Source of the DNA: Cystobasidiomycetes sp. EMM_F5
Taxonomy: Eukaryota
Length of the DNA: 64,000 bases
Assembly (NCBI GenBank): GCA_051047955.1
Contig: JBPGPT010000030.1
Location: forward strand, 62,001-126,000
Direction: 5' to 3'
The notes under the pieces were generated by a model, which worked only from the letters and a program-made list of their open reading frames with translations, was not told the origin of the DNA and searched no databases. The first letter of the stretch is position 1, and each line of letters starts with the position of its first letter. Below are positions 1 through 64,000 of this stretch, one piece after another. The translations under genes and the position numbers were made by a program.

Positions 1-862
1 CCGAAAGCTGGGCTCGCATCTCGGTGATCCACCCAGCTTGCTGCAAGGTGAGAAGGCTTTCGCGTTAGAACACCCAGCAGAACCGAGCTGAACAACACCG
101 TCACAGTATTCCGCAACATCGGTAATGGTCTCGTTGTCGATCTCGGTAGTGGACTCGGCCGCTTCCTTCTAGAAGTTGCGAGGACATGCCCACAAATGCG
201 CATCGAATTGCACGACAGAAAGGAGGTGATGGAACTAGCCGAAGATGTAAGTCTGTCGCTATCGCCGGAGAAATTCCTATTCTGACGTGACATTGCTTGA
301 ATGAACAGATGTGGTACCGATTGGCCCCACGTTCGGTTGTATCAAAGGCAGTCACTTTTATTCCGCATGATCTCATTTCGGATCAAAAGTACCCTAGGGC
401 GTCAACATACCTCATACGTAATCACTTGTGGGTTCGGCCTTGCGTGTCGCAATTCCACGCTGATGGGCTTACTGGGCAAACAGGGTACACTGGAATGACA
501 GCGATGTTTTGACGATCCTTAAGAAAGCGCGGGCGACGTCATTCAACAGCACAAAGCTATACGTGGAAGAATCGACGACCGATGACGAATTGCCGGCAGA
601 TCTTTCCTTCCTACCAGAACACGTACAGCATGCTCTACTACCCATCATCGATCAAGTATCACACAATGCCGACCGCGTACAGCACTTATTGGACGTGGCG
701 ACGTTGCTGGGGGGAAGCGGACGTAAACGAACGATGATTGAGCTTTGCCTCCTGCTCGATCAGGCGGGATGGGTGGTCAACAAGATTGACAATAGCTCTG
801 GCGGGCGATGCAAGATATTCTTTTGCCGACCCAAGCCAGCCGTCAAGGTGGATGATGATTAG
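1..862 (+). CDS. O-methyltransferase (Methyltransf_2 / COMT-like), 5' part outside the window
   Basis: Manual splicing (introns about 247-309 and 429-483) gives ...FRNIGNGLVVDLGSGLGRFLLEVARTCPQMRIELHDRKEVMELAED / MWYRLAP...VTFIPHDLISDQKYPRASTYLIRNHL / VHWNDSDVLTILKKARAT...GRKRTMIELCLLLDQAGWVVNKI. This contains the SAM motif VVDLGSGLG and the C-terminal GKERT..AGW signature of fungal OMTs. Confidence 0.8.
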
Positions 863-1194
863 GGTGAGGGGCATTTGCAAAATGGGGATGCTGGTTGCAT
901 GAATGGTAACGAAGAAGTAGACGGTAGTTTTTTCCTTAGATGTTGTTGATATTTACGTACTACGTTGGTTTTCTTCTGCATTACGTACGCTGGATGTATG
1001 CAGGACAAGGCAATGCAAAACCCCCCCGGTTTGGATGGGAGTATTCGCTCGATGCTGTTGCAGCCATTGCGTGTGAACATTTCCAGACTTTTCAGCGCCA
1101 TTCAATCGCACCACAGTTTACGCTTGATTTTTTGCAAACGAAAGTCCATTGCTGTGCTAAAACAGGACCGGCAACAAACTAATGTCCATTTAAT

Positions 1195-2145
1195 TTAAAA
1201 GCCCTTGTCGTATCCGCCTGACTTGTAAAAGGTCTGCATACGCGTAACGATGGATTGGAGAGCAGCCAGATAGTCGGCCATTTGTTGCTGAGTTCCTCCG
1301 ACTTTGGGATAGAAGTTTGCTCTGTACGGACAAGCCTTCATCGCCACCTGCGGAGACAAGCGAGACAAGTCAGCGATAGCGTGATTCAGCTGAGTGACAC
1401 GTTAAGCTTACGCTGAAGATACCCTTGACGACAAAGTTGTGGTACTGCTTGAGCGTGTTGTTGTAGGATGATGTGAAGGAGGTTGCCAGCTCTTCAGACT
1501 GGTTGTCGTGGTTGATTTTGAGACCTTGGGCGGTGAAGTCGAGTCCGCTACACTCATGCCATCAAGAGTAAGTATCACTTCAATGGCGGGGGACATAGTA
1601 TCAGCCTACCGCAGCAGCCACATCAAACCTTCTGTAGCTGTTCGCTTCTTTTCTGGCTTCTCATTGATGACCAGCTCTTCGAGCGTCTCCGACTGAGCAG
1701 GGTGAGATAGCTGCCTCTCGCGGACTTTCTGTAACCCGCATAGACTTGACAGTAAGCGCGTCGCGTAATTGTGGGGTGCAGCCAGCGCGTACCTTGATGT
1801 TGCCGTTCATGTCGGACTTTACTGGTGCAAAGGCGGTAGAGCCAAGAATGTCTGGGAATGACAGTGTAGCAGTGCATATATTTGATACCGAGTTAGCTGT
1901 ACCAGTCCTACATTTCGGTGCAACATGTCTAAACTGACCAAACAGCTTTACCACATCTTCGCAGGCCTCGAGGAATTCGCTCGTCTTCACACCCTTGTCT
2001 GTGACTGCCACGTTCTGGAAGGGCTACATTCGTAGGATGAGATGAATCCGTCAGGCTTGCGGATTACAATGCTGCGACTGGCGCGCGCGGTCAGCCAACT
2101 TACGCGCTTGCACAGTTCGAAAAAGGTCTTGTCTGATTCTGCCAT
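1195..2145 (-). CDS. Glycolipid transfer protein (GLTP / HET-C2-like)
   Basis: Multi-exon: MAESDKTFFELCKR / PFQNVAVTDKGVKTSEFLEACEDVVKLF / DILGSTAFAPVKSDMNGNIK ... VAMKACPYRANFY...GGYDKGF*. These are characteristic GLTP motifs. Confidence 0.9.
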
Positions 2146-2383
2146 GGTGGTAGGTCTGGGACGCCGTCAGTGTGTGTGCCAGTGCAAGCTATGTGAGTAA
2201 TGCAGACCTTTTGCAGAGTGCGCGTAGTCCGTTAGCAGGTCTGGTGAGCTCGATTGATGAATGGTCGAGGTTGTAGAAGTCGACTGGGAGGTTTCCGGGT
2301 TGCCAAAGCAGCAAACAATTCAAATAACACTGCTGCACACTGCACGAATATCTGCACATTCTGCACCGTAGACGTACAAGGCC

Positions 2384-2758
2384 ATGGCTCAGGGTGTACG
2401 GGCTGCTTTGCGGCATTCAAACAGCTCTGGAAATGGCTGATTTGGGCAACAACGACGCAGGCAGGAGTGGTAGCAGCGCTCTTCAGACGCAACTCTGTCT
2501 ATGTCGGCAGCATATTCGTCGGAGCCTTCGCATTCGGGATTGGCTTTGACCTGCTCATGACAAAGTACTGGGAGGTGAGCAGTCGAACGAAGAGCCGTGC
2601 AGAGGCATCGCAAGGACTGAAGCCCCGCTCTCTTCGCAGACGCACAACAAGGGCAAGCTGTGGAAAGATATCCGGCACAAGGTGGGATCCAGTCTGATAG
2701 ACCGTCTGGCTTTTCGCTGACCGTGCTTTGTGCCCTCCAGTACGTGCAAGAGCAATGA
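2384..2758 (+). CDS. QCR9: Cytochrome b-c1 complex subunit 9
   Basis: LFRRNSVYVGSIFVGAFAFGIGFDLLMTKYWE / THNKGKLWKDIRHK / YVQEQ* after removing GT-AG introns. The first exon and start are uncertain. Confidence 0.88.
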
Positions 2759-3200
2759 CAGACGCAGGCAGCGGGAATGGGGCGAGGGTAGATGGAGTGA
2801 AATGCTCAGGCTGAGCTCCTCGGACGAGGACTCTGCGAGCATACCTGTACACCGTAGCGCGCTATCTGTACAGCCGGCCAATGAACGAGTTCAGATTTGA
2901 TCAAGGCTTTTCTCCGCCAGCGCCAGAACCGGCAAGCTCTTCATCGGTCTGTGATTTGCGACAGCAGTTTGGACGCGGTACAACAGACCTCCATCCTGTC
3001 GCTAGACTGGTCCTGTGAGCTTGCTGCCGGTATACCATGTGCCCGATCAAGCTCGGTCCATGAAGGCATCATTCGGAATCACCGACGGCCGTCCGCTTCT
3101 ACTAAAATTAACATGGTGTGCTTTTCTGCTTCTTCCATCTTTAACTCCCAAAAACCTGCCAGTGCTCACCTAGTCCACCAGCTGACACTCACAACACGGC

Positions 3201-4296
3201 ATGGCTACCATCGCCCAAAATGTGGCACAATCCCTCAAGAAGGCCGTAAACTCGTTTGCAACTGACAACTTTACCACGTCTGGTGCAAGCGGCCTGTACG
3301 ACCGTGCAAGGCCATCATACCCTGTCGAGGCAGTCGAAAAGTTTTTGTCGGTGTTGGGTACAAAGACGAATGCTCACATTGTCGAAGTGTAGGTTATCAG
3401 AATAGATTATATAGACGGCCAATCGCACCATCCGGTTGACGCTTGCACGCGCTTTCCGATATTCAGCGGCGCCGGGACTGGCATCTTCACACAGTGTCTG
3501 GTCCGCTCTCCCACAGCCGCTCAACGTGTAGCCAAAATTACAGCCGTAGAGCCCTCTACTGGAATGCGTCAGTCGTTCAACAGCAGTTCAGCACTGAAAC
3601 AGACTGCGGGAAAGCGACCAGAAGCAATCATTGTTGATGGGAGCTTCGCTGAGATTCCCGCTGATTCTCGGAGTATTGATATCGTGGTCGGTGAGGAGTA
3701 ATACCCATTTTCCCATGCCGTCTAGGAGGTGAAATAGTTAATCTTCTTCGAAACGTAGGCGCGCAGTGCTTTCATTGGTCTCATCCGGACTATGCATCCT
3801 CCGTCGCCGAGTTTGCTCGAGTCTTGAAGCCTGGAGGAACACTCGCATTCATCTGGAATCTCGAGGACCGCGAACGTTCACGATGGATAGCTAGCGTCAG
3901 AGATGTATACGAAGCGTACGAGCAGGACACTCCACAATACCGTCGCGGATGGTGGAAGGAAGTGTTTGAGACTGCAGAGTACAAGGAGAATTTCGAGCCG
4001 GCTCAGCGCTTCGACTTTCAGGTCATTCACCCTACGACTGAGCAGGGCGTCATTGATAGAGTCTTGTCGAAATCCTACATTACTAGTCAGACTGCGCAGG
4101 AGCAGACCAAGATTGCGGAAAAGATTAGGGAAATCCTGAAGGATGGCAAAGACAGAATTTGGATTGACCAGGAGAAGGGTGAATTTGGTAAGTCTGGGCT
4201 CTCCATGGTGTGCAGTGCAAGCCCATGATGATTTCCCTCCGACTTGCAGAATATCCGTACCAGACAAACCTCTACATCATGCAAAGGAAGGCATGA
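3201..4296 (+). CDS. Class I SAM-dependent methyltransferase (Methyltransf_11-like)
   Basis: Motifs LYDRARPSYP, GAGTGIFT, AVEPSTGMR, AQCFHW, EFARVLKPGGTLAFIWNLEDR; last exon EYPYQTNLYIMQRKA*. Confidence 0.85.
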
Positions 4297-4484
4297 ATAG
4301 GTGGACTAAAATTACAGCAGCTTTGACACCGTCTGAAGACCACTAGCCTCTGCATTCTAGGATACAGATGGCGGAAACACAGATCGCCGCCCAACTAATG
4401 CTACTGCAGACTAATCCAAATATGCCCACTGATACTGAGTTCTAGACGGTCCACTTCCACCCCATTACTAGCTTCGAGACACCT

Positions 4485-7400
4485 TCACGGGATCCACTCT
4501 GGTTCGTATCCTTCTATTTGACCATCATAGGTCATTGCTTCTCGATCGTCCGCATACAAACGCCCAAATTCGAGGTACTGGCGGAAAGTGAATGCTTCCA
4601 TATCCTCGTAACGGAAATAGTCGCGAGCCCATTCTTTTCCGGCTACCGCGATATCCCGACCTAAATGGTCGTGCGCTCCTTCTCCTTTTGGCCCACCACG
4701 GAAGAAGGACATGACATCCCATAGATCTGAATAGTCAACCTGCACTGGGATGAAATGCAGCCAGGCTGAGCCACAATAAGAAGGTCAGAGAATCTGGTGA
4801 TTGCCGATGAGGAATTGGGCGATTACTCACGGACTGCCCAATCGGTCCAAAATTCGCGGTAAATGGTAGCTTTGACGACCGCTGCATTGCTCGACATCAA
4901 CCTCTGGAAGCGACCCGACCACGAGTTACCTATCGGTGGATTGAAGTCAGATATCTGATAGACCTCCAGAAGCAGCAATCTCTGCCTTACCATCAAAATC
5001 GCCAACGTATTTGTACAAGCTTGCGCGCTCGAAGCTGAGTCGCGGCTCGTAGCCGTTGAAGACTTTGGTCATCTCATCGCAAGTCCCGTCCTCCTTGATA
5101 CATTGAACAGCAGGACCAACGAAGCCAGTATCCAGGTAAAGCGGATTGATTTGTACGTTTGGCACCGCCATCGTTGAGACAATGTCATTCTTGTCGGTCA
5201 CGGTTATATTGCGAGTACCCTTCTCATAGTGCGATAAGATGTGTAAACGAGCGCGATGGGATGATTTCCAGGCAGCGTACTTGTCATACAATGGACCCGA
5301 TGTCTGACCTCGCCATACCAAGCGATCGAAAGGCCTTTCTTCCCAAGTAGGATCGTATCGACTTTCCATTCCAAATTGCTCAGTGATGATGCAGTGAATA
5401 TCGCCGAAGTGGCTCTGTACGCCGGCCGTGAAAAGTGGCATTGTGACTGACGGGTGCCACGGAAAGACGTATGACGAGGACGAATGGTAGTGCCTGTATT
5501 GCGGGCTATCGCACACATCCATGTACTTGTAGAATGAATCGATGACGGTTCCGACAGCACCCTCTGGTTGTGCTGGCATTTCGGTTCCATCCCACGCCCG
5601 GCTAGACTCGCCGTAATCGAAGCCTGGAGCGCGAGCAGCCGAGTCCGGAGGACATATGGTACGCATGCCCCACCCAGGTTCGATGGACTTGACGCGTGGT
5701 CGCATATCAGTATCAAATTCGTCGTAGTGTTGATCTGACAGGCAGGTGAGTGTCAGCGAGTCCATGCTTTCAGGTATGGTGACGAGATGACTCACATTTT
5801 CCTGCCGCAACAAGATCATCAAGTCGCTGTCTCTCTTCCCATCCTACATTGATTCGGGCAGTATCGTGACCGTTGTAGACGATCTCCATGTCCGGCAGGT
5901 ATTTTGCATATTTCCGCAAGAGATGTAAGACACCCTTAGCGCGGTCGTGGTGCTTCAGTTCGCCTTCCGCAGACGCTACACCGTCTTGTAAGCGGATCTG
6001 CCAGATGAAATCGGTCGTATTGGCTGCCTTTGCTATCCGAGCACGGAACTCGGGGCCGCTGAAAGCTCTGAAGATCCGCAAGTCGTCTTCAATCATGTTG
6101 AATTCGCTAATGTTATTACAGTTCGTCAGCCTTGCGATTTCGTTTGGAAAGATGCTAGTCAACTCACTCGATAAGCTGAACCTCGTGATATTTCGCAAAA
6201 GCGTACCACTTGTCAAAGCCCTTCGGTGGAAGTCGACCGTAGCGACGCTCGTACTCTCTTACAGCCTGGGCGAACGTCTTACTCTGCCTCTGCTTGAGAT
6301 GTGTCCACCTCTGTTTCGCTCTAGCCATTAGCATGGGTATGGGATGTTTCTCCCCTTCTTTGACGAGCATTCTTCCATCACGCCTCCCGCCTTCCCAGCT
6401 CTTGTATCTATTTGCTGCCGGGCCCGCTGAGCCTACAACAGCATTGACAGCAACGGGGTCGTTGACATCGACATCGAATGTCCCGTAGATTTTATCATTG
6501 GTTGTTGATCCACTACCAGGAAAGTATCGCTGCAGCTCGCCACTTCTTAGTTGCGCCCAGCTAAGTCCTTCCCGACCTGCTTTTGAAGAAGCATCCCTTA
6601 CATCGCGCAAGACATCCATGGTACTTTTGCGAGTTGCGCCGAGGGCATACACAAAGACTAGGAAGAAGACGATACTGACGAGCAGTACTTTTGATCGTCG
6701 AAAAAGAATTCTTATGAAGGCGAAGGGGAAGAAGATGATTCTCGCCAGAGCCGCTGCGAGGGTGGCGATCGGATTGCTGGATGTCGTTGCCGAGGGCCTC
6801 GAGTATATCGTATCATCTTTGGGTTTAGATGAGAGCAGTCGTCGTGTGTTCGATGCGTCAGGATGACCTCGGCTCGCTGAGACGAAGGGAGCCAGGTACG
6901 CGCTAGCCCCGAGAGACGGGCTCAAATGACCGCTATTCTTGCTGCCCAGCTTTGGCGTAAATAGTCCAGTCAATGTAGCAGAAGGCGCTGAACCGCCGCG
7001 TTGATGATTCGCAATACGCCCTGTTGTAGGTCTGGTGGCTGTATCATCGTATTCGTGCGAGCCGATGCCTGGACTTCGGCGCATAATGCGGTTCCCCCAA
7101 ACATCCTCACTTGTCACTGTGAACGGCAGGCGAGGTGATAGCATTATTACTTTTTCAGCCGCCCAGCTTAGCCAGTTATTGGGTCTCGAAACGGGTATGG
7201 CCTGCTTCAGTCTTTTTCTGTCCCTTCCGGGATGAGATGCAGATGTACGAATCGACGGTAGAGTGGGCGAAATGGGCGAAACAGGTACGTGGAGAGAGTG
7301 TGCTGGTCGCTGCTGAGCCTGATGGAAAGGTGGTGATGATAATGTCGGCGTTGTCGCCGGAGACGGAGGTACGTGAAGCTTGACTGACGAGTCTCCCAAA

Positions 7401-7777
7401 GGACGCTGGTACTGGTGTATTGTCGGATGCTTGCTTCCAGACGACCTGTTGCGAACGTGTTGTCCAGTCCTGTATGGGTGAAAGCGAGAAGAGGGAGTAT
7501 TCGGCAAGATAACCGTACTCGTCACTGACGTTCCGCTGTCACCAAAGTGCTCCCAGTCGTTGTGAGCTTGAATGGGTGTCGTGGATTCCACACCGTGTTG
7601 TCGTAGTTGCAGCGGAGGAGGCCGCTGAGCACTCCCTCTTCTGACGGGGGGACTCGTTGGAGGGTGGCTGTCGGAGGTCTGCAGAGGGCCAGACGAACTG
7701 CTTGACCCACTGTTGTGATGGTTGTCGAGTATAATTCGTTCCTGTCGTTCCTGCTCTTGCTGGTCGTAGCCTACCAT
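4485..7777 (-). CDS. Glycosyltransferase family 90 (CAP10 / Cxt1-like xylosyltransferase), type II membrane protein
   Basis: TM segment LLVSIVFFLVFVYAL; HPIPMLMARAKQRW..QSKTFAQAVREYERRYGRLPPKGFDKW; LVWRGQTSG; YKYVGDFDGNSWSGRFQRLMSSNAAVVKATIYREFW; HFIPVQVDYSDLWD. Confidence 0.9.
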
Positions 7778-8385
7778 TTTTGGCCGATGAGTGGGCGGGC
7801 TGCACCTGCCAAAACGGAGCACGGCTCAGAAGGGTCAGCGATGAGCATACAGACTGCACGGCTCAGCAGACTGCAGTCAGTGAGTGCGTCAGTATGCGCC
7901 TCAGCCTCTGCGTTCAGCTCAGCCTGGCCTAGTTGTCCCCCGTTTTCAGCACTCAAGACACTCCGTTCCGATTCAGTTGACCGTCATTAGCGGGCGTCTG
8001 GGAGCTCGACACCAGCTTTGACAGCGTTGACAGTGTTGCTGGTGATGAATGTACAGCGAATAGGCCATATTGCAAAGTCCTTAAGCAGGCAGTTTGAGTG
8101 AATTCAAAGGAGGGTCCGCAGGTGTAAAAGTCGCAAAGCTTGGGCTCAAAACAGGCTGGAAACGAGAGAAACTTGCGGGCTTTTGAGGCAGACTACACAG
8201 CAGTCACACAGCTAAAGGTATGTTCATTGTATGTTTTTGAAACGCATCCTCATTTTAAGCGAGGTGGCGGCTATCAGACCCGAAAAAGGTCAAATCCGTT
8301 GAGCTTTCGACGACCTGTTGCAGTCCCGTGCTGGCTTGCCCTCTGATGCCTCGTAGCTCTGCTCCAGGTCCCCTCTCCCCTTTCC

Positions 8386-11300
8386 ATGTCTGGAGTCCAA
8401 GCTCTTTCCGAGACTAATCTGCCCGAAGGCCCCGCTAATCTCGCAGCGTCAACGTCTGGCACGTCGACAACCGCAGCTGGCAAGCGTAAACGTCTGGATC
8501 CAGAAGTCGGAAAGGTTTGGTTGTGCGACTATCCGGGTTGCGGAAAGAGCTTTGTGCGAAGTGACCACCTCGGGTGGGTCGGCGCAAGTCAAGAAACGGC
8601 AGATGCTGATTGTCAAAGTTGATCTCAAATCAGACGACACAAACGAAATCGTAATTGATGAATAGACTGGAACCGCCCTCCTACCCCTATAGACTAACGC
8701 TCGTGTCGCCAGATTCCGACAAGGAGACCTATACGTGCACCCGCTGCCCGATTGCACGTACTTTTGTGCGGGGTAAGCTGAACATCAGTCATATTGACCA
8801 CACACCGTTGACTGTGAACTGGCTCACCCTTTCTCCCCGCAGCCGACTTACTCAAAAGACACGAAGAACGTCATGACAAGCGAGAAGCTTCTGGCCAACA
8901 ATCTGTGAAACCTGGAAGGATCAAAGGTGCAAACAGCCGCCGAAAGGATCCCGAAGTCTTGTTATTAGACGAGGGACCTGCTCCTCCACCGGCTGCCTGG
9001 CAGCCAAGCACAGATCCTATAGCCGGACCGTCGTCGAGTGTCTTACCCACTGCTGAAGAAATCACAGCTGCTCTCCAAAGTGTCTCATCAGCTCCATTAT
9101 CTGCCAGCAGCTCTTCTAACGGTCTGGCACTACCACCTCCTCTTGACTCTCAGTCACAGCCTTCTACGCTATCAACGCCATTCACGCAGCCCGGTAACGA
9201 TTCTTACAACGCTGACCGTAAGCATGGCACCCAACTTTTCTGTGTCCTGCTAAATCTGTCTTCACCTTCTGATGTTGTGAAGGCATCACAAGCCTTCTGG
9301 CGCCTCAGCGGCAAAGGTCGCCGTCGCCCTCCTTCAGTGGTGCAAATATTCTTCTCGATTTCAACAACTTTTTGACGCCATCGCTTCACGTCACACACAA
9401 CGACGCTAGACTCGCAACAGCCAGTCTATCCGTGCCTAACATCACCAACAATGGACTTGCTACTCCCGCTAGTCAAGTTGCACCCGCTACAGCTTCCCCC
9501 GGTGCATTTGCCGGAGTCGGCGTGCATGCGGATGCACCCTTCCTTTCGCACGAGGAGACAAATTGGCTCTTTACGTATGGTAGCAATTCAAACATGCAAA
9601 CTACACCGAATATTCCGCTACCGCCTGATCTGGCTTCGGCCGTATCAATGCAAATGCATCAGCGGAGAATGACATTTCCGGGCTCCATTCCTCAATCCAT
9701 CTTGAAGAATCCGTATGGCACAGTCACTAGTACTGCTACTCCGTCCGCGAGGAAACAAACACATTTTGTGGATGATCACCTTCAGCCTCTTCGTCAAAAC
9801 ACAGACCCTACACCTCTACCTTCTTCGAATCCGCCGATCCAGCATCAGCAGCATACACAGTATATACACCCAATTCCTCTGGTTGTCGACGTTACTGCGC
9901 AAGCTAGAGAGAGGTTACTGCAGTATCTGCAGGTAAGGCATGCTCCACTAAGATGCTGCAGTTGGCTGAGCAGTCGCCGGTCCTGCAGCCTTTGCGCGAC
10001 TTGAGTCAGGATGTCCTATTCAGTATAGCCAATCTCAGCGAGTATCTGCATCGCTTCCTGGAGTGGGACATGTCGCATTACTCTCTCCTACACCGCCCCA
10101 CTTTCCAGTGAGTCGGAGGCGCATTCCTGAAATGTGCTCTTACGACTTTTGGACTGATGAGATGATTTGTATCATGTTCGTGATGCACAGATCCGAAGAA
10201 ATTGACCCTGCACTGCTTTGTGCGGTGATCACGATTGGCTGCTTTTTCACCAGCACCGATGCTTATGAGCTAGGAAATGACATCCACCGCTTCAACCTGC
10301 AGACTCTTCTTGCGTCTCCTAAGTTCAAAGCTCGAGCGGATCTGTCGACCATTCAGGCGACCTTGCTGATAAGCATTTATGGACGTACTATGTCAACAAT
10401 CGAGATCCACGAACATACGCACATGCTCTATCCGGCTTTCCAGATTATGTATCGTCGAAGTGGAATATACAGCGATTCGTCATCACAGAATGAAGCGACT
10501 GCCCCAACCGACCATACTGAACACTGGAAAGCTTGGCGACACGAAGAAAGCAGTCGCAGAGCTGCTTTCGCGTCGTACGCCTTCGATATTCTCTGCTCGA
10601 TGATTTTCAGACAGACTGCAATTCTGTCGGCGTTTCAAATCTCCCTGACCCTCCCCTGTAATGAAGACGAATGGCACGCAGCAAGCGCAGCGGAATGGCA
10701 TCGTCGATATACCACAGCACCGAAGCCGCCTTCATTTCTACCTACTCTCAAAGCTTTCCTGGTGCCTGGGCTGACTTCACCGGATATCAGTCCCTTAGCG
10801 CGCAGTATATGTCTGCTTGGTCTGCTTAGCGTGGCTTTCGACATGCAGTGGCGCGAGTTCTTCCTCCTTGGGTTGTCCACACATCCGGACGGGCTTGTGA
10901 AAGAGTGGAGACTTACATTAGTAAGCGACGTCTATGCAGGCAATGGAGGCGTATATTTGATACGCTTTGGTCTACAGACATCGGCTTACAATTGTTGGAA
11001 ATCGCGCTTCGATGCTGCTCTAACCAACGACCCGGCAGCCTTGGGCACACAGCTCTTGCGCAACGCCATTCCGATCTACGCCATCGCGCACTGCACACTC
11101 GCTATCGATATCGACGACTTGCAGATATTTGCGGGTGCGAAGCGAGCTCTTGGTTTACCCGTCGTGCGTAGTGGCCTAGGAGATTCTGCAGCGGCTTTCC
11201 AAGACGCTGAATGCAATCTTCTCTTCACAGAATATAGCAGTCACCGAAGCAACGCGTCGAAGGGTTATTGGGTGGTCCGGCACAAAGGGCAAAGAAGCGG

Positions 11301-11779
11301 CATGGCATGCTGCCCACTTTCTCCGAGCCAATCTACTGACACGCCGACCTATCTCGGATGGCCGTGTTCATCCGTCATACCTCGGCTGGTGTCTGTACTT
11401 GGCCGCGCTTTGTGTGCACGCATATGCGACTGCAGTCACTGTAGCTCGCAGCGGTACTTTGAACGACGGTGATCGGTATATGGACCCACTGACGTACCTC
11501 GATGGGGTGAGTACATTACAAATGGCGGTCCGTTTTTACGAGCTGAACCGATATATGCGGTTACAAGCTGTGCACACCCACTCCGGATTCGCTAGGCGTC
11601 AGCGACATTGGCCGCCATCTGGGCTTAATGGATGCAGTACTGGATGTTCTAGCGGAAGATACGCGATGGGGAATCGGTAAGTGGTGTGCTTGTTTCAAGA
11701 AGAGACATGCAAAAGGCTGAGTAACTGAACAGCGGCCGAAGCGAGAGAAATCCTGGGCGGGATCCCGGGGGAGGGTTGA
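8386..11779 (+). CDS. C2H2 zinc-finger transcription factor with fungal-specific TF (Fungal_trans) domain
   Basis: Spliced fingers CDYPGCGKSFVRSDHLGRHKRNH and CTRCPIARTFVRADLLKRHEERH; middle homology region (IQATLLISIYG, WKAWRHEESSRRAAF, LTLPCNEDEWHAASAAEW). Confidence 0.85.
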
Positions 11780-12077
11780 GGCATCTACCTGTATTGCAGC
11801 AGTTCTATCGTGTATGGCGCATGTCGGTCACTGCCTACTTTCGTTGTTCAGAAGATGTGAAAATTTTTCATGTTGAAATGCTGTCCATCATTTCCTTCAC
11901 GTGCACTGCAAATTCATCGCGCTTCTTGCAGTACCGACCCGACGCTGGCTGCTGAGGACACAATACAAGCTGGTTGCTCGCAACTCGGCTGTACCCTCCA
12001 TCATCATCGAACAGCGGGCTGCTCTTGGACAGGCAATTGGCAGCCAAATCCAACGTTCCGCGTTCAAACAGCCAGTC

Positions 12078-15000
12078 ATGTCACCGGTAGCGGTCAATGG
12101 AAACGGGGCTCACGCCAGCTCTGGCCCAGCCTCAGCAATCCTGCAAAAGCTCTACTCGGCTCCAGACGCTGTAGCTTGCTCAGAGGCAGCAGCCGAGCTT
12201 GCAGATTTTGTGCAGCAGAATGGCCTTCGGAGCCTAGAGGAGGCAGATATTTCTGCAGATTTGATACGGGCATCAAAGAACACCAAGAGCGGCTACGAAC
12301 GCGAAGGAGCAATGGTGGCACTCGAAGAACTCTTCCGTCGCGTAGGCAAACTCAAGGGCGCCGAACCATACTTCCTACCATTCCTGCCAACAATCGTCGA
12401 GCGATACGCCGAGCAGGGCAAAGCGGAAGTCGTCAGAGAAGCTGCCGTCAAAGCGGGCAAAGCTCTCGTACAACTTCCACCAGCGTTATATACGCCGAAA
12501 TTTATTGATGCATTGTTCGATATTATGGACAACCCAAGCATAAAGTGGCGATCAAAGGCTGGCGCCCTCGACTTGTTGGCTACTTTCCCAGCAAGAGCAA
12601 AGGATGTCTTGGCGGAGCGGTTGGACGAATATATTCCGCGTATGGAGAAACAAATGCGGGATTCCAAACCTGAGGTAGGGCCGCTCGACAAGTGCCTATG
12701 TCGACAAGCGTACTAATATAGACTAACGCGGACCCTGCAGGTATCATCCGCAGCTATCAAGTGCGCCGAAAAGCTATGCTCCGTCATGAGTAACCCAGAT
12801 GTCATTCCCTTCATTCCCCTCCTGGTACAATGTATGGCTCGTCCTGATCAGCTTGCAGAAGGTGTCAAAAAGCTATCTGCCAACGTCTGGGTGCGCGATG
12901 TGGACAGACCTACACTTGCTGTTCTTGTCCCGCTACTCGGCCGCAGCTTAAACGAGCGAGCCACCACTGTTCAAAGGCAAACTGTCATCTTGATCAGCAA
13001 TTTGTTCAAGCTTGTCCGTTCAGTCGACTTGGCTAAGCAATACGCACCCATCCTACTGCCCGGTGTCACCAGGATAGCAGAAGGTGCTGCCTTCCCGGAA
13101 ATCCGTGAATTCGCTTCTGAAGCAAAGCAATCTTGCGAAAACTCGATGGGTGGAGTAGACGCTGCGGCCACAAACGGTACTTCGTCAGCTGCTCCACCAA
13201 ATTCTGAAGACGAGGCTCTTGCCTATCAGGAGCTCCAACAACTATTCACCAAGCAGAATGGTGGAGTCGAGGCAGATGTCTTTGCGCAGATTGTGCTGCG
13301 CTATGTCTCGTCTGGCATTGCCTCACTTGTCAAAGACCGTAACTTTGACGAGGCTACCTGGCAGGGCACCTACCTCGGACCTTACTTGGCTCGCTTCTTC
13401 GATGACATTACCGCAAAGTCGATAGTTACCGAAGCTATGAAGTACTGGCTTGAGGTTGACAAGGTCCGCAATGCGTCAGATGCAGACGAAGATGATGACG
13501 GTCAAGGAGAGCTCATTACAAACCTCGAGTTCTCTTTGGCGTATGGTGGACTTCTTCTGCTGAATCACACAGTGCTCAAACTGCGTCGTGGTCATCGGTA
13601 CGGCGTTTGCGGTGCCAATGGTGCCGGAAAATCAACGTTGCTCAAGGCCATTAATCGCCATCAAATCGACAATTGGCCAGAGCACCTGACAACCTTCTAC
13701 GTTGAGCACGACATTGATGGCGTAGAGGATGAGAGCTCATGTTACGAATTCTTGCTCAAGGATAAGCATATCCTCAAAGTTGGTGCAAAATCGGAAGATA
13801 TCAAACGTATTCTAACAGAGTGCGGCTTTGACCAAGATCGTCAAGACACACCCGTGCCAAGACTATCCGGTGGATGGAAGATGCGCCTTGCTCTTGCTCG
13901 GGCTATTGTATGCAAAGCAGACCTACTCCTCTTGGACGAACCGACAAATCACTTGGACACGGCCTCCATCGCATGGGTGGAAAGCTATCTGACCTCCCAG
14001 AAAGATGTTACCGTACTAGTCGTATCACACGATAGTGGCTTCCTCGATAATATTTGCACCGACATTATTCACTATGAAAGCAAGCGCCTCGTGTATTACA
14101 GAGGTAATCTGGCTAAGTTTGTCGAGAAGCACCCTCCCGCCAAATCCTACTACACACTCTCCGCCTCTGTCGTCAGCTTCTCTTTCCCGCCGCCCGGTTC
14201 TCTGATGGGTGTTCGATCAAAGACTCGTGCAATTCTAAAGATGTCAGACTGTACTTTCACATATCCCGGATCCGCCAAGCCCTCATTATACAATGTATCC
14301 TGCGCGGTCACCCTCTCCTCGCGAGTCGGAGTGGTCGGACCAAACGGTGCTGGAAAGTCGACCCTGATCAAGTTGCTCACTGGCGATACAGTACCAGACT
14401 CGGGCAAAGTCGAGAAGCACCCAAATTTACGTGTGGCATACGTTGCTCAGCATGCATTTGCGCATCTGGAGCAACATTTGGAGAAGACTGCGTGCCAGTA
14501 CATTCAATGGCGGTACCAAGATGGGCACGATCGCGAGCTGACACAGAAGGCTACGCGCATCTTGAGCGACGAAGATAAGCGTCTCCTTGACACGCCTGTC
14601 GAGGCAAAGACTGGCGAGAAGCGGTTTATCGAACAGCTCATCGGTCGACAGAAGCTAAAGAAATCCTACTCTTACGAAATCAAGTGGAGAGGCTTAGAAC
14701 ACAAGCACAACAGCTGGATCCCGCGTGAACGATTGTTTGAGCTTGGATTCGCCAAACTTGTTCAGCAATTTGACGATTTTGAAGCGTCCAGAGAAGGATC
14801 AGGATCTCGCGAGTTGTCGTTAAAGACTGTCAGGCAGGCACTCGAAGAGCTCGGTCTCAATGGCGATCTGGCGCAGTACAACGAGATCAAGGGTCTGTCA
14901 GGAGGTACGTCGCGCTTGGTCGAAGCTGGAGCACTTCTGACGTAGTCGCCATGCAGGTCAAAAGGTCAAGGTCGTCCTTGCTGCTGCGTTGTGGGCGAAG

Positions 15001-15563
15001 CCTCAGGTGTAAGCTGATCTGAAACGATGCATATCGTCACTTGCATCTGATTTGAAGACAACAGATTGATTCTCGACGAGCCTACGAATTTCTTGGATCG
15101 AGATGCACTGGGTGGGTTGGCTGTTGCTATTCGCAACTGGGATGGTGCATTTGTGTGCATCACGCACAACAAGGAGTTTAGTTCTTCCATCTGTCCGACA
15201 ATCTGGAACGTCGAGGCTGGTCGCTTGATCCACCAAGGCAAGGTCGAGATTGTGGAAGATGCATTCGAGGACGGCAAGTCTAGCAAGCCGTCTTCTCGAG
15301 CTGCTAGTCGACTGGCAAGTCGAACGGGCAGCAAAGCCAACAGTCCTTCATCGACGGCTGCCAACTCTGCAGCCAATAGTGCAGACGAGTCATCACCTGC
15401 TGTGGTCGGTACTGACGGTATTCCCATGCCCGTCATCAAGAAGAAGAAACTCACGCGCAAACAGGTGAAGGAGCGCGAAGACCGGAGACGAGCGCGTACG
15501 CTTGCCTTCCTGACGAGCTCCATCCCTGGAACGAAGCGCGAGAGCGACACGGAGAGCGATTGA
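12078..15563 (+). CDS. NEW1: eEF3-family ABC-F ATPase, New1/Elf1 type
   Basis: HEAT-like N-terminus, two ABC cassettes (GANGAGKST, LSGGWKMRLALARA, GPNGAGKST), a chromodomain-like insert (YSYEIKWRGLEHKHNSWIPRE), and a New1-type tail KKKKLTRKQVKEREDRRRAR. Confidence 0.88.
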
Positions 15564-15832
15564 GGAGTCATTGATAGGCAGTACAGTCAGTAGATATTGG
15601 GCTTTCTCGCTGGTTCTTTGAATGTTTGTTGGCACCACACTCGCATCACTCTAGACGTTATTATGATAATCCACCAATGTCTGCAATATCATCATGTTTT
15701 CATGAACCTTTCTCGTGCCCGATTGCACCCTCGACGCGGCTGATATCTCGGCCACTTGGACGATAAACAGCGGATAGGACGTCCGACTCGCGCATCGCAA
15801 TAAAGTTGAAGACTGGCCAGCTGTTGGCAGGG

Positions 15833-18509
15833 ATGGCAGCTGCACGGCATGGACGAGGACCGCGAGAGGTGGTCTCTGCAGATATTGGTGAACGGGGCAG
15901 GTGAGTTCAGAGGTCGCTGGGGCTGCCTGGGCAGGAAATAGCCAATGGCACACCCAGCCAGCAGGCGATGCACGGTACACAGGCTGACAATGAAGCACGC
16001 AGACGCACTGGAGTCGCCATGCCCCGACAAGGCGAAATACGGCTGACCCAGGACGGCTTTGAGGATCCAGACGAGTTCTTCAAGTCGCCCCCGCCTCAAG
16101 CTGGACCATCGACGTCGACCATTTCAAAGCCCATACACTCCCAACTATCCCCCGTTCGCAGCTCGCAGCCGCTTCAGATCCCGTCCAGCGCCGGAAAGCG
16201 AGCTCGGCCCGCAAACAGACCAGACGTGACATCGGATCTAGGCATAGTCGGCAGGTGCGCAAGCATACGTTTATGCTACACGCAGTACTAGACTAAATCT
16301 TGAAACTGAAACGACTGCAGAAAAACAGGAGCAGCTATAGTATCTCACCGAAGAATGCCGCTCGCTGCAAATGGGTTTGAAGACATGGACGCCTTTTTCG
16401 CTCAGAAACCAGCAAGTATACCGCCTATCAAGCGTCGAAAGGTCCTTGATGCAGACAATAACGCGGGCGAGGATGACTATGACAACGACGTAACTGCTAA
16501 CTACGGGGCAAGAGGGGAACGGCCGAGAAAGCCGAGCAGTCTGGGTAAACGACCTATGCGGCATGACTCGGACCAAGACGAAGAGCAGGGAGACCGCGAT
16601 AGTGATGAGCAAGCCGTAAACAACACTTATACGGAAGGTGTCGATGTGGAAGAGCAGTCGGAGAGTGAGGAGGAAGAGGAGGAGGCGCAGGTTGAAGACA
16701 GCGAGAGTGAAGTACAAGGCAATATTCCGCAGAACCAGCCACTCGAGGACGATGATGACGATGTTTCGGAGCAAGAAGATGACGGAGGGACTCGGACCAT
16801 GGATCTAGATGGCAGTAGGTTCCGTTTGTATTGACCTCCAGACTAAGTCTTGGCTGATGGTCAATGCTAAATAGGCTCGTATTTTGCAAAGACGTCGCGG
16901 TCACTCGCCGATATCGCTGGGCCGTCGATGAGCAGCAAATCCCGTCGAGTATCCGATACTTCAAATTTAGCGAAGTCTATAGCCCGGAACACGAGCGATG
17001 ACTTTAGTTCGAAGCAGAGTACTGCGAGGCGGCAGAATACGACGACTGGCACACCGCGACTAGCGACCCGGTCTCGAGGTAGTACTTCATCAGACAACGA
17101 CGATATTCGCAGTAGTCTGGTCAAATCTACGAGCCGCTCGGCGGAAAAGTCCCGTCGCTCAATTGAAAGACGTAGTGAATCACCAGTACAATACCGAACC
17201 ACTCAACCATCAAGGCGTTTGTACAGAGGGGCCAGCGATGAGGACAGTGATGATGCTGTTGATGCTGGCCGAACCGCTGCACGACAGCCGCCTACGCGAT
17301 ATGAAGCCGAGCCTCCGCAAGAATTAGAATTCGATCCAGGGGACGATTACCCCGATGGACCAGGTGTTGATGATTACGGCGATGAACAAGGTTACGATGG
17401 ACAGCAGAATGATGACGATGGCATCGACGAAGATGAGGGACAGGCGGATGAGCCAGATTCTGACGACAACGACCCTCTACCGCCCATACAGGAAGCAGAA
17501 GACGATTTCGAGACTGAAGCTGGTACTCCGCAACTCCATCCGCGGCCCACGAAGCAGCGACAAAAGATTGGCGGAAGGGCTGAACAGGACGCTAGCTCGA
17601 AACCTGTACTCAAACCACCCGCGCCGTCTCGGAAGCGAAAACGGCACGATGTTGACCATGATGGCGTCCGCCGATCAGAGCGAGATAGGACGCACCCTCT
17701 CGAGTTTTGGAGAGGAGAGCACATAAAGTACCGTCGACGAGATTCGGGCATCAACGTCTATTACGAAAAGGTTGGAGTTGAAGGTCGGCCGAAACCGCCG
17801 GTGAGGTCGTTGGTCAAAAAGAAGAGTGTGGGGCCGAATGGACGTGCGGGAAGCGTAAATGCGAATGCGCAGCGTGGGAGATCGGTGAGAAGTCAGAGTA
17901 CTACGGCTGGTGCGGGAAACGCGAATGGGAATGGCGTGGACGAGGATCGCAAAGAGCAAGATTGGGCACAGTGGGACGAGGAGACTGAGCCGGATGGCAT
18001 CGTGTGGGATTATGTGGAAGGCAAAGAAGTGCGAAAGAGTGAGTGGTATTCACTGAGGTGCATGTGACACCCAGCTAAAAGCGTCCAATCGACTACTGCA
18101 CAGGAGTGGCCTTCACTGCGGCCATGCTCGATCCACACCCTACAAAACAACACGCCTACAAGTTTCAGCGCGTCTTTACAGACGGCGATTTCCTGGCTGG
18201 AGGCATTCTCATCATTCCACCCAACGAGAGCAAGCCTCTCAAGCCTGCCAAGGACAATTCCTATGTATGTTGGAGTATATATGTACATAGTGTTGGCTGA
18301 CACTCTGGATGCAGATCCTCTTTTGCCATCAGGGCGCGGTCCGGGTCTTGGTGCATCGTACAGAATTCTCCATCGCCAAGGGGGGCTTCTTCTTTATCCC
18401 TCGCGGTAATTCATACCTGATTACCAACCTGGCCGACGTGGATGCCGTCCTGTGCTTTACCCAAGGCCGTGAGATTGTGGTTGAGGCCGGGCCGGCTGTG
18501 GACGAGTGA
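15833..18509 (+). CDS. MIF2: Centromere protein C / Mif2 (inner kinetochore)
   Basis: N-terminal GRxTG...GFEDxDxFF motif; CENP-C motif GVRRSERDRTHPLEFWRGEHIKY; C-terminal cupin (FQRVFTDGDFLAGGILIIPP, FFIPRGNSYLITN). The start at 15833 is inferred from intron 15901-16002. Confidence 0.9.
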
Positions 18510-18580
18510 AGGTGTTTGGAGGGGGCGATGTGACTCTGTCGATACAAGCATCAGACGAGAGACACTACGCCAATGACGTA

Positions 18581-18958
18581 CTACTGCTCACACGCTGCCG
18601 GGGGAAACATTGCATCGACGATTGCGCTGTGGGGATTCGAGTACTCGCAGGCCAGGCACACTGCACCGGGATACAGCATTGCCATGTCGCAGACGATCGA
18701 GTCGCACGACTTGCAGTAGTGCTCGAGGGCGGTCACTCTGCACTCCCCGGCTGGCAGGGTGTCTGCACCGCCAAACTCGGCAAAGCGGAGGATTGCACGC
18801 CAAGTCGCGTCTAGCTGCGTAATGCCCAGCAGACGGGTGCAGGTCAGAGCGAGGGCGGGTATGCACGATGGGCCAGAGCGGGCGGTGATGAGGATGAGCA
18901 CTTCGTCGGGCAGTCGTAGCATTCGAGGGGTGTCCGAGTCTGTAGCAGGAGGAGTCAT
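18581..18958 (-). CDS. Small F-box-like protein
   Basis: MLRLPDEVLILITARSGPSCIPALALTCTRLLGITQLDATWR fits the F-box consensus; Cys-rich C-terminal half. The 3' end is uncertain because of a possible GTGAGC donor near the stop. Confidence 0.55.
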   Translation of the reverse strand: MTPPATDSDTPRMLRLPDEVLILITARSGPSCIPALALTCTRLLGITQLDATWRAILRFAEFGGADTLPAGECRVTALEHYCKSCDSIVCDMAMLYPGAVCLACEYSNPHSAIVDAMFPPAACEQ

Positions 18959-19124
18959 GGGCAGACTGTAGACTAGAATATCTTGGTGATTATAGCTGGG
19001 AATGTCTGAAATGCTTGCATGTTTATTAGAGTACAGTATTCGTCACATTGCCAAGCTGATTAATATGTTATTCAAATGGAGTTCATTCTGGAGGCCTCCT
19101 TTCTCTCCCCCCTCACACGCCTCG

Positions 19125-22534
<3,410 letters not shown>

Positions 22535-22764
22535 CGAGCTATCTCCGTTGTGTTCTTCGTTAGTCGCGCTGACAATCCGCAGCCCCATGTAGCGATAGCG
22601 ATTCTATGCAGGCACTGTTTGCAATGCCGTTTTGCATTATCAAATCTGTATCACATCTGCCGTACACTACGTGTATAAATCGGACGGCTACGCTTGATAT
22701 TTACTACGTATGGTTACGAATTCTTCCCTACTGCCTGCAATAGTCCATTGTACTGCTGCTGCAT

Positions 22765-24414
22765 TTATGGCAAACCTTGATAACCGAAAGTAACATTTTG
22801 TGGAATGCTACTGTTGACGCACTGGCCGTTTGCAATGTCCAGATTAAGCAAGTCTAGGATGGCGGCTACATCAGCCAGACTGCGGTGCCTCGCAGTAAAT
22901 TCCCACAACTGAGACTCACCACTTGGCTGGACGTAGAAGAAGTATTGAGACGAGTTTACATTTCTAAACTCCTTGGTATCGTATGGCAGCTTGTCTGACG
23001 GATCAGTTGCCGAGGTATTGCGGATAAAGATGCATGCGAGCTGGGACGGGAACATTTGTGCGATTTGCGGGTACGCGGTGAGGAGCGAAGATGACGACGT
23101 GTCGCCGACGAGCACGAACTTGCGGCGGGGAAAGGTCTCAAACAGCCTTTGCAAAGATTGGGATCGAGCATCAAGGATGGAGGAAGGTTGAGTCAGATTG
23201 ATGGGTCGCATTTCAAGAGATCCGAAGGGGTAGTTGTTGAAGAGGTATTCGACGTATGTCCTCGTCAGCTCGAGAGGAGTTGTCGTGTCGTAATGGAACG
23301 CGGGGCGAGGCAGCGTTTTTGCCCAATGAGCAAACACTTCGGGCGTATTTGCGTAGTTGACGTATGGCTCCACAAACGAGTTCTTGAGTCCATTTTGAGG
23401 AATGTACACCTAGGTTAAAGGAAAACGTAAGTTTGGATGTGCAATTCCTTTTCTCGGCGCGACATACTTGAGTGACTCGGAGGACGTCGTCGATATCGCT
23501 AATGACGGAGATACCTGGAACCAAAGGTGAGTCTCCCGCACAAGCTTGGACTCGGTAGAATGAACCTACCAGTCTCTGGTACAAGGATGGAAGAACCATT
23601 GCCCGGTCCAGAGTAGCCCTGAGCGTAGAGCTGTACGATTGTCGTGTTCTGCAGCTGAGTTGAGTTGCCAGTCATGTTACCAAGGCCTGGGACGACTTGG
23701 AACTGGTCAATCTCGCCAAAATTGTCTGCCTGTTGTAGTTTGACGGGAGTGGAAACGTTTCTTCCATTGTAGACGACTTGTACGGTGACATTGTTAGCAT
23801 TAGGGATAGGAATCGAAGCCAGATCGGTCGTGCGGTTTGTCAGTAGGGCTCTCTCTGTCGAGTTGAGTGTAGAGTTGCTCAAGCCGAGGAGTTGAGCGGC
23901 TTTTGTGACTTGGGATTCATCGATCGTGGGGAGCTTGTAGACAAAGGCGTTGAAGCGCACATTCCAACCTTGGCTTGTAAAGTTGGAGTAAGAGGGCACG
24001 ATGAGAGCGCTGGGAGTCTTGTTTGCGATTGAGCTGTCGTTGATGCCCAGAGCTGACCCAACTGCTGCTGGACCTGGAATGGATAGAACGGCAGAGGGTA
24101 GTGCCTGGGAAAGTTGCGAGAGGACTGGCAGGGAGGGCAATAAGGGTCAATTAGTTTCTCAATGTCAACCAATGTACAACCTTACCATCCGAGCTGATAC
24201 TGGCCAGATCAGACGAAGCTCTCGAAGTCACGCTGGCCACTGCTGATCCTGCCGACGAAGTTGCGCTGCCGACTGCAGAGCCTGCTTGTGCGGTGAGGCT
24301 GCTGACTGCCTGGGGTGCCGCAACGGGAGCTGGCAGCGGGAGTGGAGCTGGGGCGGCTGCCACGAGTGCTGCGAACGATGCTACCAGCGGCAACAGAGAA
24401 GAAGTGGACAGCAT
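22765..24414 (-). CDS. App1-like phosphatidate phosphatase domain protein (DUF2183) with predicted signal peptide
   Basis: GISVISDIDDVLRVT, FHYDTTTP, FPFGS-like YPFGSL, FPRRKFVLVGDT, YPQIAQMFPSQLACIFIRN; hydrophobic N-terminus MLSTSSLLPLVASFAALVAAAP. Confidence 0.78.
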
Positions 24415-24703
24415 GACTGATTGTAGTGTAATGTTTTGGGGGAAAAGAGCGTCAAAGCAAGAACAAGGCAATTTACTTCCAATTCAAACATATACACACA
24501 CACACTTTACGCCCCTCTTACTTCGGTCAATCAGTGACGACTGCTGCGCGTAGCCGGAGCACTATAAATAGCAAGGGACGTCACTGCAGAAGATTCAAGC
24601 CAAATAGGCAGGCAGGCTCGAGTGTGGAGATGATGCAAATGTTTGTACAGGCTGCACTATGTACAGTGTAGTGGATACAGACGCAGTGCAACGCTGTAAT
24701 TAC

Positions 24704-25834
24704 TCAGCCGCGTCCGACCAGCGATGGCATATTTGTCGCCATGATGGTATGGAAGAGCACATTGACGTCCAGGGGCAGACTCGCCATATAGACGATGGAG
24801 GTAGCGACGTGCTTCACGTCGAACGTAGGCTCCTTCTTCAGACTGCCGTCCGCTTGCGGGACGCCGGGACCATCTCCCATCTTAGAACCCATATCCGTCG
24901 CCGCATTGCCTGAGGACAGTATTCAGCGCTCCATCGACGTGTACAAACTGTCTGCTTACCAATATCTATCTGAGACACTGCTATACTATACTTACGCCCA
25001 TCCAGGGCAGCCGACTGCAGGCAGAGCAAGGGTCGGTGATGCTAGTCTCCGCAATTTGGTGTAAGCAGGATACCCACCTTCGTTAGTCCAGATATGGCAT
25101 GCTTGGACGCAGTGTAGGCCGCAGAACCAGGTCTCGGCGTGTATGCAGATATGCTACCATTGTTGATAATGCGTCCTCCTTGCGGGGATTGGGCCTTCAT
25201 CACTTTGAAGGCTTCTTGCAGGACTTTAAACGGGGCTATCACATTGACATCGAGCACTCTTTGAAAGTTCTCGAGAGTCATCTGCTCCAATGATGGGGCG
25301 CCAAGCGAGATGCCCGCGTTCTGATGACATAATATGTTACGTTAGCAAATGTCAGCCGTGTAATGGCTAGCCACGCCCGTACATTGAAAACAACGTCCAC
25401 TCTGCCTGTGAAGCCAATAACACTTAGACCGGGTTGCTGAGTGATGACGGGCAGTCTGGCTTGGCTCACCAAACTTCTCGACCGTCTCGCTGAAGAGTCG
25501 CTCCACAATCTTGGGATCCGTCTACACGAGACCAGCGCCATCGCACCAGAAGATTAGTCCATAGCCTGAGAAACGGATCTATTCCACACCAGCTCACCAA
25601 GTCGCCTGCGACTGAGTGGACTGATTTGATCTGGCTCGCGACCTCCTTTAGCTTTCCTTCGTCTCTCCCGGTAATGGTAACGCTCCATCCTGCTTCCCCT
25701 AAAGCGATAGCTGCTGCGCGTCCAATGCCTAAATACACACGTTTGCTTTAGTTTGTTTCCCCATCCAACCTCGAGTTCCTCCAACTTTGCTCACCTGCAC
25801 TCGACCCCGTAATGATTGCGACTCTTCCAGACAT
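24704..25834 (-). CDS. Short-chain dehydrogenase/reductase
   Basis: [65 protein letters not shown] (YxxxK), [15 protein letters not shown]. Confidence 0.92.
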
Positions 25835-26099
25835 AGTGCGATCAACAAGCAACTAAATGAAGACGGCGTAGTGTTCTTCCAGCAGTCGATACTCAAGATA
25901 CTAAACTGCTTCAAGGTCTCTCAGCCATAGCCTGTAACATCGGAGTCTTTCGAGCCGGGTTCTTGAACGAAAATAGGGGCTTGCGAATTTGGATAGCCGC
26001 AAGACTTCTGCTTGCCGCGACGTGCGCAAGCGCAAAGTGCGCAATGCGCTTGTTGTGTCTAGACTACAATCATACAAATACAGATTCACTGCAGCAATC

Positions 26100-27734
26100 A
26101 TGCCGAAGCATCTGATTCTTATTTGCGGGGCTCTCGTATGGGCAGACTCGAAGCTCAAGGGTGTGTAGTAGTAGCGCGGTCAATGTCTGGCCTGTACTTG
26201 CAATGAGGGCATAAGCTAATGTAGGAGACTTCTCTGCTTCAAGCCATGTCGTCAGACTTTGACTTTGTTGTGAGTCGCCTGCTTTCCGGTCCATATTTTG
26301 CATGAGGCTGACATATATTTTGGATCCGTCAACAGCGCCTAGATACTTCGCTCAACAAGCAGAGCTTCTTGAAAGAGTGCAAGGACGGAAAGTACTCCCA
26401 GCTCAAAGGCATCTACCGTCACAACACCTCGGCGGATAGTATCGGAGTATTCGATGCGGAACTGGTCGCCGGTCTCCCTGAAAGCATGAAGGTCCTTGCT
26501 CACAATGGAGCTGGATACGGTTGGTCGCCCAGAATTAGCACAGTGCTCTTTGCTGACGACTTCCTTGGGACATGCAGACCAAATTGATATTCAAGCTTGC
26601 TCGAAACGAGGTATGTCTGGTAGCGGAGATGCATTACAAATAGCCAAATGCGATGAGACGAGGTAAACGTTGACATCTGAACTTCTAGGCATTCAAGTCT
26701 CCAACACTCCGGCAGCAGTCGATGACGCGACCGCTACAACAGCCATGTTTTTGATTCTGTCGTGCTTTAGGCAATACTGGCCTGCACAGGTTAATGTCCG
26801 TGAAGGAAAGTTCAAGCAAGGACTCAAGCGTGAGTGAATACCATGTGCGCCACTGTAGAAGCTGCATGTTTAGCTCATCGTATGTCTACATCTAGCCGCG
26901 CACGACCCTGAAGACAAATTACTCGGAATAGTTGGAAGTCAGTGATAAATTGCTGGTATCATGTTATGTTTCTTCACTCTGATGACTTTTGAACCGAAAT
27001 TCTACAGTGGGCGGAAGTGAGTAAGATTGGAAGACTGCCTTCGATATTCCAAGTTCAAGGTCATGCCCGTCAGTTGGATCTGCTATTGCGAAAAGAGCAC
27101 AAGGCTTCGGCATGAAGGTAGCCTACCATAACCGAAACCCTGTATCGCAAGACAAGCTTGAAGGACTGGTATGGCTCCCTGAGTATCGTTGCATAGAGTA
27201 ATGCCTGACCGCGGAAATGACCTTATGCTATTGCAGGAGTCGGTGACATACGAAAAGGATCTCCATACACTACTGGCAAAGGCAGACTGTGTAGCTCTCT
27301 CCCTGCCATTGAACGCCAACACCAAGGGCTTCTTCGATTCAAGCAAGTTCAACGCGATGAAAGACGGTGCGATTCTTGTGAACACTGCCAGGGGAGGCGT
27401 GCTCGATGAGGAAGCTATGATTAGCGCATTAGAGTCTGGAAAGGTAGGCAGAGTTGCAAGCATGCAGCTTGAACGAGCCGCTTGCTAAACATACGTGTCC
27501 GGTTCACACTTTCGCACACAGCTATCTACCATCGGTCTCGATGTCTACCCCAATGAGCCCGAAATCAATTCGCGCTTGGTCAGCAACCCTAAGGCAGTCC
27601 TCCTGCCTCATGTCGGCACGGAGACGGAGGAGTCACAAGAAAAGATGGAGGTTCGTGCTCTCGACAATCTCGTAGAGTATTTCAAGGGCGGCAAAGTGCG
27701 CGATACCGTCATTGAACAAAAAGGGAAGCTGTAG
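26100..27734 (+). CDS. D-isomer-specific 2-hydroxyacid dehydrogenase (glyoxylate reductase-like)
   Basis: HNGAGYDQID, VSNTPAAVDDATA, LGIVGMGGIG (spliced), LVNTARGGVLDEEA, GLDVYPNEP, LLPHVGT. Confidence 0.92.
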
Positions 27735-28005
27735 TGAATGGATGCATCTGCGCATTCTCGAGCATACTTGTACTATGAATGATTGTCAGACGTAAGTTGT
27801 GGTTGCGCCATAGAGTTCCGCAATGTTGGAGCGGAGTCTGCAGAACGTAGGACAGACCAATTCGATTCGATACCGCTCTAGCTCGACCACTGACAAAGCA
27901 GACCATACACCATCTATTGTCTTACACCTGGCCTAAGCGAGGCCGTTGACTCCGGCAAGATGATAAAACTTTCGGGCCTGCACGCTGGACGGGACTAATG
28001 TTGGT

Positions 28006-30109
28006 TTAGAGTTCGTCGTGTCTATCCTTTTCGCCAGCTACGGCAGCGGGCGAGGTCGCAGCCTTAGCGGCATCAGGCTTGACTGGGTTGACGGCGTTAG
28101 TCTCGATGAATTCGAGGAAGGACTCGAGGCTTCGGTCGCCCTCGTAGTCGATGAAGGAGCTGCTACCAGCCGCCTTGAACTTGATGGTGGGGAAGCCCTG
28201 CACGCGGAAACCGGCTTCAGGCGGAATATCGTTCTCGTTGGCATCCATCTTGGCAATCATGATTTGGTCCTTGGAGTTGACAAACTTCTCGCCAAGAGTC
28301 TCCCAGATGGGAGCAAGACGCTTGCCTGATACACGTTCCGGTCGTCAGCGACCGCCATACTGGTTTTAAGAATGAAAATTGGGAACTAACAGTGACCGCA
28401 CCAAGAAGCGTAGAGCTCGATAAAGATATCACGCTTGGTCTCTTGAAGCACGACCTCGTTGAAGTTATCTGCGACGACGTTGTAGACGGGCTCATCCTGC
28501 GTCTTCGGGACCGGCTGGCTTTTAACGGAGGGTGCAATTTGACCGCTAACGAACTTGGCAACAAAATCACCGACAGTCTCGGCATTAACAGGTAGGTCCT
28601 GAGACAGTGGGAATTTCTGCTGTTCCTGGACTTTCTGAATAGCGAATGCCGGCCACTTGACCTCCTGAAGATTAAGCGATTTGGCGTGGTCGGCGAACTA
28701 TAACAAGCAGTGGATTAGCTTTCTGAACAACCTTGCATGGTGAATGTAACTCACTTTGTTGGTGTCAATCCAGACAAAGTTGACCTTGCCCTTGTGTTGA
28801 CGAGCGACAGGCTCTAGCGACTTTACAAGAGCTGGTCGCTCAGGGTCATCGGCCGAGACGAAGATGTAGGAGAGCGGGATACCAGCCTCAGCGTACAGCG
28901 CAAAGTTCTCTGGCGAAATTTCGTCGAGGAGGGGCACAGAGTGTTCGGAGACGAAGTCGGCAATGCCCTCGGATGTGAAAGATCCGGAGAAGTCGTTGCG
29001 GCCTTCGTCGAAAGTCTTGTACATGACTAGGGCGGGAGGTACAACACCAGCCTGGCTGATGGCGGTCGGATCGCTGGACAGACCGAACAGGTAGTCATTG
29101 CGGTGGCTCTCGGCATAAGCGTTGAAGATGCCACGATTGACAGAGTCCGATTCCTCAAGGTATCCGATGAGAACAATCTTGTCTGCACCCTGGAATTCGA
29201 CGTGATTTCCCGATTCAACGACAGAGACGGCAGGAAGTGCTTGTCTGTGGGCACCGACGATGAATTTCTGTTCCGCTGCCTAGTATAAGACACCACACTA
29301 AAGAGACCTACTTCTTCATATAGCTGATGATGCCATCCGCTTTGCGGGTACCACCATATTCACTTGGATCACCCTTGCGGAAAACCTTCAGTGTACTGCG
29401 GGCAATGTCCAAGTGTCAGCGAAACCTCCGCTCGGCCAAGCCGCGCTGGCTTTTGACATACGGATATCCTGTAGTAATGACACGTAAAGAGTCAGCCGAG
29501 CCGTCCAGGAAATGCAAATTTCTAAGCGTACCTTGGACACCATATGAGGCACATAGATCGGTCTCCACCGTGCAGTCGACCTTTGCGACTTTTATATCTT
29601 GATCCTTCAATGCGGTCGCTGCTTCTTCCCAATGCGGCGCAAGGGCCTATCGTGCGAAGACAGAGGTACCGTCAGCTGCAATGCGAGTCTCTTGCTATGT
29701 GATTGCTTACTTTGCAATGTCCACACCTTCGTAGGCAAGACAAACGCGTTTTCGACACAAGGTTAGCGGGTTACAAAGCAAATCGACGCGTCCAAGCGAG
29801 CTCGACGTACCAAGCTGAGATGGGTAAGGAGCAGGGAGGGGAAGGAGATTTGTTAGCACAATGTAGCAAATGCTCCAATACGAGCAGTGCCGTCTGCCAA
29901 GACGCCCCGTCCAGACGTGGCCATTGCTCGAGCACGGACGCTGGCTTGAATTGCAAGGCGGACTTACGCGCAAAGAATTCGACGAGCATGAGATCCTCCG
30001 GGGACACGGTAGTGTGAAAGTTGTCCTTGTTGAGATCCAGGACATCTGATGCAGCGGCATACCCTGCGAAGAGGGCAGTGGCCGTCGCGAGAATGGACGA
30101 TGTTCGCAT
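28006..30109 (-). CDS. PDI1: Protein disulfide isomerase
   Basis: Signal peptide MRTSSILATATALFAGYAAA, two WCGHCK sites after splicing, KVDCTVE, GFPTIKF, and C-terminal HDEL. Confidence 0.96.
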
Positions 30110-30441
30110 GATTTTGGCTTGTCTGCAGGTGCAAGTCGAGGCTTGAGTGAGGCTGAGCGCGAGCAGATCAGCTCCGACGCTGCGTTGCTGACCTTTTTGT
30201 AATAAATTGGCAAGTTGTCAAAGGGCGCACAAGTCGCGGAACTTTGCCAATTCAAGTTTGGGTCGCGTTGCCAGAAGCGGTGCCTGGCGTGCCTGACAGC
30301 TGATTGAGCATACTGCCACGTCGACAAGCAGAGAATTTTGCGGAATGAGCAACAGTCAACGAGCGAAGGAAGAGCAGACAAGCACCTCCGCAGATCTAAG
30401 TAGACCCAGAAACAACTTTACTGGCCACTAAACAGGACAAC

Positions 30442-33400
30442 CTAGCGCGACCTCCCGAAGGATACACCCCGAGCCGAGTAATTCTGCACAAAGGCAATCT
30501 CGTTCTGCCATGCCCAGTCAGCGTGTGGACGTAGATGCTCGTAATTATCGCCAGGACTCCAGTGGCTGGAGTCTAGCTTGTTCGTATTACACTGCTCAAC
30601 AAGGCATTGTCAGCTAAAACCCCCTTCTGCATGGATAAGTGACTAACAGCAGCATCGCAAGTGAAGATTAGGATGGTGCCGAAATCAATCGCCTCCTTAT
30701 CTGTGTCGTCTACCCCTATGCGCGCTAGCAGGGTTGACAGGATCTAGAGAGGCAAACTTAGGAATGACAGCACAATAGAAGCATTACTGCAAATCGTGAG
30801 ATTTTGCTTACCTGAAGCTCGCAACTTCGCCGACTGCCACATTTGCAAACGGGAATATTCGATGGCGATACCTTCTGGTCGTCCGAAACCCACAACGGCC
30901 CCGCGCGTCTCGCCACATCGCGGTAATAGTAGCGGAGAAGTTGAGCGGGCTCGTGTCGAAGACGATCTTGAAAGCGCAAAAAAGCGGAGTCGACCCCGCT
31001 GTACGAGTCGGGCTCGTATTTGTCTTCTTCCGATACATTCTCGTTGGCTAAAACTGCAGCCTTGATTCGCGCTTCCGTCTCTACCCGCACCGACACGAGT
31101 CGTCAGTTTCAGATCTGTCGAAGAAGCAAGAAGCAACTGACCGTCTGTGCCCGTCTTGTCATCCTCGTACCATTCTTCCGGGGCCGTCTCGATCAGCCAC
31201 TCTTGCCAGGGTCTACTCGAACAAGGCGGATCGTGCGAAATTTTGCAGTCCTGGCAGAGTCGGCGATCTAGACAAGGAGCGTTATTTATTACGGCGATAG
31301 TATGATATCCACGAGCAGCTTACATTGCGCGTCTTTATATCTTTGTAAATCAGCTTGCTCTTCGGCAGAATCGAGTTCATAGTATGGATTAGACTCGGGC
31401 AGCTGAACGCGGAGGACTTTGACTCTGACGAAAGCGTCAGATCACTGTAGAGAACGTGACTGTCGCATAAACGTACCCGCATGCGAAGCCCATCCGCACA
31501 CACGATCCCTTCCTGCAAGCATACACGTAGAACGCCCGGTATGTCGCCGAGGGGTTATCGTCCAGAGGTGCATTAACTTGAAGCATGAACTGCATTGGTG
31601 TCTGACATGTTTCGCAAATTATCATATCCAGCTCCAAAGGCAGAGCTGGGTTAAGCCATGTCTATTAGGCAGATGCGACGGAGAAATAAGCTTGTGCAGG
31701 TACCTTTCACATAATTTAGCGGCTTACAGGCTTGCCTCCAATCTTGCCAACATCCTTAACCACCTTGAATGACTTTTTAAGTTTGGCAGCGAAGCCCAAT
31801 TCTGTCGTCTCCTCTGGTTCGCTAGCCTCACCACCTTCGTCATCGTCGTCGTCGTCGTTTTCGAAATCGCCAATCTTCATGCGAGAAGTACTGGCTATCG
31901 AGCCCGTCTCTGAAGCCGCACTGCCTCTTCGCTGTCGGCCCGCTGCGCGCCCAGCGACGAGAGCATCCGAGCTCCCGCCTGACAGACGTAGTGGCTCGGT
32001 CGAGTCGGAGATTACAAGATCATCGGTGGCCGCTATCATCTTTACGTCACTTTCGTTGATGGCCTTTGTCTCGACCTCCGTCGTGATCGAGGGTTCAATA
32101 AACCAGTCTTTGGTCAGCTCGGCTGGGAGCTCGTTGCGAAAGTCGACATTATCTCGCTCTACCGCTCGCTGCAACGGTATCGTGATGTTAGTCTCTGAAC
32201 GCAACAGTATAGCTTACGATGACGGCTTACCATCATCAGCTGTACGCCATTGCCGGTCTGAGATCCGATTGACATAGCAGCGTCAAGGGCTGAAGCTAGA
32301 ACATATGACTGCTGTATTGGGCCTCCTCCAGTCAGGTGTAGACCGGTCGTATCGTTCAAGACGGTGTCGAAGGGGACCTGAGTGTTTATCAGTATACAGT
32401 ATACGTGATTATCACGATGCATGATAGGGCTGAACTGCCTACCTCCTCTACCCCAGTATCCGACATCTTCCACCATTTCTTGGCTTCAACGTTTACTCCG
32501 TCCAGATCCACCGCAGAAGAGCCAGACTGTACGTACGAGTAGACTGTTCCCCTACCGAAGAAGCCAGACCACATAATCGAGGTAGACAAGACGTATGGTC
32601 CGTACTTCTGCTCGTGTTTAGGCCACTGCACACGGTTGTTTTGTGTAACAGCTCGCTTGGATTCGTCAATCCCTGTATATATCCTCGCTTAATCACTCAT
32701 TAAGGCTCTTCGCCGAAACGTCGTACACTCACAGGCGATTTCAGTCCCCACAGCCTGTATTGTAGCGGTCAGCTGCTTTACCAACTCAAGCAGTGCAGCC
32801 TGCTTGGATGGGTCCGTCTCCGCATCGGCTGCTCGTTGTAGATGCTTTGTCGCCTGATTCAGAACACCATTACCTTTCTGCTCTGGAGGTACATGGACAT
32901 CTGTCGCAGGGAATGAAGCGGTCTGGGCATCATTCGGACTGATTATAGCGCGCCCTGTCGCTTTGTGTGTCACGAGCTGTTCGCGAGCTGCATCGAGTCC
33001 GCGTGTCTGAGCTTGCGCAGCTTGGCCTTGTTGGCGAAATTGTAAGACTTCCGCACGATTACACCACGCATACCGATCCAAGTATATCTCTGGCCGTATT
33101 TCGTATTGTGGTAACTTTGTTGGATCGCCGTACCCACTCTGACTATTTGGGTGCCGCATGGCCTGCACAAACAACGCATCTCCCGCTTGAAAGACAAACG
33201 CAGGGGCGCCGGCATTGGCAAGCAGTGTATCCAGTGCAGCATATGTGTCGTTTGTCTCTCCGACATGGACGTTGACTTCGGCAGCGTTGAGCCATGTAGA
33301 ATCTGCTGGTTCTACAGTTAAGAGTCCAGCGTTCCCGGTCTCTAGGTATTGACGAGCAATACTGTCGTTCAGTGTACATCCCACAGTGTAGACGATCAAG

Positions 33401-34757
33401 CGTTTCTGATCCACCCAAGCTTCAGCTTCGGCCTGCGTCATCGCCTGCGAATTGACCATATTGACAGCTCTTTCCTCGTGCCATTTCGACCAAGCTTCGC
33501 ATATCTTTTCGTGCAATGCTGTGATTGGCGAGGTCAGATCGACGTGAGGCAGCTTGCCTTGAGGCAAGGCTCAGACAACTCACACTTGATTTCAGTCAGC
33601 GCATGCCTCGGGGGATAGTCCGGTTTACGAATGTCGAAAGCATCCATAATGTCGCCGATACCGATCTTTGCTCGTCTCGTGTGCAACAGAAACACAAACA
33701 GTCTCTGGAGAGCTGCTAGTCGAAGGGTGGCAACGTTGCCTGAACCTGTAGCGAGATCGCGTGTGAAGGCGTCCAGCTCGGGAATCTCACCTGCATACTC
33801 GTTGTACGAGAAACTATCGCGCCATTCGATTTCGAGGGCAAGAACTGCATTGCGAAAGGGTATGTTGTAGAAGAAAGACGCCAACACTGGCCCTATAAAT
33901 GCCAGGTACCCGCTCGGAGGGACAATCATCACTGGGACATCTGCAGATGTTCGCATGCGGGACGCCGAGTGCGAGTCCTCCAGAACTAGTGAGGCAACGG
34001 AGTTGGCACCTTGAGTCTCAAGCTCGGCCATACTGGCGCTCATCGCCGCAGCCATGTCGGCATCTTCCTGCAACTGTCGTGATCTGCTGGGTCCGCGACT
34101 CATGCTGGTTGCAGTGGCAGCATTCTGGATCAGAGGAGTGGGCTGGAAGGGCGGAGCATGATCTTCGAGTGACAAGCGTATTGCTCGCTGGATTTCGTCC
34201 TCTTCGGAGCTAGCGGCAGCGTCGAGCAGGCCTTTCATTCCAGACACATTGTCGCCAGCAGTCAGGTCGATGGGATTATTGGCAGAGTTGACTGCAGCAT
34301 GATCTACCGGAGAACATCGCCCAGCTTTGTTACTGAGGCCATCGATAGACTCATCCATCGCATCTTCTGCTGCCCCTCGAGCTGCTACCTCTCTGAGTGC
34401 GGCTTCTGCATCATGGCCTGCCCACTGCTGCTGGCGTAGAGTCTCCGCTTGAAGTGCTGCTAGACTGCTTACAGCCTCCCATTCCGGATTGGATTTTTGC
34501 CCTTCGTTGGGAGTAGCGAGCTCGGGTGACCACCTTGACGATGTGTTCGCAGCTGCAGGCTTATACGGAACGACGGCTCTTGCCGAGTTGTCGACGGACG
34601 CGACATTAGCAACTCTGTCAGGGTTGTAGTCTGGACAGCCATTCAGTATCCAGTCGACGGCAGTCTCCACTTGCAGCTTGTCGCCAAAATGACGCTGGGC
34701 TTTCAGTACGGCTTCACGGTCGAAGCCAAACTCGTAGAGGGAATTTATGGCCGACAT
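30442..34757 (-). CDS. Fusion ORF: UBA + 2 UIM + inactive USP25/28-like domain, LRLSGG linker, then PDCD2/Tsr4-family domain
   Basis: UBA (LYEFGFDREAVLKAQRHFGDKLQVETAVDWIL); UIMs (EEDEIQRAIRLSLE, EDADMAAAMSASMAE); degenerate USP boxes, IYLDRY, VERDNVDFRNEL. The same frame runs without a stop into ELGFA..KIGGKPTWLNP..CETCQTPMQFMLQVNAPLD..LRFQDRLRHEPAQLLRY..IPVCKCGSRRSCELQ..IDFGTILIFTC. Confidence in each half is higher than confidence that they form one gene. Confidence 0.75.
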
Positions 34758-34927
34758 GGATGCGGCCGCTGAATTCTTGCGCAGCGTCAGCCTTTCCTCA
34801 GTATGCCCAACATGGTTTGCAGATCCAATTGGCTGCCATCCGAAGTGCTCAAACGTCAAATGACGCTGAAAGGGCAACACCTTCAAGTTGACTTTAAACT
34901 GCAAACCCGACGCTGAGCCAGCATGCG

Positions 34928-36511
34928 ATGACTACGACCCGCACGCTGAATGCGCTTCCAACAGTCGTCAATTGGTCGCCGTCGGCTTCAGTCTCAGCAG
35001 CCGCCTTTGTGCTGCCAAGCAAGCAATTCAACGCGGCCGCCCATGTAACGCTCAACATCTGCAACAGCCCAGAGGGCTACAACCAGTCGCAGACGACACT
35101 CGTAACCGCTTCCACGAATGCTTCCATCTACTATCCGTCGTCGGAAACATGGGGCGGCTTTGCGAATCTTTCGGTGCCGGCCGTAAGTGATGGCAGCGAT
35201 TTGACAATCCTGGTCAGTCCCCCATCTGCCAGTACGAGCACTCTGTGGAGTTTTGAACTCGGGGTGTCCCTCCAAGCCACCGCTTGGCATACTCTCGACA
35301 AGTTTGCCCTGTACGCGTACGAGGACAGCGACAATACTTCCGCCTTGTTGACTTCACCGACATATCCATCAGCGTTGCTGTCAAGTCCACCAGCATACCA
35401 AGCTCTGATTGCTCAGACCTCCCAAGTTCGGCTGGGACTCGCTAATTCTACATGCTACATACGCTCTCTATCCAGCCTAATCCCATCCAACCAGATAAAC
35501 ACCTCGACCACAACTAGGGGGGTCGTCGAGCTCACCGAGGCTGAAGGAGGTTACGTCAACGAAACCCTCAGAGGAGGGCAGCGGATGCAATACTCCGTTG
35601 ACGGACTCCAACCTGGAACAAACTACACCGTTTGGGGATTGCAGAATACGCCTAGTATGTCGACGGGGAACAGCACAGCTTCGCGGCTGTTTCTGCCTCA
35701 GTTCTTTGCGACCAAATCTGCCAGCAATTGCAGGCTAGTCTACGACCTTCCCTTCTGCCCTGATGTCGCATACAGCGTGCCAGCTCCGCCAACCATGGAC
35801 ACTTCTCTACTCTTGTCTCTTTACGATAATGCTACTTCGGCCTCTCTTCAGGCGTTCAACCAGACACTCTCGCTATTCTCGTGCGACGAGCCAATACGTT
35901 CGACGCAGGGCATGTATTCGCGCGTCAGAACATGCTCGCAATGCATGGCAGCATATACATCGTGGCTGTGTGCCGTGTCTATGCCTAGGTGTACGGATAG
36001 CGACGCCACCCAAAAGCAAAACGCTAGCCGCAACATCGGCAGTAACCCCACTCAGTTTCTACGAAAGACTGCCAACAATTCTCGAACGCCCTTTCTTCCC
36101 TCGTCTGCATTTCCTTATGCTGAAGTGCCGCCGTGTATCGATGTTTGCAGTATGGTACGCGCTTCATGCCCTCCCATCATCAGTACGCCGTTCAACTGCC
36201 CGCTGGCGGGCATTACTCTAGAAGAAAGCTACGCCACGCCGTTTCGTCAGCAGATTGCATTCTCGAATGTCGCTGGAGGAGATGACACGGCTTGGCTCGG
36301 ACACGACTTGAATCATCACGATTTTGTCACGAGAGCCAGAGATAGATTTGGCAACGTTGCGTGTAATGACCTGGGCACCATCAATCTGGTGACTCGTAGA
36401 CGATGGTCTGGCTCCTCTTCACCTACATCTGGCGCCTTTAGACGATCAGCGTCTAAGATGTCGTTCGTTGCGCTGCTGCTCGCCGGAACAGTCACCGCCG
36501 TCGTTCTTTGA
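34928..36511 (+). CDS. MID1: Stretch-activated Ca2+ channel component Mid1
   Basis: Cys-rich C-terminus CRLVYDLPFCPDVAYSVPAP, YSRVRTCSQCMAAYTSWLCAVSMPRC, PYAEVPPCIDVCSMVRASCP; many N-glycosylation sequons; intronless 527 aa. Confidence 0.88.
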   Translation: MTTTRTLNALPTVVNWSPSASVSAAAFVLPSKQFNAAAHVTLNICNSPEGYNQSQTTLVTASTNASIYYPSSETWGGFANLSVPAVSDGSDLTILVSPPSASTSTLWSFELGVSLQATAWHTLDKFALYAYEDSDNTSALLTSPTYPSALLSSPPAYQALIAQTSQVRLGLANSTCYIRSLSSLIPSNQINTSTTTRGVVELTEAEGGYVNETLRGGQRMQYSVDGLQPGTNYTVWGLQNTPSMSTGNSTASRLFLPQFFATKSASNCRLVYDLPFCPDVAYSVPAPPTMDTSLLLSLYDNATSASLQAFNQTLSLFSCDEPIRSTQGMYSRVRTCSQCMAAYTSWLCAVSMPRCTDSDATQKQNASRNIGSNPTQFLRKTANNSRTPFLPSSAFPYAEVPPCIDVCSMVRASCPPIISTPFNCPLAGITLEESYATPFRQQIAFSNVAGGDDTAWLGHDLNHHDFVTRARDRFGNVACNDLGTINLVTRRRWSGSSSPTSGAFRRSASKMSFVALLLAGTVTAVVL

Positions 36512-36676
36512 TGGCCCAGCGTAATGACCTTCTGCGTAGAATTCCACCACCATAGCATATGTATCATAGCAGCACCAGAGGATATGCATTGAAGATTAAA
36601 CAATAAGCTGCGGAGATGCTTGAATGATCGTTGCTGGTCTACGCCTTATCTTTGACTCCGGCCTATCGCCATCCTA

Positions 36677-37325
36677 ATGTCGCTGCCTAGCCTGCAAGAA
36701 GCGTGCTCGTCCAAAGCTGCACTGGACCAAGCCCTATCTACGCTGCTCGAGCCGTCAACGACGCTCAAAGAGCATCTCGTGCCAGCCTTATCATCAACAA
36801 TCAGCTCGCACAGCCCAGCAAGCTACAGCGTACTCGTAGACCTCTGCGAGCGAGAGATATCGACGTGGAGCATAGACGAAAAAGCAGACTTTCTGGGAGG
36901 GCACCCGCGTATAGGCGAGGTCAAGAACTTATCTGCGCTGAGCAGCAAAGAACAGAGTAATGCGCAGGCTACGCCGCCAGAGGTGCTGGCGAAGTTGCAG
37001 GTGAGCTGCTTATGAGAATCCGCGCTGACAACGATGTGCGAGACCTGATGAGCATTGGCAGTCTCTAAACTCGCTATACGAACTTCGCTATCCTAAACTG
37101 AAATACGTAACGTTTGTCGCCGGGAGAAGCAGAGCACAAGTCGCGAGTGACCTAGACGATTTCCTTATGCACAGCCCAGGAGAAAAGGACAGCGAGGGTG
37201 CAAGCGATAGTGTCACCAAGACCTTCCCCGTAGGCAGTCCAGAATGGATGGCCGAGCTGGAGCGCGGGACAAGGGATGTCTTCAGGATAGCAAAGGCTCG
37301 CTTGGCCGGCCTGAAGCTCGAGTAA
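36677..37325 (+). CDS. OHCU decarboxylase family protein (urate degradation)
   Basis: LLEPS, FLGGHPRIGE, LSSKEQ, LNSLYELRYPKLKYVTFVAGRSR, WMAELERGTRDVFRIAKARL; one intron about 37001-37061. Confidence 0.85.
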
Positions 37326-37689
37326 CGTGTTCGCCATGGCGGTGTCAGAGCCGGTTCTATAACCGACAGAAAAGGCCATGTCAGCAAATCCACTCTTGGT
37401 TCGGCCTAGGCACTCGTGCTGTTGTGGATGGAAGAGCGCATCAGGCAAGCTTCTCGGCACTTTGTATAGACAAAGACGTTCCGGAGCTGCAGCCCAGGTT
37501 TATCTGTCATCGATGAGGCGCGAGCTACGATATCACAAGATTCGCAACTGCCCTCGCTCAAAGAACAAGGATGACGGTTGGGAATTTCATCAGTAGACAA
37601 GGAAGACAGGGTCAACAGTGAGAAATGCGTAGAAAAGGCACACCTTTGTATACTGTACTTGCTTGCTTGCCTGGAGCCGGACCTCTGGT

Positions 37690-38912
37690 TTATCGTAGTT
37701 GCCGTAAAACATATCTGGGAATGACAGCACAGTCAGATGCAATGCGAGCGAGTACCAAGTTTTTCTCATACTCTGGCATCCTGAATCCAAAGGAATAGTT
37801 TGGCATATCGACAACTTGCAGAGCCTGCAGATCTCCCACAGCCGAGCATAGCATTATAGCCTCCTCCTTGCTGATGTTGGCCTGCGATGTACCCATGATG
37901 TACTCGACCATGTGCCAGACTGCCATCTGCGACGCCGTCAGGAAATTGTCGTCGATGCCCATGGTCGTGTAGAATCCGTCACGCTCAACCTCGGGAATCG
38001 TCAAGGTAGGCGGACATCTGTACTGAGGCTGACGGACAGGTGCTGACAGCGGCGCAGCTGGAAGCAGAGTTATGCGACTCTTGACCTTGACGCTGGTCTC
38101 GATGGCCGTGCCGCCGACCTCGCCGTCCCCTTGCAAAGCATGGCCGTCTCCTAGCGACAGCAAAGCGCCATCGACTTCGACCGGCAGGATGAGACTGGCG
38201 CCTTGAGTGATGTACTTCGTGTCAATGTTGCCGCCTGTTGAATACGGCGGAACTCGATGCAGTGATTGAGTCGCAGGTCAGGCTTGGTACTTGCTACTGT
38301 GATACTTAGAAGTACTTACTGGACGAATGAGAGCCCGGAAGAGCCCTGGCTACACCGATTTCCCCGCAGAAGGGCCTGGTGGGTATTGTCACGGTCTTTC
38401 CTGCAAGATGCGTTGTTGCGTATCCATCCTGTAAGTGCCACAAGAGCAATCCCTGGCAATCCTTCAGCTCCTTGTTCGCAAGCAGACCGAAGCCTGGGAA
38501 TATGGCAGACCAGCCGTAGTCAGCGGTCTCGATGGAAAGGATATCGATTTGCAGCTGTTGAAAGTCACAGTGAGCCGGACTGGGAAGCGAAGCAAGACGC
38601 CAGCAGAAAGACTCACTGCATCTCCAGGACGCGCATCTTGCACATATATTGGTCCAAACAGCGGGTTCATCGTACTGAGATCGAAAGTCTTGAAGTCGTC
38701 GACTTTCGTCACCGGAGTGATCTGGCCATTGCTCGCATCTAGACAGTCGAGAGTGACCTCGCTGCCACTAACAATTTTTGCTACCGGTTCGAGCGAGTTG
38801 TCCCAGGCAGCATGGGTATGTCTTCGCTGTAAACTGAGAGATTGGCTTTCGGCTCACGCAGACACCTTCTTCGGATGACGAGGGAGCGTACGTGAATTGA
38901 GCAGGAAGACAT
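37690..38912 (-). CDS. Acetamidase/formamidase family protein
   Basis: HAAWDNSLEP, DASNGQI, NPLFGPIYVQDARPGD, PPYSTGGNIDTKY, LSLGDGHALQGDGEVGGTAIET, MLCSAVGDL, VVDMPN. Confidence 0.92.
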
Positions 38913-39139
38913 GGCTGGTTGACGGGGCCCGCAGAGGTGCAGCCTGTGCAGCTCTGTCTGATACACCACACAGCAGACTGAGGAAAGCTACTTACGCGAC
39001 ATCATCCTCCCGGCTTCTCGTCGTCCGAACCGTGATCGAACGTCTAGGGGCAAGGCCGTTGCAACGATACTCGACAGGCCTGTCGGGGTGTCTAGCATGT
39101 AAAGCCCAACAAGAAACTTCTCCTCTTGACATCACAAAC

Positions 39140-41521
39140 ATGCCCAAACTGCGGTCTTCAAGCTGCGTCTGCGCAGCGACTTTGTTGCTCGCACGCGCTG
39201 CCGTGGCGAGCAGCATCCAGGACACTGTTCAGCCAGCGTACAATTTGGTGCCGGGGAGCAGCGACGACCCTCATAATCGTATCGTGCACCCCTTCTCTGA
39301 ACAGGCTCTCCTGCATACTCGTAGCAAGGTCGTCAAAGGTGGAAGCAACACAACCGACAGTCTCGGCCGTTACGGTCATGCAGCAGCATACATTCCCTCT
39401 CAAAACCAGATTCTTTTCATCGGCGGCCAAGTCGGTGTCGCTGGAACGTACATCACGAACGACGTCGTTGTCCTGGATCTCTCGCTTCCCTTGGCGAATG
39501 CAACACAATCAAGCTCGGCGAATCCGGCGCGTCACCCAGACTTCTCTGTTGATTTGCCACCTTCAGCTTGGGGAGCAGCTACCGTAGATTCATATGAGCA
39601 AATATGGCTTGTTGGAGGCGTCACGCAGAATTGCGAGATTGATGCTCCAGGCTATGTCTTCAACTCAACCAACGGCATTTGGAGGCCTGTCGCCGTCGGG
39701 AATAAAAGGCCACCTCGACGAAGGCAGGCCCACGCAGTCTTGCTGCCAGGACGCGGTCAGCAAAGCGTCCAAGACGAAATTTACATTTTCGGAGGCATCG
39801 CTGAGCAGTATACATGCTCATTGGATACTGTCGCGTACCTAGCGATTGACGACTGGCAGCCTCAGCAAGCGAACCCTGCCCTTGTCAACACGACACTTTG
39901 GCATGCCCCTACGTATGGCAGATCTATCCCACCAGCCGTCAGCGACTATGCCGTCTTTAAATTACCACAGTGCCACGACGGTGTCGTGTACATTGGCGGT
40001 CAAGATGCATCGGGAAAATTACTCGGAATGGACACAGCTCTACTATACAATACGACTACAAAGCTATGGGCTCAAGTCGTGAGCGCACGATGAATATCTT
40101 TCCCATGATTCTCTGACTGACAGGTGCTTGGCTACATCTAGCACATTGGAGGGGAGACACCTCTGCCAAGGATGGGTCATTCTGCAGTATCGCTAGGAGA
40201 CGGCCGCATCCTTGTTCATGGCGGCGTTGGGGCAAGGAACCAGGTTGTTCCTGCTTCGTATATTTTGAATCCTCAGGACGGCAATTGGACCTGGACAGCT
40301 GTTGAGCTAGCTGATGGCAGTCTAAATCCACCGTATCGAGCGTGGCACAGCGCGACAACCGTAAAAGACAACGTTGTCGTCATTGCCTTTGGCATGGACG
40401 CTATCACCGGAAAGACTACAGACGAGATTGCATTTTTGTCAGGCCACGACAGTACCGGATGGACATGGTCACACAAAAATCCTCTGTACGTTCCGCCTGC
40501 TCAAACAACAACCAGCACATCTCCATTCTCGTATTCTCTTTGGTCGCCTCCGGCAACGTCAACTTCCTCTGCTGCAGTAGGTCCCATCATTAACGCACCC
40601 AGCGAACCTATCTCGTACGGAGCTGTGGCTGCTCCCAATCAACCTTCCACAACGTCGGATGATCAGCTCACCCCGACCGTAAGCAGCATATTCTCTTCCA
40701 GTAATCTCGGCTCTTCCGATGCACAGCAGCAGGCATCCTCTTCGAGGATTGTCGGCGGAACCGTCGGCGGCATATTCGCAGCCGCAGCAGCAGCTGGTTT
40801 GATTAGCTGGTATCTGCGTCGTAAGCGGAGCTCGGACGCCCTGGTGCTTGCTAGTAGCGAGGACGAGAAAGACGCTCCACCCGTTACGAAGCTACTATAT
40901 ACACGCAAAGTACCGCAGCGTGTATTAAGTCTGGGCAGTGATGCTTCTGTCAGAACTGCAGCAGCTTTTGTTGCACACGGTGCCTACGGATCGATGGACT
41001 CGGCAAACGGATCCAGCTCGTTCAGAGTGATTAGACCGAAATCATCAATAGATGAATTTGGCAAGATACCTGGCGATGTGCCTGCACCTCAAGCTGTGCA
41101 TATTCCTTCTAGCGGGTCGGATGCTAGCGAACATTCCGGCCGCGATTCTGTGGCATCTTATCCGTTCCTTGGCAGCGTTCCCATTCGCTCCAACGGACAC
41201 GAGCGTATTTCTTCAATTTCGGCGACGGGCTCTGTCAGTGAGCTTGGCCGGACTCTGCTCCGCAGTCAGTCGATGCGGTCGTCGGAAAGCTCTAGTTCAA
41301 ATAACAGCTTACTTGGCAATGAGGCAAGGCTGTCACCTGGCAGATTGCGGGTAGCAAACGGAGCAGCCTCTACGCCTCTACCCTCAGGCGAGTTCAGCAG
41401 GCCCACTTCGCTAGCAGTGCAAGACCCGTTCCTCGATTTCGACGAGATGACGGTTGCCAACAACCTAGCTTCTCGAGCGCCAGCGCCCCCTAGCCAAGCG
41501 CGAGGTGTGCGCTTTGGTTAG
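39140..41521 (+). CDS. Kelch-repeat type I membrane protein
   Basis: Signal-like N-terminus; kelch repeats (RYGHAAAY..ILFIGG, IWLVGG, IYIFGG, VYIGG, GHSAVSLGDGRILVHGG, RAWHSAT); S/T stalk; TM segment IVGGTVGGIFAAAAAAGLISWYL followed by RRKR. Confidence 0.8.
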
Positions 41522-41672
41522 TGCAGTCTTTGAAGACGACCTAATAGTAAACTGTACGATGATATGGACAATTGCGGTCAAGTTCGTTCGAAAGCAGTAG
41601 ACAGATGTGCAGTAGGCAAGTCTACCTAGATGTTTCAATCAACGTATATCATGACACAAGTAACCTTGTCTG

Positions 41673-44600
41673 TTATGACAATAACGCCTTTGCTTCTGCC
41701 ATCAAGCTTGTGAGCGTATTCAATTGCACCGGTACCAAAGGGGCAGCCATGACTTCGTCTGCTTCTCGTGTGCGTTTGCTCGGGGATGCGTGCGAAGTCT
41801 CACTTGGAGAAGATACTGTCCTGCGCTTTCTCCGTACCATATTGGAAGACCGAGCTACTTCTTCAGAAACCTTCCATTCGGCTGCCGTCACACTCTTGAT
41901 GAACTTCTGTGTATCCTTCTTATCCAGCTGGCGAACCCCTGGCTCGACCGTCACTTTTGCATACTGGTCTCGGGCCGCTTCTGATACGCTGAGTAGTAGG
42001 TTTGCCAGAGTGTCCGCATCGTTTGTTCGGCCATTCATAAGGCGAAGCCGAGCATACTGTATGGACGGTTGATTTGTGACTTCTGGGAGAGACACGTATT
42101 TCATGCATGCGTCGCAAATGCTCATCTCTGAATACGACTCGGGCCACGCAGGAATCTCGAGTGCGATAGATTCGGCATTGTATCGCTGCAATAGAGCAAT
42201 AGCCTCTGTCAGCAAGCCAAGATATTCCTTTGCCAATGCCTGTAAGGTACTGTTGCTTGCGTGAGCGGCTTCTGCGAGAGACCTCCGCAGGGCAGAACTC
42301 CAAGCCTCGAACACTGGCTGGACGAAGGCTGTTGTGCATATTTAGCCCTCACGTATGATCTTTGCGACACTGAATTCAAAAGTACCTGACATCCGAAGTT
42401 CCGAGGGAAAGGACTTGTTGGCTTGAATTCGCTGTAATCGTGAGCTTAAAGCGTGTGCGAGTCCTCCGTTGAGATCGAGGCTGTCGACATCAACAACATC
42501 GCTTAGAGGCTGTAAGAAATCTGTTAACACGAAATGATTAGGAAGCACGGCGCAATGCTGCTCACCGAACTTGACGACGAATACCAACGACACCGAATCA
42601 TTGCCGCCTTGAACCGCGACGTACTCTGATAACGCTTGACCACTGCCTGCGGGACCCCGATGTCCGGGACCTCTTCGTTGACCATAATTAATCCGACGTC
42701 GTGGTTGTTCTGCAATAAATTTAATTAGCTGTGCCTGTTGCTAGCAGGCCTGAACGATGCTTGCTTACCACAGGAGGATCCAGGTTACCAAACGTAGCCA
42801 GGACAAATCGTACCCGTACATATGGCTTGACTAAAATGCATTCATCTTCGTCTTTCGATATGCCCAACTTGATCCGCCACCACAGTGCAATGTTTGACTT
42901 GCTGGAGCTGACGAAAATGATCGCTGTCCAATCTTCAGGCTGGCTTAGCTTGAGGCTGGCGAAACCGTCGTTAACGCTTGCGGCAATGAGATTTGCCATG
43001 GATCTGGCTCTCCAGAAGTCTTTGCGGAATTCTGAAACCTGTATAAGGCATGGCTCAGCTTCCGAGCTAGATACCTTAGACTTTAGTCGCCTACATTCGG
43101 ACTTTGTCCCAAGTCTCTGTCTATGTCATCTCCATCATAATCGTGCGAATCATCGATGCATAACATGGATACATCCAGGTCATCAATATCATCTTTACCC
43201 ACTTCTACGGATCGAGCTGGTGTCGCAGGCAGCTTGCTTAAAACTTCACTGAATCTGAGTCTCCGGCTCGCCAGCTTCGCCCGTGCAGATCGATTTCGAG
43301 TAAGAGTCCGGCGCCAGAAGATCAGAACCTTTCGGCACATTATCCGCTTTGCATAAGTATCGGCAACAACTTCGCTAGACGCACGATGCGCAACCTCGTC
43401 GGCAAGCCTTTTGTAGAGTTGCTTGACGCACTTCTCGACGTATTGCCGGCGTTGCGCATCTCGCTCGCGAAATATTCGCACATTAGCAGTCGCTAAGCCT
43501 TCTGTTGCAGCTCGGTAGCTCAACGTCGTCAATACCTGCTCCGAAAGCAGATTACACAAGCGCGACGCAATGACACTTTTACTGATGGATTTTGAAGTCG
43601 GCAGCGATGGTCTAAGTCTTGCAGTTGGCGATTTTCCTGATTGCGCTAGGCGTTTGGGTTGCGAGTCACTCATCGACGACAGGGTTCTTGTATGAACGGT
43701 AGGCGAAGGTTTTGATTGCTCCGCTTGCGTTGATGGGATCCTAGCTGAGCTCGTTATCGTGGATGGAGGTGTGGGCGAAGGCTGCTTGACAGGAAATCTC
43801 GGCGCCGGAGGTGCTAACAACGGGCGATCAAGAGCGAAAGGTGTGGCTGCCGGTGGTGAACTTTTGGGAACAAACACGCTTGCGGCAACGTTCAATTTGC
43901 CGGTAGCCAATGTGGGCTGTAGCGGTGCATGACCTAACGTGATATTGCGCTTGTCTAGTGCGGAGGTCGGTGACTGAGCGACAGTGCTGCTCGCCACTGG
44001 AGCGAATGAGGCAGATTTCTTGCGTACATGGGAAGGAGGGGATTTTTGCCCGGTTGACGGCGAGATTGTCGAGAAAGGTTTGCCATCAATGACAGTCTGT
44101 AAAGATGTTTGTCCCCTCTTCTGCTCCACTATGATTCGTGAGGCTCGTTGTTTCACCACTGCCGGGTACTCAGTAAGAGCAACACCACGATGCAACTCAA
44201 CGGATACAGGAACATCGTCGGCAGAGTAAGTTACCTCTAATCCGAAATTTTCGACCACTTCGGCTGTGTGCGCGACACTGTCACAACCCAACATTTTTGC
44301 GAGTTTGGTGAGTGGATACTGAGGCTGTTGCGGAATGAAAGCTTTGCGGAGACTGACGAGGGCGCCCCTCCGGATATCGAAAAAGTGGGATTCTGCAAGG
44401 CATGCGAGAAGGTACGGCGTCTTTGGTCCTGCCACGGCTTTGAAGAACAAAGAGAAGGCATTAAGACTTGCTTCCGAATTTGCTGGACGCCGGCCACGTT
44501 CACCACGGGACTCGTTGTTGCGCTGCGCGAGCGCATGTAGTCTTGTCGCGGCCTGTACGTATGGGCTATCGAATATCTCTAGAGGAAGCGACTCTGTCTG

Positions 44601-45797
44601 CCTGATTGTATCAGAATCGCGAAGATGGGTAATGAGGTGGTAAGCGCGAAATTCGGCTTCGCATGGACACGGTAGGCCCTCCTGGCGTGCATCATCGTAG
44701 AACTCGTTGAGCGACTGTAACACTTTACGAAGTTGCTCCAATTCCTGACTCTCGCTAAAACTGTCCCATTCACGCAGCTTGTGCAGGCAAAGGATGTGAT
44801 ACCTCGCTATCCGTTCGTGGCACTCGATAGCCAGACTTCCCCTCTCGTTTTGTAGGGTGAAATCCTGTCTGACCGCTCTCGTCCTATCCCTCAAGAATGG
44901 GTGAGAATCCATCAGGTCTGGATCTTGAGCTAGTATATCGTGAAAGAGGTAGTCCAGCGTGCGCTGTATGTATCACAATTAGACTTGTGAGACACAAATG
45001 AAATTTCATACCTTCAAAACTTCGGGCGGCCTGACATCTGAGGGCATCGGCTGTTCGTTACCTGCTGCGGGGCGATGAAATGCCTTTACCGCGCGCTTTG
45101 GATCTATCCGATTTGTACCGGGTCTCTGTCGAGTATCGTTTAAATGAGTATGCATAGGACAAATAGAGAATTGAAAGAGTTCAGGAAGGAAGAAAGCGCA
45201 CCAGCTCCCATCTGTCTACATTCTTCTGAAACTCGCGCTCTTCTCGTTCGAACTCCGGGCACATGTCCTGACACGTCCCGTTGAATACGATAGCTTCATC
45301 GAGCCTGCGAGGTTTGAGTGGATCCGGAATGAGGCCAGCTGCGATTGCATCTCTCCGCTCCCTTTCGCGGTGGGGCTTGAGCTGTCGTTCGTTCAACATA
45401 TGTCATTAGACACCCCGACAACATGACTGAACGGAGGACTTTTGCGGCCAACCTGTATGAAGCGGTTCTCGTAAACTGTCGTCTCAAACCTTGACTTGCG
45501 CGCTGCTTCAGCATCCGTATCGACTATCGATGGATCCCGGTCAAAAGCGTTGTTCGCCGAGGTAGTCCGCTCCAACCGCTTTGCCATAGACGCAGCAGCC
45601 GTGTCACCATCGCTAGTCTCGCCAGCGCTGTCGTCTATCGGTTGAAAAAGCGGCGTTCTGGCTACTTTACGCTGGAATGACGTTGAACTTGCGCTGTTGC
45701 TGCTTCCACGACCAGCTCCAGCTGCGACACTGACTGCCACCCTGCCTCGTCGGACCCCGCGGCCAGCGATAGGCCGTGAAGTATGTGAAGTGTCCAT
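41673..45797 (-). CDS. SAC3: SAC3/GANP-family TREX-2 mRNA export scaffold
   Basis: GTCQDMCPEFEREERE, AVKAFHRPAAGNEQPMPSDVRPP, HPFLRDRTRAVRQDFTLQ, ECHERIARYHI, QELEQLRKVLQSLNEFYDD, EAEFRAYHLI. Confidence 0.92.
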
Positions 45798-46254
45798 GGC
45801 AGCATGTCACCGACGTCTGGACATGTTGGATTGTGCCAGAGAAAGCAACTACTAACAATGGATCAAATGCGCATCCTGTAAGGCAGCATGCGGCTGAAGC
45901 GGATACGCATAGTGTTGTCAGTTTCAAGTTTTACAGAACCATGCACGCTGTCCTTGCACGAGAGCAATGTCTATTTGTTACAAGATGACCACGAGACCGA
46001 GTCTGTCACGTGCAGATTGTAGGTCTCCACTTCGCCAACAATTACGCCAGCTCAGGATCCCTCTGCGCCAGCTCAACAGCATGAGTGTGTTGCAACTCTC
46101 GTCTCGGACATCCAAAGAACCGATTGCGTATTCATACAACGCAGCAACGACTTCGCCTGATGTTACCGTCAAGTGAGGACAAGGAATACCAATACATACT
46201 GCATGTAATTCCGAGTCTCCCACTGGCGTACGTCCTTCCTTCTCGTGCCCGCGC

Positions 46255-47197
46255 TTACTTCTTGCCGCCGACCGTCTTGCCCCTTCGTCCCGTCGTCTTT
46301 GTGTGCTGACCACGTACGCGAATGCCGAGGTAGTGTCTGATACCACGATGGTTGCGGATGCGCTTCAAGCGTTCAATGTCATCACGGAGCTTGCTGTCTA
46401 CGGCGTTGGAGAGGATCTAGCAAAGCCACCGTGTCGAGGTCAGTATCTCCACTTGCCACAGGAGAAACGAGGTGTAAATGCTCACATGCGCATTCTTGCC
46501 ATCGACAATGTCCTTCTGTCTGTTGAGGAACCATGTAGGGATCTTGAATTGGGTAGGGTTTTGGAGAATGGTGACGATTCGTTCGAGCTCATCAGAGTTT
46601 AGCTCTCCGGCACTGCATCAGGGAGAGGAAATATATGAATTGCGTCAGTACAGTGCGATGCGAAGATGGTCGGTGTGACATCGTGCAGCCTGGGCGAATG
46701 GGTGAGCGGGTGTGTCGAAAGTGTCTGCAAGAAGCCTTCCATGTGATCGCTTGTTCCGACGTCTCCATTCTGCACGACGCTTCATGCCGCTTTCTTCCCT
46801 CCGCTACCGAGTCCGCCGTCCCTATGCCCTCTTTCTTGCATTCCATGCATTTCCCTCTAACGACCATCATTCGATCCAGCCAACCTTGCCCTGCTGCACG
46901 GATGCCACTGCCCTTTCAAATCGCACTCACCGCTTGCCGAGGTCGACATCTGCCTTTTTGCACACGACGTTTGCATATCTCCTTCCTACACCCTTGATCT
47001 CTGTGAGGGCGTACATGATTTTCCGCTTTCCGTCAATGTTTGTGTTTAGCAGACGGAGAATGTGTTGGAAGACCTGGAACGCATTACACGCAAATAAGCA
47101 CAGGCGTCTCAGTATGCATGTCCCGCCGTTGCCGCTGGTGTTCTCGTTCGCTCGCTCAATTGCTCACCTCATGCTGCTCTGGCACGCGGAGAGACAT
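46255..47197 (-). CDS. RPS18: 40S ribosomal protein S18 (uS13)
   Basis: [10 protein letters not shown] / [48 protein letters not shown] / [19 protein letters not shown] ... [21 protein letters not shown]. Absent from the ORF track because of introns. Confidence 0.96.
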
Positions 47198-48431
47198 GAT
47201 TGAAGATGGGTGGATCTGGCGGTAGATGTAGGTCAGGATTGCACTTCACAGCTTCACAGAGCAGAGCGTCAGCGTACCGGCTTGGTGTACGATGCTTAAT
47301 GCAGCTCCCCTTCTCACCTTTGGGGGGTCTCTGGCGAAATTCGATCGGCCTTTTTCCAGGGAAGGCTTGAAAGAGAGAGGAGGGAGAGAGAAAGGGATTG
47401 CACTCTTTTCCTTCATCCTCTATGAGGAGTGCGGCAGAAAAGGTGGGTTTGTCGTTTTATTCCTCAGCGACGGCGTGGACTATGTTTTCCCCCGTTTCCC
47501 GCTTCCTCGAGCGACAACAGACGCGTCCGAGCTGTACGACACACACACTGACTCGCACGTACTCCCCATTCTCCCTCACTACCAGGATTCACGAGTTTTC
47601 CCAATTATAAAGTTGCTCGCAGAAATGGTCTCTACATTTTACACCAAAATATCAAGACACTTCCCACATTTTCCTGCAGAGTGTCAATCCCTTTTCGAGA
47701 GCAGTCAACCTGAACATCTCAGCACCCTATGCTGGGGTCCTTGTGTGTGATACTGCGCGGCTGTACGGCCGTGTCAGTCCCAGCACACCCCGGCGGGTCG
47801 GTGGTTCGTACATGTTTTCAATCAGTCACAAGTATGCATGTTGTAGACTAGGTCTAAACGAGGAGAGTTAAAAGTCGAAGCGAGTACGACATGTCCATGT
47901 CTGAGTGTCTTGTTGTTCTTGATGCCGTGTCACGCCCGTCTGCAGTATTCGCACATACACTCGTCTCTTCTCCGCACGGTGCGCGAGTTATAACTCGCCC
48001 CGTCTCCGGTGACTTCTGTACGCGTCTGGCGGACAAACAAGCGCGACAATCAGAACTCGAGCCAATACGAGCATAGACTAACAGCATGTGAGCACACCAA
48101 GAGCAGTCCAAGAGCCACACTCAGTTCCATTCTGAGACCAGTCTCAGCTGTCCGTCTTCCATCACCGCCACTCCCTCATCACGCTATCCTATCTCTTGGT
48201 GCCTGTGCCCGATTGAACTGCCAAACTTGCAAGTTGCACCCTGCAGCACTTTGCATCGACACCAGCGGTGTATTTGGCAAACACATACCGCCCACTCGCC
48301 CACTCTGCACGCTCACTGCGCCTGGGGCGTGGACGACTTGGTCAATCACTCACTCTGCGCTCTTGCTCGGCCTGGCGTCGTGGCGGTCATTATTGAGGAA
48401 CGGGGAGTAAGGTTGGAGTGAAGGGTGGTGT

Positions 48432-48439
48432 TATATAAA
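48432..48439 (+). promoter_or_regulatory. Candidate TATA box
   Basis: TATATAAA about 270 nt upstream of the ATG at 48711, in a long intergenic region. Confidence 0.45.
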
Positions 48440-48710
48440 GCAGGCAGGATATTCAGACACACTCGCCTACCCAGCACAGTCAACCCACTACGCTCTTCCG
48501 CATGGCCGCACTCGCACCCACACCCGTAGTCTGCCGCCAGAGATAAAAAGTGCCTCGAGTGGGTAGGCTCACGACGCGCTACTTCTGGAGGGCAGCCACA
48601 ACACTGGCAGGTCTCAGAGCTTCACTACGGCTCTTTGGTGCTCTGCCGCGTCGCAGAATAGCACCCTGTCGTGGTGTTTCCATTCTATCGCTGCTCTTGG
48701 CTATCCCGAA

Positions 48711-51700
48711 ATGCCGACCGACCGCCGATCGAGTCGTGGCCACGTCGCAGCAGTCCAAGCTGCAGCAGTAGCAGCTCTGCCAACAAAGGCAGCTACAACC
48801 AGCAGCAGCAATACCACCAACAACAACGATGGGATGGCAAAGAACAGTGCGCCGACAAGGTCTGCGGCGACAGACTCACCCGCTCGAGCGACACGAGCAC
48901 AGTCATCACTAAATACATCAACGACAGGATCAGTCACTCCTGCAAAACTGGACAGGCCGTTGTCAGTCCGGCGGCCTTCTTCTTCTTCTTCTTCTTCTTC
49001 AGCCACTACTGCTCCTGCGCACAACATCAAACCCCCTCGGCCTATAAAGAGCGCTTCTACCAACTCCCCAGCTCTGTCGACGGTCGTAGTGTCTGCCGTG
49101 GAGAGCAAAGACAGCGACGATAGTACACCTGTCGACATTGACATGGACAACGTCATCTCTACAGAGCCGGCACGGCCATCTGTGCCCTCGTCAACAAGCG
49201 AATCGGCAGCGATAGGCAGTGCTTCGGTACAAATCGATGTCAGCGTCGTAGACAACCTCAAGGACGTCCCATTTCCCAAGAAGGGCCAACGTCTCAACCC
49301 TCAGGACGAGGCAGACCCTCTGCTCATCATGTGCGCAAGAGCTTGTGCAATGTGTCAGAACCGGGCACTCGCACCAAAGGAGATTGCCCTCATTGCCATC
49401 AGGAGATTTGCATGGCAGTTTACGTGAGCATTCATCGAAATCCGTTCGTATGACTCGACTGCTGAAATAACGTCCGTCTGTTTTCGTTTATACAGTGGCT
49501 CACAGCCGTTTGCACTCATCTCGAGCTGTCTGCGTTCACACCTGAAACGAGCTCATGCATTGGCTTATCCTCCCCTCTTCTCAAGCTACGAACTATCTTC
49601 CGTCCCACCAGTTGCAGACATTCCGTGCTTGGGTATAGAGTCTGCGTAAGTTTTGGGTCATGAGTAATTTTTCGATCGGCCCTCGAGTTGTCAGCCCTGG
49701 GTGGCAAAAATATTTGAGCAGGCGGACGGGGTGATGGGAGATTACACAGAGCGTAGTACTGACACTTGCTTTGTGTTTTTTTTGTACAGGGCAAAACCAG
49801 TCGTCAAACGTGGAACTTTTTGGTTTCTTTCGGCTGTGACTGGATTCCCTTCACCCTTTCCCAACCGACCACTATCGACATTGACGCCAAATCGGAGAAA
49901 TGCAGGACCAGCAACCATGTCGACCTTGGGATCTTCGCAGTCTCTTACCTCGCAACCTAGTGGTTTCGCGTCGTTCATGCCACTGAGTAACGGTGCACCC
50001 TCGACCAGGGGCAGAAGTGTGAGTGTTTCTGTCGCCGCGAGCGCGGATACGAAAGCGGCAGTGCCAGTACTTGCATCGTCGAGTCAGCTGGATACCGTTT
50101 CAAAGCGCCCAAGCAACGCACGTTCGACGCGGTCTCACCTTGCTCTGGGGCCAGATGCATCACACGAGAGCATACCAGAGGAGGACTTGGAGGACGATGC
50201 GATACAAGAGGTTGACAGCGGCGCAGAATTGCTATCGACATCGCTGCCAAATGCGACCAACAAGCGCAAACGAACCACAACCCTGCCGCCAGCCCTCTCG
50301 GCAGACGGTATAGTACCAATCCTGGCAAAGCCGGCTGCTACTAGCAGTACCCCGTTTATAAACAAGACGAAGGCTGCTGGTAACCAGGCAGGAATACCTC
50401 ACAGGCGGGCTATGTCGTCTTCTAGTGCAGTCGCGAATCCTGCAGGCTTACCGAAACCAGTACAAGGCTTGCGCAAACTGAAATTAAGGCTATCGGCACT
50501 ACCGGAGAAGACGGCCTTGTCTGCTTCGCTGCCAACAGACTCTGCGCCTCTGATCATCCCACACGCAAAACGACAGAGAACGCAGAGCATGTCGTCATTG
50601 ACTACTCCCGCTTCGTCGACCACATCCTTCCCTTTTGATAACCTACACCTTCTCATACAATCTGCAAATGGTGGATCAATCCCAACCGTACAGGCTGGAC
50701 ATCTGGCAGCTTCCGGAACCCTCTTTCCAATGGAAATGCATCACTACATCCCTTCTTCTCCCGGCGGCAGCAGCAGCATTCACCTTCCTCAGTTTGACCC
50801 TTCGCTTTTCACATCTCGTTCAGCCCCAGAGACCAATATCTTCTCGCCGTCAGTGTCTGCAACTTCTGCCTTTATCGGTGGACCATTCAGTCGACGTACC
50901 TCGCCCTCTGCTTCTGCTTCTGCTATAGCTAGATGGCACCCGACGCCGCGTCAGTCAAATTCGCCATCTCCTCGTCTTTGGGCAGGTACACCTAGCGGTC
51001 TTGACATACAAGAGCCAGGCCGAAATGAACAGCACCTCAGCTGGGCAGAACGGAGTCGTCGTTTGACAATGACGGATTCGACCATCCTGGCTGTCCAGCT
51101 CGAATTGGCACACACGCTTGGTGGAAGCGCTATAGATGACGATGATGAAGACGATGACACACACACCCAGCGAGACAGAAATGATTCCCAGCCAATGGAG
51201 TTGGATGATGAGCACGACATGCACTCGTTTCGGGATGATGTCACCTCGCTGGGCTATGATGCGTCTCTTGATGATGCACATGGCGGTATACTGCAGCCAG
51301 ACGACCTCGATTTTGCATTCGATTTCTCGTTAGAATCTGGCGAACCGCCTTTGCTGAATCATCAGGAAGTAGTCCACGCCAAGCTTGAACACGCTGATAG
51401 CTACAGTCAGGCAGTCGAGAGTCCTGAACCCGAGAACGATGCTGGCTCTTGTGCTACATTGGATCTCCAAGATCTTTCAGACGGAATGGACAATATTTTC
51501 GAAAGTTTGGGCATTAGTGCAGGTATCGTTGAAGGCGAGACTACCGGTAGCGCTGTTGATGAGGATGCGTCGGCACACCACTTGGCGTACCCCATCGATT
51601 CAGCTCATTACCACCTGCATCACCATCAAGCTTTACTGTCGACTGGCGATGTCCTCAAGAAGGCTCTGAGCACGACTTTGTGTCCAGCCGCCGCCAGATT

Positions 51701-53740
51701 CGAGAACACAAAGCCGAGCAGGCTACTGGGTGAGACGCATTTCATGTAGACATGCGAGTAGACGGCTAAATGTCGATCCTATCATAGCACGTCGCATGAA
51801 TAGCTCTTCTAGCCTGAGTTTTGCTCGACTGGCACACCAACCCAATCTGGAGTCTATGCGTCCTAACTTTTCCCGCAACCCGTCGCGGGATGTTTTACCG
51901 ACACCGGTCCCGTTGGTGGAATTGCCGCTTCTACCGGCTCAGCCTTCACATGACATGCTGTTCTTTTACAACGATATTGAAGGCGAAGAAGATGCAGATA
52001 TAGAATTAGAAGGTTTGAGCGATCTCAGCACGCCACTCACACCGCCTATCAAGGCCGAAGACGATCTTGACGACTTCAATCAGCTTGCCGTGCGCCGACG
52101 CATCTCGCGGTCCGTGAGTAGTCAGGCAGTTTCGGAGGGTTCGGAAGACTCTTTCGATGTCGATGCGGTCGTACCCGTTCGTGGTCAGAGCGCTCTACCG
52201 GGCGCTAGCAACGGTGCTGTGAGCCAACAGAAGGAAGATGACGTTGATGAAACTCCCTCTGTATCGCGTTCACTCTCCAGCAGTCGAACAACCTCACCTC
52301 GAGACAGCTTTTCTCCCCAACACAATATGGGGCCGAATGCTGATTGGGCATTGACCCCGCCGAGCGAGGACGAAATAGTGGAAGACGATGAAAAGACGCT
52401 TGACCGGGCTCTGTTGGTCGGACCAGAGAGTGTGGGTATGGACGACCTCGATGACGCTTGGCCAGGCCGCCGCAATATTTTCGAAGAAGGAAACGGCAGT
52501 AGCAGTAGCGGCAGCAATACTGAAACTGTCAAGGGCTTCAACGATGCACTTTTTGCCGGCGTCTGTGTCTTTGAGCCTATCCTGTCTCCTGCACCGCTCC
52601 CTCCGATCGATGTTTCCTCCTTGCCGTCAACCAGGTGCAACAGTCTTCCCCCAGTGCCGACCATCACAGTGGAGTCTAGCCCTCGTCTAGCATCGCAAGA
52701 CGTCGAGAACAACAACATGGCTGTTGATAATGATCTCGATGCGTCTCGGTACATCACCGTCGATATGGGCCCCTGCGATGAGACTCCCTTGTCTACGCCA
52801 TCGATGACTGTGCCAGTCTATCCAAGCAGCGGCGCTCAATCTCCTGCAGCGACCTTCTTTCTACAGCAATCGTCCTCCGCGTTGTCTTCTCCGGCCCTGC
52901 CAGCATCCACTCAATCCTTCTTGTTCCATCCAGACACCCCGACGGAACCAGTCATGTCTATTTTACTGACTGAGACCAAGATTCTTTTTTACTCGACACC
53001 GGTTCAGGTCGCTGGAGGTCAGAGCAAGCCACTGCTACGGAGGGTGGACAACGACGCTGTTGATGCAGTCACCTTGCTGCATGCATTTGAGGGCGTTACG
53101 AAGCTTGAAGAAGAGCGTATTCAATCAATGGCAAGCATACACGCGCTGGGTAACAGCTGGGTAGCCATCTCTTTTGCTCGAGAGCTTGTAGCCAAATTTG
53201 GAGGAGGCGAATCACCGGTCAGTCTTGCTAATTATCCGTCTGTATGTGGCGATGAGCTGAGTTTGCTTTTAAAACGCACGACAGCTTGAGCATTTTTTGG
53301 CAGACGATATCCTCTTGCATTGGAATGACAAGCTGCTAAGGCTTGGCACCATGCTTCGTACCAAGAATGGGTTACCTGTCCCGACGGTCCCGCAAGATAG
53401 GAAACAGCGACTGAGCCCTGCTTCTCCCGTTCCTTCTTCTCGACCTTCGCCAGACACGAAGACCGTCGCTGTCAGCGGTAGTGTGGCCAAGACTGCCACC
53501 AGCGATAGGACGAACACCATACAGGCGACAAGGTCGACGTCTATCAAGAAGCCAAAAGCGACAAAGTCTTCGCCTGTACCGCCAGTGCAGCCAAAGATCT
53601 TACCGGCTCAGCCTGACACAAATGCTCAGGTAGATGCGGGCATTGTCGGGTCTTCTGCGACGGAACCCGCCGCTGAGTCGTCATTTGTGAGCACCAAAGA
53701 CGGCAAAGTATCATCTAGACGCTCGACACGCAATAAATGA
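48711..53740 (+). CDS. Large low-complexity nuclear protein with a GDS1-like winged-helix region and a C-terminal APSES/KilA-N-like region
   Basis: Spliced DPLLIMCARACAMCQNRALAPKEIA..FALISSCLRSHLKR..PPLF..VKRGTFWFLSAVTGFPSPF; C-terminal PLLRRVDNDAVDAVTLL..GNSWVAISFARELVAKF. The ORFs are joined by GT-AG introns (49424-49495, about 49646-49789, about 51730-51788, and one near 53218-53290). Confidence 0.6.
48976..48999 (+). repeat. (CTT)8 microsatellite encoding poly-Ser
   Basis: Perfect trinucleotide run inside the first exon of the 48711 gene. Confidence 0.85.
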
Positions 53741-54932
53741 GTCAAGATGGCTGGTCGACACGAGGTGCTATGATTTCATATAGCGAAGTGATCTCGCCGG
53801 ATCATCTTTGAGCTAGTCGGCGGGACGCTCAGCCGCTTCGAGGCGTCACGTAGATCATTCTTGGAATACAGAAGACGACGGATCTTGCAGCTTGGCTATA
53901 CGATGCAATGCATCAGTGCGTGCGGAGGTTGTGCACGCACGATCTTCAAGCTGATGCTCCTCGTAGCGAGTTGCATCGACGATGTCGACTCTGTTACTGT
54001 CCGGAATCTTACACCAAACACCAAGATGTCGTCTCTTTTCTAGTACGGCAACAAGACATCAGTTCTATTCCGATCAAATCGCCAACTTCACTAGATATAC
54101 CACCACTTCAGTATTTGCAGTTTCTTCTTCCCTCAGTTGCAGTGCCCATGACGAAATTATCAAACGATACAAACAAGGAAGAAACAAGATGGCCAACAAG
54201 GCCAACAAGGTTTGGCGCAAAACAAACAAGAGAGGCCGACGAGGTCGACCGCAGACAGGACAATCTGCTCTGCTTGAAGAAAGGCCAAGTAAAAGGAAAG
54301 GAAAAGGAGAAAGAAAAGAGAGAAGAGGCTGCAAAGAAGCCACGTCTGGACAAGAGCGCGTCAGTAGGAAAGACACCATGTCAATTCTGGATGTCACTAC
54401 TCGTTGTTACATCCTGCGTGCGTCGCATCGGCCTTGCAATAGCATCACCATCCCACCTCATTGCGCGCTGCGAGACCTTCAATTGATGGCTGTCGGCATC
54501 GCTTGACGTCGAGTGCGAAAATAGGGGCATTTCTGGACTGAGTCGCGTGGTCGTTGAGCAGAGTCTAGAGCAAAGTCATCGGATGCAGCGGATAGCTGGG
54601 GTGCTGTAGGTTGAGTGCTGCATGGTGCCGGTGTTTGCAGATGGGTGTGCTTGATCCGGAGAATGTAGCGAGCAGAATGTATGTCGACCACTAAGACTCT
54701 GTTGAAGGTGTTGATGTAAAAGAGCTAGAGCCTGATGGCCTACTTCAACATTTGTCAAATGAAATACTATATCAGTCCTGTCGGCAGCACTGCAACTTGA
54801 ACATCCTTCGTGTATATCCGAGTTTGATAATTTGACGTGTCGGCTACTTTGAACCGCATCAATTGAGTCCACAAACACGCTCACTCACCGCCAAGCTGGC
54901 TCTGCAGTCAGCTCTGCTCTGCGCGAGTCGCC

Positions 54933-57900
54933 ATGGCCGACGATGGCTCCGCAGTCCGGCGACCGCGAGCTGGGACTATGCCATCGACGTTTCACCTCAA
55001 CAACCCGGTGCCCTCCACTTCGGCTGCTGGCTCTAGAGGCGTCAGCCCTCATGGAAGTGTCCGTATCGATCCCCTGGCTAATCCTACAGATCCCCTCCTC
55101 GCTGCTGCTGCTCCCGCGTCATCGTTTGCGACCTCCGCTAGGCCAGATCTTTTGCTCCATCGTCGGAAATCTGGATTGCCATTGACTGGTCCAAGTGCTG
55201 GCTCTGGGAGCAGTTCGAGTCACTTCTTGGGAGTCGGTGGTCCTGGGTCTGGGTCTGGGTCAGCCGGCAGCCTGCTAAATTACTCGAGCTCGTCCTTGGG
55301 AGGTGTTGCAGTGCCAAACTCCATGGCAGCGTCAAGCTCGTCAATGACAAACATGGATGACCTGCGCGCTTCAATCCTGCGAGCCTCGCAACCACTCACC
55401 CCAGACCCCGCAGCAGCAGCGAGGTTGCGATCCGGCTCACTCACTGTGCCCTCGCCGACCTTGGCGTCTGTCGGGCTGACGGCCTCTGCATCGCATTCCG
55501 GTCACAGTACGACCATGTCTGCAGCTCCTGGTCCAGTGTTCGGCCCGCCAGGGTCAGGTGCCTGGTCACCGGTAAGCGTCTATAAATCTAGCATTTCCAT
55601 CATTTCGTACTTCTAATTGAAACCGCTATCAGATACCGTCAAGCGCTGCAGCAAGCTCGTCTATGAGCAGTCTGCAGACGTCTGCCCCTCTGTTATCCGT
55701 ACACTCGGCTCAAGACGCTTCTGACCGACCTCGAAGACTATCATCCGGATTAGCCAGACATGCACACACCCGTCAACCGTCAGATATCGACCCATCACAT
55801 ACTCTTGGAGGCATCTTGGACTTACTCGACAGCGATGACACACCGACGTCAACGACTATTCCTGACTCTCCTTTTGGCGCAAAATATAGCTTGAATCAAA
55901 GCCTGACTCCACAGGGTCCTTTGTCTGTTCAAGCGACTACAACCCTATTCCCTCCGCCCGGCATCCTCAGACGCTCGTCTGGCTCAGTTTCTGTGCCTCC
56001 TTCTACACAGCCTTCCATGCAGAACCTACGTCAGGCTTATCTCGACCAGTCTTCCATTTCGGCTTCCTCGTCCTCGTCTCACCTTCCCTCGCTATTGCAT
56101 CTCCTTCCAACCGCACCCGCTTCAGCACCGATGCATCACACCCTGTCTGCAGGTACTGGTTCTAATCTTTCCGTCTTCCAGCACTACCAGCAAGGCGTGA
56201 TGAGTGGCATGATGCCTTCGACGTCTGTGCCTTCACTGTCTGCAGTGAGCGCTGCCACGCGGTTGAGAGCTAGCACATTGAGTACCGCAGACATGTTTGG
56301 GCGATCAAGCTATCGTTTGGCTTCGTCGTCTGCTGCTCATGCAGGACTGAACGGTACCACCAATGACTTGTTGCCCATACCATCATCGAATGGCCTACGA
56401 CACGCTTCTTTCTCAGTGGGAGAGTCGGGCCGCGTGTCGCCGAGCAGATTTGAAGGTATCGTTCCGCATGAGGCTCCTTCGCGATCGCTTGCAGACCTCC
56501 AGCTCTGCGAATCTGCCGATGTATCGTCTTCTCTGCGCGACCCAGCCATGAGTGCAGCGAGCTCGGCCTATCTACTCAACAGACCACGTGCGACAACCAT
56601 TGCGATAGTCGATGCTGCCATTCCGCCGGGTATGGGTAGTGCGCCAACATTACAGGCCGATACGTTTGAGCAGGCAGAATCCGCTGTCGCCAGCTCACTG
56701 TCTGCAGCAGCCGTAATGTCTGCAGCGCAACATCGAAAGAGGGCTGGAACTTCCATCGATGTCGGGCTTGGACGGCCAAGTGGCATCCAATCTGCTGCAC
56801 CAAGAGGGCCTAGCGGACTCCGCACACCCCTCTACGATGTTCGTGCAGATGGATACCCGCAAGACCAAGACCTTGTTGATTCTGACAAGAAGACGTCTGA
56901 TTTGGTCACTCAAGCTGCGCTTGATGCAGAAAATACGGGCAGAATTCCAGCTATAACCTCTTACGCGCAAGCCGTCGCAGGCGTCTCTACTCCCACATTG
57001 CCTAAAGCCGACTTTAGCCTCCCAGTCATGTCACCTGAACGACCTACGACGCCGCCTGCTCGCAAATCACCAACTATACCACTGTCTGCTGCTTCAATGC
57101 AAAAGTCTCGATCGCTGTGGGTCGGGAACGTTGACGCGAGAATCACTTCACACGATCTGTACACCGCTTTCAGTCCCTACGGTGCGATCGAAAGTATCAG
57201 AGTGCTGCCTGATAGAGAGTGCGGTTTCATCAAGTATGTCAACTTACTTTCCCCTTCTGAATGCTTGACTGACCGGCAGTCGATGACATTCAGTTTTGTT
57301 TCGGCTACTGATGCGCTTGCTGCAAAGGACGATATACTTAATCGCTTGGAAGGGCAAATACAGACTCAATCGAGCGGAGCACTTACTATTCGGATCGGGT
57401 ATGGCAAGACGGAGAATGTGCCGAATACTCCAGCATCTTCGCTACACTCCCGTAACTTCAGCAATCTTCAAACACCGACGGCACCCCTCATGTCCGCAGC
57501 ACCCAGTACAGACGGCCCCGTACAAAGCAGTCCTACCAGAGCGTTATGGATCGGATCCGTACCGCCCACTCTGCAAAGCACTGATCTAGTCAAGGTGTTT
57601 TCTGCTTTCGGTGCTATAGAGTCTGCTCGCATTCTCCCGCACAAGCAGTGCGGGTTCTGCAATTTCGAAAGTATAGAGGATGCAGTTCGCGCCCGCGATG
57701 CCTTGAATGGTCAAGAAATCCTGGGCAGTGAGGTCGGCCCAGTCAAGATTGGGTTTGCCAAAGTACCCGGGAAAACACCTGGCTCTGAAATAACTAGCCC
57801 TTCCGCATATGCTATAGCCAAGCATTCCAACGGCAATCACGCCTCCGATGATTCAGGTGCTTATCGTACCTCCCTGGCCCTGGCTAATGCAGCGAACGCT

Positions 57901-59941
57901 CCCGGTCGTGCAGGACTCTTGTCTACAGCTCGTCTTGCACGTGTCTTGCAGCCAGCAGTGGGATTGTCACCCAGTCTAGTAGCGTCTGAGTTTGGCGACA
58001 GTGTTGCGTCCCCGCTTCTTGGGACAGATGTGCCAGATGTCGACGAGCAGCGAGCCTTGATGCGGGAGCTCAGTGGTGATTCGGCCGATGCGGAGTCACA
58101 CGTAGAACTGTTAGAGGAGTCCCTGAGGGCGACTAACGTATACTTGACAATACCCCCAATCCCGGAAGACCGTCAAAGACAGCGTAACCCCAACCTTGAT
58201 ACTCCAAGGATGCGAGACATTCGGAAACGTCTAGAAGCTCCAGCTCAGCACGTATCCCAAGCTGAAGTCGATGGCCTTACTTCTGAGCTCTTGGAAGACA
58301 CCGTATACCTGTCAACTGATTACATTGGCAACTGTATAGTGCAAAGAATGTTTGAACGGTGCAGTAGCGAGCTTCGTGTGCGCATATAGTTACTTCAAAT
58401 CCGGTCTCGCCTTACTGACTCTCTACAATTCCCTCGTCAGCTGGCCATACTTCAGCAAATAGCGCCGCATCTGGCCACCATCTCATGTCACAAGAACGGC
58501 ACCTGGGCGTCGCAGAAAATCATTGATACAGCCTGCAGTATACAGGAGGTTACGCTGATTTGCCAAAATATCCGGCCGTACGTTCCATCATTGTTGCTGG
58601 ATCAGTTCGGCAACTACGCGGCTCAGCTATGCTTACGCTTCTTTTCGCCAAACTCGGATTTTTTGTTTGATGCAATGGTTGACCGGTGTTGGGAGATTGG
58701 GACGGGTCGCTTTGGCGCACGTAGCATACGCACATGTCTGGAAAGCTCCAATGCTACAAAATACCAGCAGAAGCGCGTTGCTATCGCCATCATTCTAAAC
58801 TCGGTACCGCTCGCCGCTAATTCGAACGGGTCTTTACTACTCACGTGGTTACTGGATACGTCGAATTTACCAGGGCGGTATAGTCTGCTGGCTTCTCGCT
58901 TCACGCCGCATCTAGCGCAGCTGTGTGCACATAAAGTGGCTTCGACCACCATACTCAAGGTCATCAACCAAAAAGTGGACTTGCAGTCATCTCGACACTT
59001 AGCCAATGCTGTACTCACGGGCGGGGAAAGCACAGTTTTAGAAGATATACTCGGAGAACAGGTGCACGGCTCCTCCTTCGTGAGCTAGATGGTTATTTCG
59101 CATAGCGGCCGAAGCTGACAAGCTTCTCTAGATTCACAAACTGCTCGCGAGCCCGTATCTGGACACGGAACTACGCCAGATTGGGGTCGGCAATGTTCGA
59201 AAAATATTACAGCGCAATCCTTCCCATCACTCCCCTGCATATGGCAAGCTGTGTCTTGAAGTTGGCCTGCCTGCACCTATATCGACACAACCGTCCTTTA
59301 ATGGACAGCATCACCCCGGCATGCACAATACGTATCAGCGTCATACTCCTTCCCTACAGTACAGCAAAATGAATGCGCCTGTGACACCTGGACCGGCGAC
59401 GATGCCAAACCCGAAGCTAAACACTAACTCGCCGGCCTTCACGTTTCCCCAATTTGGCTCGCCTCTATCGCCACAGCCACATCCAGTTAGCGCCGCAGCT
59501 GCGATAGCGAACACAGCAGGCAGATCCGGCTCACGCGACAATCCTAGCTTCCAAGAAGCTGCAAATCTATTCTATAGCCAGAAACACGATCCTTATATCC
59601 ATGACGGCGCATATAACAACGGACCGATGTCAGATCAGCAGCGTGAGCCTTCTCCCAGAAGTGCCCCATTGATGCCATCGTTGGCTGCTGGAGGTCTACA
59701 ACACAATAACTATGCGGACCAATATCTACAGAACGTGGCCGCCTTGCAAAGTGAGCTTTGTCACAATCGTAGCATCGGTAGCCTACTAAAACTTGCTGTA
59801 GTGTCTGGCTTCACCGGTTTGTCGCCATACGCTGCTTACGGTCAAAACACGTACAACCACTCCCTGGGGCACCACGAGTACAATCCATCACCCATATATC
59901 CGTTTTACGAGCAGCAAAGCATGCAAGCACGACCGTCATGA
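54933..59941 (+). CDS. JSN1: Jsn1/Puf2-type RRM + Pumilio RNA-binding protein
   Basis: RRPRAGTMPS; two RRMs (SRSLWVGNV..FSPYGAIESIRVLPDRECGF and TRALWIGSVP..ESARILPHKQCGFCNF); Pumilio repeats (LSTDYIGNCIVQRMFE, HKNGTWASQKII, LLDQFGNYAAQLCL, RFGARSIRTCLE). Confidence 0.9.
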
Positions 59942-60169
59942 TCGGACCGTGTAGGCCGAATGTACGCCATTATTACGTAACCAACATTGGGCGTGTGTGT
60001 ACCCAAAAGTGTATCTAACCGGTGTAACGTGTGCATCCTAGCACGATTGCATTCTTCAGCTACACTAAGCACTATAATCGTGTTCTGTCTACGAAGGTTG
60101 ACTGCTGCACTGCACAGAGTCCAGCACTGATACAAGCCCCTAAGCATCGCTAATGATCGCAAACCTCCT

Positions 60170-61033
60170 TCACGTGGTGTGCTTGACAATTTGCTGGCTA
60201 CGAGGATCGAGATTGGTCACGATCTCCTGAATACGCGTTTGCGCAAGGTTCGAATGACCGTGCTCTTGCAGGATCCTCTGGCATGCTTGATTCACATCGT
60301 GCGTCGTCACAAGGATACCACTGCATTCCTCCATGGGTTGTCTTCGGCGCTTCTCGCTCTCGCTCTTCTTCAGAAGCAAAGCCCACCGCACTGGGGGCAA
60401 CACACTCGCGGCTTGAGACCTATGCTCTCTAGCAGAGGGAAGCGCCATTGTACTGACCTCGTGATCGACATCGCTGATGATACGATGCGACCACGAGTAA
60501 TGCTCGGGTAAAAAGAGCCCATAGGTGATGTGGAAGCTGCGAGGTGCTCCCTCTACGACCCGGTATTCGAAAGATGATATCTTAGCGTCAATAATGGTGA
60601 TTCCCGTAGCAAGTCTCCTTGCCGTGGAATGGAAAGGGATCGGACATACGGGAGCATCTGCGATACTGTCAGAGAATCGAATACATTCGCCAGCAATGCA
60701 GCGGGACTGACTGTAAGCGCGCTGTCCTAGGCAGTACCTCAGTCTTTTGCAGAGCACCGTTGCAAGCATTCTCCAAGAATCGATTGACCTAACATGTGCC
60801 GGAATTCCGTAGCCGGCCGCTTCGCAAGCTTGTCGCCAAAAGTCCGCTTTTGCATGGTAGACTCGCCTCAACCGCGAGCTCGTGCGGGAGAGACTGACAT
60901 AGTCGTTGAGGTCTTCCAAATACAGAATCATTGATAAGAGGACATCTGACGGAAGGGAGAGAAAAACAGGGTGTGCCGAGATCCTATGGGAGGGTTGTTT
61001 CATCAACGCATCAGGCAGGTCCTCGGAATGCAT
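60170..61033 (-). CDS. F-box protein, tandem paralogue 1
   Basis: FLSLPSDVLLSMILYLEDLNDYVSLSRTSSRLR..FWRQACEAAGYGIP; probable in-frame 54-nt intron 60658-60711; start codon uncertain. Confidence 0.75.
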   Translation of the reverse strand: MHSEDLPDALMKQPSHRISAHPVFLSLPSDVLLSMILYLEDLNDYVSLSRTSSRLRRVYHAKADFWRQACEAAGYGIPAHVRSIDSWRMLATVLCKRLRYCLGQRAYSQSRCIAGECIRFSDSIADAPVCPIPFHSTARRLATGITIIDAKISSFEYRVVEGAPRSFHITYGLFLPEHYSWSHRIISDVDHEVSTMALPSAREHRSQAASVLPPVRWALLLKKSESEKRRRQPMEECSGILVTTHDVNQACQRILQEHGHSNLAQTRIQEIVTNLDPRSQQIVKHTT

Positions 61034-61473
61034 CCTGGGACGGAAGATTTTTGCGGAGGCGAGATGTCTGCTCGAGTACAAGCAAACCCCTGTCCGATTT
61101 GATGGGAGGTAAGCCGGAACGACGTTCCTGCCAGAGGCTGCAGGTCTGACGAGTCACGAATGCCGTCCGTTTGACCGTGTTGTTCGCTGCAACGGTGGCC
61201 GTTCATGGGTGCAATGGGTAAAGACGCAGTCATCGCACCTTCTGCGCCGAGCGGATTGACTAGAGATGGCAAGCGGAAAGTAAGGTTATGCAATACATTG
61301 AAACTCGACGAAAGGGTCGACTCCTGTCAGCCGCATCGGCCGATGACTAACTGCTAAACCTCCTGCGAGTGCGGTCAGGCGGCTGACGTCTTGCTGTGTC
61401 TGCAGTCTTATGCAGCACGTCACGCCTTCCCATTTACATCTCGCTCAGTAGCCACAGTTTCGCAACACGAAAG

Positions 61474-62353
61474 CTAGATGTCTCCGAATCCGAAGGATGC
61501 GATGGCATCAGCAACAAGCGTGCGAGGGTCTGCAGAGTCGGGATTCTTCCGCACGACATTTTGGCAGAAAACGTCTAGGTCGTACAGAGTCATGGGCTGT
61601 TTCGTCATCGTGCCAGCAATAGTGCTAGACGGCGTAGAGTCTGCGGAGTTATCGCCTTGCTGATCCGCCCTCGGCAAGAGAACAGCCCAGAAGACAGGTG
61701 GTATCCAATAATAGGAAGTCCACGTAGGTGGCGGCTTGGAGGATCTCGTGTCTCGCATGTCATGGCGGGGCACCAGGGTCGTGCCCCGTATCCAGCCGTA
61801 GCTATCAGGGACTTCGATGTCGTACGATATTGGATGGATTTTTCGTTTCGTGCCCTGACTGAATTTGACTCCTGATGGTAAAATCCCGACACCGGTAATG
61901 CATGCGTTCGCAATCTTGCTGGCATCGACCGGACATATAGCGTCGCCTGAGACATCAAACTTGAGGCATTGGCTTCAGGGTAAGCGCACGCATCTCACCT
62001 TTTGTATACGTATACCAATGGCAAAGTGACCCTTGGCGCAGACGTATACAGATTACAGCGGCTAGCATCTCCCAGGATCCGATTGAGCGGAAGTTGGTCG
62101 GAATACCGTAACCAGCAGCCATACAAGCGCGTCGCCAGAATCCCTCTTCCTCAGCATAGAAGGATCGTATAATCGCGCTCGTTCTGGCGAAATTGACATG
62201 ATCGTTGAGATCATCAAAATGACGGATGATTTCCCGCCAAACATCTTTTGTCAGCGACGAGGAAGAACCCTTGATAGTCACAACAGACGACGGCGCCAGC
62301 GACGACGGCGACAGTCGCCTTAGCCTTTCCCGCAGATTTTGTATGGTGAGCAT
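61474..62353 (-). CDS. F-box protein, tandem paralogue 2
   Basis: SSLTKDVWREIIRHFDDLNDHVNFARTS..FWRRACMAAGYGIP; a phase-1 intron (donor at 61998) joins the 61474-61773 frame. Confidence 0.75.
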
Positions 62354-62747
62354 CGCTGGAAAATTTTGCCGTGAAGGGGTAAGCCGATAACAAGCCTCAG
62401 TCCAAGCAGCGCACACAAGCCGTGAGCAAGCGATCGTTTGATCGTCTGTTGGACTCGTTGGACTGTGAAAGAACCGTCAGACGGCCGTTCTCACTTCGCG
62501 TCAGCATGGGAAACCATGACATTGCGAGCCTGAGGCGAGGCATACATGAGGAGTGGTTTCCTCTTTTGCTCTGGACAGATCACACGCTGTGGTATTGCTT
62601 GACACCAAGTATACACACAGTCAACGACAAGGGGATTTCGGCGATACACGGTACCAACTCCTGTAAGCGGAGGAAAGGCCGACGCTGCGATCAAGCTGGT
62701 AACCGACATAACATCGTCGCCTAGCAGCCACAAGTAGCGTGCTGTAA

Positions 62748-63681
62748 TCAGTGAAACAAGCGGTTCGGCTTGGTACGATAGCGATACGCATCAGGCCACA
62801 TTCCTATGGCAGCCGTAAGAGCATTGGAGATTGCCGATTCCGATCGTGAATGCTTGCCGATGATGTCCAGACATTTCCTATTCAGGTCGTGGAGAGTGAC
62901 TCCATGGGTGTTCGTCATCCACAACTCGGTCGCCGGGGGCTCTGTCATGTCGCCATCATACTTTTCCATGGGTACGCCTACCACTAAACGGAATGCAGGG
63001 TTAGGTCCCAAGTGGGCCAGTGATGGCGCAGGTCGTCTCGCAAGGTCTCCGCTCTTGACGACAACATGCTGTTGTAGAGGATGCTCTTCAGACAGGAGTA
63101 AACGGTATACTATGTTGTAGGCCGACACCCTGGTACTAGTCGAAGAGCTGCGGAATAGGTCGACGTATGTTAGGAGGACTGAACAGTGATTGCGATTTTC
63201 AGAGACAATATCCTGGGAGAGTACTGGAATGGCGAAGGGCATGCCTTGGGTGGAGCCGTGTATAGCAACTGCGGATTAGGCATTACGATGGATGGTGCTC
63301 ATACACAAACCGTGTATGCTCACCTTGTGTAATCCGAGCACGGGTCATCCGCATACAGATTACGCCCGCCAACATTTGCCAAGAATCGATGGTCGTGAAT
63401 GCGGATGGTATGCCATATCCCGCGGCCGTGCACGCTCGTTGCCAAAACGTAGGCTCAGCATCGAAAAAGGAGCGCAGTGCTGCACTTGTTCTCGAGAGGA
63501 ATACATAGTCGTGTAGGTCGTCAAAGTATTGGCATATCAAGCGCAATACGTCGTACGGGAGCGTGGAGAGGCCGTCCGAGGACAATTTGCGACTGCATTC
63601 AAGTTGATTTGGCGCGACTCTACCTTTAGAGCTCAGCTTGAGCGCCTTACGCTTGAGCAGATGAGCGCATCTGCTGAGCAT
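62748..63681 (-). CDS. F-box protein, tandem paralogue 3
   Basis: LSTLPYDVLRLICQYFDDLHDYVFLSRTS..FWQRACTAAGYGIP; phase-1 intron 63269-63323 joins the 62748-63242 frame. Confidence 0.78.
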
Positions 63682-64000
63682 GAGGACTCGAACAGATCCC
63701 CTTCATCTGATGCCGATAGCTACGGAGCCAGCAGGGCGGCAGCACTAGAAAGTTGTTGCGCAAAGTCTTGCTCGACCAGACTCCAACTACCAGATGAGCA
63801 GGTTCTGTTATATAATACAGCTGTGTCTGAGTCTTTCGAGGCTTGTTGTCCAGCAGAGTCAATGTATCGGCGAGCCTTGAGACTTCATCAACCGGGGAGA
63901 CTGTCGAAACATATGACTGCACAAGCTGCAGCGAGCACCTCTGCTCGTGACGGTATTGCGACTTCTGCGAGTACTTCTTCCACGAAGCGCCGAAAGAATG

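Follow-up and report, generated by a model that had tools for sequence, protein, structure and literature searches.

Gene structure of the locus

In the window (the 64,000-nucleotide stretch of Cystobasidiomycetes sp. EMM_F5 DNA that was analysed), a fused gene was modelled on the minus strand at 30442..34757. In the spliced model, 11 exons are separated by 10 GT..AG introns (52-68 nt each), and the coding sequence runs from a start ATG at 34757-34755 to a stop codon at 30444-30442 (1234 codons plus the stop, product 1234 aa). Its two halves meet in a junction exon (31728..32168, minus), where a single stop-free frame encodes the DN helix of the ubiquitin-specific protease (USP)-like part, a linker, and the PDCD2 N-terminus. 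The original prediction was that the USP-like gene never reaches a stop and continues into PDCD2 in the same exon and frame; this was seen directly in a stop-to-stop open reading frame (ORF) of 165 aa (31716..32213, minus), in which RAVERDNVDFRNEL, the linker, and ELGFA..KIGGKP lie in a single frame. As all three share one stop-to-stop ORF, the fusion is independent of any intron call. The canonical 62-nt intron proposed ahead of this exon (intron 4, 32169..32230, minus; phase 0, GTAAGC..CTAAC..CAG) was backed by homology on both flanks: P0008, an ORF without interruption, aligned with exon 4 (32377-32231) over its residues 253-281 and with exon 5 over its residues 364-451. Relatives from the clade of the window have no intron at this site, yet their frame reads through.

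The coding character of the linker (32168-31881) was examined separately. It was found to hold 96 in-frame codons without a stop, whereas the two alternative frames contain 7 and 4 stops, and its codon-usage score was +0.217 bits/codon in frame versus -0.505 and -0.354 in those frames (exon 1 scored +0.219, exon 2 +0.194). After mononucleotide shuffling of the linker the frame stayed open in 457 of 20,000 trials. An off-frame ORF of 236 codons without a Pfam match was detected at 29707..30417, and because of it an open frame by itself counts for little in this DNA. Overall, the fused frame is genuine and has been conserved, and we infer that the locus is one conserved gene which would be read as a single transcript in this organism.

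The upstream half resembles USP25/28 without its catalytic residues

Near the N-terminus a UBA-like domain (residues 3-45; 34623..34751, minus) matched Pfam UBA_7 at an E-value of 6.5e-06 and 26.4 bits (cut-off 27) and Pfam UBA at an E-value of 0.0057, with orthologues matching one or the other, and it was followed by a ubiquitin-interacting motif (UIM; 34155..34205, minus; E-value 5.8e-06, 26.2 bits, cut-off 21). When the exons of the window were searched separately, no match to Pfam UCH (PF00443) was returned; fused orthologues, with which the window protein aligns, were matched at 27.8 (P0078), 34.8 (P0026), and 25.3 (P0021) bits (cut-off 23.9). The family profile (A2), searched against structures, found USP25 chain 5o71_A at an E-value of 1.6e-37 and USP28 chains at about 1e-31. 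It aligned to USP25 residues 62-461 and 556-709, including the helical insertion and the DN helix. The long helical insertion, which is the dimerisation element of USP25/28, was kept, as judged by a profile match to USP25 residues 400-553 and by helices at 509-626, the place of the insertion, in an AlphaFold2 model of the orthologue P0078. The DN helix RAVERDNVDFRNEL (32127..32168, minus) comes after the USP catalytic domain; the A, D, and N of its RAVERDN are invariant across alignment A1, and its consensus equivalent aligned to the DLRDFVEEDNQRFEKEL stretch of USP25.

Both catalytic boxes were degenerate. TCWFSAVIQ of USP25 chain 5o71 aligned to the profile A2 consensus lslLsayLq, and alignment A3 put the window's Cys box (33840..33920, minus) in the same columns. 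The column of the catalytic Cys (TCWF in USP25, s in the consensus) was occupied by Ala in the window (33902-33900), Ser in P0078, and Gly in P0028. In the His box (32527..32601, minus), GHYWAY of USP25 corresponded to the consensus gslwsv and to GTVYSY in the window, with Thr (32547-32545) at the catalytic His position as placed by eye via alignment A1. GHYWAY was kept only in the relatives from Mucoromycota and Glomeromycota (P0111 and P0093), the only ones in which a long C-terminal part was seen; neither the window nor any of the fusions has the USP25/28 C-terminal helical domain behind the DN helix. By these profile and residue comparisons, the upstream half belongs to the USP fold and is USP25/28-like, and its USP part is catalytically dead, with Ala and Thr in place of the USP25 Cys and His, in agreement with the pseudo-deubiquitinase first proposed. 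Compared with human USP25/28, the N-terminal layout is the same (UBA-like domain, UIM, USP domain with long helical insertion, DN helix); the differences are the loss of the catalytic Cys and His and the replacement of the C-terminal helical domain by the linker and PDCD2.

The downstream half is a PDCD2/Tsr4 protein

The N-terminal strand and loop of PDCD2, ELGF..KIGGKP (31728..31802, minus), was invariant in alignment A1 and was followed past the intron by TWLNP, so that the LG[FY]..GGxPxWL motif is present. The PDCD2_C domain (30648..31078, minus) lies on two exons split by the intron at 30744-30811; Pfam PF04194 matched the exon at 30812-31078 with 48 bits (E-value 1.4e-12, cut-off 30) and its continuation on the exon at 30648-30743 with 22.1 bits. 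No MYND finger was found in the window's PDCD2; one is present in the Mixia orthologue. From this domain match and the N-terminal motif, the downstream half is identified as PDCD2/Tsr4, as had been predicted. PDCD2/Tsr4 is reported to be a dedicated chaperone of uS5 (Rps2) in yeast and human (PMC7736825, PMC6648895). Canonical PDCD2/Tsr4 shares the PDCD2_C domain and the N-terminal LGF..GGxPxWL motif with the window protein. The stand-alone forms P0158 and P0172 open with the same LG motif and start 3-5 residues before it, whereas the window's copy is preceded by the pseudo-USP, a ubiquitin-tail mimic, and an acidic spacer.

A ubiquitin-tail motif is conserved in the linker

The tail mimic LRLSGG was located where it had been described, within the linker between the DN helix and the PDCD2 N-terminus (31974..31991, minus), in the context PLRLSGG-S, with the proposed cut after G844 (31974). 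Around it lie (i) a recurrent Met, in frame and 22 residues ahead of the GG (32037..32039, minus), a possible internal start; (ii) a basic/Ser-rich block, RQRRGS..ETGSIASTSR (31881..31937, minus), specific to the clade of the window (invariant in A1 at R80, R81, S83, S86, G89, S90, I91, A92, S93, T94, and S95) and absent from the Pucciniomycotina fusions; (iii) the Met of MKIGDF (31880-31878, minus); and (iv) an acidic run ahead of the PDCD2 N-terminus (31809..31862, minus), with an acidic spacer found in all fusions. The distance from GG to ELG ranged from 18 to 56 residues (median 34). No ubiquitin fold precedes the motif, again as predicted, with only 45 residues between RAVERDNVDFRNEL and LRLSGG in the window and 8 between the DN helix and the motif in P0128. 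In the AlphaFold2 model of P0078 the whole linker (757-855) had pLDDT below 50 and no secondary structure; on this model the linker is taken to be disordered and exposed.

The fusion was found to be widespread. Six environmental ORFs with 43-51% identity run unbroken from the USP domain into PDCD2, and when 1.84 billion proteins were searched with a profile, 125 matched; 14 of the 15 long matches fetched were fusions, of 891-1324 aa. The named full-length fusions are NCBI gene models from 13 Pucciniomycotina species, each a single model spanning both halves with generic annotation only. Members of the P0018 cluster share a common C-terminus and have ORFs of up to 1191 aa that fill contigs of 2.5-3.7 kb, which look like spliced full-length messages.

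Persistence of the motif in an otherwise unconserved linker had been set as a test beforehand. The junction set comprised database proteins with at least 40 residues ahead of the PDCD2 N-terminus (n = 64 besides the window), and the pattern scored was [LVIM]xGG within 70 residues upstream of that N-terminus, which presupposes part of the motif. The test was passed in all 64 database junctions (65/65 with the window). With no pattern imposed, MAFFT alignments gave L60, L62, G64, and G65 as linker invariants in A1, and L827, G829, and G830 in A2, there with an A at 90% or more. Among 50 non-redundant junctions, whose counts are not independent because the sequences share descent, P6 was L in 35 and M in 14, P5 was R in 33, P4 was Leu in 49, P3 was R (32), S (8, as in the window and in rusts), or K (7), and P2 and P1 were G in all 50. 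P1′ was small in 47 (A 36, S 7, G 3, T 1). The resulting consensus is [PA]-[LM]-R-L-R-G-G, then Ala or Ser, with exact LRLRGG in 12 of the 50. Positions flanking the motif each carried less than 1 bit of information. Strict P4, P2, and P1 together with loose P5 and P3 form the pattern of a protease cleft known from substrate profiling of deubiquitinases.

For a single linker such a match would mean little, as 1,789 of 20,000 random 70-mers of linker composition contained [LVIM]xGG; the motif is meaningful only because it is conserved. It was absent from 69 related proteins (at least 450 aa) without the junction, the named ones being from Agaricomycotina, Mucoromycota, and Glomeromycota. In the last 200 residues of these, only two pattern matches were found (LHLNGG in P0032 and LHLGGG in P0086), and these resemble the LHL..G strand of the USP domain itself. 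To judge from these alignments, the tail motif is the sole linker element kept across deep fungal divergence.

Proposed processing after the diglycine and its alternatives

Our best reading, to which we give a probability of about one half, is that the precursor is cut after the GG by an active cellular deubiquitinase. The bare tail would be seated in the S4-S1 cleft of that enzyme, and the adjacent USP domain could not do the cutting because its Cys and His are replaced. Cleavage would split the product into a ubiquitin-binding pseudo-enzyme of 844 aa, with ..LRLSGG at its C-terminus, and a PDCD2 of 390 aa with a small residue first, in one-to-one output like that of ubiquitin and ribosomal proteins from natural fusions. 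The layout, kept in many basidiomycetes, probably marks a cutting site. FUBI-eS30, USP1, and Mug105, described below, serve as precedents for this reading. Of the original prediction, the fused frame, the conserved motif, the pseudo-USP, PDCD2, and the lack of a ubiquitin fold all stood, and the cut itself and the identity of the protease are proposals drawn from sequence. Several points count against a cut, the Met starts described below among them: most deubiquitinases need the folded body of ubiquitin for efficient cleavage, and there is no fold here; the P3 Ser of the window and rusts loses one of the two arginines read by Mug105-type enzymes; and P1′ is not small (L, M, or R) in 3 of the 50 junctions. 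A bolder extension, which we regard as a long shot, is that the fold-less tail is a portable cleavage module whose freed ..LRLxGG end is read like unanchored ubiquitin. Its candidate readers would be zinc-finger UBP proteins or its own dead cleft, the end might even be open to activation and conjugation, and a tail-tagged adaptor of this kind would link ubiquitin signalling with the delivery of uS5 and the assembly of 40S subunits.

The protein may instead stay whole, with the tail mimic serving as a ligand, or pseudo-substrate, in a dead USP cleft of its own or a partner chain. Held there, perhaps across a USP25/28-type dimer, it would act as a latch or gate on the PDCD2 module or on the surface that binds ubiquitin. 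We consider this unlikely, though several points favour it: a neighbouring USP fold without Cys and His could hold a tail without cutting it, the strict L-x-G-G suits any USP-type cleft equally well, and the retained insertion is the element through which dimerisation and auto-inhibition of USP25/28 are reported to occur (PMC6509359). The unfused Agaricomycotina relatives speak against it, having the same dead domain and no tail motif; therefore the motif tracks the junction and not the domain. Furthermore, the near-constant small P1′ is more easily explained as a new N-terminus, and in P0128 and P0157 the motif sits about 8 residues past the last USP strand, which would leave little slack for folding back. 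AlphaFold2 confidence for P0078 was also flat at the motif (mean pLDDT 27 and 33 for blocks 821-830 and 831-840), a weak argument because the alignment held only 13 sequences.

The two halves could also be made from two messages, with PDCD2 translated from an internal transcript initiated within the linker (start at Met 32039-32037 or Met 31880), the pseudo-USP ended by alternative splicing of intron 4, and the shared frame a by-product of packing or of a nested promoter. A Met was found about 15-44 residues upstream of the motif (-45..-13) in 40 of 45 non-redundant junctions, compared with 19 of 39 for a control stretch at -78..-46; the original prediction had not anticipated this Met. In the public Rhodotorula graminis model (P0145), PDCD2 begins with the P6 Met of the motif itself, P0144 starts at the recurrent Met, and the 59-aa ORF P0030, from a close relative, opens at the Met equivalent to Met 31880, so separate translation of PDCD2 is allowed. 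Retention of intron 4 in the window would lead to a stop at 32159, and use of its second donor (32217) or second acceptor (32159) would shift the frame. However, the frame is continuous in 64 of 64 database junctions despite very different linker lengths and sequences, which a by-product would not be expected to maintain, and it is read through in the relatives that lack intron 4. The exon-like codon usage of the linker, the single models in 13 named species, and the contigs of the P0018 cluster also point to one message, and we rate two messages as improbable. An internal start that keeps the tail motif is possible; a start at the recurrent Met leaves the tail before PDCD2 and thus does not explain why the motif is retained. 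Met 31880, which the original prediction had raised as a separate start, failed as a general one, as in 35 of the 50 junctions the stretch from GG to the PDCD2 N-terminus contains no Met, a result that favours the cut. The motif goes with the fusion, and a general internal start between GG and PDCD2 is disfavoured. A functionless relic of a ubiquitin unit once placed between the genes, or a chance match, is very improbable. Some junctions do recall more of ubiquitin's last strand (e.g., TLHLRGG in P0005), and a single [LVIM]xGG is not rare at the rate given above; P4, P2, and P1 are nevertheless fixed in 49-50 of 50 junctions over two deep clades, and a functionless relic would have drifted as its surroundings did. 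That an assembly or sequencing error deleted a stop in the window has negligible probability, as 64 independent database sequences show the junction open in the same way.

Significance and comparison with known systems

If the tail is cut, the locus would encode a cellular precursor processed at a ubiquitin tail without ubiquitin in front, and thereby a natural minimal deubiquitinase substrate conserved in rusts, red yeasts, and the clade of the window. Cut or uncut, the fusion is a Rosetta-stone link of a pseudo-USP25/28 with PDCD2/Tsr4 and its client uS5, itself reported to be a ubiquitylation target in 40S quality control, in which RNF10 marks uS3 and uS5 (PMC12008924). It predicts that the uncharacterised basidiomycete pseudo-USP25/28 proteins, unfused in Agaricomycotina, work with PDCD2/Tsr4 and uS5. 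We found no published description of this fusion and tail arrangement.

Several known systems share elements of the arrangement. The papain-like protease (PLpro) of coronaviruses cuts viral polyproteins at LXGG. As in the window, an LxGG lies between functional proteins of one precursor; PLpro differs in being viral and in cutting its own polyprotein. Sde2 is reportedly also processed at a GG that separates functional proteins of one precursor, with a ubiquitin-like fold ahead of the GG that the window lacks. That a fold-less tail can be a substrate follows from the ZUFSP-family deubiquitinases human ZUP1 and fission-yeast Mug105, which are reported to cleave bare RLRGG-AMC, Mug105 independently of the Ile44 patch of ubiquitin (PMC8776766). 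As described there, they read two arginines, for one of which the window has Ser, and that paper describes no natural protein substrate that consists of a tail alone. USP1 is reported to cut itself after a diglycine, G670/G671 (PMC4326527), which like that of the window lies outside a ubiquitin fold in a USP-family protein. USP1 is catalytically active and the cut is made by its own active site; the USP of the window lacks Cys and His, and so, unlike in USP1, a cut would need another enzyme. Further parallels are the natural fusions Ub-eL40, Ub-eS31, and FUBI-eS30, in the last of which processing by USP36 is reported to be required for 40S maturation (PMC8354635, PMC10611586). These likewise place a ..RGG tail directly before a protein of the ribosome pathway and yield their parts one-to-one. 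Of the hallmarks of ubiquitin fusions, the window has the L-R-L-R-G-G type of tail (LRLSGG) and lacks the beta-grasp fold. The natural fusions have a full ubiquitin fold before the tail and a ribosomal protein after it, whereas in the window a pseudo-enzyme of 800 residues comes first and a ribosomal-protein chaperone follows, and the arrangement may represent a new form of ubiquitin-tail-directed precursor processing.

Structure of the fused gene and its open frame

The fused gene was found on the minus strand (34757-30442) and modeled with 11 exons, giving a spliced product of 1234 aa. Its 10 introns are 52-68 nt in length, all bounded by GT..AG, and each includes a branch-like CTAAC, CTGAC or similar sequence. 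The single-frame fusion is independent of these intron calls, since one stop-to-stop ORF (31716..32213) spans the helix RAVERDNVDFRNEL, the linker with its LRLSGG tail motif (31991-31974, minus strand), and the start of PDCD2 (ELGF..KIGGKP). The 288-nt linker has no stops in frame, against 7 and 4 in the two other frames; its codon-usage score of +0.217 bits/codon is at the level of exons 1 and 2, with the off-frames at about -0.35 to -0.5. By chance, the linker frame was open in 457 of 20,000 shuffles, and an open frame is by itself weak evidence here because an off-frame ORF of 236 codons without a Pfam match is also present (29707..30417). The fused frame put forward in the original prediction was nonetheless borne out by the ORF at 31716..32213 together with the stop-free junctions of database sequences.

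Intron 4 (32230-32169) is backed by homology, with exons 4 and 5 aligning to residues 253-281 and 364-451, respectively, of one uninterrupted ORF (P0008); the relatives lack an intron at this position. A second GTAAGC donor (32217) and a second acceptor (TAG, 32159) were noted; if either extra site were used, or the intron retained (stop at 32159), the pseudo-USP would terminate with no PDCD2 attached. Opposite the linker, an antisense ORF of 185 codons (plus strand, 31720-32277) is probably a by-product of codon bias in the acidic/Ser-rich sense strand. The sole locus recovered by a scan with the seven-sequence alignment A1 was L001, a genomic locus with the same intron after GGKP, which is uninformative on the upstream frame since it begins within the linker.

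The surrounding genes were (i) a divergent homologue of Mid1, a stretch-activated calcium channel component (plus strand, 34898-36511; Pfam E-value 9.3e-68), whose start codon is only about 170 bp from that of the fused gene provided that translation begins at its first ATG (34928); (ii) a protein-disulfide-isomerase-like gene (Thioredoxin_6; minus strand, 28220-30217), whose signal-peptide-like start lies about 330 nt past the stop of PDCD2; (iii) a formamidase/acetamidase fragment (minus strand, 37693-38277); and (iv) two ORFs with Kelch repeats (plus strand, 38879-41518).

A pseudo-USP25/28 joined to PDCD2/Tsr4

Both halves of the product were assigned from sequence as originally predicted. 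The downstream half is identified as PDCD2/Tsr4 by a PDCD2_C Pfam match and by an LG..GGxPxWL motif shared with the stand-alone PDCD2 proteins P0158 and P0172, in which the motif is located just 3-5 residues from the start. When the exons of the window were scanned one by one, Pfam detected a UBA-like domain, a UIM, and PDCD2_C, with no match to a USP domain. UCH matches were detected in the full-length orthologues P0078, P0026, and P0021 (27.8, 34.8, and 25.3 bits, respectively, versus a cut-off of 23.9), and a profile of 13 orthologues matched human USP25 (5o71_A) at an E-value of 1.6e-37 and USP28 at about 1e-31, spanning the UIM region, catalytic domain, helical insertion, and subsequent DN helix. 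In a phmmer search of PDB sequences with P0078 alone, the UBA region of USP5 was the only match; a homologue search with exon 2, restricted to longer proteins, yielded 5393 candidates with none at E ≤ 0.001, and a protein-atlas search with P0008 gave no usable match.

In the profile alignment, Ser, Ala or Gly takes the place of the USP25 catalytic Cys, and Ser or Thr that of the GHY His; the aligned residues in the window are Ala (33902-33900) and Thr (32547-32545), both on the minus strand. Since the catalytic Cys and His are replaced, the upstream half is classified as a pseudo-USP25/28. The long USP25/28-like relatives P0093 and P0111 (Glomeromycota, Mucoromycota) retain GHYWAY, and in alignment A3 no Cys of theirs aligned to the USP25 catalytic Cys; the whole fungal USP25/28-like family may be inactive or unusual. 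A second tail-like string in exon 4, LHLTGG (32335-32352, minus strand), lies within the USP domain, aligns to MHMYNGGG in relatives, is not GG in Pucciniomycotina, and probably belongs to a USP strand instead of marking a site.

Distribution of the fusion

Comparison with database proteins indicates that the fusion is conserved. A search with the junction exon identified six environmental ORFs at 43-51% identity, all stop-free from the USP domain into PDCD2, while a profile search over 1.84 billion proteins returned 125 matches. Fourteen of the 15 long matches fetched were fusions (891-1324 aa), the exception being P0093, which has a different C-terminal domain. Single gene models spanning both halves were found in 13 named species, namely Phakopsora pachyrhizi, Puccinia triticina, Puccinia striiformis, Cronartium quercuum, Microbotryum intermedium, Mixia osmundae, Pseudohyphozyma bogoriensis, Meredithblackwellia eburnea, Rhodosporidiobolus ruineniae, three Sporobolomyces species, and a Microbotryomycetes isolate. 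These models are already public, unremarked, under generic annotations ('programmed cell death protein 2', 'UBA domain-containing' or hypothetical). In the literature searched, neither a PDCD2-USP fusion nor this junction is described, and a term search of a uS5 review (PMC10216425) found no mention of fused proteins, basidiomycetes or deubiquitinases.

Relatives from Agaricomycotina (Trametes, Sphaerobolus, Pluteus, Tulasnella, Plicaturopsis, and Favolaschia) are 600-860 aa in length and end shortly past the DN helix, without PDCD2; in Mucoromycota and Glomeromycota the protein is longer, carries GHYWAY, and has a helical C-terminus. ORFs as long as 1191 aa, with one common C-terminus, fill the contigs of the P0018 cluster (2.5-3.7 kb), which look like full-length spliced messages. 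A search of metagenome contigs with P0137 found no relative.

A ubiquitin-tail motif in the linker

The tail motif is the sole conserved element of the linker. In MAFFT alignments with no pattern imposed, the linker invariants were L60, L62, G64, and G65 in A1 (7 sequences) and L827, G829, and G830 in A2 (13 sequences), with A831 of the latter conserved at 90% or more. Retention of the motif in an otherwise unconserved linker, which the original prediction had singled out for checking, was confirmed at 65 of 65 junctions (window included), where [LVIM]xGG was present within 70 residues upstream of the PDCD2 N-terminus, although for this and the following motif counts the search pattern presupposes part of the result and the sequences share descent. 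Sequences counted had a PDCD2 N-terminus with at least 40 preceding residues (P0030, with 22, was excluded); a single random 70-mer of the same composition included the pattern in 1,789 of 20,000 trials.

Among 50 non-redundant junctions (<80% identical over P14 to P12', where P1 is the last G of GG and P1' the residue after), P1 and P2 were G in all 50 and P4 was L in 49. The remaining positions were more varied: P or A occupied P7 in 32; P6 was chiefly L (35) or M (14); R stood at P5 in 33; and P3 was mainly R (32), with S (8) and K (7) also seen. The exact LRLRGG was read at 12 of the 50. P1' was A (36), S (7), G (3) or T (1), with L, M, and R once each. The distance from the motif to the ELG strand was 18-56 residues (median 34). 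The motif was absent from all 69 related proteins of at least 450 aa without the junction; the two pattern matches within their C-terminal 200 residues (P0032 and P0086) look like the LHL..G strand within the USP domain.

Two ORFs, P0128 and P0157, represent a short-linker lineage in which the motif (RLELRGG and PLELRGG, respectively) is positioned about 8 residues past the last USP strand, without a DN helix or an upstream Met. Directly after GG, the clade of the window has a block, RR.S..S..GS[IV]ASTS (31881-31937, minus strand), in which 11 residues are invariant across 7 sequences. This block is absent from the Pucciniomycotina fusions, resembles a basophilic-kinase site with a Ser/Thr cluster after it, and would be near the new PDCD2 N-terminus if the cut occurs.

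Proposed cleavage after the tail motif and alternative explanations

The junction pattern, strict at P4, P2, and P1 and tolerant at P5 and P3, matches what the cleft of a deubiquitinase requires of the ubiquitin tail. We assign a probability of about one half to the tail motif being a processing site, at which a cut after GG would release PDCD2 and give fragments of about 844 and 390 residues. This reading is suggested by (i) the association of the motif with the junction and not with the pseudo-USP domain; (ii) the residue after GG, which is nearly always small; (iii) the lack, at 35 of the 50 junctions, of a Met for a PDCD2 start downstream of the motif; and (iv) the predicted disorder of the linker, with residues 757-855 of P0078 all at a pLDDT under 50 and no rise at the motif. 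Self-cleavage was rejected: with its catalytic Cys and His absent, the adjacent USP domain is excluded as the protease. A tail without the ubiquitin fold can still be a substrate, because the fission-yeast deubiquitinase Mug105 is reported to cleave RLRGG-AMC and to ignore the Ile44 patch of ubiquitin (PMC8776766); USP1 is reported to cut at an internal GG (PMC4326527). That the tail is instead an uncut pseudo-substrate of the dead USP cleft was considered less likely. A complex prediction of the P0078 pseudo-USP (205-745) with its linker (800-857) scored 0.00 in two runs, performed with the alignment unused and without controls, and carries no weight either way.

Synthesis of PDCD2 from an internal start, as the sole route, was judged quite improbable, even though 40 of 45 non-redundant junctions have a Met 13-45 residues ahead of the proposed cut site, compared with 19 of 39 for a control stretch. 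This recurrent Met (32039-32037 in the window, minus strand, 22 residues before GG) is often in the context [DE]-[VT]-x-M-[SAQ]-x-[DE] and could serve as an internal start codon or belong to a short acidic-hydrophobic motif. Some database entries do begin in this region: P0144 at the recurrent Met, the Rhodotorula graminis model P0145 at a Met that occupies P6 of the motif, and P0030 at the counterpart of Met 31880. However, an internal start would leave the tail still ahead of PDCD2, and it gives no reason for the frame to be kept open in 64 of 64 database sequences. Met 31880 (start of MKIGDF), the alternative start named in the original prediction, was rejected as a general PDCD2 start, given the 35 junctions with no Met in that stretch.

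Comparison with known systems

The nearest functional analogy to the fused gene is FUBI-eS30, whose processing by USP36 is reported to be required in the 40S pathway. A ubiquitin-binding partner for PDCD2 would have a plausible role, because PDCD2/Tsr4 is described as the chaperone of uS5 and uS5 is described as ubiquitylated by RNF10 in 40S quality control. Ubiquitin-tail-directed processing of fusion precursors is known; what appears to be new here is a tail with no ubiquitin fold, in a gene that joins a pseudo-enzyme to a chaperone.
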